DNA of 63,511 nucleotides, filler included, from Candidatus Tectimicrobiota bacterium (GTDB lineage Bacteria > JACPSX01): NCBI GenBank assembly GCA_016193065.1. It is 4 parts of 4 records of this genome, joined end to end, with 100 filler letters (N's around TTAATTAATTAA, not from the genome) between each part and the next. Parts side by side here need not be neighbours in the genome. Positions count along the whole stretch, not along the records: positions 20,782 to 39,686 come from JACPSX010000176.1; 3 more parts are not named here. One strand, given 5' to 3'. Shown one piece after another: positions 1 through 63,511 of this stretch (position 1 is the first letter of the stretch; the number at the start of each line of letters is the position of its first letter). The translations under genes and the position numbers were made by a program. The notes under the pieces are model-generated. The model was not told where the DNA came from, did not search any database, and saw only the letters and a program-made list of their open reading frames with translations.

Positions 1-1
1 G

Positions 2-436
2 TGGTGCCACGAGGCGGGATGTAACTATATGTTGATCGTGGTCTCCATCCGTCAACGTTACCCCGGCCATGCCAAGCAGGCCGGAGTAGTCGCTTCCCAA
101 TGCCACGGAGGTGCCTATCTGGGCCGTTATGTCATTGTCGTGGATGAGGATATTGATCCTTCCAATATCACGGAAGTCCTTTGGGCCCTTGCCACTCGAT
201 CGGATCCCGCTTCCTCGATCGATATCCTGCGCAGGTGCTGGAGTGGACCTCTGGACCCGATCATCCGAAAAGAGCAGAAGGGGTTTAATTCTCGTGCCAT
301 CATCGAGGCCTGCCGCCCGTTTGAGTGGAAGGAGAGCTTTCCCGAGGTTTCGGGGCTCAGTCCGGAACTGCGCAGAAAGGTAAAAGAGGACTGGTCAAAA
401 GAATTGATTCGGATTGGAGCACTGAACGGGGAGTAG
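2..436 (+). CDS. UbiD-family (prFMN-dependent) decarboxylase, C-terminal part (5' truncated by window edge)
   Basis: VSIRQRYPGHAKQAG...VIVVDEDIDP...VLWALATRSDP...PLDP...SRAIIEAC is the typical UbiD C-terminal domain. Confidence 0.85.
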   Translation, partial: WCHEAGCNYMLIVVSIRQRYPGHAKQAGVVASQCHGGAYLGRYVIVVDEDIDPSNITEVLWALATRSDPASSIDILRRCWSGPLDPIIRKEQKGFNSRAIIEACRPFEWKESFPEVSGLSPELRRKVKEDWSKELIRIGALNGE

Positions 437-511
437 AATTCTTCCAGGATTGAGAAGGGCGCTTGTTTCTCCAATCCCGGTCACTGCGGATCCAGGAGAA
501 ACAAATTTTGG

Positions 512-540
512 TTGACAAAGCCACAGCAGGAGTCTAGAGT
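512..540 (+). promoter_or_regulatory. sigma70-type promoter upstream of the IclR gene
   Basis: TTGACA (512-517), 17-nt spacer, TAGAGT (535-540). Confidence 0.6.
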
Positions 541-559
541 TTCTCTATTCAATTGACAG

Positions 560-574
560 TTCCGATAGTTGGAA
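560..574. promoter_or_regulatory. candidate IclR-family operator palindrome
   Basis: TTCC-gatagtt-GGAA 15-bp imperfect palindrome between the promoter and the IclR RBS. Confidence 0.35.
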
Positions 575-607
575 TTCCAGGGAATTTCTTTCTGGGGAGG
601 AAAGTCT

Positions 608-1450
608 TTGCAGCCCTCAAAGGGGGTTTCCTCCACTCTGCTGCTGGGCTTGCGGGCCCTGGAGGTTCTGGCCACGAAGAGGGAGATGGGAACCCTGGAA
701 GTGGCTAGCGTACTCGGCTTGCCCCGAGCCACGGCTCACCGTCTGGTCCGCTCTCTCCTCAAAGGGGGGTTCGTTACCCAAAATCCGCTCACCCGGAAGT
801 ACCACCTGGCCTTCAAGCTCTGGACTTTAGGCTCAATGGCCGTGCGGGGCTTGAACTTCATGGAGATGGCTAGGCCCTTCATGGAGGAACTGGCTCGGGA
901 GTGCGGTGAGGTGGTCTATCTGGGAGTGCTGGACAAGCGGGCCGACTGCCCTGTGGTCGTGCATTTGGACCGGGTCCAAGGAGCCAATAAGGTGCAGGTG
1001 GTGAGCCAGGTCGGCGACACTTCGCCTCCGCATGCGGTAGCCACCGGCAAAGCGCTGCTGGCATATCAGGAGCCAGAGTTCCTGAGTAATTTTCTGGCCC
1101 AGGGGTTGCGAGTCTATACCCGGAACACCCTTGTCGATCCACAGCGCTTCCAATCAGAGATGGAAAAGATTCGCCGACAAGGGTATGCCATGAACCTGGA
1201 AGAATGGCGATACGACATCGGAGCCGTGGCTGCGCCTCTTTTTGACCACAGCGGCGCGGTCCGGGCGGCGCTCGGGATCGTTGCTCCTTTTACACGGTTT
1301 GACGGCAGGCGGCGCCAGAAACTGGCAGAGAGTGTCAAAGAGGCTGCCGCCAGGATTTCAGCCACCCTGGGCTACTCCCGAGGAGACGGGATTCAGCCCC
1401 GGCGGTTCAAAAGACCGAGGAAGGGCATGGCTCAGGAGGCCATTTTGTAA
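608..1450 (+). CDS. IclR-family transcriptional regulator
   Basis: N-terminal HTH (LGLPRATAHRLV), ATGKALLA, IRRQGYA, AVAAP motifs; GGAGG RBS before TTG 608 (ORF track starts at 569). Confidence 0.92.
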   Translation: MQPSKGVSSTLLLGLRALEVLATKREMGTLEVASVLGLPRATAHRLVRSLLKGGFVTQNPLTRKYHLAFKLWTLGSMAVRGLNFMEMARPFMEELARECGEVVYLGVLDKRADCPVVVHLDRVQGANKVQVVSQVGDTSPPHAVATGKALLAYQEPEFLSNFLAQGLRVYTRNTLVDPQRFQSEMEKIRRQGYAMNLEEWRYDIGAVAAPLFDHSGAVRAALGIVAPFTRFDGRRRQKLAESVKEAAARISATLGYSRGDGIQPRRFKRPRKGMAQEAIL

Positions 1451-1509
1451 GGGGGGCCACCGTCGAGACCCACGGGGAATTGCCGCGGACCTTTTTTTCA
1501 GGGAGAGGC

Positions 1510-2502
1510 ATGCAGATGAGGAGAGCAAATGGCTATCTGATGGTTTTTCTCTTTCTATTGAGTTTTGCACTGGTGATGCCAGTTCAGGGGCAGGCACAGT
1601 TGGAGACGAAAAAATTGATTGTGGCCCTCTCTGCGCCTACGCCGACATTCTTTCCCCTGGTGCTGGCGAGAGATAAAGGCTTCTACAGGGCAGAGGGTCT
1701 GGAGGTTGCCACCGATATCGTGCAATCCGGTGTTCAGGTCCAAGCCCTGATTGCCGGGAAAGTTTTTGCGGCGGTTCCGCGCATCGAGCCCATGTTGCAA
1801 GGGGTTAAAGCAAAGATCATCCTGGTCGTGGGCTACAAGCCTTCCTTTGACTTGATGTCCCAACCGGAGCTGAAGAGCTTTGCGGATCTAAAGGGGAAGG
1901 TGGTAGCTGTCTCGGGCCGGGGGAGCACAACCGATGCGGTGACACGCGAAATTCTGGAAGCGAACGGTCTCAATTACGAAAAAGATGTGGTCCTTCTGGT
2001 CGCCGGAAACATGTCAACCATGTACGCGGCTCTGGCCGCCAAGCGGGTCGCCGGCGCTTTGCTGGCCATGCCGTTCAACTTCATGGCGATGGACCAGGGA
2101 TTTCACAAACTCGCCTTTGCCGGCGATTTCGCAAGAGCCATTCAGGGCGGCTTGATGATTATGGACGGCAGCCTGAGGTCGGAGTCGGACATGGTCCTGA
2201 AAGTCACCAGGGGGACCCTGAAGGGGATGCTAGCCTATCGCAGGGGCGGAGAGGAGACTTTGCAGCTATTGAGCCGTTTTATCAAGACAGAAGACCTGGA
2301 GCTGCTCAAGAGAATTTACGAGTACCACGTGCAGACCATTACGGAAGATGGAACTATTTCCGAGCGACTCATGGACGACCTGATCCAGCAGGCGGAGTCT
2401 GGGGCGAAAGGGCAAACGGCGGTCGGACGCGCGGACATATTTGACTTTTCCCCGGCCCGCAAAGCCCTTCAAACCCTCCAGGTTTCTGGGTGGCGGCCGT
2501 AG
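1510..2502 (+). CDS. NitT/TauT (SsuA/THI5-like) ABC substrate-binding protein
   Basis: signal peptide, DKGFYRAEGLEV, ADLKGKVVAVSGRGSTT. Confidence 0.85.
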   Translation: MQMRRANGYLMVFLFLLSFALVMPVQGQAQLETKKLIVALSAPTPTFFPLVLARDKGFYRAEGLEVATDIVQSGVQVQALIAGKVFAAVPRIEPMLQGVKAKIILVVGYKPSFDLMSQPELKSFADLKGKVVAVSGRGSTTDAVTREILEANGLNYEKDVVLLVAGNMSTMYAALAAKRVAGALLAMPFNFMAMDQGFHKLAFAGDFARAIQGGLMIMDGSLRSESDMVLKVTRGTLKGMLAYRRGGEETLQLLSRFIKTEDLELLKRIYEYHVQTITEDGTISERLMDDLIQQAESGAKGQTAVGRADIFDFSPARKALQTLQVSGWRP

Positions 2503-2538
2503 ACTGTCTTTCTTGACGACTTCAAGGAGAACCATACC

Positions 2539-3972
2539 ATGCCCTATGGGGATTTACGCGAGTACCTGCAAGCCCTGGAAGCGCACGGCAAGCTGCATAG
2601 GGTGACCAAGGAAGTGGATAAGGACTGGGAGATTTCCGCCGTCGGGCGCTCGACGTTCCGGCGCATCCCCGCCGAACGCCGACCGGCGCTGTTGTTCGAG
2701 CGGGTCAAGGGTTACACAATTCCCGTACTGGTAGGGGCTCTGGGAGCCTCGCTGGAAGTGTACGCGCTTGCCCTTGAGACCACCTTGCCGGGAATACCTG
2801 GGAAGTGGGAGAAGGCCTTAGCGAATCCGATCCCGCCGGTGCGGATCGCCACGGGCCCGTGCAAGGAAAACATCCTCATGGAAGATCAGGTGGATCTGGG
2901 GAAATTTCCCATTCCCACCTGGACCGCCCGCCAGGATCCGGGGCCTTACATCAATTTGCCCTACGTGTGCTCAAAAGATCCCGAGGACGGTTCTCGCAAC
3001 GTGGGCACGTACCGAATGCAGGTGAAAGGAAAAAACAAGACGGGTTTGTTCATCAGCACCTTTAAGAATATTCTCCCCCACATTGCGAAAAATGAGAAGC
3101 TGGGAAGGCCCACGCCGGTCGCCGTGGTGATCGGCGCGGATCCCACCATCGGCATGACGTCGGTTGCCACTGTGCCCTACGACGTCGACGAATTTGCGCT
3201 TTCCGGCGGCTTGCGCGGGGCTCCCGTGGAGCTGGTGAAGTGCGAGACGAGCGACATTGAGGTACCGGCTACTGCCGAGATTGTTCTGGAGGGAGAGATC
3301 CCTCCCAATGTCCGCGAGCACGAGGGACCTTTTGGCGAGCATACGGGGTACATGGGGCCTCCAGGAGATACCTTTGTCTTTCATATTAAATGCATCACGC
3401 ACCGGAACAATCCGATTTATCAAGGGATCATCAGTCTGCTTCCCCCGAGCGAGAGCAGTTGCATCCGTCTTGCCGCCCGTGAATTCCCGATTCTAAAACA
3501 TTTGCGAGATCGTCTGGGGTTGCCCGTTGTCGATGTGCACTTGAAGGAGAGTGGGGGTACGGGACCTTACCTGGCGATCTCCATGAAGAAGCAGTTTCCC
3601 GAGCAGGTAAAGCAGGTCATTTGGGGAGCCTGGTCGTTCGAACCGACTTTCGGGAAGATCGTCGTTGTCGTCGATGATGACATCGATATCCGGGACGCTA
3701 ACGCACTGGATTGGGCCATCTGCTACCGCATGCAGCCTGACCGGGACGTGTTTATTGTCCCTGAGGCGGCGGCCTATCGCCTGGACCCGTCCACGGCTCC
3801 GGTCGATGTCCCCTCCCATCACCCGTCCCGACGCATCGGATCGAAGCTGGCAATGGACGCGACCCGCAAACACGAGTTTCCGGGCGTAGCTGTGCCGCCG
3901 AAGGAGCATCTGGATCGCGTCTGGAGACAGTGGGAAGAATACGGCTTTCCCAGGTCTTATCCGGAGTATTAG
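2539..3972 (+). CDS. UbiD-family decarboxylase
   Basis: DLREYL N-terminus, NVGTYRMQ, EIVLEG, catalytic EGPFGE, VVVDDDID. Confidence 0.93.
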   Translation: MPYGDLREYLQALEAHGKLHRVTKEVDKDWEISAVGRSTFRRIPAERRPALLFERVKGYTIPVLVGALGASLEVYALALETTLPGIPGKWEKALANPIPPVRIATGPCKENILMEDQVDLGKFPIPTWTARQDPGPYINLPYVCSKDPEDGSRNVGTYRMQVKGKNKTGLFISTFKNILPHIAKNEKLGRPTPVAVVIGADPTIGMTSVATVPYDVDEFALSGGLRGAPVELVKCETSDIEVPATAEIVLEGEIPPNVREHEGPFGEHTGYMGPPGDTFVFHIKCITHRNNPIYQGIISLLPPSESSCIRLAAREFPILKHLRDRLGLPVVDVHLKESGGTGPYLAISMKKQFPEQVKQVIWGAWSFEPTFGKIVVVVDDDIDIRDANALDWAICYRMQPDRDVFIVPEAAAYRLDPSTAPVDVPSHHPSRRIGSKLAMDATRKHEFPGVAVPPKEHLDRVWRQWEEYGFPRSYPEY

Positions 3973-4075
3973 GGGGGTAGCGATCACGAAAGGATAAGCA
4001 GTTCGTCTTCCCATGGATGTAGGTGAGGTCTATCGGGGAGATCCTGGAAACTTTTTACCTGTTGAGGAGCAACTT

Positions 4076-6517
4076 ATGGCTGATGTGATCACCGGAAACG
4101 GGAAGAAGCTGGTGGGGACGAGCGTGCGGCGCAAGGAGGACCCGGATGTGCTCCTGGGCCGGGAGACTTACACAGCGGACCTGAAGTTGCCGGGGATGGT
4201 GTACGCGGCCATCTTCCGCAGCCCCTATGCCCACGCCCTCCTGAAGCGGGTCGATTTAAGGCGAGCCCTGGCCCTGCCCGGGGTAATCTTTGGGATCACG
4301 GGGGATAGTCTTCCTGACTTCCTCAAACCCATGTCCTTGTCGCCCTATCGTAATGTGGAGTGGGCCGAACTGAAAGTTAAGAATCCCCAGATGAATTATT
4401 TCCCCCATGTGTGCCTGGCTCGGGAGAGGGTGCGGTTTGTAGGGGAGCCGGTGGCGGCTGTGGTGGCCACGGATCCGTACGTGGCTGAGGACGCCCTGGA
4501 GCTCATCGAAGCCGAGTTTGACCCGCTGCCTGTCGTCACCTCGGTGGAACAGGCCCTGCAGCCCGATGCCCCGTTGCTCTATGAAGAGTGGGGCGATAAC
4601 GTCCAACTCCGGTTTAAAGTCTCGGGAGGAGATGTGGAGCGCGCGTTCCGGGAAGCGGATCTGGTGGTGAAGGAGACGGTGATCAGTTCCCGGTATACGG
4701 GGACGCCGATGGAGCCCCGGGTGGTCATCGGGAGGTACAGTGCCGAGGAGAACTACCTGGAGGTGTGGGACACGACTCAGCGGACCCATTCCGTGAGCAT
4801 GTTCGTGCGCAACTCGATCGATCTGCCGGACTTGCAAGTCCGGGTCATCACCCTGCGGGTGGGAGGGGGCTTTGGTCAGAAGCGGGGGTTCTACTCCGAA
4901 GAGGTGTTGATCCCGCTCTTGTCGATTTTGACCCATCGGCCGGTGAAGTGGGTGGAGACGCGCAGCGAGCACATGGTGGGGACAAGCCACGGGCGCCAGC
5001 AAGTCCACCAGATGGAGGCGGCGGTCAAGCGCGATGGGACGGTGCTGGCGCTGCGGGACCGCATCCTTGCCGACCTGGGCGTCGCCTACCCCACCTCGGG
5101 CACCATCTCCGTCATGACCACCTTGATGTTCATACCCGGCGCCTACCGGATCCAAAATTACGAAGGCGAGCTTCTCGGCGTGAACACCAACAAGACCGTT
5201 TACGGTTCGCACCGGGCCTTTGGGAAGGCCGACGCGGCCTACGCCATCGAGCGCTTCATGGACGTAATTGCTCAGGAACTGGGGATGGACCCGGCCGAAC
5301 TGCGCCTCAAGAACTTTATCCAGCCCCATGAGTTCCCCTATCTTTGCGTGACGGGCTCCCGTTACGACAGCGGCAACTACCCGCAGGCGTTTCAAGATGC
5401 CCTGAAACGAGCAGGCAATGAGAAGTGGCGAGAGGAGCAGAAACGGGGGTGGCAGCAGGGGCGCTATCTGGGCATAGGGGTGAGCCTGGTCATCGAGCCC
5501 AACAGCGCCAGCAAGGTGGCCACTTACAACGCCGGTCACTACGGGGTACGGATGCAGATGGACCCCACGGGCGGGGTCACCGTGTTCTGCGCGGGCAACG
5601 ACGAGGGTCAAGGGCACGGGACAGCCATCGGGCAGTTGGTGGCGGACGAGCTGGGGGTGGAGTTCGATCGGGTTCACACGGTGGAGGGGGACAGCCTGTT
5701 ATGTCCGTTTGGGTCCGGGTCCTACTCAGCCCGCTTCGCGGTGGTGGGCACCTCGGCGGTGATTATGGCCAGCCGGCGGCTCAAGGAGAAGCTCGTGCGG
5801 ATTGCAGCCCAGGTGTTGGGGGTAGGCGTGGAGGAGGTGCGGGCCGAGGGGGGAGCCGTGGAGGTGCTGAAGGACCCCTCGCGCCGGCTCAGTTATCAGC
5901 AGATCGCCCAGGTTGCCTACTTCGAGGTGCTGCGGCTCCCTGCTGGGGTGGAGCCGGGCCTGGAGGTGCTCTACTACTACATTGATTCGAATTTGCAGGC
6001 TGCGGATCTCAGGAAGGTTCCCGATGAGCGGGGACGCTATGCGGTCTACTCCACCTTCCCCTATGCGGCCAATGTGGCAGTGGTGGAGGTGGACGTGGAG
6101 ACGGGCCGGGTGAGACTGCTGGAATATGTGAGTACGGATGACTGCGGGCGGATGATTAACCCGGCGGAGGTGGTGAGTCAGTACATGGGGGCCTTTGCGC
6201 ACGGGTTGGGCGGGGCGTTTTACGAGGAGCTGGTCTACGACGAAGGGGGGCAGCCTCTGGCGCAGAATTTCAAGGACTATTTGGTGCCGACGGCGCTGGA
6301 GGTCCCGCGCGTAAAGCTGGCGCACATGGAGACGCCGAATCCGTTTACTCCGGGAGGCTTTAAGGGGGCTTCGGAGACGGGGGCCGTGGGGCCCACGCCG
6401 ACGATTGCCAATGCGGTGGAGGATGCTTTGAGGCCTTTGGGGGTGAAGCTGCGCCGCATCCCGATCACTCCTGCGATTGTCTGGGAGGCCATCCAGAAAG
6501 CCAAGGGGTTGAAGTGA
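4076..6517 (+). CDS. xanthine oxidase-family molybdenum hydroxylase large subunit (CoxL/CutL-like, not form I CODH)
   Basis: GTSVRRKED, RSPYAHA, GGGFGQK, YDSGNYP, GQGH, GFKGASE; active-site loop GSHRAFGK; GAGGAG RBS before ATG 4076. Confidence 0.92.
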   Translation: MADVITGNGKKLVGTSVRRKEDPDVLLGRETYTADLKLPGMVYAAIFRSPYAHALLKRVDLRRALALPGVIFGITGDSLPDFLKPMSLSPYRNVEWAELKVKNPQMNYFPHVCLARERVRFVGEPVAAVVATDPYVAEDALELIEAEFDPLPVVTSVEQALQPDAPLLYEEWGDNVQLRFKVSGGDVERAFREADLVVKETVISSRYTGTPMEPRVVIGRYSAEENYLEVWDTTQRTHSVSMFVRNSIDLPDLQVRVITLRVGGGFGQKRGFYSEEVLIPLLSILTHRPVKWVETRSEHMVGTSHGRQQVHQMEAAVKRDGTVLALRDRILADLGVAYPTSGTISVMTTLMFIPGAYRIQNYEGELLGVNTNKTVYGSHRAFGKADAAYAIERFMDVIAQELGMDPAELRLKNFIQPHEFPYLCVTGSRYDSGNYPQAFQDALKRAGNEKWREEQKRGWQQGRYLGIGVSLVIEPNSASKVATYNAGHYGVRMQMDPTGGVTVFCAGNDEGQGHGTAIGQLVADELGVEFDRVHTVEGDSLLCPFGSGSYSARFAVVGTSAVIMASRRLKEKLVRIAAQVLGVGVEEVRAEGGAVEVLKDPSRRLSYQQIAQVAYFEVLRLPAGVEPGLEVLYYYIDSNLQAADLRKVPDERGRYAVYSTFPYAANVAVVEVDVETGRVRLLEYVSTDDCGRMINPAEVVSQYMGAFAHGLGGAFYEELVYDEGGQPLAQNFKDYLVPTALEVPRVKLAHMETPNPFTPGGFKGASETGAVGPTPTIANAVEDALRPLGVKLRRIPITPAIVWEAIQKAKGLK

Positions 6518-6552
6518 ATTCAAGGAAGTGAATTCAAGGAAGTGAATTCAAG
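6511..6552 (+). repeat. 14-bp tandem repeat GAAGTGAATTCAAG x3
   Basis: three exact copies at 6511, 6525 and 6539, overlapping the upstream stop codon. Confidence 0.9.
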
Positions 6553-6568
6553 GGAAAGGGGGACTGCC

Positions 6569-8215
6569 GTGGCGGGATATTATCCAGATTTCAGATCCTA
6601 TCTGGAGCACTTGGACAGTCAGGGTCTTCTCCAGCGCATCCGCCGTCCCATCAATAAGGATACGGAGATGCACCCTCTGGTCCGCATCCAGTTCCGTGGG
6701 CTGCCGGAGAGCGCCCGCAAGGGGTTTCTCTTTGATCAGGTGATTGATTCTCAGGGGAAGAGATACGACATTCCCGTTGCCGTCGGCTGCATTGCCGCTT
6801 CCAAACAGGTCTATCTCGTGGGGATGCAGTGCCGGGACGAGGAAGAGTTGACCCGCTGCTGGACCCGCGCCCAGGTGGAGCCCATACCTGCGGTGCTGGT
6901 GTCAGGGGGTCTGGCGCAGGAAGTGGTTCACCAAGGCAAGGACCTGAGCCTCCCCGGAGGAGGGATGGACATGATCCCGGTTCCCGTCTCCACGCCGGGG
7001 TTAGATAACGCTCCCTACATTACCGCGGGTCACTGGATCACGAAGGACCCCGAGACCGGCATCCGCAACGTCGGCAACTATCGCGGGATGATCAAGAGCA
7101 CGAACCGCATCGGGTGCTATGCGGGCAGCTCCAAGGGCTTGACCGACCACTGGCTCAAATGCAGGAAACAGAGGATCCCTTTGCAGGTGGCAATTGCCAT
7201 CGGTGTGACTCCCAACGTCGCTTGCACGGCAATCGCGAAATTGCCCATGGACGTGGATGAGTTGGCCGTGGCGGGGGGGCTGGCGGGAGAGCCCCTGGAA
7301 GTGGTGCGGTGCAAAACCGTCGATCTGGAGGTTCCGGCCCACACGGAAATCGTGATTGAGGGGGTCATCTCCACGGACGCCCTGGAATACGAAGCCCCGT
7401 TCGGGGAGTTTACGGGCTACATGGGGCTCAAGGAACTCATGTACTACATGGATGTGACCTGCATCACCCATCGCCGAAACCCCACATACATGGCGTTCCT
7501 GAGCCAATTTCCCCCCAGCGAGTCCAGCAAGATCCGGCAGATCACCTGGGAGCGCATTCTTTACAAATATCTGGCCGTTGACGAGGGGATCAAAGGGGTC
7601 CAGGAGGTGGCTCTGCACGAGCCCACGGGCAGTTGGGGCCTGTGCGTCATTCGCCTGGCCAAGCAGAAACAGGACGATGCCTGGAGGGCGCTGCAGGGGG
7701 TTGCCCGCCGGACCACGGTAGGTTGCAAAATGGTTATCGCCGTGGACGAGGATGTGGACTGTCGCGATCCGGACGCGATCAACTGGGCTTTGAGCTTTCA
7801 TATGCAACCGTACCGGGACCTGCAGGTCGTGGATTGCGAAAAACCCATGCTTCTCGATTATTCCACTGCCCCACCGGGACAGGGGGTGATGAGAGGTCCC
7901 GCCGCCGAGCAGGAGCCTCGCTCTACATGCCTCCTCCTGGATGCCACCCGGAAATGGGCCTACCCTCCGGTCAGCCTTCCCAGGAGGGAGTTCATGGAAC
8001 GCGCTCTGGAGATTTGGCGGGAGGAGAAGTTGCCCGAACCGGATCTCAAGGAGCCCTGGTTCGGTTACCCGTTGGGCTGTTGGAACCAGGAGGATGAGGG
8101 AGAGGCTCAACTCGCCGTACGAGGGGAGCACTACATAACCGGCGAAAAAATGCGGCAGAGTCGGCATCCGCTTGGACAGGGGGAAGTGCCGAAGGGGAGT
8201 GCGGACTCAGGATAG
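6569..8215 (+). CDS. UbiD-family decarboxylase (long form)
   Basis: DFRSYL, NVGNYRG, EAPFGEFTGY, FPPSESS, AVDEDVD. Confidence 0.92.
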   Translation: MAGYYPDFRSYLEHLDSQGLLQRIRRPINKDTEMHPLVRIQFRGLPESARKGFLFDQVIDSQGKRYDIPVAVGCIAASKQVYLVGMQCRDEEELTRCWTRAQVEPIPAVLVSGGLAQEVVHQGKDLSLPGGGMDMIPVPVSTPGLDNAPYITAGHWITKDPETGIRNVGNYRGMIKSTNRIGCYAGSSKGLTDHWLKCRKQRIPLQVAIAIGVTPNVACTAIAKLPMDVDELAVAGGLAGEPLEVVRCKTVDLEVPAHTEIVIEGVISTDALEYEAPFGEFTGYMGLKELMYYMDVTCITHRRNPTYMAFLSQFPPSESSKIRQITWERILYKYLAVDEGIKGVQEVALHEPTGSWGLCVIRLAKQKQDDAWRALQGVARRTTVGCKMVIAVDEDVDCRDPDAINWALSFHMQPYRDLQVVDCEKPMLLDYSTAPPGQGVMRGPAAEQEPRSTCLLLDATRKWAYPPVSLPRREFMERALEIWREEKLPEPDLKEPWFGYPLGCWNQEDEGEAQLAVRGEHYITGEKMRQSRHPLGQGEVPKGSADSG

Positions 8216-8242
8216 GAGAGGCTGGAGAAAGGGGGCCAGGAC

Positions 8243-9286
8243 ATGGCCTCAGGAGGGGAAAAAATGGTACCAGGGACCTGTTCGCAAGGGGAAAGTCACC
8301 GGCTGCTTGCGGGACTTGTTTTTATTCTCCTGCTCCTGATCTTTTTTTCTATCTCCCGTCCGGTAGAGGCAAAGATCCGCGTGGCCTACAGCAGTGTGAG
8401 CGGGGTTTTCATGGGATTGTTTGTGGCCCAGGACGCCGGCTATTTTGCTCAACAGGACCTTGATGTGGAAATCCTCTACATCGCCAGCGGCACCACGATG
8501 ACTCAGGCCCTGCTCGGCGGCGACGTGCAGATGGGATTTGGGGGCGGGGTCGGGGCAATTCGGTCCAAGTCGCAGGGAGCCGATCTGGTGATTGTCGGCA
8601 TTTCCGTCGACCGCATGAGCTTCTCCATCTATGGCAGGAAGGAGGTCCGCACCCCGGCCGATCTCAAGGGCCGCAAGTTGGGGGTGACTCGTTTTGGTGG
8701 CGCTCCGGACGTTTGGGCTCGAATTGTTCTGTCTCGGCTTGCCATGGTCCCCGAAAAAGACGTGCCCCTGATCCAGATGGGAGGGCAGCCGCAGATTCTG
8801 GCTGGGCTCGCTGGAGGAGGAATCGACGCGGGAGTGCTCTCCCCACCTATGCTTTTCAAGGCAGCGGACCTGGGCTACCACGAGGTCATCAGCTTTCAAA
8901 GCTCGCCCATTCCCTTCCCCCATATGGCCCTTGTCACCTCTGGGGCGTACGCAGCGAAGCGCGAGGACGAAGTGGAGCGTCTTCTGCGGGCCTACGTGAT
9001 CGGGGTCCACCGGGTCAAGACGGATCCGGTCTTCACCAAAAAAACTCTGGGAAAGTACACAAAGGTACAAGATACCAAAGTCCTGGATCGGACCTACGAT
9101 CTGTGGAACGGGGAGATCCAGAGAGGCCTATCTCTCTCCGAGGAAGCCCTCAATGGAGCCATTGCCGACGTAGCCAAGACCGATTCGAAGGTTCGAAATT
9201 TGCCCCGGGAGAGTTTCCTCAATCCGGTTTTTGTCAAAAGGCTGGAAGCTTCCGGGCTGCTGGAAAAGCTCTATGGCAAGAATTGA
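8243..9286 (+). CDS. NitT/TauT ABC substrate-binding protein
   Basis: signal peptide, AQDAGYF, DLKGRKLGVTRFG. Confidence 0.85.
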   Translation: MASGGEKMVPGTCSQGESHRLLAGLVFILLLLIFFSISRPVEAKIRVAYSSVSGVFMGLFVAQDAGYFAQQDLDVEILYIASGTTMTQALLGGDVQMGFGGGVGAIRSKSQGADLVIVGISVDRMSFSIYGRKEVRTPADLKGRKLGVTRFGGAPDVWARIVLSRLAMVPEKDVPLIQMGGQPQILAGLAGGGIDAGVLSPPMLFKAADLGYHEVISFQSSPIPFPHMALVTSGAYAAKREDEVERLLRAYVIGVHRVKTDPVFTKKTLGKYTKVQDTKVLDRTYDLWNGEIQRGLSLSEEALNGAIADVAKTDSKVRNLPRESFLNPVFVKRLEASGLLEKLYGKN

Positions 9287-9384
9287 GGGGAAACGCTGAC
9301 TGTGGAGCGAAGGGTGTTTGGACGGTTTTCTCGAAACGCGGTTCGCCCAGGAAGAAATAGGCGGCTGAACCTGGAGGCTTTGCT

Positions 9385-10278
9385 ATGTTTCCTGCCCGAT
9401 TCAATTATTACCGCGCGGAGTCTTTACCCGAAGTCTTAGACCTTCTAGCCCGACACGGGTCCGAGGGGAAAATACTGGCTGGGGGCCAGAGCGTTATCCC
9501 GCTGATGAAGTTGAGGCTGGCTTCACCGGCAGTGTTGATTGATATTAACCGGGTGCGCGAGCTGCAGGCCATCGCCGGCGACGAGCGTGGGGGCCTACGC
9601 ATTGGTGCCTTGACCCGCCACCACCACATGGAGATCAAAAAATGGCCCAGATCGCTCGCCTTGCTTATGGATGCCGCCAGAGACATCGGAGATCCGCAGG
9701 TTCGAAACCTGGGGACGGTAGGCGGCGCCTTGGCGGAAGTGGATCCCGCCGGAGACTGGGGCCCCGTCATGCTGTCCCTGGGAGCCAGGGTTCGGGCTGT
9801 TAGCCCCAAAGGAGAACGGACTCTTCCGATCGACGAGTTGTTTGTGGATGCCTTCACGACTTGCCTGGCGGAGGACGAACTGCTGCGGGAGGTGGAGATC
9901 CCTCCTCTTTCCGACGGGACCGGCACCGCTTACCTGAAGATGGAGCGCAAGGCCGGGGACTTTGCCATTGCCAGCGCCGCCGTGCGGGTAAATCGGTCCC
10001 CCGATGGTCGCTGCCAGGACGTGGGGATCGGCCTGGGGGGGGTGGGGCTGGTGCCCCTGCGGGCGCGCGGAGCAGAAGATCTCCTGCGCGGTTCAAATCT
10101 CGAGGAAGAGCTGATTCGCGAGGCGGAGGAATCAGTACGGAAGGAGTGCGAACCCCTCGCGGACATTCGGGGATCCGTGGAGTTCAAGCGGCAAGTGGTA
10201 GGAGTACTGTTCCGCAGAGCCCTCAAAATTGCCCTGCGACGGGCGCAAGGAGAGGAGGTGGAGGCAGGACATGTCTAA
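9385..10278 (+). CDS. Mo-hydroxylase FAD-binding medium subunit (CoxM/CutM-like)
   Basis: LAGGQS, RIGALTRH, QVRNLGTVGG, DIRGS. Confidence 0.93.
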   Translation: MFPARFNYYRAESLPEVLDLLARHGSEGKILAGGQSVIPLMKLRLASPAVLIDINRVRELQAIAGDERGGLRIGALTRHHHMEIKKWPRSLALLMDAARDIGDPQVRNLGTVGGALAEVDPAGDWGPVMLSLGARVRAVSPKGERTLPIDELFVDAFTTCLAEDELLREVEIPPLSDGTGTAYLKMERKAGDFAIASAAVRVNRSPDGRCQDVGIGLGGVGLVPLRARGAEDLLRGSNLEEELIREAEESVRKECEPLADIRGSVEFKRQVVGVLFRRALKIALRRAQGEEVEAGHV

Positions 10279-10789
10279 ACATCTGGTGAAAATTCGAGTG
10301 AATGGTCANNNNNNNNNNNNNNNNNNNNNNNNNNNNNNNGTGAATTGTCAGGACCAGGAAGCGGATGTGGAATCCCGCCTGCTCTTGGTGGACTTTCTCC
10401 GGGAGAACCTGGCGCTTACCGGGACCCATGTGGGCTGTGACACCACCCACTGCGGGGCTTGCACGGTCCTCATGGACGGGGTCAGCGTGAAGTCGTGCAC
10501 CGTTTTCGCTGTTCAGGCCGATGGCCGGGAAGTCCTGACCATCGAAGGCCTGGCCCGGAACGGCAAAATGCATCCGCTCCAGGAGGCCTTCTGGGATCAT
10601 CATGCCTTGCAATGCGGGTATTGCACGCCGGGAATGGTGATGTCGGCTCTCTTCCTCCTCTCCCGGGACCGCCGTCCTACGGAGGAAGAGGTCCGTCGGG
10701 GGATTGCAGGAAACCTCTGTCGCTGTACAGGCTATCAGTTCATTGTGGATGCGATCATGGAAGCTGGGTCTAAGATGGAGGGTGAGTAG
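10271..10789 (+). CDS. Mo-hydroxylase [2Fe-2S] small subunit (CoxS/CutS-like); spans a small N gap
   Basis: [30 protein letters not shown]; gap 10309-10339 is flanked by near-duplicated GTGAAT(G/T)GTCA. Confidence 0.93.
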
Positions 10790-11236
10790 ATGGAGTTGGA
10801 GGGAGAGTTTCTTGTTCCCCTGAGCCGGCAGGTGGTTTACAACTTTTTCATGGATCCTCATAAATTTGGTAAGGCAATTCCTGATGTGGAAGAGTTAAAC
10901 GTTTTGGATAACGACAGCTTCATGGCCCGGGTTCGAGTGGGTATTTCCTACATTAAGGGCAGCCTCGGGATGCAGTTCGAACGGGTGGCTGCGGAGGATG
11001 GGCAGGCGGCGACGTACCGGGGAAAAGGGCTCGGAATGGGCAGCTTTGCGGAGGTGGAGGCGAGCTTCCGGCTCGAAGATCTCCAGGACGGCGGCACCCG
11101 GGTGAAGTGGCGGGGAGAAGCCAAGATCGGGGGGAGACTTGCCGGTATGGGAGGAGGACTGCTGGAACCTGTGGCCCGCAAGAATACCACAAGGTTCATT
11201 ACGGCAATAGAGGCCGGCTTGCGGGACATGACGTAG
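10790..11236 (+). CDS. coxG: CoxG-like SRPBCC protein
   Basis: MELEGEF..., IGGRLAGMGGGLL; directly follows the small subunit. Confidence 0.82.
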   Translation: MELEGEFLVPLSRQVVYNFFMDPHKFGKAIPDVEELNVLDNDSFMARVRVGISYIKGSLGMQFERVAAEDGQAATYRGKGLGMGSFAEVEASFRLEDLQDGGTRVKWRGEAKIGGRLAGMGGGLLEPVARKNTTRFITAIEAGLRDMT

Positions 11237-11296
11237 GCGAACCCGGGCTTCATGCCTGCGGGGCGCGGAAAAGCATGTTTGTCAGGAGGGGGACAG

Positions 11297-11863
11297 ATGG
11301 TTGAGCGGCAAACCTCAGGGTTTGATGAGTTCATCGGGGAGGTTCGGCGAATTGTTTCTGGGACCTCCGATCCTGTAGCACAAGCCTCTCAGGTGAGCGA
11401 AAAGCTTCAGGGGCTTCTCCGGTCCGGCAAGGGCTGGATGGAGGGGAGGCTGCAGATTCCGGCAGATCAACAGGTGGGGGAGTACGAACTCTGGCGCGAT
11501 CCCGAGTTGGGTTTCCTGTTTCTCGTCCATGTTCTCCGGCCTCAGCATATTTCTCCCGTGCACAATCACGGGTCCCACTGGGTCGTTTACGGCGTCATTG
11601 AGAATCAAATACTCCAGCAGCGCTACCGGCGCCTGGATGACGGCTCACGGGAGGGGTATGCCGATCTGGCTGCGGCGGGACAGGATCATCAAAAGGAGGG
11701 TAATGCAACCTTTTTTTCCCCACTGGAAGCCCATTCCACCTCAAACCCGACGGATCAGCGCGCGGTGATCGTCCGGATCACCCAAGTGGACCTTTCCCGG
11801 GTGCGCCGTCACCGCTTTGTCCCATCTGAGAAACAAGCAATTGAATTCGCGGGAGGAAGATAG
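11297..11863 (+). CDS. cysteine/thiol dioxygenase-like cupin
   Basis: SPVHNHG-x-W-x2-YG, YRRLDDGS, downstream EAH (third His). Confidence 0.7.
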   Translation: MVERQTSGFDEFIGEVRRIVSGTSDPVAQASQVSEKLQGLLRSGKGWMEGRLQIPADQQVGEYELWRDPELGFLFLVHVLRPQHISPVHNHGSHWVVYGVIENQILQQRYRRLDDGSREGYADLAAAGQDHQKEGNATFFSPLEAHSTSNPTDQRAVIVRITQVDLSRVRRHRFVPSEKQAIEFAGGR

Positions 11864-12295
11864 ATGCGAAAGAAAGGATGCCTGACACTGGAAGACGCCA
11901 GGATTCTCATCGAAGGAGCAGAGCGGAAGGCCGCGGATATGAAGGCTCCCAAGAGCATTGCCGTTGCGGATGATGGCGGGCACTTGATTGCCTTTCACCG
12001 GATGGATGGGGCGAACCGAACCAGCATTGACATTGCCATCAATAAAGCCTTCACCTCGGCTTGTTCTCACCGGGCAACTCTGGATTACCACAAGCTGGCA
12101 GCACCAGGGGAACCCGGGTTTGGATTGCATATGACGAACCAGGGTCGGTTGATTATTTTTGGTGGCGGCTTCCCGGTGGGCGTGGACGGCGAGGTGGTGG
12201 GCGGCATCGGGCTCAGCTCGGGACCGGTGGACGAGGATCTGGCGGTCGGCGAGGCCGCCCTGGAATACTACCAGCAGCGGCTCCGGCGAGGGTAA
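11864..12295 (+). CDS. GlcG/HbpS-family heme-binding protein
   Basis: IAVADDGGHL...RMDGA...IAINKAFT...GGGFP...GGIGLS. Confidence 0.9.
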   Translation: MRKKGCLTLEDARILIEGAERKAADMKAPKSIAVADDGGHLIAFHRMDGANRTSIDIAINKAFTSACSHRATLDYHKLAAPGEPGFGLHMTNQGRLIIFGGGFPVGVDGEVVGGIGLSSGPVDEDLAVGEAALEYYQQRLRRG

Positions 12296-12348
12296 GCAAC
12301 CCTTACCCGCGCCCAGTTTCTCGGAAAGATTGGCCCACGAGCGGAGTT

Positions 12349-12510
12349 CTCGGGGTGCCCCCTTGGGCTCCAGAAACTGGAAAGCGTTCAGCGGTCAGCG
12401 CTCAGCCAGAACCTTGGAGGAAATGTTTGCTGAGGAGTTTCAGGCATCCGAAGCTGAGTGCTGAGAGCTGAGTGCTGAAGGCTATTTTAGGTCGCTTGCG
12501 GGGGCAACCC
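12349..12510 (-). repeat. bipartite dispersed repeat, copy 1, enclosing inverted heptamer arrays
   Basis: both ends match 62178-62200 and 62263-62284; internal TCAGCnn x3 and GCTGAnn x4. Confidence 0.6.
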
Positions 12511-12586
12511 ATCGGACAGGGACGACTGAGGAGGCTTCGACTCCGCAAATACGTGAATAGGGCTGTTGGGTTCGAGGAGGGGTGGG

Positions 12587-15005
12587 GTGAACGGCCAAGA
12601 AGAAGGGGGGCCAGAGCCTGCGGCGGCTTGATGGCGCCGATGTTCTCTCGGGAGTGGCCCGGTACACGGCGGACATGAGCTTCCCGGGAATGCTCCACGC
12701 TGTTTTTTTCCGCAGTCCTTACCCCCATGCCCGGATTAAGAAAGTGTGGCTCGACGGAGTCTTGAAACTCCCAGGCGTTGTTGCGGCATTCAGCGGCGAA
12801 AGCTTACCGGAACTGATCGGCCCCATGGCCCAAATCCCTCTCTTCGGCGTCGAGCGAACTCTGGCTGGGAACCCGGCGATTAAGTACTTCCCTCATCTCC
12901 CTTTGGCACGGGATAAAGCCCGATACGTCGGCGAACCCGTTGCAGTGGTGGCTGCCACCGACAAGTATTTGGCCGAGGACGCCCTGGAGGCCGTGGAGGC
13001 GGACTTTGAGCCGCTGCCGCCGGTGATAGACGCGGAGCAAACTCTGGAGCGGCCGGAAGTCCTTCTCTACGAGGATTGGGGTGACAACGTTTTGATGCAT
13101 TACACGGTGTCGGGCGGGGATGTCGAGAAGGCGTTCCGCGAGGCGGATCGGATCCTGGAGATTACCGTGCCCAGTTCCCGGTTCACGGGCACTCCAATTG
13201 AACCCCGTTCCGTGGTGGCTCGCTACGATCCCCACCACTTGCTTCTGGAGGTTTGGGATACAACCCAGTGCCCGCATCTCGTTGGGACCTGGATCGAGCG
13301 GGCCATTCGGATTCCCGGTCTCAAGACACGGGTTACGGTGAGCCGTCTCGGGGGCGGCTTTGGACCAAAGGTGAGTCATTACCCTGAGGAGATTGTGGTT
13401 CCTTACCTGGCGATTCAAACGGGCCGGCCCGTGCGCTGGGTGGAGACGCGCAGCGAGCATCTGGTCGGCACCACCCACGGCAGGGAGCAGATTCACCGGT
13501 TGCAGGTGGCCGTGAAGTCGGATGGCCGGGTTCTTGGAATTCGGGATCGGATTGTAGCGGACATGGGCGGCGGGCATTCCTGGACCGGTCTCTCTTCCAT
13601 AATGGTTTCAGCCCTTTACGTTCCGGGGACCTACCGGATTGAGAATTATTCAGGGGATCTGTACGGCGTGGTGACGAATAAGACCCCGTTTGGCGCTCAC
13701 CGGGGATTCGGCAAAGCCGAGGCGGCCTACGTCATCGAACGGGTGATGGATTCGGTAGCGCGTGAATTGGGCCAGGATCCCATCGAAATTCGCAAGCGCA
13801 ACTTTATTCCCCCCGAGGCTTTCCCTTACCGGAATGCCACGGGCTCCCGGTACGACAGCGGTCAGTACGCCAAGACTCTGGATAAAGCCCTCGATCTTCT
13901 GAACTACTCTCATTGGCGGGCGGAACAGACCAGGCTGCGCCGGGAAGGCCGGTACGTGGGGATTGGTGTCTCCGTGGTCCTGGAACCCACAAGTTCCAAC
14001 CGCCGGGGGGCGGGAGGGTATTACAGCGTGCGGATGCGCATGGATCCTACGGGAACGATCTACGTTTTCCTCAGCGGGAACGATGACGGCACCGGGCATG
14101 CTCTCCCAACGGCTCAGATTGTCGCGGACGAGCTCGCTGTTGATGTGATCAATGTGCATGTCGTCGAGGGCGATAGCCTCATGTGTCCATACGGCACCGG
14201 GTCCTATTCCAGCCGGTTTGGCGGCCTGGGGGGAGCAGCCGTCATGCTGGCGGCTCGCCAACTGCGCGAGAAAATTCTTGAAGTCGGGGCTGCCCTTCTG
14301 GGCGAGACTGCAGACCGCCTCGTGCTCAGCGCGGGATCCGTTCGTGTGCGGTCTGCCGGAGAAAAGCAAATTGCTCTGAATGAGGTTGCCCGGGCGGCGT
14401 ATACCGCCCTCTACCGACTTCCCGAGGGGATGGAACCGGGACTCGAGCTGATCTATCACTATCGGGATCCGAATGTCACCTTCTTGCCGGACGAGCGCGG
14501 AAGGGTGGGGGCGTACTCGAGTTTCCCCTATGCGGTGGACGCGGGAGTCGTCGAGGTGGACGTGGAGACCGGCAGTCTCACGATCCTCAAGTACGTCTCG
14601 GTGCATGATTGCGGCAATCAGATCAACCCGAAGGAAGTCGAAGGACAGCATTTGGGATCTCTGGCCCATGGGTTGGGAGGAGCCCTGTATGAGGAGCTTC
14701 TCTACGATTCGGACGGGCAGCTCCTGACCCAGAATTTCAAGGACTATCTGATTCCGACTGCACTGGATCTTCCTCCCATCCTGATTGGATCCACAGTGAC
14801 GCCAAACCCATTTACCCCGGGGGGATTCAAGGGGGCTGGCGAGGCGGGAGCCGTGGGGCCTCCCCCATGCCTCGTCGCCGCCGTTGAAGATGCGCTGGCG
14901 CCGTTGGGTGTGAGAGTGAGGACCTTGCCTCTCAAGCCTTCGTCCCTCTGGGAGCTGATACGGGAGCATCTCGATCGTGTGCATTCCGAAGGAGGGAAGG
15001 CATGA
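12587..15005 (+). CDS. second xanthine oxidase-family Mo hydroxylase large subunit; apparent frameshift near the N-terminus
   Basis: GQSLRRLDG, RSPYPHA, GGGFGPK, PFGAHRGFGK, GFKGAGE; GTG 12587 after a GAGGAGG RBS is out of frame across G6 at 12605-12610. Confidence 0.88.
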
Positions 15006-15210
15006 GTGGAAACCAGTGGTTGGAATCGTGCTGAAACATCCGCGTATGACCGCCGCGGAAAATGCGGCTCGTACCGTCCCAACTTGATGCACTCGAGATA
15101 AGCGACCTGCCTGGCAGCAAACGTATAGACCACGCGAACCGGGAGCGTGGCCCAGAGTCATTGAAACCGCACCGGTGAAAAGGGGAAACTGCTAAAGGGA
15201 GGAGGGGATT

Positions 15211-16266
15211 ATGAAGAAGAAACCGCTGACCGCAGGTTCCGGGATGAGCATCCAGGGTCGGAAGTGGATCACGTTGATTTTGGTGCTGACTCTGTCTCTT
15301 TTGTGGTCCGCGAGCCGGGAGGTCAGTGCGCAGGGTCTGCCGCGCGTTGTCCGTATCGGCACGAACCCACCGGGCTCCGCCTTCCACCCCATTGCCACGG
15401 GGATAGCAAAGATCGTTACAGAGGGATCTCCCATGGAGGGTCGGGTGCAACCCTACGCCGGATCCAGCAGCTTTATGCCCTTGCTGAACAGCGGAGAATT
15501 AGAGTTGGGGATTGTCACGGGCTCAGACGCCTATTATGGCTACCGGGGGATCGTGCTTTACAAGCGGGCGAATCCCAACGTGAGAGCCATCAGTGCCGGA
15601 ACCCGCCTGCTCATCGGTCAGATTGTTCCAGCCAACTCCGGCATCAGAACCATTCAAGACCTCAAAGGGAAGAGAGTGGCCGGGGCCTTTACGGGTCAGC
15701 TTTCCGCCAAAATTGGCACGGAGTCCGTGTTGGTCAATGGAGGCCTTGGCTGGGATGATGTGACTGTTGTGCCTGTGGTGACCTTCATTGAGGGAGTACA
15801 AGCGGTCATGGATGGACGGGCCGATTCCAGCACCACAGCCGTAGGAGCCGGAATTCTTCAGGAGGCCGATTCGCGCATCGGTGTCCGCTTCCTCCCCCTG
15901 GATCCTTCTCCTCAAGGCCATGCTCGCATAAAGAAGGTTACTCCTACGCGCTACGTTTATGCGATTCCTACGGAGGGGACTCCCGGCGCGCCGAAGGGCA
16001 CGCCATTGCTGGCGGAAGACGTCTACTTGTTGGGTAGCTCCAGGTTGTCCGACAACGCTGCCTATGCGGTTGCCAAAGCGATATGGGAGAAGAACGAGGA
16101 TTTGAAGAAGTTGCCGCTCCTGCAAACGTGGAGCCGGGATCGAATGGTCAGCGACACCGCGCAGACGCCCTATCACCCCGGGGCCATTCGCTTCTTTAAA
16201 GAGAAGGGGGTGTGGACGAAAGAGATGGAGGAACTGCAGCAGAAAGTTGCGAAAGGGGGCTCCTAA
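15211..16266 (+). CDS. TAXI-family TRAP transporter solute-binding subunit
   Basis: IGTNPPGS, DLKGKRV, PYHPGAIRFFKE. Confidence 0.9.
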   Translation: MKKKPLTAGSGMSIQGRKWITLILVLTLSLLWSASREVSAQGLPRVVRIGTNPPGSAFHPIATGIAKIVTEGSPMEGRVQPYAGSSSFMPLLNSGELELGIVTGSDAYYGYRGIVLYKRANPNVRAISAGTRLLIGQIVPANSGIRTIQDLKGKRVAGAFTGQLSAKIGTESVLVNGGLGWDDVTVVPVVTFIEGVQAVMDGRADSSTTAVGAGILQEADSRIGVRFLPLDPSPQGHARIKKVTPTRYVYAIPTEGTPGAPKGTPLLAEDVYLLGSSRLSDNAAYAVAKAIWEKNEDLKKLPLLQTWSRDRMVSDTAQTPYHPGAIRFFKEKGVWTKEMEELQQKVAKGGS

Positions 16267-16434
16267 TCGCAGTTTTTCTGGAAGCGTTTTGTCTTCAGAT
16301 CCTTGGATTCTTGTCCGCAAAAATCGCAGCGGAATAATGATTGGAGTAAGGGGCGGGAGCAGAGTGCGAATAAATGCTTTCGGGCCGCCGGGGAATGTCT
16401 AAAAAGGGTACGGCGAGGGGGAGATCTTTTTCCT

Positions 16435-18375
16435 ATGGTTCAGGATGTTGAGGCTCAAGCCAGATACAGGGAACTTCGCGGGCTGCCCAGATTCCTGGAG
16501 AGGTCTTTCCTGATTTCCATGACGGTTCTGGGGATTCTTTATGCCCTCCAGGTCCACAGCTATCTGGGCAAGACCCTCTTCCATCAGCAGTATCTGGGTT
16601 TATTTCTGGCTTTTGCCCTGGGAGCCATTTTTCTCAGATCGCCTGCTGGCTTGCGAGCCCCCAGAGACCGGGCCCCTCTCTATGACTTTGTGCTTATTCT
16701 CCTGAGCCAGGTCGTTGGGTTTTACGTGTTCCTCTGGTATCCCCGGATCTCGGAAGAGCTGGGATATGCGACCTGGGATAAATGGGTTCTGGGCACTCTC
16801 GCCCTGATCCTGGTGGTTGAAGCGACCCGCCGTTTGACCGGCTGGGTCCTGGTCCTCCTGGTGGGTATTCTGGTCTTTTATGGAAGATTTTCCGAACTTT
16901 TTCCGGGGGCTCTTTACAACGTGGGGAGCTCGTGGGAGCGACTCGCCACATATCTCTACCTGGATGCCAACGGTCTTCTTGGCACCCCGCTGCTCATCGG
17001 GGCCACCGTGGTCATGGTTTTTATCCTTTTTGGTGAGTCCCTTTCCAGCACGGGCGCCTCCCGGTTTTTGACGGACTTCGCTCTGGCCACCATGGGTCGC
17101 TATCGCGGCGGGCCCGCCAAGGTCAGCATCGTGTCCAGCAGCCTCTTCGGGACCGTTTCCGGGAGCGCCGTGGCCAACGTGGTCGCGGACGGGATAATCA
17201 CCATCCCCATGATGAAAGGGGCCGGCTTCCCGGCTCATGTGGCGGGAGCCATTGAAGCGGTGGCTTCCACGGGAGGACAGATCATGCCTCCGGTGATGGG
17301 CGCCGCTGCCTTCATTATGGCCGACTTCCTTGGCATACCCTATGGGCAGGTAGCCCTGGCCGCTCTTCTTCCCGCGGTCCTCTATTATTTTTCACTTTTC
17401 GCTCAGGTGGATCTGGAAGCAGCGAAACACGATTTGCGGGGCTTGTCCTCCTCCCAGCTCCCCTCGCTCCGCAAGACGATCCTGCGTGGCTGGGTCTTTT
17501 TCGTGCCGTTATTTGTGTTGGTCTATACGCTTTTTGTCCTCAACTGGGATGCCTCCCGATCCGGAATGGTCACGGTGGCCATCGTCCTGGCCTTGTCCCT
17601 GTTCCGTCCAGAAGGGAGGGCCTGCCTGAAACGCTTTGACCGCATGCTGGAGAACACGGGACGCGCACTGCTGGAGATTACCGTTCTTACAGCCGCCGCC
17701 GGAATCGTGATCGGCGTGATCACCGTGAGCGGTCTCGGCTTTACCATATCCTATGCGCTAACGGGTGTTGCCGGTGGGAGCCTCTTCCTTCTGGCTCTGC
17801 TGACGGCCATCGTCAGCCTGATTCTCGGCATGGGCATGCCCACCACCGCCGTGTACCTTTTACTTGCCGTGCTCGTGGCGCCGGCTTTCACGAACCTGCA
17901 GGTTCCTCTGATTGCCGCCCACCTCTTCATCTTCTATTTTGGCATGTTGTCCATGGTCACTCCGCCGGTGTGCTTTGCGACCTACGCGGCAGCTTCCATA
18001 GCCAGGGCGCCCTTCATGAAGACAGGTTATGCGGCCATGCGGTTTGCCGCGGTGGCCTACGTGGTGCCCTTCTTTTTCCTCTTTCACCCGGCCCTCCTCC
18101 TGAGAGGAAACTGGGTGGAGGTAGCTCTGGCAGGTTTGAGCTCCATCGTGGGATCCGTGGCCCTGGCCATCGGCCTCGTGGGATTCCTCTTCCGGCCCCT
18201 TTCTGCCATGAGGCGCATCCTCTTTCTGGCTGCGTCTCTGACCCTCCTGGATCCTGGCATGGCAACGGATATTCTGGGAGTCTTGATCCTCCTCCTGCTA
18301 GTGGCGCCGGAATTGCGCTGGCGGCGGCAGCGGAAGCAATTCCCGTTGGCGGCGGAAGTCGAGGTGGGGAGCTGA
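16435..18375 (+). CDS. TRAP transporter fused 4TM/12TM permease
   Basis: RGGPAK, SGSAVANV, EAVASTGGQIMPPVMG, LGMGMPT, TPPV. Confidence 0.95.
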   Translation: MVQDVEAQARYRELRGLPRFLERSFLISMTVLGILYALQVHSYLGKTLFHQQYLGLFLAFALGAIFLRSPAGLRAPRDRAPLYDFVLILLSQVVGFYVFLWYPRISEELGYATWDKWVLGTLALILVVEATRRLTGWVLVLLVGILVFYGRFSELFPGALYNVGSSWERLATYLYLDANGLLGTPLLIGATVVMVFILFGESLSSTGASRFLTDFALATMGRYRGGPAKVSIVSSSLFGTVSGSAVANVVADGIITIPMMKGAGFPAHVAGAIEAVASTGGQIMPPVMGAAAFIMADFLGIPYGQVALAALLPAVLYYFSLFAQVDLEAAKHDLRGLSSSQLPSLRKTILRGWVFFVPLFVLVYTLFVLNWDASRSGMVTVAIVLALSLFRPEGRACLKRFDRMLENTGRALLEITVLTAAAGIVIGVITVSGLGFTISYALTGVAGGSLFLLALLTAIVSLILGMGMPTTAVYLLLAVLVAPAFTNLQVPLIAAHLFIFYFGMLSMVTPPVCFATYAAASIARAPFMKTGYAAMRFAAVAYVVPFFFLFHPALLLRGNWVEVALAGLSSIVGSVALAIGLVGFLFRPLSAMRRILFLAASLTLLDPGMATDILGVLILLLLVAPELRWRRQRKQFPLAAEVEVGS

Positions 18376-18587
18376 AGAAAAATAAACCCAGTGCGGAACC
18401 CAAATCCCTGACCTTCCGGGAGAAACGGAGAAAAAGATGCGGATGAGGTCATTTCCCGCCTGAAGGGGGGAACGAAATAAGGTCTACCACCCGGAGAAGG
18501 GCCTGGTAAAAGAGGTTTTGGTGGGACTCCTCCTGGTGAATTCTTCCCAGGAGTTGGACGACTTCTTCATGAAGGGAGAGATAAATC

Positions 18588-19637
18588 ATGTCCAGTCCTA
18601 TCGAGCAGGAAAGGAAAAATCGGTGGATTGACGTGCACGCCCATGTGTTGCCCATGCGGGTCATTGAGGCCCTGCGACGGAATCCCAAACCGTACGGGGT
18701 CGCGGTGGAAGGAGGAGAGGGAAAATTTGTCTTCACGTTTGGTTCTCGGCGCATCAACCGGCCGACGTTTGCGAACCTGGTGGACGAAGAGCTCTTCTTT
18801 GAGCAGCAGGCAAGCCGGGTGGCGGAAGGTCTGGACCGGGAAGTTGTATCGATCTGGTCGGAGATTCCCGGATACGAGCTCCCTCCGGATCAGGGAGCGG
18901 CCTGGTGTCGCTTGTTTAACGAAGAGCTGTCCCGATTTATTTCAGATCATCCGAAACCCCTGCCCCTGGTGGGTCTGGGTCTCGCCCCCTTGCAATCCGG
19001 AGAAAGAGGAGCCCGGGAATTAGAGCACGCAGTGCAAAACTGCGGTCTGAAGGGGATTCTCATCACGGCGAACCCCCCTGAGGTGCCTCTTGACGGCGAA
19101 GATCTGGAGCCTTTCTGGTCCTGCGCGGAGGAGCTGGGTGCCACCCTGTTCGTTCACCCGGCCGTCGGGTGCGTGCCCGGTCTGGACCAGCCCTATTACC
19201 TGGGAAACGTCGTGGGGGTTCCAACCGAGACCACGTTCACCGCAGCCCGTATGGTTGCCTCGGGACTCCTGGACCGGCATCCCCGTTTGAATGTGCTGCT
19301 GGCCCATGGGGGCGGCTTTCTCCCCTACCAAATTGGCCGCCTGGGCTACCTGGTGAATAAGGATCGCCCGAAAGGTGCCTTCGGGTTTCGTTGCCAGCGG
19401 CCAGCAACGGAGTACCTCCGGATGTTCTATTACGACACTTTGCTGTACGACTCCGACAATTTACGCCGATTGGCTCAACAGGTGGGTTCAAGCCAGTTGC
19501 TGGCGGGAAGTGATTACCCGTTCCCCACCTACGACGATCAGCTTTTGGAAACTATCCAGGGGGCCGGCCTTTCCCGACGAGAGACGGACGACATCCTCTT
19601 CTGGAACGCCGTGCGCCTTCTGGGGTTACAAGCCTGA
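18588..19637 (+). CDS. amidohydrolase-2 family protein (ACMSD-like decarboxylase/hydratase)
   Basis: DVHAH, FVHP, LAHGGG, YYDT, GSDYP. Confidence 0.9.
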   Translation: MSSPIEQERKNRWIDVHAHVLPMRVIEALRRNPKPYGVAVEGGEGKFVFTFGSRRINRPTFANLVDEELFFEQQASRVAEGLDREVVSIWSEIPGYELPPDQGAAWCRLFNEELSRFISDHPKPLPLVGLGLAPLQSGERGARELEHAVQNCGLKGILITANPPEVPLDGEDLEPFWSCAEELGATLFVHPAVGCVPGLDQPYYLGNVVGVPTETTFTAARMVASGLLDRHPRLNVLLAHGGGFLPYQIGRLGYLVNKDRPKGAFGFRCQRPATEYLRMFYYDTLLYDSDNLRRLAQQVGSSQLLAGSDYPFPTYDDQLLETIQGAGLSRRETDDILFWNAVRLLGLQA

Positions 19638-19804
19638 GGGAAGAAACCAGGTTGTGGTTCCTTCACCCCCTCCCTATTCTCCCTCTGAGAGGAAGGGAAT
19701 GAATGGGGGGCATTTTCATGGTGCATGGGTGGGCCGCAGGCCCATGACAATGAATCGGTTCTGAATTCCTGTGCTTTCGAGAGCACGGAAACCTGAAACC
19801 CTCC

Positions 19805-20498
19805 ATGGCGAAAACTTCTGGAATTATCGTGGTGGGAAATGAAATCCTTTCCGGAAGAGTTGCGGACCAAAACGCCGCTTTCCTTACCAGAGAGTTGTAC
19901 TCCCTGGGGATTGATCTGAGAAAAATCTCGATTGTGCCGGACGACGTGGATGAAATCGCCAGGGAGGTTGTCTCTTTCACTTCGGCCTATGATCGGGTTT
20001 TTCTTTGCGGAGGGATTGGACCCACCCACGACGATGTTAGCATGGCCGGGATTGCCCGGGGACTGAGCGTCCCGCTGGTCCACCATCCGGGATTGATGGA
20101 AAGGTTGAAGGGACTTTTTGCGAGCGAGGATGAGGGCCTCTTGTTGAAAATGTCGGAAACTCCCGAGGGATCTAATTTGCTGGGGGACGAGCTCCCGTTT
20201 CCTATTATTGTTGTCGGAAACCTCTATGTCTTTCCCGGGCAGCCCGAAATCCTTCAGGAGAAGTTCAAAGCCATTCGGGATTTCTTTCGGGAGTCCCCCT
20301 TTTATTCGAAAACGGTTTACATCCGGCTTTCGGAAAGGAGGCTAGTCGGATACCTGAACGCTCTCCTGGAGTCCTATCCGGGTCTCCGGCTTGGTTCCTA
20401 TCCTGAGCTGTCGAACCCCTCGTATAAGGTCAAATGAGAGCGCGGCCCTGGAGTTTGTGGCGGGCCTCCCTGGAGAGGCCGTATTCCGGGTGGAGTGA
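19805..20498 (+). CDS. CinA-like molybdopterin-binding-domain protein; C-terminus disrupted near 20433
   Basis: GNEILSG..DQN, GGIGPTHDD, FPG; stop at 20437 but a plausible tail ESAALEFVAGLPGEAVFRVE* continues in another frame to 20498. Confidence 0.82.
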
Positions 20499-20681
20499 AG
20501 GCAGGCACCTGGCCGCAGAAACGCTATGATAACTCTCCATGCTGCGCGTTGAACCATGTGCGGCTTGCTTGAATGAAGGCATGGAGAGGAGGGGAGGCGA
20601 ATGTTCCCGGAAAGCCCGGGTACGTCCTCTGGTCGACCGTGATTTTGTTGAGCCGATCGGAACTCTGGAGGGATAGAGAAT

Positions 20682-20781
20682 NNNNNNNNNNNNNNNNNNN
20701 NNNNNNNNNNNNNNNNNNNNNNNNNTTAATTAATTAANNNNNNNNNNNNNNNNNNNNNNNNNNNNNNNNNNNNNNNNNNNN
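20682..20781. other. artificial contig-join linker
   Basis: 100 nt: N-run + TTAATTAATTAA (all-frame stop) + N-run. Confidence 0.97.
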
Positions 20782-20905
20782 GGTCCGCTGCGGGAGGTGT
20801 GCAGCGAAGGGCGGGAAGAGGCCCCTTTCCTCGGACGCTACAAAAACTAGGGGTGGGCAAGGGCGCTCTCCTCTCTTCGCGTTCAGGACAAGCGAGACTT
20901 TGCGC

Positions 20906-20935
20906 TTGACAAGAGCCCTTCGATTTGGCTTTAAT
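20906..20935 (+). promoter_or_regulatory. sigma70-type promoter for the TetR gene
   Basis: TTGACA (20906), 18-nt spacer, TTTAAT (20930). Confidence 0.45.
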
Positions 20936-20984
20936 AACATATTGAATCTTATGGTTTTATTGAAAACCTGAGGAGATCGCTCCG

Positions 20985-21617
20985 GTGCCCAGTGATCAGA
21001 AGCTGGAATACATACTGAAACATGCGGCGGCTATCTTTGCGGAGAAAGGATACGATCGGGCCTCGGTCCGCGACATTTCCCGGGCCACCGGGATGAGCTT
21101 GGCCGGTCTTTACTACTATTTTCGCAGCAAGGAAGAACTTCTCTATCTCATCCAGAAACACGCCTTTTCAACCGTTGTGGAAGCCCTCGAGAAGGAATTG
21201 CAGACCCTGCATGATCCTGTGGAGAGGCTGTATTTCCTAATCTACAATCACTTAAGGTATTTTCTCCAGAACATGGATCAGTTGAAAGTGTGCGCGCTGG
21301 AGGTCGACACCCTGAACGGCTATTTCTACGAAAAGGTGGCTGAAGTTCGCAAACGTTACTTTGAGGTAGCCCAGGGGGTCGTGCAGAGCATCCTCCTTCT
21401 CCATCAGCCCTCCGAGCGCGATGCCCGTCTGGCCACCCTGCAACTCTTTGGTTCCATTAACTGGGTCTACATGTGGTATAATCCCAAAAAGGATGGTGGG
21501 GCGCGGGAGATGAGTCAGTCCATCGTTCACCTGTTTTTGTATGGGCTGATTCCGGCAGCGGGAGAACCCTCCCGGGCAGGCCAGCGCGCCGGTCGCCGTT
21601 ATATCGCTAAGACATAA
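20985..21617 (+). CDS. TetR/AcrR-family regulator (KstR2-like C-terminus)
   Basis: IFAEKGYDRASVRDIS...LYYYFRSKEELL; NWVYMWY. Confidence 0.92.
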   Translation: MPSDQKLEYILKHAAAIFAEKGYDRASVRDISRATGMSLAGLYYYFRSKEELLYLIQKHAFSTVVEALEKELQTLHDPVERLYFLIYNHLRYFLQNMDQLKVCALEVDTLNGYFYEKVAEVRKRYFEVAQGVVQSILLLHQPSERDARLATLQLFGSINWVYMWYNPKKDGGAREMSQSIVHLFLYGLIPAAGEPSRAGQRAGRRYIAKT

Positions 21618-21770
21618 GAAAGCATCAGAACATTACAGGTGGAGAGGGAACAATCTCCTGCAATTCCCGGCATGGGGACAATTCCCAGGTAGGGCGGATT
21701 GTTTTCAGGCGAGTTTCAGCCGCGGATGCCCCATCATCGCTGTTTACACTCCGCCTGAAGGGAGGGCCTC

Positions 21771-23123
21771 GTGAGTCTCACTGTTTATTCTTCCAAGTCC
21801 ATGAGCAGCATCTTCTGGAACGAGTTTACCGAGACCATGCCCCGTGAGCAGCTCGACGCAATTCATCTGAAGCGCATCCAAAAGATGATCCGTTATGCCT
21901 ACGATCGGGTCCCCTTCTACCGAAAACTGTACCAGAAGGCCGGGCTGAAGCCTGGGGATATTCGGACGCTGGATGACTTCAATCGTCTGGTCCCTTCTAT
22001 CGACAAAAAGGACATTGTGGAAGCTCAGCAAGTCGAGCCCCCCTGGGGAGAAGCCATTGCTCTCTCGGAGGACTTTAATTTGTTTCGCTTCCAGACTTCC
22101 GGATCGACCGGGGTCCCCATGGGGATTCCGGTTTCGTACTACAGCTCACACCACTATGGTGAGCAGTGGACCTACGGCTTCTGGGGGGTTGGCATCCGTC
22201 CCCGGGACTCTTTTTATTTCGCCTTCGCCTGGGGGACTTTTATTGGTTTCTGGAGCGCTTACTGGGGGGTGCGCCGCCTGGGAGCCACGGTCTATTCGGG
22301 AGGGGGCTTTACCACCGAGATGCGTCTCAAGCAGATTCTGGAATACGAGCCCACGGTCTTGGTATGCACTCCCACCTATGCTCTCTACATGGCGGAGAAA
22401 GCCCGGGAAATGGGGATCGATTTGCCGGCCACTTCGATCAAATACACCTATCATGCCGGGGAGCCCGGTGGAAATGTACCGGCTACCCGCAGGGCCATCG
22501 AGGAAGCGTGGGGCGCGAAAACGTACGAGCTCTACGGCATCGGGGAAGTGGGGGCCATTGCTCCAGGCTGTCCCCGTCAATTGGGCGTTCACCTGGCCGA
22601 AGACCAAGCTTATGCCACGGTCGTCAACCCGGAGACGGGCGCTCCGGTGGCCCCCGGAGAAGTGGGTGAAAATCTGGTAACGAGCCACATTCAGTTCTCC
22701 CAACCCCTGATCAAGTACCGCTCCCACGACCTGGTGCGACCCGTGTATGACAAGTGCTCCTGCGGCCGCACCTGGCTTCTCTTCAAAGATGGGGTTCTTG
22801 GTCGCACCGACCATATGATCATCATCAAGGGGACCAACGTCTACCCGACTGCCATTGAAACTTTGCTGGGGGACGTATCCGGACTGACCGCGAACTACGA
22901 GATTCACGTGAGCAGCGGCCAGCTCAACGATGAGATCACGGCCAAGGTGGAAGCCGCTCCCGATGTTTCCGCTTCCGATTACGCAACCTTGCAGAGGAAG
23001 GCCGAAGGAATTCTGTACGACAAGATCCTGGTGCGGATCGGCGTAGAAATTCAGAAACCCGGGGCCCTTCCCCGGTACGAACTCAAGGCCAAACGCTTTT
23101 TCGATCATCGCGAGAAGCATTGA
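21771..23123 (+). CDS. phenylacetate-CoA ligase (PaaK)-family acyl-CoA ligase
   Basis: PFYRKLY, QTSGSTGVP, HAGEPG, YGIGE, KYRSHD, GRTDHMIIIKGTNVYP, KAKRFFDHR. Confidence 0.9.
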   Translation: MSLTVYSSKSMSSIFWNEFTETMPREQLDAIHLKRIQKMIRYAYDRVPFYRKLYQKAGLKPGDIRTLDDFNRLVPSIDKKDIVEAQQVEPPWGEAIALSEDFNLFRFQTSGSTGVPMGIPVSYYSSHHYGEQWTYGFWGVGIRPRDSFYFAFAWGTFIGFWSAYWGVRRLGATVYSGGGFTTEMRLKQILEYEPTVLVCTPTYALYMAEKAREMGIDLPATSIKYTYHAGEPGGNVPATRRAIEEAWGAKTYELYGIGEVGAIAPGCPRQLGVHLAEDQAYATVVNPETGAPVAPGEVGENLVTSHIQFSQPLIKYRSHDLVRPVYDKCSCGRTWLLFKDGVLGRTDHMIIIKGTNVYPTAIETLLGDVSGLTANYEIHVSSGQLNDEITAKVEAAPDVSASDYATLQRKAEGILYDKILVRIGVEIQKPGALPRYELKAKRFFDHREKH

Positions 23124-23147
23124 GACGATGTTTGAGAGGAGAGCCGT

Positions 23148-23333
23148 ATGACCAGAGGGGAAATTGCTGAAAGAATCAGGGCGCTTCGTCGTGAGATCGG
23201 AGCCCTCAATCAAGACCCCTTCAGCCCGGCCGTGGAACGCTCCCTGTTCCTGGCGGACATGTACATGCACATGGCTCTGGGACACCTGGGCGAGGTTGAA
23301 GAGGTCACCCCGGAACTAAAGGAGGAAAGCTAG
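23148..23333 (+). CDS. small hypothetical protein (61 aa)
   Basis: GAGGAG RBS, ATG start, 24 nt after the ligase stop, helical-looking sequence. Confidence 0.6.
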   Translation: MTRGEIAERIRALRREIGALNQDPFSPAVERSLFLADMYMHMALGHLGEVEEVTPELKEES

Positions 23334-23520
23334 TGCAGTTCCAGCTTCTTCTCCTTCAATACGAGGCAGCCGTCAAATTGTCGCGTCACCGTACTCCGTC
23401 GTTCGTCCCGATGAGCTGGGACGGTTCTGGTTTAGGCGGCCTGTCGGTGGCAAACGAGCTTGATGGAAACGGTCGTGGCAAGTCGTGCAGCGGGCTACAG
23501 AAAGGAAGGAGGTTGACAAG

Positions 23521-24795
23521 ATGCGAAGAAAAGGTTCTGTCTGGATGACTATGCTGGGTATCATGAGCTCCCTGGTGCTCATTGCAGCGGTGGTTATGGC
23601 CCCGGGAGTGGAGGCTGCTCCTGCCAAAAAAGAAGCCGCCAGGGGGCCGGTCAAGGTGGGGTATCTGACCCCTCTTTCCGGAGTGTACGCCGGTCCCGGT
23701 GGGGACCAGAGGGACGGGTTCCTTCTCTACTGGGAGCAAGTTGGAAACAAGGTGGGCGACCGCCCTGTAGAGGTTCTCGTGGAGGATAAGGGAAGTAACA
23801 AGCCGGATGAAGCGCTCACCAAGGCGAGAAAGCTGATGGAGCGGGATAAGGTGCATATCCTGGCGGGCATCATCTCCAGCGGAGTTGCCTACGCGCTGAG
23901 AGATTTCGTCAATGCTCAAAAGGTTCCGTTTATCGTGACCAACGCCGGGGCCGACGGCCTGACCCAGAAGCAGCGCAGCCCCTACATTTTCCGCTCTGCT
24001 TTTGCCAACAGCGATTCTTCCCATCCTCTGGGAGAGTGGGCTTACAAGCAGGGGTACCGCAGGGCTGTCATCCTGGCTGCCGACTACTCGGCAGGATACG
24101 AGCAGATCGGTGGTTTTATTCGCACTTTCACGGAAGCCGGCGGGCAAATTGTGCAGGAAATCTATCCTCCCCTGGGAACGACCGATTATGCCCCTTACCT
24201 GGCCCAGATCAAGCGGGATGCCGATGTGGTAGCTGTCTTCTTTGCCGGCGCGGACGCGCTGCGCTTCGTGCAGCAGTACGGCGAGTACGGCCTCAAGGGA
24301 GCACTTCCGCTGATCGGGAAAGGCTACTTGGTGGACGAAGTCATTCTCCCCAAGCAGGGCGATGCTGCCGTGGGCATCGTGACTGCTCTGCACTGGAGCT
24401 ACGTCCTGAATACACCGGAGAACAAAGCTTTCATCCAGGCCTACGAGGCCAAGTACAAGCGGCCTCCTACTTCCTACGCAGAGCAGGGGTACGTGGGGGC
24501 CCAGATGCTTGTCAAAGCTCTGGAAGCGGTCAAGGGGAACGTCGAAAACAAACAGGCTTTTCTCAACGCCCTGAAAAAAGTCGAGCTAAACGCCCCGCGG
24601 GGCAAATTCCGCCTGGATGCTTACGGAAACCCCATCCACAGCGTCTACATCCGGAGAGTAGAAAAGGTCGGAGACAAATTGCAAAATACGGTGATAGACA
24701 CCTATCCGTCCGTGGGCCAGTTCTGGAAGTGGAGCCCCGAGAAGTACATGGCCCTGTCGGATTATGACAAGATGAAGGGCAAGTGGGTCAAGTAA
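23521..24795 (+). CDS. Liv-type ABC substrate-binding protein (aromatic-acid binding subfamily)
   Basis: KVGYLTPLSGVYA, PYIFRSAF, ADYSAGYE, PLGTTDYAPYL, PRGKF. Confidence 0.9.
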   Translation: MRRKGSVWMTMLGIMSSLVLIAAVVMAPGVEAAPAKKEAARGPVKVGYLTPLSGVYAGPGGDQRDGFLLYWEQVGNKVGDRPVEVLVEDKGSNKPDEALTKARKLMERDKVHILAGIISSGVAYALRDFVNAQKVPFIVTNAGADGLTQKQRSPYIFRSAFANSDSSHPLGEWAYKQGYRRAVILAADYSAGYEQIGGFIRTFTEAGGQIVQEIYPPLGTTDYAPYLAQIKRDADVVAVFFAGADALRFVQQYGEYGLKGALPLIGKGYLVDEVILPKQGDAAVGIVTALHWSYVLNTPENKAFIQAYEAKYKRPPTSYAEQGYVGAQMLVKALEAVKGNVENKQAFLNALKKVELNAPRGKFRLDAYGNPIHSVYIRRVEKVGDKLQNTVIDTYPSVGQFWKWSPEKYMALSDYDKMKGKWVK

Positions 24796-24849
24796 GGCAA
24801 ACTCTTGAAAACTATTCAGAGAGCGTTTTAAGAAAGGGCACTATGAACT

Positions 24850-24999
24850 ACAGGCGGCTCAAAAGTGTTCCGCACCCAGAGGGTACCCGAGGCGGCAAGA
24901 AGCGAGGAGTGAGGCGTACGTGGTAGGTACGCGCCAGCGACGAGCGACGTAGCCAACAACGCACACCCACAGGGTACCCGGCATTTTTCAGCCGCCTGT
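24850..24999. repeat. ~150-bp MITE/REP-like palindromic element
   Basis: terminal inverted repeats ACAGGCGGCTCAAAA / TTTTCAGCCGCCTGT, central GCGTAC..GTACGC hairpin; lies between convergent genes. Confidence 0.8.
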
Positions 25000-25607
25000 T
25001 AAACGCCCAAGTAGCGGGACTTCACCTCCGCGTTTTTCCACAACTCCTGAGGGGAGGATTGGTAGACAATCCTCCCCTTGCTCATGATGTACACGTAATC
25101 CGCGTGTTTTAAGGCGAAAGCCAGGTTCTGCTCGATCAGCAGAATCGATAGGCCGTGTTCCTTGATCTGCTCGATCAGACGGCCCATTTCCCGCACAATT
25201 AACGGGGCAAGACCCTCCGTGGGTTCGTCCATCAGCAGGCACTGGGGGTTTCCCATGAGAGCTCGCCCGCTGGCCAGCATCTGTTGTTCCCCTCCGCTCA
25301 ATTTGCTCCCCCGATGCCGTATCCGTTCTTTGAGCACGGGGAAGAGCGTGAACAGCTTTTCCATGGTCCAGGACTGGGCGGCATCCTTTGCCTGCGGGCG
25401 CGTGGCGATTTGCACGTTCTCCCTGACGCTGAGGGAGGGAAACCGCCGGGGGGGCGTAAAGCCAATAATGGAACGGATGAGCGTGGTTTTCCCCACGCCG
25501 TTTCGGCCCAGGAGGGCGGCAACGCTGCCGACTCCAACTTTCAGGGAAGTTCCCTGCAGAACGTAGCTATCTCCATAGTAGGTATGAATATCCTGAACCT
25601 CAAGCAT
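24999..25607 (-). CDS. livF: branched-chain amino acid-type ABC ATPase (LivF), with apparent internal deletion
   Basis: GRNGVGKT, LSGGEQQMLA, DEPTEGLAP; the Q-loop segment between PPRR and FPSLSV is absent. Confidence 0.88.
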   Translation of the reverse strand: MLEVQDIHTYYGDSYVLQGTSLKVGVGSVAALLGRNGVGKTTLIRSIIGFTPPRRFPSLSVRENVQIATRPQAKDAAQSWTMEKLFTLFPVLKERIRHRGSKLSGGEQQMLASGRALMGNPQCLLMDEPTEGLAPLIVREMGRLIEQIKEHGLSILLIEQNLAFALKHADYVYIMSKGRIVYQSSPQELWKNAEVKSRYLGV

Positions 25608-25612
25608 TCCTT

Positions 25613-26359
25613 TTACTCCCCCCCCAGATAGATCTCCGTCACTCTCGGGTCATCCTTGATCTCGCTTACACTCCCCTCAGCTAGGAGAGAACCGAAGTGC
25701 AAAACGCTGACCCGATCGGCCAGGGCAAAAGCCACGTCCATATCGTGCTCGATGAGGGCTATGGTTATATTGCTGTCGAGCTTGCGGATTGCTTCTGTTA
25801 CAGTGCTGGTCTCTGCCGGTGAGAGTCCGGAGGTAGGTTCGTCCAAGAGGAGAAGCCTGGGATTTCCGGCCAGTGCCAAAATAATCTCCACCTGGCGCTG
25901 ATCCCCGTGAGAGAGATTGCGGGCCAGTTCTCCGGCCTTTTCTCGCATTCCCCACTCTTCCAGAAGTTCGTATGTTCTCTTCTCCAAATGACGGTAAAAA
26001 GAAACCGGCCGCAGCGCGGAGTACTTGGCGGTGTCCAGGGCCTGGACCGCCAGAAGCACATTCTCAAATAAGCTCAGGTTGGGAAAGAGGTTGGTGATCT
26101 GAAAGGTGCGCGCAAGCCCCAGAGCGGCCCGGCGGTGCGGGGAAACCCGGGTCACTTCCTTGCCGAAAAGATAAATCTCTCCCGAGGAAGGGGAAAAGGC
26201 CCCGCTGATGAGGTTAAATAGAGTGGTTTTGCCGGCGCCGTTGGGGCCGATGATAGCGCGCCGCTCCCCAGGCTCCAGGGCAAGACTCAGGTCGTTGACG
26301 GCCTGCAAACCGCCGAAATTCTTACATAATTTCTTTACAAGGAGGTTGGGAGAGCTCAT
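25613..26359 (-). CDS. livG: ABC ATPase (LivG)
   Basis: GPNGAGKTT, ARTFQ, LSHG, LLDEP, IEHDM. Confidence 0.93.
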   Translation of the reverse strand: MSSPNLLVKKLCKNFGGLQAVNDLSLALEPGERRAIIGPNGAGKTTLFNLISGAFSPSSGEIYLFGKEVTRVSPHRRAALGLARTFQITNLFPNLSLFENVLLAVQALDTAKYSALRPVSFYRHLEKRTYELLEEWGMREKAGELARNLSHGDQRQVEIILALAGNPRLLLLDEPTSGLSPAETSTVTEAIRKLDSNITIALIEHDMDVAFALADRVSVLHFGSLLAEGSVSEIKDDPRVTEIYLGGE

Positions 26360-27303
26360 GTGCTTACCGATCGTCGCAGCTTCGACTTCAGAGTGCCAAT
26401 GATGCCTGCAGGGGCGAACAGAACCACGGCCACGTAAATCGCGCCCAGGATAAGTAGCCAGCGTTCGGTCTGGGCACTGATAAGGTTCTCCAGAAGCACA
26501 ATAACCCCGGCTCCCAGGGCAGGTCCGAGCAGGGTTCCGGCTCCTCCCAAAATCACCATGAGCAAAACCTTGGCCGACAGCACGATGCTTAAGTCAGCGG
26601 GGCTTACAAAGCCGTTGTAAAAGGTAAATAACATGCCTGCCACACCGCCGAAGATGGCGGCAATGATGAAAGCCAGGTACTTGTAGAGCCAGACGTTGTA
26701 TCCCAGGGCTCTCATGCGGGTTTCGCTTTCCCGAATTCCTCTCAGGGCATGCCCGAAGGGGGAACGGATAAAAATCGAAAGGACGATGACCACCAGGACA
26801 AACAACACCAGGGCAAAGTAGTAGAAGTTCGTCGTGTTCCACAAAGAGAAGGGGATCCCCAGGCTCGGGCGGGGGACTCCCGGCAGGCCGTCATCTCCCC
26901 CGGTCAAGGAGCGCCACTTGAAGGCAATTCCCCACAGAACTTGGGCCAAAGCCAGTGTGATCATGAGGAAATAGGCGCCGTGTGTGCGTATGGCCAGGAG
27001 ACCGAAAATGGCGCTGATGGTAATTGCGGTTCCCAGGCCGGATCCCACCACCAAGCCGAAGTGTTTCGTGACCTTGAGAGACAGAAGCCCGACCGTGTAG
27101 CCGGAAACCCCGAAATAGGCCGCGTGTCCCAGGGAAGGCAGACCCGTATGTCCCAGCAGGATATCCAGGCTCATGGCAAATATCCCGTAGATCATCATCT
27201 GGGTGACGAGGCCCACGTAGTACTGGGACAGCACCAGCGGCAATAGGGATAGAACAGCCAGCAGAGCCAGTGCCGTAACAATTCGCAGAGGTCGCATTGT
27301 CAT
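26356..27303 (-). CDS. livM: ABC permease (LivM)
   Basis: SLGHAAYFG, YFLMITLA, TGGDDG, IRESETRM. Confidence 0.92.
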   Translation of the reverse strand: MTMRPLRIVTALALLAVLSLLPLVLSQYYVGLVTQMMIYGIFAMSLDILLGHTGLPSLGHAAYFGVSGYTVGLLSLKVTKHFGLVVGSGLGTAITISAIFGLLAIRTHGAYFLMITLALAQVLWGIAFKWRSLTGGDDGLPGVPRPSLGIPFSLWNTTNFYYFALVLFVLVVIVLSIFIRSPFGHALRGIRESETRMRALGYNVWLYKYLAFIIAAIFGGVAGMLFTFYNGFVSPADLSIVLSAKVLLMVILGGAGTLLGPALGAGVIVLLENLISAQTERWLLILGAIYVAVVLFAPAGIIGTLKSKLRRSVST

Positions 27304-28154
27304 CCTTTGCCAAACAGACCCGTGGGCTTGACGGCCAAAATGATCGCCATGGGCGCGAAGATCGTGAACAGGGAAAACTCGGGAAATAGGGCCTTCCCGA
27401 AGTTGTCCAGGAGGCCCACAATGAGGCTTCCCACGAAGGCCCCTTTGAGGCTTCCGAGACCGCCGATGATGACGACCACAAAGGCAAGCAATAAAATTTC
27501 AAAGTCCACCCCGGGATAGACGCCCACAAAGGGTCCCCCGATGACCCCAGCGAGGGCGGCCAGGGTTGCCCCTATGCCAAAGACGATAGTGAACAGGAAA
27601 GGCATGTTGATCCCAAGACCGCGAGTCATCTCTTCATCGTCAACCCCGGCCCGGATGATTGCTCCGATGGCCGTTTTTTCCTGGAGGACCCAAAGAGCTA
27701 GAGCAACGAGAAACCCTACTCCGATGACAAAGATGCGGTAACTGGGGATCACGATGTTGCCGAACCGGTAAGACTCTTCAAACAGAGAGGGCTTTGGAAG
27801 CGCCTGGGGATTCCCTCCCCAAATCCAGAGAGCCACATCGGCAATAATGAAGAGAAACCCGAAAGTGAGCAGAACCTGGGCCAGCTCGTTCTTGTAGAAG
27901 CGGCTCAAGAAGAAGCGCTGCATGATAATGCCTACAATGACCACCACCGCAACAGCGCCCACAATGGCAAGCAAGAAGCTGTTTGTCTTCTTGATGACCG
28001 CCAAGCCCACGTAGGCTCCCAGTAAATAATAGGAGCCGTGAGCGAGGTTGATGATCCCCATGAGCCCGAAGATGAGGGAGAGACCTGCGGCCAGCAGGAA
28101 CAAAAGCATGGCAAAGGAGAGGCCGTTAAAGGTCTGGACAAGCCAAAATGTCAT
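27300..28154 (-). CDS. livH: ABC permease (LivH)
   Basis: GLSLIFG..INLAHG, VVIIGGLGS, KPTGLFG. Confidence 0.92.
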   Translation of the reverse strand: MTFWLVQTFNGLSFAMLLFLLAAGLSLIFGLMGIINLAHGSYYLLGAYVGLAVIKKTNSFLLAIVGAVAVVVIVGIIMQRFFLSRFYKNELAQVLLTFGFLFIIADVALWIWGGNPQALPKPSLFEESYRFGNIVIPSYRIFVIGVGFLVALALWVLQEKTAIGAIIRAGVDDEEMTRGLGINMPFLFTIVFGIGATLAALAGVIGGPFVGVYPGVDFEILLLAFVVVIIGGLGSLKGAFVGSLIVGLLDNFGKALFPEFSLFTIFAPMAIILAVKPTGLFGKG

Positions 28155-28478
28155 GTGCGCTTGCTTTCAGAATGCGTGAATGAACAAGGGCCGACCTTTG
28201 GCCCCCGTGCATCCGAGTTGGCAAACAAAAAGCTCCCTTGGGTTTGCCTGCAAAGCTCCCAACTGCTTCTTCCTCAAGGTTTTAAAAAAACCGGACCTGG
28301 GTTCCGTCCCGGTGATTCAGGAAGAAAACAGGACAGTTCCCCATCCTGCGAAGGGTTTCGCCCTCAATCTCCGGCCTTCACCTGTATGAAACCGAGTTCA
28401 CTGTAACCCGGCTAGACTACCAAAATCAGAGTCGACGATCAACCCCTCATTCCGGATCGCGGAAAAAAAACAGGACCT

Positions 28479-29702
28479 CTACTTTTTCGGGGTCCAGAAC
28501 TGATCCACGTCCGAGATCTTGTCCGTAACCACGTTCTGCAGCTTGCCGCCTATCTTCTCCACCTTGCGAATGTAGACAGGCTCTATGACGTTTTGAAATT
28601 TGTCAAACTTGAAGGGGCCCCGGGGAGCCTCAAACTGGACTTGGCGAAGGGCCTCCAGGAATTGTTCTCTGTTTTCCACGTTGCCCTTGACCGCCTTGAT
28701 GGCCTCCGCAATAACCCGGGCCCCGACATACCCCTGCTCTGAGAACATGCTGGGGTCCTCGTTGTACTTTTGGCGATAGGCGGCCACAAATTTCTTGTTT
28801 TCCGAGGTGTCCAGGGTGGTCGCGTAATGGAGGTAGTTGGCGATCCCGAGTGCCGCATCCCCGATGGAGGGCAGGAAAGAATCGTCCACTGTGTCGCCAA
28901 GGACAAAGAGTTTCACTTTGTCCTTCAGGCCGTATTCCGCGTACTGTTTTATGAACCGGATGGAGTCGCTGCCCGCAAAGAAGGCCCATACCGCATCCGT
29001 TGATCCGGCCTTGGAAGTGACCTGGGCCAGGAAAGGGGCGAAGTCCTGGGTTGCCAGAGGAGGATAAATCTCGGCAACGACCTGGCCGCCGGCGGCCTTG
29101 AAAGTTTTCAAGAAACCTTGGGCCTTCTCATGGCCGGCAGAGTAATCGGGGGCCATCGCGATCACTCTGCGGATTCCGGCTTTTTCGTAAGCATACCAGC
29201 CTCCGGCCAGGTCCTGCTGACCGTTGACGAAGGAGACCCGGAAGATATAGGAACTCCGGTCCTGGGCGGTGAGGCGTGCCGCACCGGCGTTGGTAATCAC
29301 CAGTGGAATCTTGTTGGCCTCGACGTAATCCCGGATCGAGTAAGCCACGCCGCTGTGGATGATGCCGGCCAGGATGTTGACCTTGTCTCTTTCCACCAGC
29401 TTCCTGGCCTTAATGGGCCCGATTTCCGGCTTGGCCTCCGTGTCCTCGGTAATCAACTGGATCTTCCGCCCCCCGGCCTGGGATTTGATTTCCTCCAGGT
29501 ACAGCTTAAAACCGTTATCCATGTCTTTGCCGGGCTTGGCGTAGACGCCCACGTAGGGGGCCATAAAACCAATCTTAATCGCTGAGCGGGTGGCCGGAGC
29601 CGCCCAAGACCGGTCGCCATACGCTCCTAACACCAGCGCTCCAAGAAACAGAAGTACTGCCGGGACTGAGAAGAAAACCTGGCCTTGTCTTTTTCCCGCC
29701 AT
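28479..29702 (-). CDS. Liv-type ABC substrate-binding protein, paralog of 23521-24795
   Basis: ILAGIIHSGVAY, YIFRVSF, PDYSAGHE, PRGPF; GAAGGAGG RBS before ATG 29702. Confidence 0.9.
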   Translation of the reverse strand: MAGKRQGQVFFSVPAVLLFLGALVLGAYGDRSWAAPATRSAIKIGFMAPYVGVYAKPGKDMDNGFKLYLEEIKSQAGGRKIQLITEDTEAKPEIGPIKARKLVERDKVNILAGIIHSGVAYSIRDYVEANKIPLVITNAGAARLTAQDRSSYIFRVSFVNGQQDLAGGWYAYEKAGIRRVIAMAPDYSAGHEKAQGFLKTFKAAGGQVVAEIYPPLATQDFAPFLAQVTSKAGSTDAVWAFFAGSDSIRFIKQYAEYGLKDKVKLFVLGDTVDDSFLPSIGDAALGIANYLHYATTLDTSENKKFVAAYRQKYNEDPSMFSEQGYVGARVIAEAIKAVKGNVENREQFLEALRQVQFEAPRGPFKFDKFQNVIEPVYIRKVEKIGGKLQNVVTDKISDVDQFWTPKK

Positions 29703-29911
29703 GCCTGATCCCTCCTTCGTTCTGCTGATGGATGCTTGAGAGCGGCTTTGTATCCTGTACACCCCCGAGATTTGAAGCGAAAGAACTCTACCTTTTCGCC
29801 AGAGGCAGTCTCTGCTAGAGAAGAACATTTCAACCCCTTGGCTGGCAATCTCTTTCGAAACGACCATGATCCCGCGGATTGGACTCCGCCTGTGTCCAGG
29901 AAATTGGCCGT

Positions 29912-29988
29912 ATTATAGAGGAGAAACACAAATTTCTTCAAGGATTTTTTGAAATACGGTTGCACTCCCCCACCTGGGGTTATAAGCT
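29912..29988. promoter_or_regulatory. divergent sigma70-type promoters (liv operon / cupin gene)
   Basis: minus strand TTGAAG-18-TATAAT (29941-29912); plus strand TTGCAC-17-TAAGCT (29960-29988). Confidence 0.5.
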
Positions 29989-30059
29989 TCGACACGGAGA
30001 GAAGTGGCTAGGACAGGAGAAAAATCTGACTTTTTTGCGTTTTTGAGACAGGGGGAGGC

Positions 30060-30377
30060 ATGGACCATAGAAAGGTGGAGGGACTGAAGTCTTTCTCACA
30101 AGAAAAGCTCAACAAAGTAGCCCTGTTCAGCAGCGAGCGCAGCATGACGGACCTCTACTGCGTGCTGCCGGGCCAGAGCCAGAAGCCGCACGTTCACGAG
30201 GCGTCGGATAAGGTGTTCTACGTCATCTCAGGGAAGGGGACTTTTACAATCGGCGGCGAGGAGGCGGTTTTGAGCCCTGGAGAACTCACGATTGCGCGCC
30301 CCGGCGAAAACCATGCTCTGGCAAACCGGGGTTCCGAACCGCTGCTCGTGTTGGTTTTCATGGCTCCCAGGCCGTAA
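30060..30377 (+). CDS. cupin-2 domain protein
   Basis: PGQSQKPHVH...FYVISGKG...PGENH. Confidence 0.88.
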   Translation: MDHRKVEGLKSFSQEKLNKVALFSSERSMTDLYCVLPGQSQKPHVHEASDKVFYVISGKGTFTIGGEEAVLSPGELTIARPGENHALANRGSEPLLVLVFMAPRP

Positions 30378-30500
30378 GGTTTCCGTTGTGATGTGGCTTC
30401 GTCCTCCCCGTGCCCCGCGCTCCGAATGGTACTCTAGCTGGAATTTGCGCCGGCCCGAAGCGCGAATTGGCAGAAAGGAGCTATGGAGCCTGCGGCGAGG

Positions 30501-30569
30501 TGGACGGAGGAGGGTAAAGCGTGTATAATGGCCTTACTTCCGTAACTTCTTTAGATTTGGGAAGTAAGG
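30501..30569 (+). promoter_or_regulatory. promoter followed by a perfect 10-bp inverted repeat
   Basis: TGGACG-17-TATAAT (30501-30529); CCTTACTTCC-N18-GGAAGTAAGG (30532-30569). Confidence 0.55.
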
Positions 30570-30620
30570 GCCGGAAGGTGGATTCAACTCAGGGAGGGGG
30601 GTGAGAAATGGGAGCGATTC

Positions 30621-30848
30621 ATGATCGAGAAAGAGAAGGTCGAGCGGGTCCTGTCACAGCTCCGTCCGGCTCTCAATGCGGATGGGGGAGATGTTGAGCT
30701 TGTCGAGGTCACCGAGAACAACGAGATTCTGATCCGGCTCGTTGGCGCCTGCGCGGGCTGTCCGATGTCCCAAATGACGTTGCAGATGGGAATCGAACAG
30801 GCCCTCAGGGAAGAGATCCCTGAAATCGAGCGGGTGCTGGCGGTCTAG
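30621..30848 (+). CDS. NifU/NfuA C-terminal-domain Fe-S carrier
   Basis: RPALNADGGDVEL...GACAGCPMS. Confidence 0.93.
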   Translation: MIEKEKVERVLSQLRPALNADGGDVELVEVTENNEILIRLVGACAGCPMSQMTLQMGIEQALREEIPEIERVLAV

Positions 30849-30910
30849 GGCTCGCCCGCAAGGGGAAAATTTACCGCACAAAACCAAAAGTCATCTGGAG
30901 GGGGAAAATC

Positions 30911-31513
30911 ATGGCTTTCGTGGAGATCAAGGCCCAGGAGCTCAAGCCTGCCACTTTGAACATGGATGGAATTTCCAAGAAGACGATGGAAGAGCATTAC
31001 AAGCTCTACCAGGGATATGTGAACAAGACGAACGAGATCCGGAAAAAGCTGGAAACCGCGGACCGGACCACGGCGAATCAGACCTATAGCGATTTGCGGG
31101 TTCTCAAGGTAGAGCTTACCTTTGCCCTGGGCGGGGTCAAGAACCACGAAATCTATTTTGCCAATCTTGGCGGCAAGGGAGGGAAAGCAACCGGAAGGGC
31201 CTCGGAGGTCATCGAGAAAGATTTCAGCTCCTTTGAGAAGTGGGCGGAGGATCTAAAGGCCACGGGACTTGCCGCCCGCGGCTGGGTTTGGCTGGCCTAC
31301 GATCACGATGACGGGAGGTTCTTTAACTTCCTCGGGGATGCCCAAAACACCTTCCCGGTCTGGAACGCGACCCCGGTCTTGGCCCTGGACACCTACGAGC
31401 ACGCCTATTACCTGGATTACGCCACGAACCGGGGGGCTTACATAGACGCCTTTATGCGGAACCTGGATTGGGATGACGTCAACCGGCGGATTGCGGCTCT
31501 CAACCTGAAGTAG
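30911..31513 (+). CDS. Fe/Mn superoxide dismutase family
   Basis: [29 protein letters not shown]. Confidence 0.92.
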
Positions 31514-31550
31514 GAAGGGGCAGCTCCATGACCACAGGGGCCGGGGTTTC

Positions 31551-32099
31551 ATGAGCGGGGAGGGGGTGGAAGAGGATATTTCCAGGAAGACTCTGGAGAT
31601 TCGGGAGATCATTGAAGGGCTCCTGCACTGGCTGGGGGAAGATCCGAGCCGTCCCGGACTGGACAAGACGCCGGAGCGGGTCGCCGAAGCCCTGCAGTTT
31701 CTTACCCGGGGTTATCAGCAGGACATCGACGAGGTCCTGAACGGAGCACTGTTTCCCATCGCCTACGAGGAGATGGTGATCGTGAAGGACGTGGACTTCT
31801 ACAGCCTTTGCGAGCACCATCTTCTCCCTTTTTTCGGCAAGTGCCATGTGGCCTACATCCCCGACAAGAAGGTGATCGGTCTTAGCAAAATCCCGCGCCT
31901 GGTGGAGGTCTTCAGTCGCCGCCTGCAGGTCCAGGAGCGCCTGACCTGCCAGATTGCTGAGACAATTCAAGAGAAGATTTCCCCGGTCGGGGTGGCGGTG
32001 GTGATGGAAGCCCAGCACCTCTGCATGATGATGAGGGGAGTCGAGAAGCAGAATACCCTGGCGGTTACCAGCTCTATGCTGGTCGTATTTCGCACGTGA
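31551..32099 (+). CDS. folE: GTP cyclohydrolase I, C-terminal helix missing
   Basis: [41 protein letters not shown]. Confidence 0.93.
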
Positions 32100-32785
32100 C
32101 AGGCGCCAGCCGGGGGATCGGCCGGGCCGTGGCCCTGGCTCTGGGCCGGGCCCGGGTTCATACCGCTGTCCTGGCCCGCTCGCGCCCCGCTCTGGAAGAG
32201 GTCGCCCGGCAGGTGCAGACGGACGCCGTGAAGGCCCTGCCGATCGTGGCCGATGTGCGCCACGAGGACGAAGTGAAGCGGGCCGTGGAGGAGGTCGTGG
32301 CCCGTCTGGGCTCCCTCGACATCCTGGTCAATTGTGCCGGCAAGGGATACTTCGGTTGGGTCCACGAGACCGAAACCGCAGACTGGGACGAAGTCCTGGG
32401 AGTCAACCTGCGCGGACTCTTCCTCTGCACCCGGTATGCCCTGATCCACATGCTTTCCCGGCAGCGGGGGCAGATCGTCAATTTGGCTTCCGTGGCAGGA
32501 CTGCAAGCGTACGGCAAGAGCGCCGCGTATTGCGCCAGCAAGTTTGGCGTGGTGGGGTTTTCCCGGGCGCTTGCCCTGGAGGTGAAGAAAAGGGGCGTGC
32601 GGGTGCACACAATTTGCCCGGGGGCGGTGGACACGGGGTTTTGGGAAAGTTCCCCTTCCCGCCCGGATCGCTCGCAGATGCTCCTTCCCGAGGAGATTGC
32701 CGAGTTGGTCATGGAGGTCTTGAGTTTTTCGGGGCGCGGGGTGGTGAGCCAGATGGTCGTGAACTCTCCGCTTGGAGTCTATTGA
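32096..32785 (+). CDS. short-chain dehydrogenase/reductase, first beta-strand missing
   Basis: [19 protein letters not shown]. Confidence 0.9.
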
Positions 32786-32800
32786 GGCGGGAGGAACTCC

Positions 32801-33334
32801 ATGGGGGAACCCGATCTGGATGCTGCCTTGAGGATGGCGATCAATCGGGAGGTGGTTTCCTTCCTGTACTACGACATCCTGTCCGGGCAGAAGAATTTTC
32901 CGGAGTACCTGCGGCAGGTTTTCAGTTTTCTGGCCGAAGGGGAGCGTGAACATTTGGCGGCGCTCGTCGGGAGCCAGCAGAAACACGGGGGAGGTGCGGG
33001 ATTTGAGGGTCCGGCCGATCTCATAGAGAAGAACCGGGCCTTTGTGCAGGAGAGGGTCCGGGAGGAGGTTGCTGAAGCCATCCGGAAAGGTTATCCTGAA
33101 CCGCGGGAAGTGCTGACGCGGGCGGTGAAGAAAGAACAGCAGTCGGCGCGTTTTTACTCTTTTTACTCGGGCTCCGTGAAGAACCGTGAGGTAAAAGCCT
33201 TCTTCAAAACCTTGCTGCAGGAAGAAAAAGAGCACGTGAAGATCATGAAAGCTCTCCATCTGCTGGTCGAGAAGGGAATCATGGGAGTCAACAACCTAGC
33301 CGACAAGGCCAAGACAAAGAAGGGGTCGAGATGA
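32801..33334 (+). CDS. ferritin-like/rubrerythrin-family di-iron protein
   Basis: two E...Y...ExxH units (EREH, EKEH). Confidence 0.75.
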   Translation: MGEPDLDAALRMAINREVVSFLYYDILSGQKNFPEYLRQVFSFLAEGEREHLAALVGSQQKHGGGAGFEGPADLIEKNRAFVQERVREEVAEAIRKGYPEPREVLTRAVKKEQQSARFYSFYSGSVKNREVKAFFKTLLQEEKEHVKIMKALHLLVEKGIMGVNNLADKAKTKKGSR

Positions 33335-33843
33335 TCCGCAGGTTTTGCAGGGAAATCCTTGACGTCTTTTGGCCCATCTCCAAGGGGATGCGGGTTACCT
33401 TGAAGCACCTGTTCAAGGTGCCGATTACAGTCCAGTATCCGGTGGAAAAACTGAACCTGGCGACCCGGTTCCGGGGCAGGCTATTTAACAAGATGGAGGA
33501 CTGCATCGGCTGCGACAACTGTGCCGTCGTCTGTCCTACGAGTTGCATCTCCATGGACCTGGTGCGCAAGCCCAAGGACGCTCCCAAGGAATTCACCTCC
33601 GACGGCACGGAGATAAAGATCCTGGTGACCCGTTTTGACATCGACCTGACCCGTTGCATGTTCTGCGGCCTCTGCACCATCCCCTGCCCGACGGAGTGCC
33701 TCACCATGAGCGAAGGCTACGAGCATGCGTTTTACGACAAGGAGGAGTGGATTCTGCGCTTTGGCGCCAACACGAAGAATCCGGAACTCCTTGCCCTGGA
33801 TCCCAAGAAGCAAGATGAGAAGGCCGCCGCAATTGCATCCTAA
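33331..33843 (+). CDS. nuoI: NADH-quinone oxidoreductase subunit I-like 2x[4Fe-4S] protein
   Basis: TVQYP, RFRG, CIGCDNCAVVCP, RCMFCGLCTIPCP. Confidence 0.9.
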   Translation: MIRRFCREILDVFWPISKGMRVTLKHLFKVPITVQYPVEKLNLATRFRGRLFNKMEDCIGCDNCAVVCPTSCISMDLVRKPKDAPKEFTSDGTEIKILVTRFDIDLTRCMFCGLCTIPCPTECLTMSEGYEHAFYDKEEWILRFGANTKNPELLALDPKKQDEKAAAIAS

Positions 33844-33867
33844 TCTCTAGAAAGGGGGTGATCGCCT

Positions 33868-34347
33868 GTGGGAATTTTGGAAGGACAGTTTGGCTCGAAC
33901 GCCATTACAACGACAGTGGACAAATTGATCAATTGGGCCCGCAAGTCCTCCCTGTGGCCCATGACTTTTGGGCTGGCGTGCTGAGCAATTGAAATGATGG
34001 CCGCGGGGGCCTCGCGGTTCGATGGTTTTGAGCGCTTCGGAGTCCTGTTCCGGGCCTCGCCGCGACAGTCGGACGTGATGATTGTGGCGGGCTCGGTGAC
34101 TTACAAGATGGCGGAGTTGATTCGCAGGCTGTACGACCAGATGCCTGAGCCCCGCTGGGTGATCTCCATGGGTGCCTGTGCAACGAACGGGGGCCCTTAT
34201 AATTCCTACAGTCATATGCAAGGGGTGGATAAAGTGGTCCCCGTTGACGTGTACGTCGTGGGTTGTCCCCCCAGGCCCGAAGCGCTTATTCACGGTATCA
34301 TGCAACTCCAGAAAAAGATCGAGCAGGAAAAATTGTTGAGGAAGTAG
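33868..34347 (+). CDS. nuoB: NADH-quinone oxidoreductase subunit B with in-frame TGA (probable selenocysteine)
   Basis: RBS AAGGGGGTG, GTG 33868; [20 protein letters not shown](33982)-[31 protein letters not shown]; 159 codons. Confidence 0.9.
33999..34019 (+). promoter_or_regulatory. candidate bacterial SECIS hairpin
   Basis: GG-CCGCG-GG-GGC-CT-CGCGG-TT stem with a G-led apical loop about 23 nt after the TGA. Confidence 0.5.
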
Positions 34348-34817
34348 TGGCATCTGAACCTCAGAAAGAGCAGATCCGCCGCGCCCTGGCTTCTTTCCCC
34401 CGGGAACAGACCTACCTGCTTCCCGCGCTGCAAAAGGTGCAGGAAGAATTGGGCTACCTTCCCCCGTGGGCGCTGGAGACGGTCAGCGAGTATACCCGGG
34501 TGCCCAAAAGTGAGGTGTACGGAGTCGCCACTCATTACCCCGAGCTGCGCTTGCATTGCCCGGGTCGCCGGCATATCCGGGTATGCACCGGGGTTAGCTG
34601 CCGCGTCAATGGCTCCCTCGACGTTCTCCGTGCCCTGTCGGAGGTTTTGGGCGTGCGTTCCGGAGAGACCCGGCAGGACGGTGAGGTGACTCTCGAGGAG
34701 GTCGGATGTTGTTTTGTTTGCTCGGTGGCCCCGGTGGTGGAAGTTGACGGGGTATTCAAGGGACGCGTGCAGTCGTCTGCCGCTGCCTCTATGGTAAACG
34801 AGAGGGGGAGGCCGTAG
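34347..34817 (+). CDS. NuoE/FdsG-like [2Fe-2S] subunit
   Basis: LLPALQKVQEELGYLP, VYGVATHY, CTGVSC, CCFVCSVAP; GTG overlaps the nuoB stop. Confidence 0.9.
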   Translation: MASEPQKEQIRRALASFPREQTYLLPALQKVQEELGYLPPWALETVSEYTRVPKSEVYGVATHYPELRLHCPGRRHIRVCTGVSCRVNGSLDVLRALSEVLGVRSGETRQDGEVTLEEVGCCFVCSVAPVVEVDGVFKGRVQSSAAASMVNERGRP

Positions 34818-34822
34818 GCGCC

Positions 34823-36475
34823 ATGGGAACGCCTCAAGAGCGCTGGCGATTACTACAGGGCCAGGCTCAGGCCCAAGAGCCGCCGGGTACCCGCCTGGCG
34901 GGTGCCCGCCTGGCGGGTGCCCGCCTGCTGGTGGGGGCGGGGAGCTGCGGGCAGGCGGTCGGCGCCCTCGAAGTTGCGGCAGAGCTCCGCGTGGGGCTCG
35001 GGAAGCTCGGACTCCGGGTCCCGGTCGTGGAGGCGGGCTGCACCGGGATGTGCTACGGAGCCGTTCAAGTCACCTTGAACGGTCAGGGGGTTCCCGCCAC
35101 TTACAGTTCCATTACACCGTCTGAGGCTGCTGCTGCGCTGGCGCAGATTTTAAAAAAGGCGCCTCTCTCTTCCCACGAAGCCTTCCTGTGGAATCCGGAT
35201 TCTCAGACTGGACTGCCGGGTCTGCCCTCGATCCCTTTCTTGTGGGGACAGCGCCGGGTTGTCCTGGAACGCTGCGGTCTCGTGGATCCCGGAGATATCC
35301 ATGATGCTTTGCGACATGGGGCATACGGGGCCCTGGCCCGCGCACTTACCGAGATGGATCCTCCTCAGGTCATTGCCGTGGTCAAAGAGTCGGGACTCCT
35401 GGGGAGAGGGGGCGCGTATTTCCCTGCCGCACTGAAGTGGGAAGGCTGCCGGGCCGCGCGGGGCGAACCCAAATATCTCGTGGTGAATGCGGAGGAGGGA
35501 GAGCCCGGGATTTTCAAGGACCGCCATCTCATGGAAGGAGACCCCCACAAGCTCTTGGAGGGGATGCTCATTGCCGCTTATGCAGCCGGGAGCAGCCGTG
35601 GTTTCCTGTTCGTCAACGGGGAGGCCAAGTTGTCCTTCGAGCGCTTGGCCCGGGCGCTGGACCAGGCCCGCAGTCTGGGCCTCATCGGAAAGCGGATTCT
35701 GGGTTCAGACTTCTCCTTTGAGGTGGAGTTGAGGCAGGGAGCCGGTGGCTTTGTCCTGGGCGAAGAGACGGCCCTACTGGAGTGCATTGAGGGACGGCGG
35801 GCCCTGCCTCGCGTGCGGCCTCCGTTCCCCGTCGAATCGGGCCTTTGGGGTCAGCCCACTGTCATCAACAACGTGGAGACTCTGGCCAATGTGCCTGCGG
35901 TCATCGAGCGAGGAGCCAACTGGTTTCAGAGTTTGGGAACAGAAAAGTCCCGGGGAACCAAATTATTTGGTCTGTCCGGGAATGTGGCCCGGCCCGGAAT
36001 TGTCGAGGTGGAACTGGGGCACACCTTGCGGGATCTGATTTTCTCCCTGGGGGGAGGCGTTTCGGGAAAAGCCGGGTTGAAGGCTGTCCTGCTTGGGGGG
36101 CCCTCCGGGAGTCTGGTTCCTCCTCAAGATCTGGATTTGTCTTTGGAACCGAGAGGAAAATTCCCTCTGGGGTCCGGCGGGGTGGTTGCACTTGACGGTT
36201 ATCGCTCGATTCTTGACGTCGTCCACACCCTGATCCGCTTCAATACCGGCGAATCCTGTGGAAAGTGCACCCCGTGCCGGGAAGGGACGGCCCGGCTGTC
36301 AGACATGGTGGCCGGGCTGGAGAAAGGCCGGATGCCCTCTACTGTTTTCGGCGAGCTTGAAAACCTGAGCGAGGTTGTGAGCCTGGCTTCCCTGTGCGGG
36401 TTGGGACAAGCCGCCCCGTATTCCGTCCTGAGCGCTCTCCGATATTTTCCCGAGACCCGCGGAGTTTCTCCCTGA
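34823..36475 (+). CDS. NuoF/FdsB-like FMN/NAD(H)-binding subunit
   Basis: GRGGAYFP, NAEEGEPG, GEETAL, NNVET, ESCGKCTPCREG, LCGLG; N-terminal SCG..GCTGMC domain; no C-terminal ferredoxin domain. Confidence 0.92.
   Translation: MGTPQERWRLLQGQAQAQEPPGTRLAGARLAGARLLVGAGSCGQAVGALEVAAELRVGLGKLGLRVPVVEAGCTGMCYGAVQVTLNGQGVPATYSSITPSEAAAALAQILKKAPLSSHEAFLWNPDSQTGLPGLPSIPFLWGQRRVVLERCGLVDPGDIHDALRHGAYGALARALTEMDPPQVIAVVKESGLLGRGGAYFPAALKWEGCRAARGEPKYLVVNAEEGEPGIFKDRHLMEGDPHKLLEGMLIAAYAAGSSRGFLFVNGEAKLSFERLARALDQARSLGLIGKRILGSDFSFEVELRQGAGGFVLGEETALLECIEGRRALPRVRPPFPVESGLWGQPTVINNVETLANVPAVIERGANWFQSLGTEKSRGTKLFGLSGNVARPGIVEVELGHTLRDLIFSLGGGVSGKAGLKAVLLGGPSGSLVPPQDLDLSLEPRGKFPLGSGGVVALDGYRSILDVVHTLIRFNTGESCGKCTPCREGTARLSDMVAGLEKGRMPSTVFGELENLSEVVSLASLCGLGQAAPYSVLSALRYFPETRGVSP
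34884..34927 (+). repeat. 15-bp in-frame tandem repeat CGGGT(A/G)CCCGCCTGG x3
   Basis: encodes GTRLA-GARLA-GARL near the NuoF-like N-terminus. Confidence 0.85.
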
Positions 36476-36506
36476 GGTCCGGTTGTCGATGAGGGGGATA
36501 CCAGCG

Positions 36507-39169
36507 ATGGCCGGTACGCTGACGATCGATGGTGTTGTCGTCCAGTTCCAGGAAGGGGAAACCGTTCTCGATGCCGTAAACCGGTCCGGAATTTACCTCT
36601 CCCAACTGTGCAAGGAGCCCGAACGTCCGGCCTTGGGCGCCTGCCGCACCTGTCTTGTAGAGATCGAGAGCGTGCGGGGGTTTCCGGCTTCCTGCTCCAC
36701 GCCCTGCCGTCCGGGGATGGTGGTTCGGACCAATTCTCCCGAAGTCGAGAAGATTCGTCGCGGCGTCTTGGAACTCACGCGCGGGATGCTTAGCCCCGGC
36801 GATGGGGAACGCCGGAGGAGCCTCGGCCAGTTTGACCAGGCCATCGAGCACGCCGCAATTCCCCAGGCGTGCTATCAGCCTCTCCACCGCTATCCAGTCG
36901 ACGAAAGCAAATCATTCTTTGTTTTGGACCGGGACCTCTGCATCCTGTGCGGGCGCTGCGTGGATGCCTGCCAGCAAGTGCAGCACATCGGTGCCATTGC
37001 CCTGATTGGCAAGGGACATGNNNNNNNNNNNNNNNNNNNNCTCGGGCTCTGCGCCCGAAGAGGGAAACCGCGCCCGGGTACCCGCACCCAATGGGGTACC
37101 CGGGGTGCCGCCGGGTTGAGACCACCTGCCCGTACTGTGGGGTCGGCTGCGGCATCGTCCTCCAGGTGAATCCTCAAGAGCAGATCTTGGGGATGGTGGA
37201 GGACGTTCCTGAAAATCCTTCCAGCCGGGGAATGCTGTGCGTCAAGGGACGCTTTGGCACCGGGTTTGTCCACCACCCGTCCAGGCTGAAGAAGCCCTTG
37301 ATCCGGAAAGGAGGCTCTCTGGTCGAAGCGAGCTGGGAGGAAGCCCTCGACGTTATCGCTGAGAGGCTAGCCGGCTATCGAGGGGAGGAATTTGCGGCCC
37401 TGGCCTCTGCCAAAGCCACCAACGAAGACGGCTACGTCATGCAGAAGTTTGTCCGGGTGGTCATGGGGACAAACAGCATCGATCACTGCACCCGGCTTTG
37501 CCACGCTCCTTCCGTGGAGGCCATGCTCACTTCATTGGGCAGCGGCGCCACCAGCAACTCCTACATGGATTACGAGGAGGCCGGCTGCCTGATGGTGGTG
37601 GGCTCCGACAGCTCGGCCAACCATCCGGTGATTGCCGTCCGCTTCCGCAAGGCGGTCCAGAAGCATGGTGCGAAGCTGATCGTGGTGAACCCCAAGTGGA
37701 TCGACCTGTGCTCCTACGCCGATCTCTGGCTTCGCCAGAATCCCGGCACCGACGTGGCGCTGTTTAACGGCCTGGCCAGAATCGTGCTGGACGAGGGTTG
37801 GGAGGACCGGGAGTTTATCGAGGGCCGCACCGAGAATTTCGCAGAGTGGAAAGCTTCCCTGGAAGAATACACCTCCCGCAGGGTTTCACGAATCACCGGG
37901 GTTCCTGAGGAAGACTTGCGGGCGGCGGCCCGTTACTATGCCAGACCTGCGCATGGGGGGTCGTGCCTCATTTGGGGGATGGGGATCACGCAGCACATCA
38001 ACGGCACCGCCAATGCCCACGCCCTCCTGAACCTGGCTCTGGTGACGGGCCAGATGGGGAAACCGGCGAGCGGTATTTCTCCCTTGAGGGGCCAGAACAA
38101 CGTGCAAGGGTGCGGGGACGCAGGTTGCATCCCTGATTCTTTGCCGGGCTACCAGCCGGTCGGCAGTCCGGCGGCCCGTGCCAAGTTTGCAGCAAAATGG
38201 GGAGTCCCGATCCCCGAGAGTGAAGGTCTGCGGGTTACGGAAATGGTGGAAGCGGCCATGGCCGGAAAACTCAGGGCCATGTACATCGTCGGCGAAAACC
38301 CGCTGCTCAGCGAGGCGGACCTCCATCACGCCCGCGAAGCTGTCTCCAAACTCGAGTTCCTGGTGGTTCAGGACCTTTTCCTCCATGAGACCGCGGAAAT
38401 CGCCCACGTGGTGCTGCCGGCCTGCTCCTTTGCGGAGAAAGACGGCACGTTCACCAACAGCGAGCGCAGGGTCCAACGGGTGAGGCGGGCGATCGCCCCG
38501 ACCGGGGAGACGCGCCCCGATACGGAAATCATCTGCGAGGTGGCCCGGCGGGTTCTTCAAAAACGGGGCCGCTCTGCCGAGGGGTTCGATTTTGCCGGTC
38601 CTGCCGAGGTCTTCTCGGAGATGGCCTCTCTCGTCCCCTTCCTGGCCGGCATCAATTATCAGCGGCTCGAGAAGGCGGGGATTCAGTGGCCCTGCCCGGC
38701 GCCGGATCACCCGGGGACGCGCTATCTTTACAGCGAAGGGTTTCCCCGGGGGCGGGGGAAATTTGTCCCCGTGTACCAGGGATCTCCGGCGGACGAGCTA
38801 CCGGACGAGGAATATCCGTTGATTCTGAACACGGGCAGGATTCTCTATCACTGGCACGGCGGCACACTGACCCGCAGAGTCGAAGGCCTTCTCGCCCTGG
38901 CCCCACGGCTCGAAGTGGCAATTCACCCGAACGACGCTTCCCGCTACGGCCTCCAGCCGGGAGCGCCTGTCCGTCTCTCCTCGCGGCGGGGAGATCTGAC
39001 CGGTGTGGCGAAAGTCACTGCGGCGGTTCGCGAGGGGGAGGTCTTTGTCCCCTTTGTCCGGATCGAGGAGTCTGCCGCCAATTTTCTCACGAACTCCGCT
39101 CACGACCCTTCTTCACGGATTCCCGAGTACAAGGTGTGTGCCGTGCGCCTCGAGCCCGTCCATCATTGA
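36507..39169 (+). CDS. formate dehydrogenase alpha subunit (FdsA/FdhF-like, Mo/W-bisPGD, Cys ligand); spans N gap 37021-37040
   Basis: N-terminal 2Fe-2S (QLC..GACRTC..SC), CILCGRC, TCPYCGVGC, LCVKGRF, HCTRLCH, LRGQNNVQG, GTFTNSERRVQ, PEYKVCAV. Confidence 0.92.
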
Positions 39170-39181
39170 AAAATTGCGCTG

Positions 39182-39686
39182 ATGCCGCTCCTTGGCGCCC
39201 ACGTTTCCATCGCGGGAGGAATCTACAAAGCCCCGAGTCTGGCCCGCGAAATCGGCTGCCAGTCCATGCAGATCTTCACCCGCAACGCCAGCCAGTGGCA
39301 CGCCGAGCTCGTGAAGCCGGAGGAGATTGCCCCGTTCCGCAAGGCCTTACAGGACACCGGGATTTCACCTGTTCTCGTGCACGATTCCTACCTCATCAAT
39401 CTGGCCTCTCCCGATCCCGACCTGCGCGGGAAATCCATGGCGGCGTTCCGAGCGGAAATGGAGCGCTGCGAAGCTTTGGGGATCTCCGGCCTCGTCACCC
39501 ACCCGGGGGCTCACCGAGGGGCGGGGGAAGACCGAGGGATCGAGCTCTTCGTACAAAGTATGAATCGCCTCTTGCAGGCTCAGCAGGGAGGGCGCGTGAA
39601 AATCCTGCTGGAAATCACCGCCGGGCAAGGGACCTCCCTGGGTTACCGCTTTGAGCATCTGGCTCGCATGATTACGGGTATTGAGG
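39182..39686 (+). CDS. nfo: endonuclease IV (3' truncated at contig end)
   Basis: GAHVSIAGG, QIFT, HDSYLINLAS, HPG, LEITAGQG. Confidence 0.93.
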
Positions 39687-39786
39687 NNNNNNNNNNNNNN
39701 NNNNNNNNNNNNNNNNNNNNNNNNNNNNNNTTAATTAATTAANNNNNNNNNNNNNNNNNNNNNNNNNNNNNNNNNNNNNNNNNNNN
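39687..39786. other. artificial contig-join linker
   Basis: N-run + TTAATTAATTAA + N-run. Confidence 0.97.
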
Positions 39787-40505
39787 TGGTGATCCCCATT
39801 GCCATATCGGTTCACACGGTCGTGTCCTGGGTCTTTGCCATGACGATCCAGCCCATGTGGCACAGCACAATCTTCGGTCCTTACTTTGTGGCCGGGGCCA
39901 TCTTTTCGGGTATTGCCGCGCTCATCATCGCCATGGCCATCATCCGGCGCGCTTATCACCTGGAGGAATATCTCAAACCCATCCACTTCAACAACCTGGG
40001 CACTCTTCTCCTGGTCATGAGCCTACTGTGGTTCTACTTCACGTTTGCCGAATACCTGACCACCTTCTACGGAGGTGAGCCCACGGAGATGACGGTCTTT
40101 AATGCCAAGATAAAGGGGCCCTATGCCCCCTACTTCTGGACCATGGTGATGACCGACTTCGTGATCCCGTTTGCGATCTTATGCAACCGCAAGACCCGCA
40201 CCATTGCGGGAACGGTCGTAGCCTCGGCCTCGGTGACCGTGGGAATGTGGCTGGAACGCTTCACGATCGTGGTGCCTACTTTGGTCAATCCTCGGATCCC
40301 TTTCCCCCGGGGGACCTACTTCCCCACCTGGATTGAGGTCTCCCTGACGGCGGCAGCCTTTGCGATGTTTATTCTTCTCTACATGGTGTTTACCAAGTTC
40401 TTCCCCATTGTCTCCGTGTGGGAAATGGAGGAGGGCAGAGAAGTCGGTGTCGCAGAAACCACCGCGCGGGTGCGCACGTATCTGCCGGGGAAAGCGGAGG
40501 CATAA
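39787..40505 (+). CDS. NrfD/PsrC (ActC-like) membrane subunit, 5' truncated
   Basis: SVHTVVSWVFA..PMWHSTIFGPYFVAGAIFSG, MWLERFTIVV, YFPTWIE. Confidence 0.88.
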
Positions 40506-40506
40506 A

Positions 40507-41112
40507 ATGGAAGAACACCTGGGCAGCAACCTCTCCCGCCTTGGAGCCGAACGGGCCGCCAGCCGCAGCATCGTTTATGGCGCTCTTTCGGCGGCCTTCC
40601 GCCGGCCCGCCTTCGATGCGGTCCTGGACAAACTGGGAAGTTCCGGGATGTTTCTCATCCTGGAAGTGGAGTACAACCGGCTCTTCGTGGGGCCCAACCC
40701 GCCCCGTGTCTACCCGTACGAATCCATGTACCAGGGTCCGGGCGGAGCCGCCATGGGGGAGGCTGCCCTGCACGTTCTTAGCACCTATGCCCTGGAAGGG
40801 CTGTGTCCCGGGGACGTGGAGAAAGATCTGCCCGATCACGTGGCCTTGGAGCTTGAGTTTCTCGCCTACCTTTGTGCCCGGGAAGCGGCTGCCCTGGAAG
40901 AGAGAAACGAGGAAAAGATTTTCCACTACGTGGGCAGGCAGCGCGATTTCATCAAGAATCACCTGGCGCGCTGGGTGTCCCCGTTTTGCCGGGAGATTCT
41001 CCGCGAGACCCAGGAGGATTTTTTCAAGTGTTGGGCAAATTTGCTGGAGAGATTCATCCGCTGGGAGGCCAAGAGACTGGAGGTTCAAGTTCATGGCGAG
41101 AGTCTGGCCTAA
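40507..41112 (+). CDS. TorD/DmsD-family molybdoenzyme maturation chaperone
   Basis: EYNRLFVGP, PYESMY, PDHVALELEFL, HLARW. Confidence 0.88.
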   Translation: MEEHLGSNLSRLGAERAASRSIVYGALSAAFRRPAFDAVLDKLGSSGMFLILEVEYNRLFVGPNPPRVYPYESMYQGPGGAAMGEAALHVLSTYALEGLCPGDVEKDLPDHVALELEFLAYLCAREAAALEERNEEKIFHYVGRQRDFIKNHLARWVSPFCREILRETQEDFFKCWANLLERFIRWEAKRLEVQVHGESLA

Positions 41113-42298
41113 GCTGTTTTTGCCAGTCCTTATTGTGGTTGTGGTGCTCTCGAGCATGAGTGCCCGGGCTCAGGCCCCGGAACCCTCCTTGCCGAGTAAC
41201 CCCCTGGAGGGGCGCAATCTTTACGTCAGCAAGGGTTGCGTGAACTGCCACTCCGTCTGGGGAGAAGGAGGAACCCTCGGGCCCGATCTGGGCCGCGTGG
41301 GCACCGGGCGTAGCGTTCTCCAACTGGCGGGCATTCTCTGGAACCATTCCTTCCGGATCACCGAGCTCATGCGCGAGCGCAAGATGAATCGTCCGAACTT
41401 CACTCCCAAGGAGATGAGCAATCTGGTCTCCTATCTCTACTTTCTCAACTTCTTCGATGAGCCTGGAGATCCCGGGGAAGGAGAGCGGCTTTTCCAGGAG
41501 AAGAGGTGCGCCGCATGTCACACCGTGGGCGGCAAGGGAGGAAAGGTGGGTCCCCCTCTGGACAACTATCGCCGCTACATGTCCTCGATCTTCCTTGCCG
41601 AGTCCATGTGGAATCACGGCCCCGCGATCAGCGCCAAGATGAAGGAGATCGGAGTGCCCCGGCCGGCGCTGGCGGGGGCCGATCTGGCCAACTTGCTGGC
41701 CCACATCCGGGAGCATTCCCGGGCCGAAAGGTCGCAACCCGTTTATATGCTGCCCGGCAATCCGGCCGAAGGCAAAAAGGTCTTTGCCTCCAAAGTCTGC
41801 TCCCAGTGCCATGCGGTTTACGGAGTTGGGGGGAAAGTGGGACCCGACCTGGCGGCAATCAAGTTCAGACGCAGCATCTCCCAGGTGGGGGCCCTGTTTT
41901 GGAATCACGGTCCGCGCATGTGGGACGCTATGAAGGCCCGGGGGGTGGAATTTCCGAAATTTTCCGGCTCTCAGATGTCCGACCTGATTGCCTACCTCTA
42001 CTTCCTGCAATACTACGAGGATCGGGGGGACCTCCGGGTGGGAGCCCGGATCTTCAAGGAAAAGGGGTGCGCGAGCTGCCACAGCATGGCGGGATCTGGA
42101 CCCAAGGTCGGCCCCGATCTGAGCAGAACCAAAGCATTGGACTCCTCGACTCAATGGGCGTCCTCCATGTGGAACCACGAGGGCGTCATGGAAAAGAAAT
42201 CACGAGAACTCTCGACTCCCTGGCCTCGCTTTGATGGGAACGAGATGAGGGACATGGTGGAGTACCTCAAGTCGCTACGGGATGGCGCGCGGAAGTAA
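41093..42298 (+). CDS. tetraheme cytochrome c made of four tandem class-I-like domains
   Basis: signal peptide; CVNCH, CAACH, CSQCH, CASCH, each followed by GP(D/P)L and WNH. Confidence 0.9.
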   Translation: MARVWPKLFLPVLIVVVVLSSMSARAQAPEPSLPSNPLEGRNLYVSKGCVNCHSVWGEGGTLGPDLGRVGTGRSVLQLAGILWNHSFRITELMRERKMNRPNFTPKEMSNLVSYLYFLNFFDEPGDPGEGERLFQEKRCAACHTVGGKGGKVGPPLDNYRRYMSSIFLAESMWNHGPAISAKMKEIGVPRPALAGADLANLLAHIREHSRAERSQPVYMLPGNPAEGKKVFASKVCSQCHAVYGVGGKVGPDLAAIKFRRSISQVGALFWNHGPRMWDAMKARGVEFPKFSGSQMSDLIAYLYFLQYYEDRGDLRVGARIFKEKGCASCHSMAGSGPKVGPDLSRTKALDSSTQWASSMWNHEGVMEKKSRELSTPWPRFDGNEMRDMVEYLKSLRDGARK

Positions 42299-42436
42299 AT
42301 GGGGACCCTTCAACAATCAGCCGCCGGCCATCCGCATTCCGCTTTCCTGTAGCGAATTTTCACCTCGGGCGAATCGCTGACCCGTCGACTGCGGATGGGA
42401 GATCGGTGGCAAAGAATGCTCGGAAAGGAGAAGTGA

Positions 42437-42769
42437 GTGGTTAGGATCCTGGGAGGAGCGGCAGCATTTGTTGTGGTTATTCTCATGGCCGGTGGAGTTT
42501 ACGCTGCCGATGCGGCGGCCGGTAAGGCTGCTTATCAGAAGCGTTGTGTGGCCTGCCACGGCGCTGATGGCAAGGGCAACGTGGGGATGGCCAAGGCGCT
42601 GCAGGTGACGATCCCCGATTTCACCGACGCAGCCGTGGTGACCAAGCTCGGCAAGGATGGCATCCAAAAGACCGTAGCGAGCGGTAAGGGAAAAATGGCT
42701 GCCATCAAAGGCGTAAACAAGGAAGAGCTGGATAATATCGCCGCCTTTGTGGGTAGCCTGGCCAAGTAG
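42437..42769 (+). CDS. small monoheme cytochrome c (class I)
   Basis: signal peptide, CVACH, GKGKM distal Met. Confidence 0.9.
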   Translation: MVRILGGAAAFVVVILMAGGVYAADAAAGKAAYQKRCVACHGADGKGNVGMAKALQVTIPDFTDAAVVTKLGKDGIQKTVASGKGKMAAIKGVNKEELDNIAAFVGSLAK

Positions 42770-42946
42770 CGGTTTTGCGGTGTTTCAGAACCGCGCGGGG
42801 AACTTGAGCAGAGGATCGAGTGGCGCGGGGATGGGCTCTCTGCTCCAAGGCTCCTTTTACAGCGGGTGAAGGGTGGCTGTTCTCCCACGGGGGAGAAGGG
42901 TTCCCCGCGCGACACCCTTTTTCGGGTTTTTTCGAAAGGGAGAGCC

Positions 42947-44474
42947 ATGGGCCGCATGCTTTCCTCTCTACGGTTTAAGCTCTCCCTCTCCATCATCGCC
43001 ATCCTGGTGGTGGGGATTGGCATTACCGCCTGGGGAAACATCCAGATCCTCGACCGCCAGCTCCTGGAAATTGCCAAGGAGCGGGCTGACCTCCTGCTGG
43101 AGGACGTCCACGGGAACGTTGTGGCTGCCATGCTCAACAGGCAGCGCCAACTGATCCAGGAGCTCCTGGACGGACTCCGGGGGCATCGCGGGATCGTGGC
43201 CGTGCGCGTCCTCAATGAGCGAGGAATGGTCCAGTGGTCCAGCAATCCGCGGGAGGCGGGGGGGCTTTTTCCCGTGCAGGGCCTGCTGGATGCTCGCAAC
43301 GGGAATCGCTCCCTGCTCAGCGATCCGATAAGCGGGGATCCGCTTCTGCGCATGTCCCGGGTGATTCGAAANNNNNNNNNNNNNNAACGAGGAACGCTGC
43401 TTCGGCTGCCACAATCCCGCCAAGAAGATCAACGGGATTATCAGCGTGGACGTTTCCCTGGCCCCGATCCGCACCCGGATTAACGAGGTCCACAAAGTTC
43501 TACTGCCCTCGGCAGCCTTGACGGTGGTTGCCGTCTTTCTGGCTATCTGGTTCTCTTTGTCTCGCACAGTCACCCAACCTATCTCCCTACTCATAAAAGG
43601 CATGAGGCGTACCGAGACCGGCGACTTCTCCGCCCGGATTTCACTGCCGCGGCGGGACGAGCTGGGGCAACTGGCGGAGAGGTTCAACACCATGGGCGAG
43701 AAGCTCAGCTCGGCGCGGCGAGAGCTCGAGCAGTACCACCAGCAGCAGATGATGAGGGCGGAAAAGATGGTGTCCCTGGGGCAACTGGCCTCGAGCATCG
43801 CCCATGAAATTAAAAACCCCCTGGCGGGGATCAGCGGCGCCATGCAGGTGCTTGCCGCGGAGTTTCCCAAGGAGCACCCCAACCAGGTAATCGTCAAGGA
43901 AATCCGTGGGCAGGTGGACCGCCTGAACCAGGTGGTGCAAAACCTGCTGGACTTCGCCAAGCCTTCGCAGCCCCGCTTCGTGGAGGCGGATATTCACGAG
44001 ATCCTGGCCAGGGTCCTTTTTCTCGTCAAGCAGCAAGCCCGGGAATTGGGCATCGAGCTCCAGGAGCAATTCGGCCAAGATCTGCCCTCCCTGTGGGTCG
44101 ATGAAAAGCAGATCCAGCAGGTCTTCCTGAACGTTAGCCTCAACGCTCTTCAGGCCATGGGCTCCGGAGGGAAGTTGACCATCCGAACCCTTTCCCGGAC
44201 AGCCGACCGCGTGGCGGTAGAGTTCCAGGACACGGGGCCGGGAATCCCGCCCGAAATCCTGAACACCGTGTTTCAACCTTTCTTCACCACCAAGCCCAAA
44301 GGGACCGGGCTGGGGCTGGCCATTGCCCAGAGAATCATGCGAGAACATGGAGGGGAAATCCGGATTCTGAGCGAACCGGGGAAAGGGACGTGCTTCATCC
44401 TGCTGTTTTCCACCCAGAGAAGAAACGGCAGGGTGAGCCTGGAGAGGCAGGAGGAGTGGCATGCTGCCTTATGA
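42947..44474 (+). CDS. HAMP sensor histidine kinase with a periplasmic CxxCH; spans N gap 43372-43385
   Basis: two TM helices, NEERCFGCH at 43386-43412, DELG HAMP, AHEIKNPL, PFFTTK..GTGLGL. Confidence 0.9.
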
Positions 44475-45891
44475 GATCCTGATCGTAGACGACGAGAAAC
44501 TCATTCGCTGGTCTTTGTCCCAGGCGCTGGAAAAAGAAGGGTACCATGTCTTGACGGCTGAAGATGGGGAACAGGGTCTGGCTCTGGTCAAAGAAGAGGA
44601 CCCGGACCTGGTAATCCTCGACGTAAAGCTGCCGGGGCTCGACGGTCTCCAGGTGTTGGAAAAGATCCGGGAGTTTAATCCGGGAGTGGTGGTGATCATG
44701 CTGACGGCCTTCGATGCCCTGGAAATTGCCGTGGGAGCCATGAAGCTCGGGGCTTACGACTACATTCACAAGCCCTACGAGCTGGAGAAGGTCCAGGTCT
44801 GCATCAAGAATGCGCTGGAGACTGTCAAGCTGAAGAAGGAGGTCCAACAGCTTCAGGAGGAACAATCGAGCCGTTACGGCTTCAAGAACATCATCGGACA
44901 GACGGAGAACATGCGGCAGGTCTTTGAAACGGTCCGCCTGGTGGCCCGCAGTGATACCACGACCGTCCTGCTCCAGGGGGAGAGTGGCACGGGCAAGGAC
45001 TTAATTGCCAAGGCCATCCATTACCAGAGCTCGCGGCGGGATCATCCTTTCATGGAGATTGACTGTACTTCTCTGCCCGAGTCCCTGGCCGAAAGCGAGC
45101 TCTTTGGGCACGAGAAAGGGGCCTTCACGGACGCCAAGGTTCAAAAGAAAGGACTCTTTGAGCTGGCCAACGGGGGGACCGTTCTCCTGGACGAGATCGG
45201 CGACATGCCACTGGGGATCCAGTCCAAGCTCCTGAGGATTCTGGAAGAGCGGACCTGCAAGCGAGTCGGGGGCGTGCGTGACATCAAAGTGGACGTGCGG
45301 GTCATCGCGGCCACCCACGTGGATCTGGAGAAAGCGGTGACGGCGGGAAAGTTCCGGGAGGATCTGTACTACCGGCTCAAGGTGATCCCGATCTACATTC
45401 CCCCGCTGCGGGAGCGTCGAGATGACATTCCCTTGCTGGCCAAGTATTTTGTTCACATATACAGCAAGGAATTCAAGAAAAAGGTGAAAGGTCTGTCTGC
45501 GGAAACAATCCAACTCCTCCTGGAGTACGATTGGCCGGGCAATGTGCGCGAGCTGAGAAACGTCGTCGAGAGGGCAATCATCCTGGGCAACGAGGACTGG
45601 ATCATGCCCGATCAACTGCCTCGGGAGATTTTTGCCAAGACCAGCGAGTCCGCCAGGGAGGAGTTCTTTCGTCTTCCCGGAGCCGGGGTCAATCTGGAGG
45701 AAGTCGAAAAGGCGCTCATTGCCCAGGCCCTGAGCCGCACGTTGGGTAACCAGATCCAGGCTGCCAAGCTGCTGGGAATCTCCCGGGATACGCTGCGCTA
45801 CCGGATGAAGAAGTACAACCTGGGAGAAGAGGAGGTCGTACGCTCCCACGAGGAGCCTGAAGGGGATTCCCTGGCGGGCTTCGCCATTTAG
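44461..45891 (+). CDS. sigma54-dependent (NtrC-family) response regulator
   Basis: REC domain, GESGTGK, GAFTDA, WPGNVREL, Fis-type HTH. Confidence 0.95.
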   Translation: MLPYEILIVDDEKLIRWSLSQALEKEGYHVLTAEDGEQGLALVKEEDPDLVILDVKLPGLDGLQVLEKIREFNPGVVVIMLTAFDALEIAVGAMKLGAYDYIHKPYELEKVQVCIKNALETVKLKKEVQQLQEEQSSRYGFKNIIGQTENMRQVFETVRLVARSDTTTVLLQGESGTGKDLIAKAIHYQSSRRDHPFMEIDCTSLPESLAESELFGHEKGAFTDAKVQKKGLFELANGGTVLLDEIGDMPLGIQSKLLRILEERTCKRVGGVRDIKVDVRVIAATHVDLEKAVTAGKFREDLYYRLKVIPIYIPPLRERRDDIPLLAKYFVHIYSKEFKKKVKGLSAETIQLLLEYDWPGNVRELRNVVERAIILGNEDWIMPDQLPREIFAKTSESAREEFFRLPGAGVNLEEVEKALIAQALSRTLGNQIQAAKLLGISRDTLRYRMKKYNLGEEEVVRSHEEPEGDSLAGFAI

Positions 45892-46000
45892 CGATTAGCC
45901 CCGATCCGACACTAATCAGCCCAAGAAATCCTTGCAGATGAGCCTCGGATCAGGGGGAAAATCTGTTTATGCGATGAATCAACAACCCACCCTTTTGAGA

Positions 46001-46465
46001 CTACTTTTCGGCAATGAGAAAGCCCTTGCGCTCCTCAGCGGTCAGCTCGGCTTTCCTTTTCAAAGTCCAGTTCCCCACCCAGGCCTTGAAAGTCTGGAGA
46101 TTCTTCTTCCTTTCCTCGTCGCCAGCTCCGAGAAACTGATGCATGTTCCCAGGCTTGCCGTCCTTCGTGCTCTTCCCGTCATCGAGCCGTCTCATGATGG
46201 CCCCGGCGTCGCCTCCGTTGACAAAATCCACCAGGAGCTTGTAGCTATCCATCCGGGGGCCCTTCATCTCCTTGGTGTATTTTTCCTTGTTTTTGTCAAA
46301 TTCCTCAATGAGAGGGGCCGCCGCGCCGTGGCATGCGATGCATTTGGCCTTCCACAAGGGCTCAATGTCCTTTGCATAGGTGGCCTTCTGGGCGAATCCT
46401 GTCGCCGGGAGAAGAGCAAGGCTTACGAAGATCGTCCATGCTACGGCTGAACTGCGGCTTTTCAT
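46001..46465 (-). CDS. monoheme cytochrome c of unknown function
   Basis: signal peptide, CIACH. Confidence 0.8.
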   Translation of the reverse strand: MKSRSSAVAWTIFVSLALLPATGFAQKATYAKDIEPLWKAKCIACHGAAAPLIEEFDKNKEKYTKEMKGPRMDSYKLLVDFVNGGDAGAIMRRLDDGKSTKDGKPGNMHQFLGAGDEERKKNLQTFKAWVGNWTLKRKAELTAEERKGFLIAEK

Positions 46466-46823
46466 AGGACCCTCCTCTGTGTTTGAGAAGACCCAACCCC
46501 TGGTGCAGGAGACCCCGCCTCCCCTGAAAAAACAGGCCGTAGGGCTCAGGCCTCAACGATCAAAAATGCCTCTTTGGTCAATTTACTCTCAGGGAGGAAG
46601 GCAATCAATGTGCCTTTCGGCCTATTCCTGCGGGGAAAAAGAGGGGATGAAGGTAGTCCTTTGGGCCACCGTCAGAGTGTGGTTCCCAACCATGGGGACT
46701 TCTCCTTGCCCCAGAGGATACCGAGGTCTGCTGGATTGGAAGTTGATTTCACATGTTTCCGGTGTTATAGTTCAACCAAATCCCAGCCTTACAATGTCTG
46801 GATTAGAGGTGGAAACCCCTGTA

Positions 46824-48752
46824 ATGGCTTGGTTACCACGGGCGGATCACAACCAGAAGAACCCTTTTTCTGGACGCATCAGCGCCAAGCTCTCACTTTG
46901 CTTCTCAGTTTTGCTGCTCCTCTTTCTCGCCGTGGGAGCAATATCCCTCCTGTTGGCCCGATCCATCTCCGAAATCCCCTCCGAGGTGGCATCGGAAACC
47001 CGGCACATTGAGGTGACGGAAGACATCCACTCGACGATTCAGCGCCTCATCCATGGGATCGATCGCGTTGCCAGCAGCTCCCCGGACGGGATTGACTCCA
47101 TTAAGACCCTGGAGAAAAGGTTATTGGATGCGCTGGAGGGCTTCTACCTGGAGCACATAAGTGAAAAAGAACCTTTCCCTGAAAAGCACCAGGAAATCAA
47201 CCTCATCGAGAGGCTCCGCAGCGAAACGGCAGCCCTCAGCGCCACCAGGGAGAGGATCCTGGCAGCCATCGAAGATGGGGAGGAACCCGATCCTACAGAT
47301 CTCGCCGCACTCGACGGGATCAGCAACAACGCCCCTTCCCTTACTCAACAGTTGAACAGTGTCCACTGGAGCAAGGTTCGACGCCTCAATGAACGCAATC
47401 GTTGGACCATGTCCCTCCTGGTCAAGGTTTATCTTGCCTGCTTTTTAATTGGTACGGCTCTCGTGGGTGTAAGCAGTGCGATCTTGTTCCGGAAGATTTC
47501 TTCCCCCCTGCGCCGGCTGGCTGCGGCTACCATATCCGTTTCTCAGGGAGACCTCAGCAAGCGCATGGACTTAGAATCCAATGACGAGATCGGGCAGCTC
47601 TCTCAATCCTTCAACACGATGGCCGCGACCCTTGAAGAACACGAGCGGGAACTCAACGGGCTTAACGCCATGCTGGAACGGAAGGTAAAGGAAACCCAGG
47701 CTCTCTACCGAATCGGGACCGAGATCTCAAGCTCCCTGGAACTCAATCAAATCCTTCACTCCGTGGTCGAAAAAGCAAAGGAGCTACTGCAAGCCGACTG
47801 TGCCGCTCTTTGTATGTTCGACGATGGCATTCGCGAAGCCGGCCTGAAGGTCACGAGTGGACCGGCCTTGGCCTTTGTTTGCAAAACGATCTCAACAGAG
47901 CCAGGGCCGGCGGAAGACCAAAGCACCTGCCTTTCCAGCGAAACGTGCGTGCCAGGCAACGCTCCGGAATCAAAATTAACCTGTAAATTCTTTAACTCCA
48001 CTTACGTGCGCTCTCATCTGGCCGCTCCGCTCAAGAAAAGGGATAAAACGCTCGGCGCATTGTGCGTGGGGCGCTGCGAGAACCGGGAGTACCGGGAAGT
48101 TCGAAATCTTGCCGCGGTCGAGGAGCGAGAGCGCATCGCCCGCGAAATGCACGATGGGTTGGCCCAAGCCTTGGGACTCATCTACCTCCGCATTGATCGG
48201 TTGCAAGAGCTCGGCACCGGGGCAGCCCCTAGACTCGAACACGAGTTGGAAGGAGTGAAGAAAATCGCCGAGAATGCTTACGACGAAGTCCGACAATCGA
48301 TCTTCGGCTTGAGGACTCAAGTTTCCCGGGGCCGCAAGCTTCTCCCGGTTCTCACCGAGTACCTTCATGAGTTCAGCACCCAGACCAACATCAATGTGAG
48401 CCTCGTGGCAGATGATGACCGGGCAGTTCAATTTTCCCCTGCGGTGGAAGTTCAACTGATCCGAATTATCCAGGAGGCTCTCACCAACGTCCGGAAACAC
48501 GCCATGGCCACCAGAGCGGTCGTGAATTTTTGCCGCAACGGGGACCGCGCCCGGGTCACCGTGGAGGACAACGGCAGAGGCTTCAAGATGAGCGAGGTCT
48601 CCTCTAACGGTGGAAATCATTTCGGCCTTCATACCATGCGGGAGCGGGCCCAATCCATCGGGGGGTCCTTGGAGGTCAAGTCTTCTCACGAGCGGGGAAC
48701 GATGATAACCGTCGAGTTCCCCATTCCATCTATTGAGGAATACCAGGGATGA
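46824..48752 (+). CDS. NarX-like (HisKA_3) sensor kinase with HAMP and GAF domains
   Basis: two TM helices, DEIG, EERERIAREMHD, QEALTNVRKHA, DNGRGF; the GAF-to-kinase linker appears deleted near 48090. Confidence 0.9.
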   Translation: MAWLPRADHNQKNPFSGRISAKLSLCFSVLLLLFLAVGAISLLLARSISEIPSEVASETRHIEVTEDIHSTIQRLIHGIDRVASSSPDGIDSIKTLEKRLLDALEGFYLEHISEKEPFPEKHQEINLIERLRSETAALSATRERILAAIEDGEEPDPTDLAALDGISNNAPSLTQQLNSVHWSKVRRLNERNRWTMSLLVKVYLACFLIGTALVGVSSAILFRKISSPLRRLAAATISVSQGDLSKRMDLESNDEIGQLSQSFNTMAATLEEHERELNGLNAMLERKVKETQALYRIGTEISSSLELNQILHSVVEKAKELLQADCAALCMFDDGIREAGLKVTSGPALAFVCKTISTEPGPAEDQSTCLSSETCVPGNAPESKLTCKFFNSTYVRSHLAAPLKKRDKTLGALCVGRCENREYREVRNLAAVEERERIAREMHDGLAQALGLIYLRIDRLQELGTGAAPRLEHELEGVKKIAENAYDEVRQSIFGLRTQVSRGRKLLPVLTEYLHEFSTQTNINVSLVADDDRAVQFSPAVEVQLIRIIQEALTNVRKHAMATRAVVNFCRNGDRARVTVEDNGRGFKMSEVSSNGGNHFGLHTMRERAQSIGGSLEVKSSHERGTMITVEFPIPSIEEYQG

Positions 48753-49423
48753 AGCCCATCCGGGTTCTGGTGGTTGACGATCACCCTCTGTTTCGGCAAG
48801 GGGTCGCGAGCTTATTGCGCGAGCAGACCGATATGGAGATCGTCGGGGAAGCGGAAGACGGGGCACAGGCGTTGAATCGGATCCAAGCACTTCTACCCGA
48901 CGTGATCCTGATGGATATCCAGATGCCGATCGTCGACGGAATCGAGGCCACCCGGAAGATCAAGGAGATCTTGCCCAACTCAAAGGTGATTATCCTCACG
49001 GTCGCGGAGGAGGAACACAGCCTGTTCGAAGCAATTAAAAGCGGCGCCGACGGATACCTGTTAAAAAAGATCGGCTCCCAGGCGCTGTTGCAAGCGATCC
49101 GGGGGGTTTTCCACGGGGAAGCCTCTATCTCCAGCTCCATGGCAGCCAAGATCCTGAAGGAATTCTCCGAGCAGTCACGGCGCGGCAAATCCAAAGAAGA
49201 AACCCCCGATGAATTGAGCCCGCGAGAGACGGAAGTTCTCGACCTGGTAACCCAGGGACAGACCAACAAAGAAATCGCCGCTGCGCTCGCAATCAGCGAG
49301 GGGACCGTGAAAAATCACATGCGCAACATCATGGACAAGTTACACTTGCGCAACCGGGCCCAGGCCGCAGTCTACGCGCTGCGCCAGGGTCTGGTCTCCA
49401 AAAAGCCCCCCAGCCTCGACTAA
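48749..49423 (+). CDS. NarL/LuxR-family response regulator
   Basis: VVDDH, LMDI, GYLLK, LSPRE..NKEIA..TVKNH. Confidence 0.95.
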   Translation: MKPIRVLVVDDHPLFRQGVASLLREQTDMEIVGEAEDGAQALNRIQALLPDVILMDIQMPIVDGIEATRKIKEILPNSKVIILTVAEEEHSLFEAIKSGADGYLLKKIGSQALLQAIRGVFHGEASISSSMAAKILKEFSEQSRRGKSKEETPDELSPRETEVLDLVTQGQTNKEIAAALAISEGTVKNHMRNIMDKLHLRNRAQAAVYALRQGLVSKKPPSLD

Positions 49424-49622
49424 CTCCCCGCCTTGGCCGAAAGTACTACGGGAGCTAAGCCTTTTTTGCCGGGAAAATGTGCCTTTCGACGGATTTACTC
49501 GCACGCTGAGCTCACTACATTAACGGTGAGATTCAACGCAACCCGAGTACCCCTCACACTCCTTAAGTCCATCCAAGTCGCGCCCTCCAGGAGGTACGGA
49601 CGGTGCGGGAAAGGAGGCGGCC

Positions 49623-50471
49623 ATGTGGAGAACGCTGGGCACTACTCTGGTTACCCTCTGGCTGATTTCCTTATTGCTCCCCCCGGAGACTGAAGCCCGG
49701 GCAGCTTCCTCCGACCCGGTAGCCCGGGGGAAATATATCTTTGCCGCCGCCGGAGGGTGCGCCTGTCATACCTCGCCCGCTTCTGAGGGAAAGCCGAACG
49801 CCGGGGGCAAGAAAATCACGGGGCCTTTCGGAACCGTCTACGCCTCCAATATCACTCCGGACATTGAGACAGGGATTGGCCGGTGGAGCCAGGAGGAAAT
49901 CATCAATGCAATACGGCGGGGCGTGAGGCCAACGGGAGAAAAAATGTATCCGGTGATGCCTTATCAGTACTACAGTTTCATGGCCATGGAGGATCTCAAG
50001 GCTCTCGTTGCCTACCTGATGACCTTCCCGCCAATCCGAAACCGGGTTCCAACGTCTCAACTCCGAGTTCAAGTCCCGAACCTTGCGGTCCCGGATCCCC
50101 CCCAGAAAGCGCCACGCTCAGGGATTGAGCGGGGTCGCTATCTAGTGGATGCCATCTCAGCCTGTGGAGATTGTCACACGGGAAAAACCCCCCGCCATCC
50201 CTATCTTGCCGGTACCCTCTCGGGTCCTGAAGACACCCCCGTCCCCAATATTACTCCCGACCCCAGCACGGGGATCAGCCGGTGGACAAAGGCCCAGGTC
50301 GTCAAATACCTACGCACGGGCGAACGGCCGGATGGCCGCAGGGCCAATCGGATCATGATGGAAGTGATCCAGGGAACGTTGGTGGGTTACAAAGACATGA
50401 CGAGGCAGGACTTGGAGGCTACCGCGGATTACTTACGATCTGTATACCCGGTCCGTTTTGCCCCCCAATAG
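49623..50471 (+). CDS. diheme cytochrome c (alcohol/gluconate dehydrogenase cytochrome-like) with contracted first motif
   Basis: GGCACH and CGDCH, two NITPD..TGI repeats, PVMPY. Confidence 0.85.
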   Translation: MWRTLGTTLVTLWLISLLLPPETEARAASSDPVARGKYIFAAAGGCACHTSPASEGKPNAGGKKITGPFGTVYASNITPDIETGIGRWSQEEIINAIRRGVRPTGEKMYPVMPYQYYSFMAMEDLKALVAYLMTFPPIRNRVPTSQLRVQVPNLAVPDPPQKAPRSGIERGRYLVDAISACGDCHTGKTPRHPYLAGTLSGPEDTPVPNITPDPSTGISRWTKAQVVKYLRTGERPDGRRANRIMMEVIQGTLVGYKDMTRQDLEATADYLRSVYPVRFAPQ

Positions 50472-50489
50472 GAGAAAAGAGAGGAATTC

Positions 50490-52418
50490 GTGCCGGAAAA
50501 GGAGACAATCGCCAAACGGTTTCGGGCAAAGATTCGCGACCTGCGCTGGTTCAGGGAAAACATCCCATGCCTGGCAGCGTGCCCTGTGAAAACCGACGCG
50601 GGCAGGTACGTGCAGTTGATCGCCGAGGGTCGCTATGAGGATTCCTACCGGGTCGCCCGGGCGCCGAACCCGATTGCCTCCGTGTGCGGGCGCACCTGCG
50701 GGGCACCTTGCGAAGATGCCTGCCGGAGAGGGAAAATCGATGAACCCGTGGCCATCCGGCCACTCAAACGCTTTGTCACCGAGCGCTACGGACCTGAATC
50801 TCTGTACCCGCCCCCTTTTGAAGAGTTGTTCCCGCCGGAGGCGGATCTCGGCAGCGAAGTCGATTGGGGCGCTAGATCCCTCATGAAAAGAGGCGGCCCG
50901 GGTGCCTCTTCCCAAAAGGTTGCGGTGGTCGGGGCTGGGCCCGCGAGCCTGGCCTGTGCCCACGACCTGGCCCTCATGGGATACCAGGTGACAGTCTTCG
51001 AAGCCATGGACAAACCGGGGGGGATGATGCGCTATGGGATACCCGAGTACCGCCTCCCCCGGGAGATCATTGATCGCGAAGTTGGAGTCTTGGAATCCCT
51101 CGGCGTTGAGTTTCGCTACCGCACCCCCCTCACGGAGTCTTTTGGCATCGCAGACCTGCGGCGTCTAGGCTACAAGGCGATCTTTCTCGGTGTCGGAGCG
51201 GGCCGCGGCCGGGATCTCAAGATTATTGGGAACGACCTGGACGGCACCATCAAAGCAATTGACTTCCTCCTTAACATCAACCGCGGTTATCGGGTCACGG
51301 TGGGCAGAAAAGTCGTAGTTGTCGGAGGAGGCTTGGTAGCCCTTGATGCAGCCCGAACGGCCATCCGAGCCGCGGCAGGCAAAGTGGCTGAAGAAGAAGT
51401 CGGAGGAACCGCTTTTCGAGTGGCGCTGGATGCGGCCAGAGAGGCGGTGAGACGAGGGGCACTGGAAGTCACCGTGGCCAGCCTTGAATCTCTCGACGAG
51501 ATGCCGGCCATGAAAACCGTGCAGGGCCGGGAAGAGATGGAAATCTCCCAGGGAGAGGGGATTCACTTTCTGCCCTCCTGGGGTCCCAGGCGGGTGATTG
51601 GAAAATCCGGAAAGGTGAGTGCTCTTGAACTCGTGCGCTGCACCCGGGTCTTTGACGAAAACGGACGGTTCAACCCCAGATTCGATGAAAATGAAACCAT
51701 GATGATTGAGACGGAAACATTGATCCTGGCCATCGGCCAAGCCCCCGATCTTTCCTTTTTGCGACCCGAGGATGGGATCAAAGTCAGCCCCGCGGGGACC
51801 ATCGAGGTCAATCCTGAAACCATGGAAACCTCATGTCCCGGCATCTTCGCGGGGGGAGACGGGTCCTTTCCGCCCACCCTGTTGATCACGGTGGCGGCTC
51901 ATGGGAAACGGGCAGCTCTTTCCATTGATGCCTGCTTGAAGAGTCAGCTTCCTGCCAAGCTCGAACTAAAAACTACTGTGGAAGAGATCCCCACGGCCAG
52001 CCACCGCATGGCCCCGCACTACGAAACGATCCCAAGATACATCCCCACGCTCCCCCTGGAGCGCAGGACGGGAATTGCCGAGGTCGAACAGTGCTATTCG
52101 GAAAGCCAGGCCCGCACTCAGGCACAGCGCTGCCTCTATTGCCATATACACCCCATCTACGATAGTGACAAATGCGTCCTGTGCGGGCGCTGCGCCGATA
52201 TCTGCCCCGAATACTGCATTACGTTCGCCCCATTCACGGCGCTGGAACTGGATGCCGACGAGTACCGCAGGGCCCTGGAAGGATGTGGAAGCGGCCCAGG
52301 CGTAGAGCTGACCGCATTCCTCTACGACGAGACCAAATGCATCCGTTGCGGTCTGTGCGCGATCCGTTGCCCTACCGGTGCAATTACTATGGAGCGATTT
52401 AGTTTTCAGGAGGCCTAA
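50490..52418 (+). CDS. GltD/NfnL-family FAD/Fe-S NAD(P)H oxidoreductase with C-terminal 2x[4Fe-4S]
   Basis: [72 protein letters not shown]. Confidence 0.9.
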
Positions 52419-52419
52419 G

Positions 52420-52890
52420 ATGGTCACGATTGCGCGCCGCACAGTCCTGAAGGTGATCGGACAACTCTCCGTTTTTGGCGCCTTTTTGATCCAGATTGGA
52501 GGAGCCGTGAGGGCCTTTATCCCCAATGTCCTTTACGAGCCACCCAAGAAATTTAAAGTCGGCAAACCGGAAGACTACCCGGAGGGGGTTAATTTCGTCC
52601 CAGAGCATAGACTTTTCACTGTGCGCAGCGCCAACGAGTTTGGAATTATTTCTGCCGTTTGTACCCACCTGGGCTGCACGGTACGTTGGGAATCCAAGGT
52701 TCCGGAATTCGAATGTCCCTGTCACGGCAGCCACTTCAGGCCTGACGGGACGGTCATTTCCGGGCCCGCGCCCCGACCGCTCGCCTGGTTTGCCCTCTCC
52801 CTGTCTCCCGATGGATATCTCGTTGTAGATAGATCAGAGCAAGTGGCCAGTACCTACCGTTTTAGCCCACCGGCAAAGGAGAAAGCATGA
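52420..52890 (+). CDS. Rieske [2Fe-2S] protein
   Basis: RR (Tat-like) N-terminus, [19 protein letters not shown]. Confidence 0.93.
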
Positions 52891-54188
52891 AAACCCGGCT
52901 GCTCTCTCTGTGGAGGACTCTGACCTGGAGCTGGACGCCCATCAGTGAGCGCGAGGCGGGAGAGGCAGTGGTACGAAATTTCTGGATCCACTGGTTTCCT
53001 GCCAAGGTAGCTGACCAAAGTTTCAGTTGGAGCTATTCCCTGTGGCTCGGGACCATTTCTCTGGTCCTGTTCTTTATTCTGACCGTGACCGGTTTTCTTC
53101 TGATGTTTTTCTACGTGCCCTCCGTGGAAAGGGCCTATTGGAGCATCAAGGACCTGGATTTTTCCGTGAGTTTTGGCTGGCTTCTACGCAATCAGCACCG
53201 CTGGGCCGCTCACCTCATGGTGGCCACCGTTTTCCTCCACATGGCCCGGGTCTTTTTTACCTGTGCCTATCGGGGGAGGCGGGCCCTGAACTGGCAGGTC
53301 GGGATTACTCTGCTGCTTTCAACACTCCTCCTGTCCTTCACGGGCTATCTTCTTCCCTGGGATCAACTTGCCCTGTGGGCCATCACGGTCGGGACAAACA
53401 TTGCCAAAGAAGCCCCCCTGGTTGGAGATTGGATTTACTTTCTCTTGCTTGGCGGCAACGTGATCGGCCAGGAAACGCTGATCCGCTTCTACGTCTTCCA
53501 CGTTTTTATCATTCCGGGGTTCGTTCTGCTGGCAGTCGCCTATCACATGTGGCGGATTCGCAAAGACGGCGGGCTGGCTGCGCTGGACCGCCTGGAGAGT
53601 AGCGCTGAAATCAAAGAAAAGGCTCCCGTACCCACGAAGACCTACTCCCTCTTCGGGCTGGCCAAGGGGACCTCGGTCCAGGTGAAAGGAGTAGACAAAA
53701 TTGGAGAAGAGAATAGCCTTTTTGCGACCCCCCATCTGCTCCGCCGGATCATGCTTGTCTTTCTTGTGACTTTCACGGCAACTCTTCTCCTGGCCATCTT
53801 TTTCAACGCGCCTCTCGAGGAAGCAGCCAACCCTTCCGTCACGCCAAATCCCGCCAAGGCCCCCTGGTACTTCCTCTGGCTGCAAGAGCTGGTGGCCGAC
53901 ACGACCTTACACCTGGGAAAATATACGATCAGCGGCGGGCTCATTGGGGGCATCCTGATTCCGGGGCTGTTGTTATTGCTGGCGGCACTTTGGCCGTTTC
54001 TTGACAGGAGCTCTCCGCAAAGTTTGGGAGTCTGGTTTCCTCCCGAGCGGCGGACCCAGAACTGGATCTTCGCTGTCATCGTCATCGCAATCATTCTTTT
54101 GATGTACATCGGTGTGGCCATGCGCGGACCCAACTGGAAAATCTACTGGCCTTGGCAAAATTGGCCCCAACTCCCGACACTCCTCTAG
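52887..54188 (+). CDS. cytochrome b (b6-like, fused to a subunit-IV-like domain)
   Basis: [15 protein letters not shown]-x14-H in helix [11 protein letters not shown]. Confidence 0.93.
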
Positions 54189-54224
54189 GTGTCCGGGAAT
54201 GCACACTCACTAAGAGGAAACCCC

Positions 54225-55436
54225 ATGAAACCATTGGACCGCTTTGCGAACCGGGATTTTGTATGGCTTTTTGCCATATCGATTCTCTTCTTCGCGCTGG
54301 TGGCAGCCGCAGTGGGTAGGGAGTATTCCACAGACTGGCGCGAGATCCAGACAAAGTACCGGAAGATGCTGGCGGCAAAAAAAGGGGAAACTGCTGTCAA
54401 GAACTTCCAAATCGATGCAAAGCAACTTTGGATTCCAAGATTGGGACGGGTCGATCGCTGTGTCGCATGTCACCTCTCTTATGAGGAGACGGCCTCTGTC
54501 CCCTCCGACCTTCCCGAACCGTTCAAACCACATCCCGCACTTGCTTATTTGGAACCCCATCGGTTCCCCAATTTTGGCTGCACGACCTGTCACGGAGGTC
54601 AAGGCTTCGCCACCCGAACCCGGGATGCTCACGGGACGGTGGAACACTGGGAGGACCCGCTGATTACCCGAGAGCTGGCTCAGCGCTACGGGCTTACCCG
54701 GCGGGAGTTGATGGAGGCCAAATGCAACTCCTGTCACCGGCAGGATCCGGAGACCCGAGGGATGGACCTCATCAACATGGCCAAACGTCAGATCTCGCAG
54801 AGAGGCTGCACTGGTTGTCATGCCATGGATGGGAAGGGCGGAAATGCAGGCCCCGATTTAACCTATGCGGGCGACAAAAATCCGGAACTCTTGGATTTCT
54901 CCAACGTAGAAGGGGAAAAGACTGCATTGAATTGGCACGTGCAACACTTCAAGGACCCTCAAAAGGTCGTCCCCGGCAGCATCATGCCCAATTTGGGGAT
55001 CCCTGACCGGGAAGCAAAAGCTTTGGCTCTCCTGATGATGAGCTGGAGAAAAGAGAATTTCTCTCCGGAATACGTCTCCAGGCCTCGCCCCGCGGCGGCA
55101 AAAGTCATACCTGCTGCGGCACAAGCACCTTTTCCGCCTCTGAATCCTCAAGCTTCGGAAGCCGCGAAACGGGGACGCGAGACTTTCCAGAACAAGGGCT
55201 GTCGGACCTGTCACTCGGTGGGCGGAGGCCGCATCATCGGCCCCGACCTGCTCGGCGTCTCCCGAAAACGGAGCAAGGAGTGGCTCAGGGCGTGGTTGGG
55301 GGATCCCGCTGCCTTTATTCGCTCCCATCCCGAGCTTAAGAGCTGGCCCGATGAGTTCGGGGGAGTTGTCATGCCGAATCAGAACCTTTCCTCGGAGGAA
55401 ATTTCGGCCCTGGTGGAATTTCTGGGGACCTTGTGA
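54225..55436 (+). CDS. membrane-anchored pentaheme cytochrome c of the Rieske/cytb complex
   Basis: N-terminal TM; CVACH, CTTCH, CNSCH, CTGCH, CRTCH. Confidence 0.9.
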   Translation: MKPLDRFANRDFVWLFAISILFFALVAAAVGREYSTDWREIQTKYRKMLAAKKGETAVKNFQIDAKQLWIPRLGRVDRCVACHLSYEETASVPSDLPEPFKPHPALAYLEPHRFPNFGCTTCHGGQGFATRTRDAHGTVEHWEDPLITRELAQRYGLTRRELMEAKCNSCHRQDPETRGMDLINMAKRQISQRGCTGCHAMDGKGGNAGPDLTYAGDKNPELLDFSNVEGEKTALNWHVQHFKDPQKVVPGSIMPNLGIPDREAKALALLMMSWRKENFSPEYVSRPRPAAAKVIPAAAQAPFPPLNPQASEAAKRGRETFQNKGCRTCHSVGGGRIIGPDLLGVSRKRSKEWLRAWLGDPAAFIRSHPELKSWPDEFGGVVMPNQNLSSEEISALVEFLGTL

Positions 55437-55468
55437 AGAGAAGCGGGAAAACAAGGCCTCGTTAAGAA

Positions 55469-56694
55469 ATGCTCAGGTTAAGATCCCGGAGGTTTCGATG
55501 CATCGTGAGTGACCCCGCTTTCCCAGAAAAAATCAGCCACAAGATCCGCCTCTACCTGATCGTCACATTCTCGGCCGTGGCGTTGACCGGAGCCGTCTCG
55601 ATTATCAGCACCCGCAACATCTTTCTCAGTTCCAAGAAGATCAACAGTCTTAACCAGCACATCAAAATCATGGACCAGTTTCATATCCTCTTCCATCACC
55701 TCATTGACGAGCTCCATCGTGCCATCATCCTCAAGACACTCGATCGGCAGGAGCATATTCGCGATCTGGAACAAGAGCTCAAGGAACAGCTCGTCCGCTA
55801 CCGCGCCGAACACCTGGGGGAAATTCCGTCCCCGGAACAGACGCTTGAGATGACCCTGGTCGAGGAAATCCAGAGATCTACCGCCCAGCTTCTCAGTCTT
55901 TCCGGAAGCATCCAAAAGCTCATTGCCAAGAGACAGAAGATACCCAATGAGCAATTTGGTCTTCTCGACGGCATTGCGCACACGATCCCCCCGGTAAATC
56001 AACAACTCAACGAACTTCACCTAAAAGAGATCCGGGGACTGATCCAAGAGAATACCTCCAGGATGGATATGATTTTCTGGATCTACCTGGGATTCCTCGC
56101 ATTTGGAACCGTTGCGACAGTCCTGGGGATTCGGAAATTCTCGACAGCCATCATTCATCCCCTCCAACTCCTGACATCGGCCACAGTTGAGGTCGGATCC
56201 GGAGCCCAGGGCAAAAGAATCGACGTTGCTTCCAAGGACGAATTCGGTCAACTCTCCCATTTTTTCAATGAAATGCTCGAAACACTTGAAAACCGTGAAC
56301 GTGAACTCAGAGCGTCTCAAAGGGATCTCGCCCGGCACGTGAGGGAACTCGAGGCCTTGCACCGAATCAACGTAGAAATTTCAGGCCTGCTCGATCTAGA
56401 CCAGGTCTTGAAGCTGGTCGTTGAAAAAGCGCGTGAGTTGATGGGGACCGATCTAGCGTCTCTATGTACCCCCGCCGCAGATGGAAACGGATTCACCCCT
56501 CAGACGGTCAGCAGCCCGGAAAGATTATCCGGACTCTTCGAGGCCAACAGACGCTGCACGTTTCAGGAGAGCTCTCATTCCGATCTTCCGGGTCCGGAAT
56601 GCGCAATCCCTCTGGAGTATCGTAGAGCTTACCTATCCGCTCCCTTGAAGCGAGGGGATCATATCGCCGGTGTCCTGTGCGTGGGCTGCAAGTC
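55469..56694 (+). CDS. HAMP/GAF sensor protein, paralog of 46824-48752 (3' truncated)
   Basis: two TM helices, DEFGQL, VVEKAREL, APLKRG..LCVG. Confidence 0.82.
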
Positions 56695-56794
56695 NNNNNN
56701 NNNNNNNNNNNNNNNNNNNNNNNNNNNNNNNNNNNNNNTTAATTAATTAANNNNNNNNNNNNNNNNNNNNNNNNNNNNNNNNNNNNNNNNNNNN
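56695..56794. other. artificial contig-join linker
   Basis: N-run + TTAATTAATTAA + N-run. Confidence 0.97.
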
Positions 56795-56959
56795 CGGCTG
56801 TACACACGCTTGGGGGGAGGAATGTATCCTCCGTAGAGCTCCTCCGGCATCCGTCCACCTCTAGGCGGTCGTAAGGGAAAGTTTTACACTCAGCCCCTCA
56901 CCTATTGCGACACAGTCTCTCAAGGGGGAGGGGTTCTTGTTTTTTCCTCCGGTGTTCTA

Positions 56960-58141
56960 TCAACGTCCCCCGCAGACGGGAAACTTGAAGGGGTAATTGT
57001 GCAACGGGACCGCTCCTCCGGGTTTTACGACCACGGCGCTCCCCAGTTGGAGTCCCGCCCGCTGGTCCTTCGTGACCGGGTTGGGCTGGATCACGATCAC
57101 CATGTTCTCCTGGAAGGTGAAGGGCTCAAATGTATGAGATGAGCTCTTGGTCCCGATCTCGGGGTTGCGGCCCCCCTCGCCGTGGACCAGGCTGTCGTAC
57201 ACCGTGAACCCCCGCTCCTCGATGATGGCGGTGGCCTCCATGATCTCCTCGCTCGTGCTGCCGGGTTTCAGAGCCAGGCGGACCTGCTCGAAGCATTCCC
57301 AGGCCACATCGAAGAGCTGCCGGTAGAGAGGGGCGGGCTCGGCGGCCACGGCAAAGGGGCGGTGGATCTGGGCACCGTAGCCCCAGTAGCTGATCGTGAT
57401 CTCGGTAATCACCACATCCCCGGCTTGCAAGGTTCTAGGGGTCAGGAACTGCCAGGGGACGAAGCGGCCGGGATCGGCCATGGGGGTGGTGGCAATAAAG
57501 TGAATCCCCATGTGTCCCCCATCGGGAAGGAAGGCCTCGTGGACGATGGCGGAGAGATCGTGCTCGCTGAGGCCCGGTCGAATCTTTCTCTCCAGCAATT
57601 CGCAGGTGAGATCCGTCAGGTAGGCGCTGCGGCGGAACCACTCCAGCTCCTCCTCGCTGCGAATCCAGCGGATCTCGTTGTACGGCTTGGAAACATCGAC
57701 GAACTCCACTTCGGGAATCTGCTTTTGCAAGGCCACAAACTGGCTGTAGGGAATCGAATTCCCCAGCCCGATCACCCCCACCCGTCCCCGACCCAGCCCC
57801 AGTTCTTTGAGGCGATCCGCCACCGCCTTGGCCGCGGAGGGCCAGTAGCAACGCACATCCCCGAAGATGGACATGACCTTGGTGCAGGGAATATGGTTAA
57901 AAAAATGCAAAAAGAGCGTGGAATCCCCTTCCCGTGGGTACACCAACCAGGCCGGGGAGCGGGGAATGTAGTTGCTCAGGTAGTGGACGGCCCCCTGGGC
58001 GCCGGGCCCGCCATGGAGGACGAGGGCCGGCAAGCCTTCGCGGTCCATCATCCCGCGGACCGCTTTGAACCTGCGCTCATACTCCTGCCGGGAAAAACGT
58101 GGGTACAAATTCTCCTCCCTCTCCCAGGGCCTTGTCTCCAT
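56960..58141 (-). CDS. M24 (creatinase/Xaa-Pro peptidase fold) protein
   Basis: FSRQEYERR, IRSEEE, RPGLSE, GDVV, FQENMV. Confidence 0.82.
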   Translation of the reverse strand: METRPWEREENLYPRFSRQEYERRFKAVRGMMDREGLPALVLHGGPGAQGAVHYLSNYIPRSPAWLVYPREGDSTLFLHFFNHIPCTKVMSIFGDVRCYWPSAAKAVADRLKELGLGRGRVGVIGLGNSIPYSQFVALQKQIPEVEFVDVSKPYNEIRWIRSEEELEWFRRSAYLTDLTCELLERKIRPGLSEHDLSAIVHEAFLPDGGHMGIHFIATTPMADPGRFVPWQFLTPRTLQAGDVVITEITISYWGYGAQIHRPFAVAAEPAPLYRQLFDVAWECFEQVRLALKPGSTSEEIMEATAIIEERGFTVYDSLVHGEGGRNPEIGTKSSSHTFEPFTFQENMVIVIQPNPVTKDQRAGLQLGSAVVVKPGGAVPLHNYPFKFPVCGGR

Positions 58142-58160
58142 ATCTCCTCCCTTTTCAAAA

Positions 58161-58430
58161 TCAAAAGAAAACGGGGAGAGCCGCGTTTTCCTTCTCCATG
58201 GCTTCCCGCCCGGCCGTGACGGCCTTTTCCAGGATTTCCTTGCGGGACTCTACGAAGTGCTTGCCCTTTTCCAGAGCCTCATCGGCCAGGCCCTTGATCT
58301 TCACCCGAGATTCCTTTCCGGAAGTCGGCGCCAGGAGCATGGCAACACTGGCTCCGAGAAGACCGCCAATAAGGAAGGCCAATCCGATTGCTCCACTGGA
58401 AAACCCCTTGTCCTCAGACATGATCGTCAC
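58161..58430 (-). CDS. YtxH-domain protein
   Basis: FLIGGLLGASVAMLLAPTSGKESR. Confidence 0.85.
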   Translation of the reverse strand: MTIMSEDKGFSSGAIGLAFLIGGLLGASVAMLLAPTSGKESRVKIKGLADEALEKGKHFVESRKEILEKAVTAGREAMEKENAALPVFF

Positions 58431-58773
58431 CTCCCTTCCGCAAACTCTTCAGCAGGACACTCAGACCCACCCCGAAACCCTTGACGATTGCAGACACGTA
58501 CACGATTTGTTTTACTATATTCCCGGTCCGAATGGCCTTGAAGCCCCGCACGGCGCCAATGCTGTCTCCCAGAGCGCCCAGGACATGAACCCCCCGGGAG
58601 ACCCCCTTCATGACCTGCCGGGTCTGAGAGGCCAGCTCCTTTGTCTCCGTTAACATCTCCTCGGCCGCCCGGGCCGTCCTCCTGACCTGGACCAGGGTGC
58701 AGACCAGGTAAACAACCAGGACGACGAACGTTATGGAAACAACGATGACGGAAATCTCAAATATCATCCTCAC
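58414..58773 (-). CDS. DUF948/YoxC-like membrane protein
   Basis: N-terminal TM, LVQVRRTA coiled segment, adjacent to YtxH. Confidence 0.7.
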   Translation of the reverse strand: MRMIFEISVIVVSITFVVLVVYLVCTLVQVRRTARAAEEMLTETKELASQTRQVMKGVSRGVHVLGALGDSIGAVRGFKAIRTGNIVKQIVYVSAIVKGFGVGLSVLLKSLRKGGDDHV

Positions 58774-59032
58774 CCCCGGGCAGGCAATTCACTATTAAAT
58801 ATATCCCCTGTTTCCTATTCCGACAATGCTCGGAAGATTTCAGGGAGATCGTGACTCCCGTGGTCTCCGGTCCACAGCAGGGGGGAGACTGATGCCAGCC
58901 CTTCGGGCCATCCATACTCTCAGTCGATCGGGCATGTCAGGGGAAATCACTTAAAAGCCTACATGGAAGCAGCCATCCGGTCAAGAGGATTTGCGGAGCC
59001 AAGGGGCTGCGCGTGCTTGCGTTCCTGCCCGA

Positions 59033-59686
59033 TCAAACCCGGTGGGACAAGCGGTTTTCCAGAAGGCGGCTCAACCGGGATAGCCCGAAGGCGAAGACCC
59101 AGTAAGCCATGGCGATAAACACGTAGAGCTCAAAGGGCCGTATCTCTCTCTGGCTCACGATGCTGGCGGCCCGGGTCAGCTCGATCACGCCGATGATGTA
59201 GGCGAGAGAAGTATCCTTGAAGAGAACGATAAACTGGGTCACCAGGGACGGCAGCATGTTGCGCAGGGCCTGAGGCAAAATGACGTAGCGCATCATTTGC
59301 GGGGTGGTGAGGTTCGTCGACAGGGCCGCATCGACCTGTCCCCGCGGGACGGATTGTATACCCGCCCGGACAATCTCGGCCATATAGGCCCCCTCGAAGA
59401 CCACGAAGGCAATCAGGGCGCTGCCGAAGTTATCCATGGGTCGACCCGTAATGATGGGAATGAAAAAATAAAACCAGAAGATGACCATGATCAGGGGGAC
59501 GCCGCGCACAAGCTCGATGTAGAGGACAGCCGGCAGGTGCACCCAGGGGCGCCGGGCCAGACGGGCGATCCCCGCAATGATTCCCAGGGCAAAGCTTAGA
59601 ACCATGGCAATCAGGGCCAGCCGGAGGGTGACTCCGAGACCTTTGAGGAGAAACCCCAAGTTATCTGGTATGACGTTCCAGTCCAT
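59033..59686 (-). CDS. polar amino acid ABC permease
   Basis: RGVPL, AYMAEIVRAGIQSV, KDTSL. Confidence 0.93.
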   Translation of the reverse strand: MDWNVIPDNLGFLLKGLGVTLRLALIAMVLSFALGIIAGIARLARRPWVHLPAVLYIELVRGVPLIMVIFWFYFFIPIITGRPMDNFGSALIAFVVFEGAYMAEIVRAGIQSVPRGQVDAALSTNLTTPQMMRYVILPQALRNMLPSLVTQFIVLFKDTSLAYIIGVIELTRAASIVSQREIRPFELYVFIAMAYWVFAFGLSRLSRLLENRLSHRV

Positions 59687-59694
59687 CCCTAACC

Positions 59695-60389
59695 TTAACC
59701 TTCCGGGGAGAGGCCGCGCGCAATGAGTCCGGGGATGGCCAACCGCCGTTCCACCCTTCCCATCAGGGCCGCGACCACAAGACAGAGGACCAAATAAATG
59801 AGGGTGCCCGCCGCAACCGCCTCCAGCCCTCTGGCCGTGTACGATTCCACCTGCCGGGTCATGAAGGTCAGCTCCGCCACGCCGATGGTGAGAGCCAGAG
59901 AGGAATTTTTCAGAAGGTCCTGGGCCGTCGACAGCCCGGTAGACGCCGAGGCTTCCAGCAAAGCGCGGGGAACGGCCTGAATCCCGGCCCGGAACACTTC
60001 GCCGAACCGGGCCCCCGAGTAAACCCCCAGACCCAGTACCGCGGACCAGAACTCCACCCCGTGCTCCACGAGCCATTCCCGGAAGGCCTGGGGGAGCACC
60101 TCCGGGGCCGCGAAGTACCAGAAGAACAGATGGACCAGCAGGGGGATATTGCGGAAGAACTCCACGTATACGGTGCCGATCGCCCGCAAGAACCGCCAGG
60201 GCAGGGTCCGCAACGCACCGACCAGCAGGCCAATGACCAGGGCCTGCAGCCACGCCAGTCCGGAGAGCTTGAGCGTGGCTGCAACCCCTTGAACCAACCA
60301 CCCCAGGTAGGGCTCTTGGAAAGGACCTCCCAGCGAAATTCGTACGACAGACCCAGGAAGCCCGCCGCGGTTACAGGAACGAGAAGCAT
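59695..60389 (-). CDS. polar amino acid ABC permease with frameshift (~60320) and internal deletion (~59920)
   Basis: FRNIPLLV, EVFRAGI, KNSSLA; the N-terminus is in another frame; the segment after GLSTAQ is missing. Confidence 0.8.
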
Positions 60390-60394
60390 TCGCG

Positions 60395-61249
60395 CTAACG
60401 AGGAAGGACCAGATATTTCAGGAACACTCGCACTTCCGGGCTGAGAGGGTAGGGAACTTCCCCTTTCGGCCCGAACCACTTTTCATAGAGGCGAAAGTAT
60501 TCTCCCTCCTCGATGGCTTCCATAAGGGCAACGTCGACCAGAAGCCGGAAGTCCGGGTCATCGCGGCGCATGGCCATCCCGTAGGGCTCGTAGCTGAAAA
60601 AATCCCCCACAACCTGATAGTTCCCGGGGTTGGGCGCCTTTGCTTTGAGCCCTGCCAACTGCACCCCGTCATTGGTGTAAGCGTCGATCTTCCCTTGCGA
60701 GAGGGCCGTAAACGCGGCCGGCTGATCCTGAAAGACGACCAGACGGATTTTTGGCCACTTCTCGCGCACAATGCGTTCGTTGGTCGACCCCTGCTGGGCA
60801 CCCAGCCGCTTCCCCGCCAGGTCCTTCAGGCTGCGAATGCGGCTGTCCTTCTTCACCAGGAGCTGCGCGCCGGTGACAAAGAACGGGGTGCTGAAGTCGA
60901 CGCTCTCCCGGCGGGCCCGGGTGATCGTCATGGTGCCGGCGATGAGATCGACGGCGCCGCTGGACAGGAGCGGGATCCGCGTGGCCGGCACCGTTTCTTT
61001 GAGCTCGAATTTGACCGGCTTCCCCAGCTTCTGCTCGACCTTCTGGTGGATCAAGCGGGCCAGGTCGATGGAAAACCCCACCCACTCGTTCTGGCGGTTG
61101 TAGAAACCAAAGGGCGGAGAACCGGTGCGGGTGCCCACGACGAGCGCGCCGGTGCGGTTGATCTTTTCCAGTGTAGTTTCGGCGCTCCCAGACGCCGCGG
61201 CGAAAACCGCCAGCAGCACTGCCGTTAAAAAGATGGCCCCTCTTTTCAC
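60395..61249 (-). CDS. polar amino acid (Glu/Asp-like) substrate-binding protein
   Basis: SPPFG, GFSIDL, RIPLL, R.ESVDFS, EPYG. Confidence 0.92.
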   Translation of the reverse strand: MKRGAIFLTAVLLAVFAAASGSAETTLEKINRTGALVVGTRTGSPPFGFYNRQNEWVGFSIDLARLIHQKVEQKLGKPVKFELKETVPATRIPLLSSGAVDLIAGTMTITRARRESVDFSTPFFVTGAQLLVKKDSRIRSLKDLAGKRLGAQQGSTNERIVREKWPKIRLVVFQDQPAAFTALSQGKIDAYTNDGVQLAGLKAKAPNPGNYQVVGDFFSYEPYGMAMRRDDPDFRLLVDVALMEAIEEGEYFRLYEKWFGPKGEVPYPLSPEVRVFLKYLVLPR

Positions 61250-61303
61250 AGCATACCCTCCTTTCTGCGGCGAATCCGTCTGCCTCAGCGGCGGCTTCCG
61301 CCT

Positions 61304-61916
61304 TTAGTGAACCAGGATCTTGCTCAGGAAAAGACGCGTCCTCTCACTCTTTGGAGAAGCAAAGAAGTTCTCCGGATCCCCCTCTTCAATGAGGCGCCCG
61401 TCGTCCATAAAAATGATCCGATCTGCCACCCCTTTGGCAAAACCCATTTCGTGAGTGACCACCACCATGGTCATCCCCTCCCGGGCCAGACCGGCCATCA
61501 CCTCAAGGACCTCGTTGATCATCTCGGGATCCAGGGCCGAGGTTGGCTCGTCAAACAGCATGATCTTGGCTGGCCTGGGCTTCTGTCCGAGAAAGGCCCC
61601 GCACTTTCATGGGAGCCAGGCAGATGTTTTCAAGAACACTCAAATGGGGATAGAGGTTGAACTGCTGAAAAACCATCCCGACTTTGCCGCGCAGACCGGC
61701 CAGGTTCAAGCGGGGATCGTTGAGGGACATCCCATCCACGATGATGTCCCCCCCCTGGATCGGCTCAAGCCGGTTCACGCAGCGAATCAGGGTGCTCTTC
61801 CCCGAACCGCTCGGACCGCAAACGACCACGACCTCCCCGGACTGCACTTTGAGATCCACATCCTTGAGGACGTGCAAATCTCCGAACCACTTGTTGACCC
61901 GCTTGAACTCGATCAT
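61304..61916 (-). pseudogene. GlnQ-type ABC ATPase split by an out-of-frame deletion (~61570), probably an assembly error
   Basis: GPSGSGKST..MVFQQFNL in one frame and [16 protein letters not shown] in another; LSGGQ signature absent. Confidence 0.85.
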
Positions 61917-62014
61917 GGAATTTCTCCCCCGCACGGCAGGAGCCCGCCGCCACCATATCTCAAATGTGTTTCCAGTGTCAACGGCCGCAGGGTTGCAGAG
62001 GGGTCGGCGACAGA

Positions 62015-62040
62015 GGGCACCCACGCAGGGGTGCCCCTAC
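62015..62040 (-). repeat. GTAG-type REP palindrome
   Basis: minus strand GTAG-GGGCACCC-ctgcgt-GGGTGCCC. Confidence 0.65.
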
Positions 62041-62177
62041 GTGATACTTTTCGGCTCGAGGGGTAGCCCTCACAGGCAACGCCTGCAAAACGTTAAGTCG
62101 CCCGTGCGGGGCACACCCGGTCTCCCGGCTCATCACTCCTCATGCCTCGTTCAAGCGATCAACTATCATCTCCGAGG

Positions 62178-62284
62178 GGGTTGCCCCCGTAGGCGATCTA
62201 AGGGGTTGCGAGGAAGAGGACTCTCAATCCGGCCAAAGTAACTTGCATCGCAAGCCCTTCGTGAGCCAAGAGGGCACCCCCGAG
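62178..62284 (+). repeat. bipartite dispersed repeat, copy 2
   Basis: GGGTTGCCCCCGTAGGCGATCTA ... GAGCCAAGAGGGCACCCCCGAG matches the reverse complement of the 12349-12510 ends. Confidence 0.6.
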
Positions 62285-62441
62285 GAACCGGCAAGGAGAC
62301 CAATTCCTTCACAAGAATTGCCGGCGTGCAAGCGCGCTCTTTCCGGTTGCGCACAGGGCGGATTCCCGTTATCCTGCTAACGTTCCAAAATCGATCTACA
62401 ATTTAACTGGAGCAAGTCTCTTTCCTCAGGAGGATCAACCG

Positions 62442-63437
62442 ATGAAGTGGAAGCTGCTGGCCGCTTGCATTGTCGCTCTCACCCTTCTTCTCCCCCTTTC
62501 CCGGAGCCAGGCCCAGGAAAAGCTGCGCTTTTCCTACAGCTCCACGAACGTGGTGAACGCTCCTTGGTGGATGGCCAAGGACAAAGGATTCTTCAAGAAG
62601 CATGGAATGGACCCCGAGCTTCTCTTCATCGGCAGCACCACGGTCTCCGTCCAGAGCCTTATCGCCGGAGACGTTCAGTTCGGCAACGCGACCGGAGGAG
62701 GCATCGCTAGCGCGAATGCCGGCGGGGGCAACCTGGTGCTGGTCTCCTGCTTCATCAACACCCTTCCTTACCAGCTCGTGGTAAGTCCTTCCATCAAAAC
62801 GGCGGCCGACTTGAAGGGAAAAGCGGTCGGCGTGAGCCGGTTCGGCAGCGCCTCGGATACGGCGGCCCGGTTTCTGGTGAAGAGCCTGGGGCTTACTCCC
62901 GGCAAAGACGTGCCGATACTGCAGGTGGGTGGAGGAATCGAGCGGGTTTCGGCCCTGCGCACCGGCAAAATTGCCGCCCTTTCGGCTTCACCGGGGGTCA
63001 TGGCGCTGGCCGAAGGGGTCGAGTACCGGATACTGGCGGACACCGGCAACGTGTCCGAGAAGCTCCTCTTTCCCTACATCTGCGGAGCCACCACGAAGTC
63101 CTTCCTGGCCTCCAACCGGGACTTGATCAAGCGGGCCACCATGGCCATGATCGAGGGCACTCACTACTTCAAGCAGAACAAGGCCGAAACCAAAAAAATC
63201 GTGGCCAAGTACAGCCGACAGAACAACGAAAAATACCTCGAGGAGGGCTGGGATGTCACCGCCAGGCTCTTGGAGCGGGTGCCCTATGTGACCATGGAAG
63301 GCGCCGAGAGTCAGGTGAAGGAGGTCCTGGCCAATCGTCCGGGCGTACCCCTCAAAACCCAGGACATCGTGGACAACGGCCTCGTGGCGGAGATCGAGAA
63401 GAGCGGCTTTATCGACACGGTGTACCGGGGCAAATAA
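62442..63437 (+). CDS. NitT/TauT ABC substrate-binding protein
   Basis: signal peptide, KDKGFFKKHG, DLKGKAVGVSRFGSASD. Confidence 0.88.
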   Translation: MKWKLLAACIVALTLLLPLSRSQAQEKLRFSYSSTNVVNAPWWMAKDKGFFKKHGMDPELLFIGSTTVSVQSLIAGDVQFGNATGGGIASANAGGGNLVLVSCFINTLPYQLVVSPSIKTAADLKGKAVGVSRFGSASDTAARFLVKSLGLTPGKDVPILQVGGGIERVSALRTGKIAALSASPGVMALAEGVEYRILADTGNVSEKLLFPYICGATTKSFLASNRDLIKRATMAMIEGTHYFKQNKAETKKIVAKYSRQNNEKYLEEGWDVTARLLERVPYVTMEGAESQVKEVLANRPGVPLKTQDIVDNGLVAEIEKSGFIDTVYRGK

Positions 63438-63511
63438 GCGCCAAGATTCGCCGCGGAAGCCCGCCGTCTTTTCAGGTGCACCCGGGAAAGAGCTGCGTCA
63501 AAAAGCAGCAG

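Follow-up and report, generated by a model that had tools for sequence, protein, structure and literature searches.

An in-frame TGA at a cluster N2 ligand codon of nuoB, more likely a young nonsense mutation than a selenocysteine codon

Cluster N2, bound by the NuoB/Nqo6/PSST (NDUFS7) subunit of complex I, is ligated by four Cys residues, including a strained tandem pair, according to PMC8042128. No report of selenocysteine (Sec) in NuoB was found in the literature searched. Two reviews, PMC13188914 (2026) and PMC9312934 (2022), contain neither "nuo" nor "complex I" in the text searched, the one entry of this kind being an NqrE-type family, "NADH:ubiquinone oxidoreductase subunit E", although their supplementary family lists may be longer; passages of PMC5109826 and PMC5736913 likewise name no Sec in NuoB. 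The locus considered here is a nuoB gene in which the codon of the second tandem Cys is TGA. A preliminary description had proposed that this TGA encodes Sec and is followed by a SECIS-like hairpin. The gene, its relatives, the hairpin and the surrounding genes are described below and compared with known systems.

The nuoB reading frame and its in-frame TGA

All features described lie on the plus strand of the window, which denotes the whole 63.5-kb stretch of DNA analysed (58% G+C, with nine runs of N). The nuoB frame opens with GTG (33868-33870), 9 nt behind a Shine-Dalgarno-like AGGGGG (33853..33858) that can be read directly in the sequence. Its first 38 codons, from the GTG to the first tandem Cys, are intact (33868..33981). 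TGA follows at 33982..33984, and the frame then remains open for another 120 codons (codons 40-159; 33985..34347 with the stop) up to TAG at 34345-34347, giving 159 codons in total. A JGI relative, 94% identical, likewise begins with V. A plain ORF list breaks the gene at the TGA into 33858..33992 and 33994..34347, and no Shine-Dalgarno-like box is found ahead of ATG 33994.

When the TGA is read through, the product belongs to the NuoB family by profile matches that extend along its full length and exceed the curated cut-offs (Pfam PF01058, 103.3 bits vs 27; NCBIfam NF005012, 254.5 bits vs 116; TIGR01957, 239.2 vs 142.7). Alignment to 11 relatives places the TGA on the second of two invariant Cys (C38 and C39), both of which are C in 11/11 relatives, and the sequence on either side is conserved, the arrangement expected of an in-frame UGA in a selenoprotein gene. 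All other invariant residues of NuoB are present. Cys positions in NuoB number only four (38, 39, 104 and 133) and correspond to the four N2 ligands set out in PMC8042128; in the window 38, 104 and 133 are Cys and 39 is the TGA, leaving three of the four ligand Cys. Beyond the TGA, no further stop or frameshift occurs in nuoB. The preliminary description is therefore borne out as regards the frame: an intact N-terminus with a ribosome-binding site from GTG 33868, a start passed over by the ORF list in favour of 33994, a TGA exactly on the second Cys of the tandem pair, and an undamaged remainder of the gene. Stop codons can be reached by a single base change in nuoB by 57 routes, of which 4 (7%) fall on a ligand Cys.

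Parts of the region 33300-37300 occur in nine public runs, none of them listed as RNA, and four groundwater metagenomes of one study carry 87-94% of the sampled words. The TGA was checked in Logan contigs from three of those four runs and from one run of a second study; contigs lose rare variants, and a minority TGC allele could escape them. Three contigs span nuoB (3070, 3282 and 1675 nt at depths of 23, 12 and 8; three samples, one study) and differ from the window at 0, 2 and 3 positions, respectively, none of them at 33984. At 33984 the second study has 93.5 depth units, 89.8 of them C. The other 3.7 equals exactly the depth of a 332-nt contig with 2 differences from the window, which therefore keeps A at 33984. 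The A>C calls at this position come from short contigs of other organisms passing the 85% threshold. Several strains that differ slightly from each other retain the TGA, in samples labelled 2020 and 2025. A Logan-derived protein of 116 aa, P0124 (3 contigs), is identical to NuoB residues 44-159 of the window and is the same truncated gene call seen again. TGA terminates 21 of the 48 long ORFs of the window and is the commonest ordinary stop there; the genetic code is thus not reassigned. The in-frame TGA in nuoB is genuine and no assembly error. The preliminary description had left room for a TGC-to-TGA error in view of other errors in the assembly; the former does not hold against contigs of four samples from two studies that carry the TGA, and the latter turn out to be runs of N, including a 20-N gap that gives the neighbouring formate dehydrogenase gene an apparent frameshift.

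Relatives, recurrence and the downstream hairpin

The nearest relatives, 93-94% identical to the NuoB of the window, are Cys-Cys. The 90% protein cluster contains four full-length variants with both Cys (P0002, P0122, P0123 and P0125; 20 contigs in all) together with the single 116-aa form P0124. A search with the 116-aa part gave 120 best cluster representatives, not one of them 116-120 aa in length: apart from a single partial of 130 aa, all measure 152-182 aa. A stop at either tandem Cys is found in none of 163 motifs in 160 loci among the matches listed. Second-Cys TGA is equally absent (0/702) from genomes sampled from two phyla, neither known as the window's own, comprising 401 from the phylum of a Geobacteraceae MAG (G004) and 301 from that of a Nitrospiraceae MAG (G003). 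The pattern used on these genomes catches TGA at either Cys; besides the first-Cys cases described below it made a single chance match, and reversed as a control it made none. Scans of genomes and metagenome contigs with NuoB recovered relatives 60-71% identical among the matches listed. In the phylum of G001 (61 genomes, a tally that takes in the unpublished G051, G062 and G033) the best identity is 71%, G051 being among those at this value, and in the phylum of G002 (41 genomes) there is no NuoB match at E <= 1e-66. Named protein matches at 70-76% are labelled Nitrospinota, Tectomicrobia, Binatia, Acidobacteriota and others.

Judged by the sequences searched, the TGA appears to be confined to one species-level lineage and to be a singleton. 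The homologs with TGA at the second Cys that the selenocysteine proposal called for did not appear: the UGA was not found in orthologs of the other lineages searched, namely the 163 motifs, the 702 genomes and the 120 nearest cluster representatives, none of which is truncated there. The pattern is that of a young nonsense pseudogene, with a stop confirmed in DNA, intact close relatives and a stop that is not conserved. As to relaxed selection, nuoB has no further lesions, and the three long contigs are identical within it, which is too little variation to judge. A distant Oxidored_q6 homolog elsewhere (G025:C73:194376-194726; 41% identical, hydrogenase-small-subunit-like) contains one in-frame TGA.

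The first tandem Cys of NuoB presents a different picture. TGA occurs there in 32 of the 702 genomes, in both phyla (8/401 in the phylum of G004 and 24/301 in that of G003). In all 20 loci examined from these 32 genomes (L165-L172 and L174-L185) the frame is open through the TGA. In 18/20 the loop of a downstream hairpin begins 22-25 nt past the UGA; the hairpins range from -5.4 to -14.9 kcal/mol, with loops CGGGN, GGA, AGGU or GUU. Their stems are built at the same place from three codon sets (TT..SS, AA..SS and AA..A[AS]), and the altered peptides after the TGA, TTGSSH, AAGSSH and AAGA[AS]H, are used to build them. SelB scores above cut-off in 5/5 first-Cys TGA genomes tested vs 2/14 control genomes. 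Sec on an N2 ligand is credible in these lineages.

The stem with a G-led loop reported downstream of the second-Cys TGA is present, its CCGCG/CGCGG core lying at 34001-34005 with 34013-34017. RNAfold lengthens it to 9 bp, three of them G-U pairs, between 33999-34007 and 34011-34019 (hairpin 33999..34019), with a loop GGC that begins 23 nt past the UGA; the hairpin can be extended to 33989-34031, at -15.7 kcal/mol. Candidates had to have at least 4 bp in the stem, an apical loop lying 16-37 nt past the UGA and a G as one of the first two bases of that loop; these criteria, which follow the bSECISearch description, are permissive. The hairpin fits them, but so good a structure at this place is also found in 17/163 Cys-type nuoB genes (6/80 when matched for GC) and in 76/300 synonymous recodings with the codon usage of the window, and 75/200 shuffles fold as well (z = -0.21). 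It is SECIS-compatible and lies at a SECIS-like distance, but it is not distinctive against the null. Just past the tandem-Cys codons, 51% of the 163 Cys-type genes (L001-L160) reach -7.5 kcal/mol. The codons of M-A-A-G-A-S-R are semi-palindromic in themselves, and about half of ordinary nuoB genes fold a hairpin there because the codons of M-A-x-G-x-S-R are so; this may predispose the site to Cys-to-Sec switches. Rfam gave no match at gathering level over the window and, at E <= 10, only chance miRNA and frameshift-site matches around the TGA. The peptide past the TGA is the ordinary Cys-type AAGASRF. The sole lineage-unique residue beyond the TGA, F51 (W in four cluster relatives), adds a G-U pair at the foot of the stem.

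The gene neighbourhood

Co-directional genes for superoxide dismutase (30911), GTP cyclohydrolase I (31551), a short-chain dehydrogenase (32096) and a rubrerythrin-domain protein (32801) lead to a nuoI-like gene for a 2x[4Fe-4S] subunit (33331..33843; Fer4 families), which is directly upstream of nuoB. Its matches to NF004537 (1.3e-32) and TIGR01971 (2e-30) are both under their cut-offs. Behind nuoB follow a gene for a NuoE/FdsG/HoxE-like [2Fe-2S] subunit (34350..34817; PF01257, 6.3e-37) and one for a NuoF/FdsB-like FMN and [4Fe-4S] subunit (34823..36475; PF01512 and PF10589; TIGR01959, 8.3e-125). The last gene (36483..39169; TIGR01591, 735 bits vs a cut-off of 666) fuses a HoxU/NuoG-type Fe-S N-terminus to a Cys-type formate dehydrogenase alpha subunit (FdhA). 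It contains a 20-N gap (37021-37040) which, by the contigs that bridge the joint 37020/37041, stands for 84 bases. Contigs of four runs have 84-88 letters in place of the 20 N, with a net gain of 64 in three runs, i.e. +1 frame. As the gap shifts the frame by one, the ORFs 36483-37169 and 36869-39169 are one gene of about 917 codons without a frameshift. The FdhA part matches solved formate dehydrogenase chains, including Fds-type alpha subunits, at E = 1e-146 to 1e-184, and its Sec/Cys active-site position is Cys, aligned to X of 9t1s_L and to C of 7qv7_S.

The cluster 33331-39169 groups every Fe-S-bearing subunit of the complex I peripheral arm, FdhA standing in for NuoG. None of nuoA, C, D, H and J-N is found among the annotated ORFs of the window, so that NuoB does not stand alongside NuoD/NuoC and membrane subunits there. 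One possibility is that the cluster serves as the formate/NADH input module of a complex I whose genes lie elsewhere. Since 5/7 strain differences in nuoE and nuoF fall at third codon positions, the cluster appears to be still under selection. No tRNA was found in the window and no selA, selB or selD among its annotated ORFs. Other in-frame TGAs with open flanks are many in off-frame or intergenic positions of the window, and none lies inside an annotated gene.

Some further features were observed. A truncated nfo (39182-39742) follows the cluster. Farther on, 39789-42298 encodes a multihaem cytochrome c and its NrfD-like partner, and 52378-56746 an alternative bc-type complex formed, in a row, by a Rieske protein, a cytochrome b6-like/ExtP-like protein whose C-terminus is ExtQ-like, and c-type cytochromes. 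Paired 44-N runs with 12 bases between them occur at 20682-20781, 39687-39786 and 56695-56794; they are regular, unlike ordinary scaffold gaps, and one such pair cuts the 3' end of nfo. Among the loci collected from other genomes, L173 (G015:C144) likewise has its complex I genes split: the operon runs nuoA-B-E-F-H-J-(K)-L, lacks nuoC, D, G and I, and directly follows nuoL-M-N of another set and atpB.

Readings of the TGA and comparison with known systems

The TGA is probably a young nonsense mutation in nuoB, which is more likely than that it is a selenocysteine codon. A Cys codon would have become TGA by a genuine base change, now population-wide, in one species-level lineage of an uncultured groundwater bacterium. 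The TGA would most likely be read as a stop, with translation ending after 38 residues, and this copy would supply no N2-binding NuoB; at most, rare read-through or re-initiation at Met43/44 could yield a protein without the tandem-Cys ligands. The gene would then be a young pseudogene or crippled allele inside a still-selected cluster, and its loss would presumably be tolerated by the organism, for example through another nuoB copy or because the complex is dispensable. NuoE, NuoF and FdhA could work as an NAD-linked formate dehydrogenase without NuoB, which would explain the intact cluster.

A nonsense mutation is favoured by the species-level singleton itself, since Cys in the close relatives and in all outgroups is the normal pattern for such a mutation and a rare one for a true Sec codon. 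The same reading is supported by the Cys-Cys relatives, with no other interrupted lineage, by a hairpin at null level, by the ordinary AAGASRF peptide, by the Cys-type FdhA, by the lack of a tRNA or Sec gene in the window, and by TGA as the end of 21/48 ORFs. Contrary to it, a random stop falls on a ligand Cys by only 4/57 routes, a stable hairpin with a GG-containing loop stands at the spacing seen in first-Cys TGA genes, and the TGA is kept across strains with no further damage in a cluster under selection. Sec at another N2 ligand in other bacteria and the G-U pair added by F51 also run against it.

That the TGA is a Sec codon, with SelB binding the hairpin 33999-34019 and Sec serving as the second tandem N2 ligand, is possible but doubtful. 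The exact coincidence of the TGA with a metal-ligand Cys, between conserved flanks, argues for it, as do its fixation as real DNA across samples, the selected appearance of the neighbouring genes, and a hairpin that shares its spacing and GG loop with the first-Cys TGA genes while being more stable than all 20. The family also offers a precedent in the first-Cys TGA of 32/702 genomes, open in 20/20 loci and accompanied by SelB in 5/5 genomes vs 2/14 controls, and switches should be easy at a site where a hairpin is already in place in about half of ordinary nuoB genes. Such a Sec codon would be a young Cys-to-Sec switch exploiting a hairpin already encoded by ordinary AAGASR codons, a course of events that we likewise hold to be unlikely; with a hairpin of SECIS grade already formed by these codons at a suitable spacing, decoding could, in a Sec-using bacterium, have begun at once. 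Against Sec stand the singleton with its Cys-type relatives at 93-94% identity and no truncation in the 120 nearest clusters, the complete lack of second-Cys TGA in 163 motifs and 702 genomes, a hairpin no better than null, a downstream peptide without SECIS-type remodelling, and the absence of Sec machinery from the 63.5-kb window. FdhA is the commonest bacterial selenoprotein, and its Cys-type form next to nuoB makes Sec use by the organism slightly less likely.

A leaky stop is improbable. UGA is the leakiest bacterial stop, and either low-level read-through by a near-cognate tRNA for Trp or Cys or a restart at ATG 33994/33997 would yield some NuoB and leave nuoB a tolerated hypomorph, in keeping with a gene and cluster that are otherwise intact; but ATG 33994 has no Shine-Dalgarno-like box, and by the N2 ligation described in PMC8042128 neither Trp at the ligand position nor a protein started at Met43/44 without the tandem Cys should bind N2. 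A misread TGC or TGT, or TGA as a sense codon throughout the organism, is barely conceivable even with nine runs of N in the window, as the per-run assemblies of four samples from two studies all keep the TGA and TGA ends 21/48 long ORFs.

If the TGA is only a stop, the locus is an ordinary young pseudogene and a caution for selenoprotein calling: the replacement of a ligand Cys codon by an in-frame TGA, with a hairpin behind it, does not suffice to call a selenoprotein, and in nuoB this combination is a weak criterion because about half of the ordinary genes fold a hairpin there. If it encodes Sec, selenium would occupy a further ligand position of N2, the cluster handing electrons to quinone, and the gene would offer a rare snapshot, soon after birth, of a Cys codon turning Sec and a model for how the first-Cys Sec-NuoB lineages could have started. 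Novelty here is limited to the second-Cys position, if it is decoded, and the best reading is an ordinary premature stop. Independently of the window gene, first-Cys TGA in NuoB is common in two phyla, with a hairpin at fixed distance and with SelB in 5/5 genomes tested.

Compared with canonical Cys-type NuoB, the product of the window gene is alike in being 60-74% identical to proteins of many phyla among the matches listed; unlike them, it has TGA for the second tandem Cys, and its gene is flanked by nuoI-like and nuoE/F/FdhA genes instead of nuoA and nuoC/D. With FdsABG and Hox-type diaphorases the cluster shares NuoE-like, NuoF-like and Fe-S::FdhA genes in a row, but it has NuoB and NuoI-like genes in front. 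The first-Cys TGA NuoB, 54-63% identical to that of the window, is the same protein with the same N2 ligand motif, and its hairpin occupies the same place in the gene, with a GG-containing loop 22-25 nt past the UGA. The window gene falls outside that group: the TGA there is one codon earlier, old and conserved across many diverged genomes, and the peptide is remodelled (G-S-S-H or G-A-[AS]-H), whereas the window gene has its TGA at the second Cys, keeps the canonical AAGASRF, and carries a hairpin (-15.7 kcal/mol) more stable than any of the 20.
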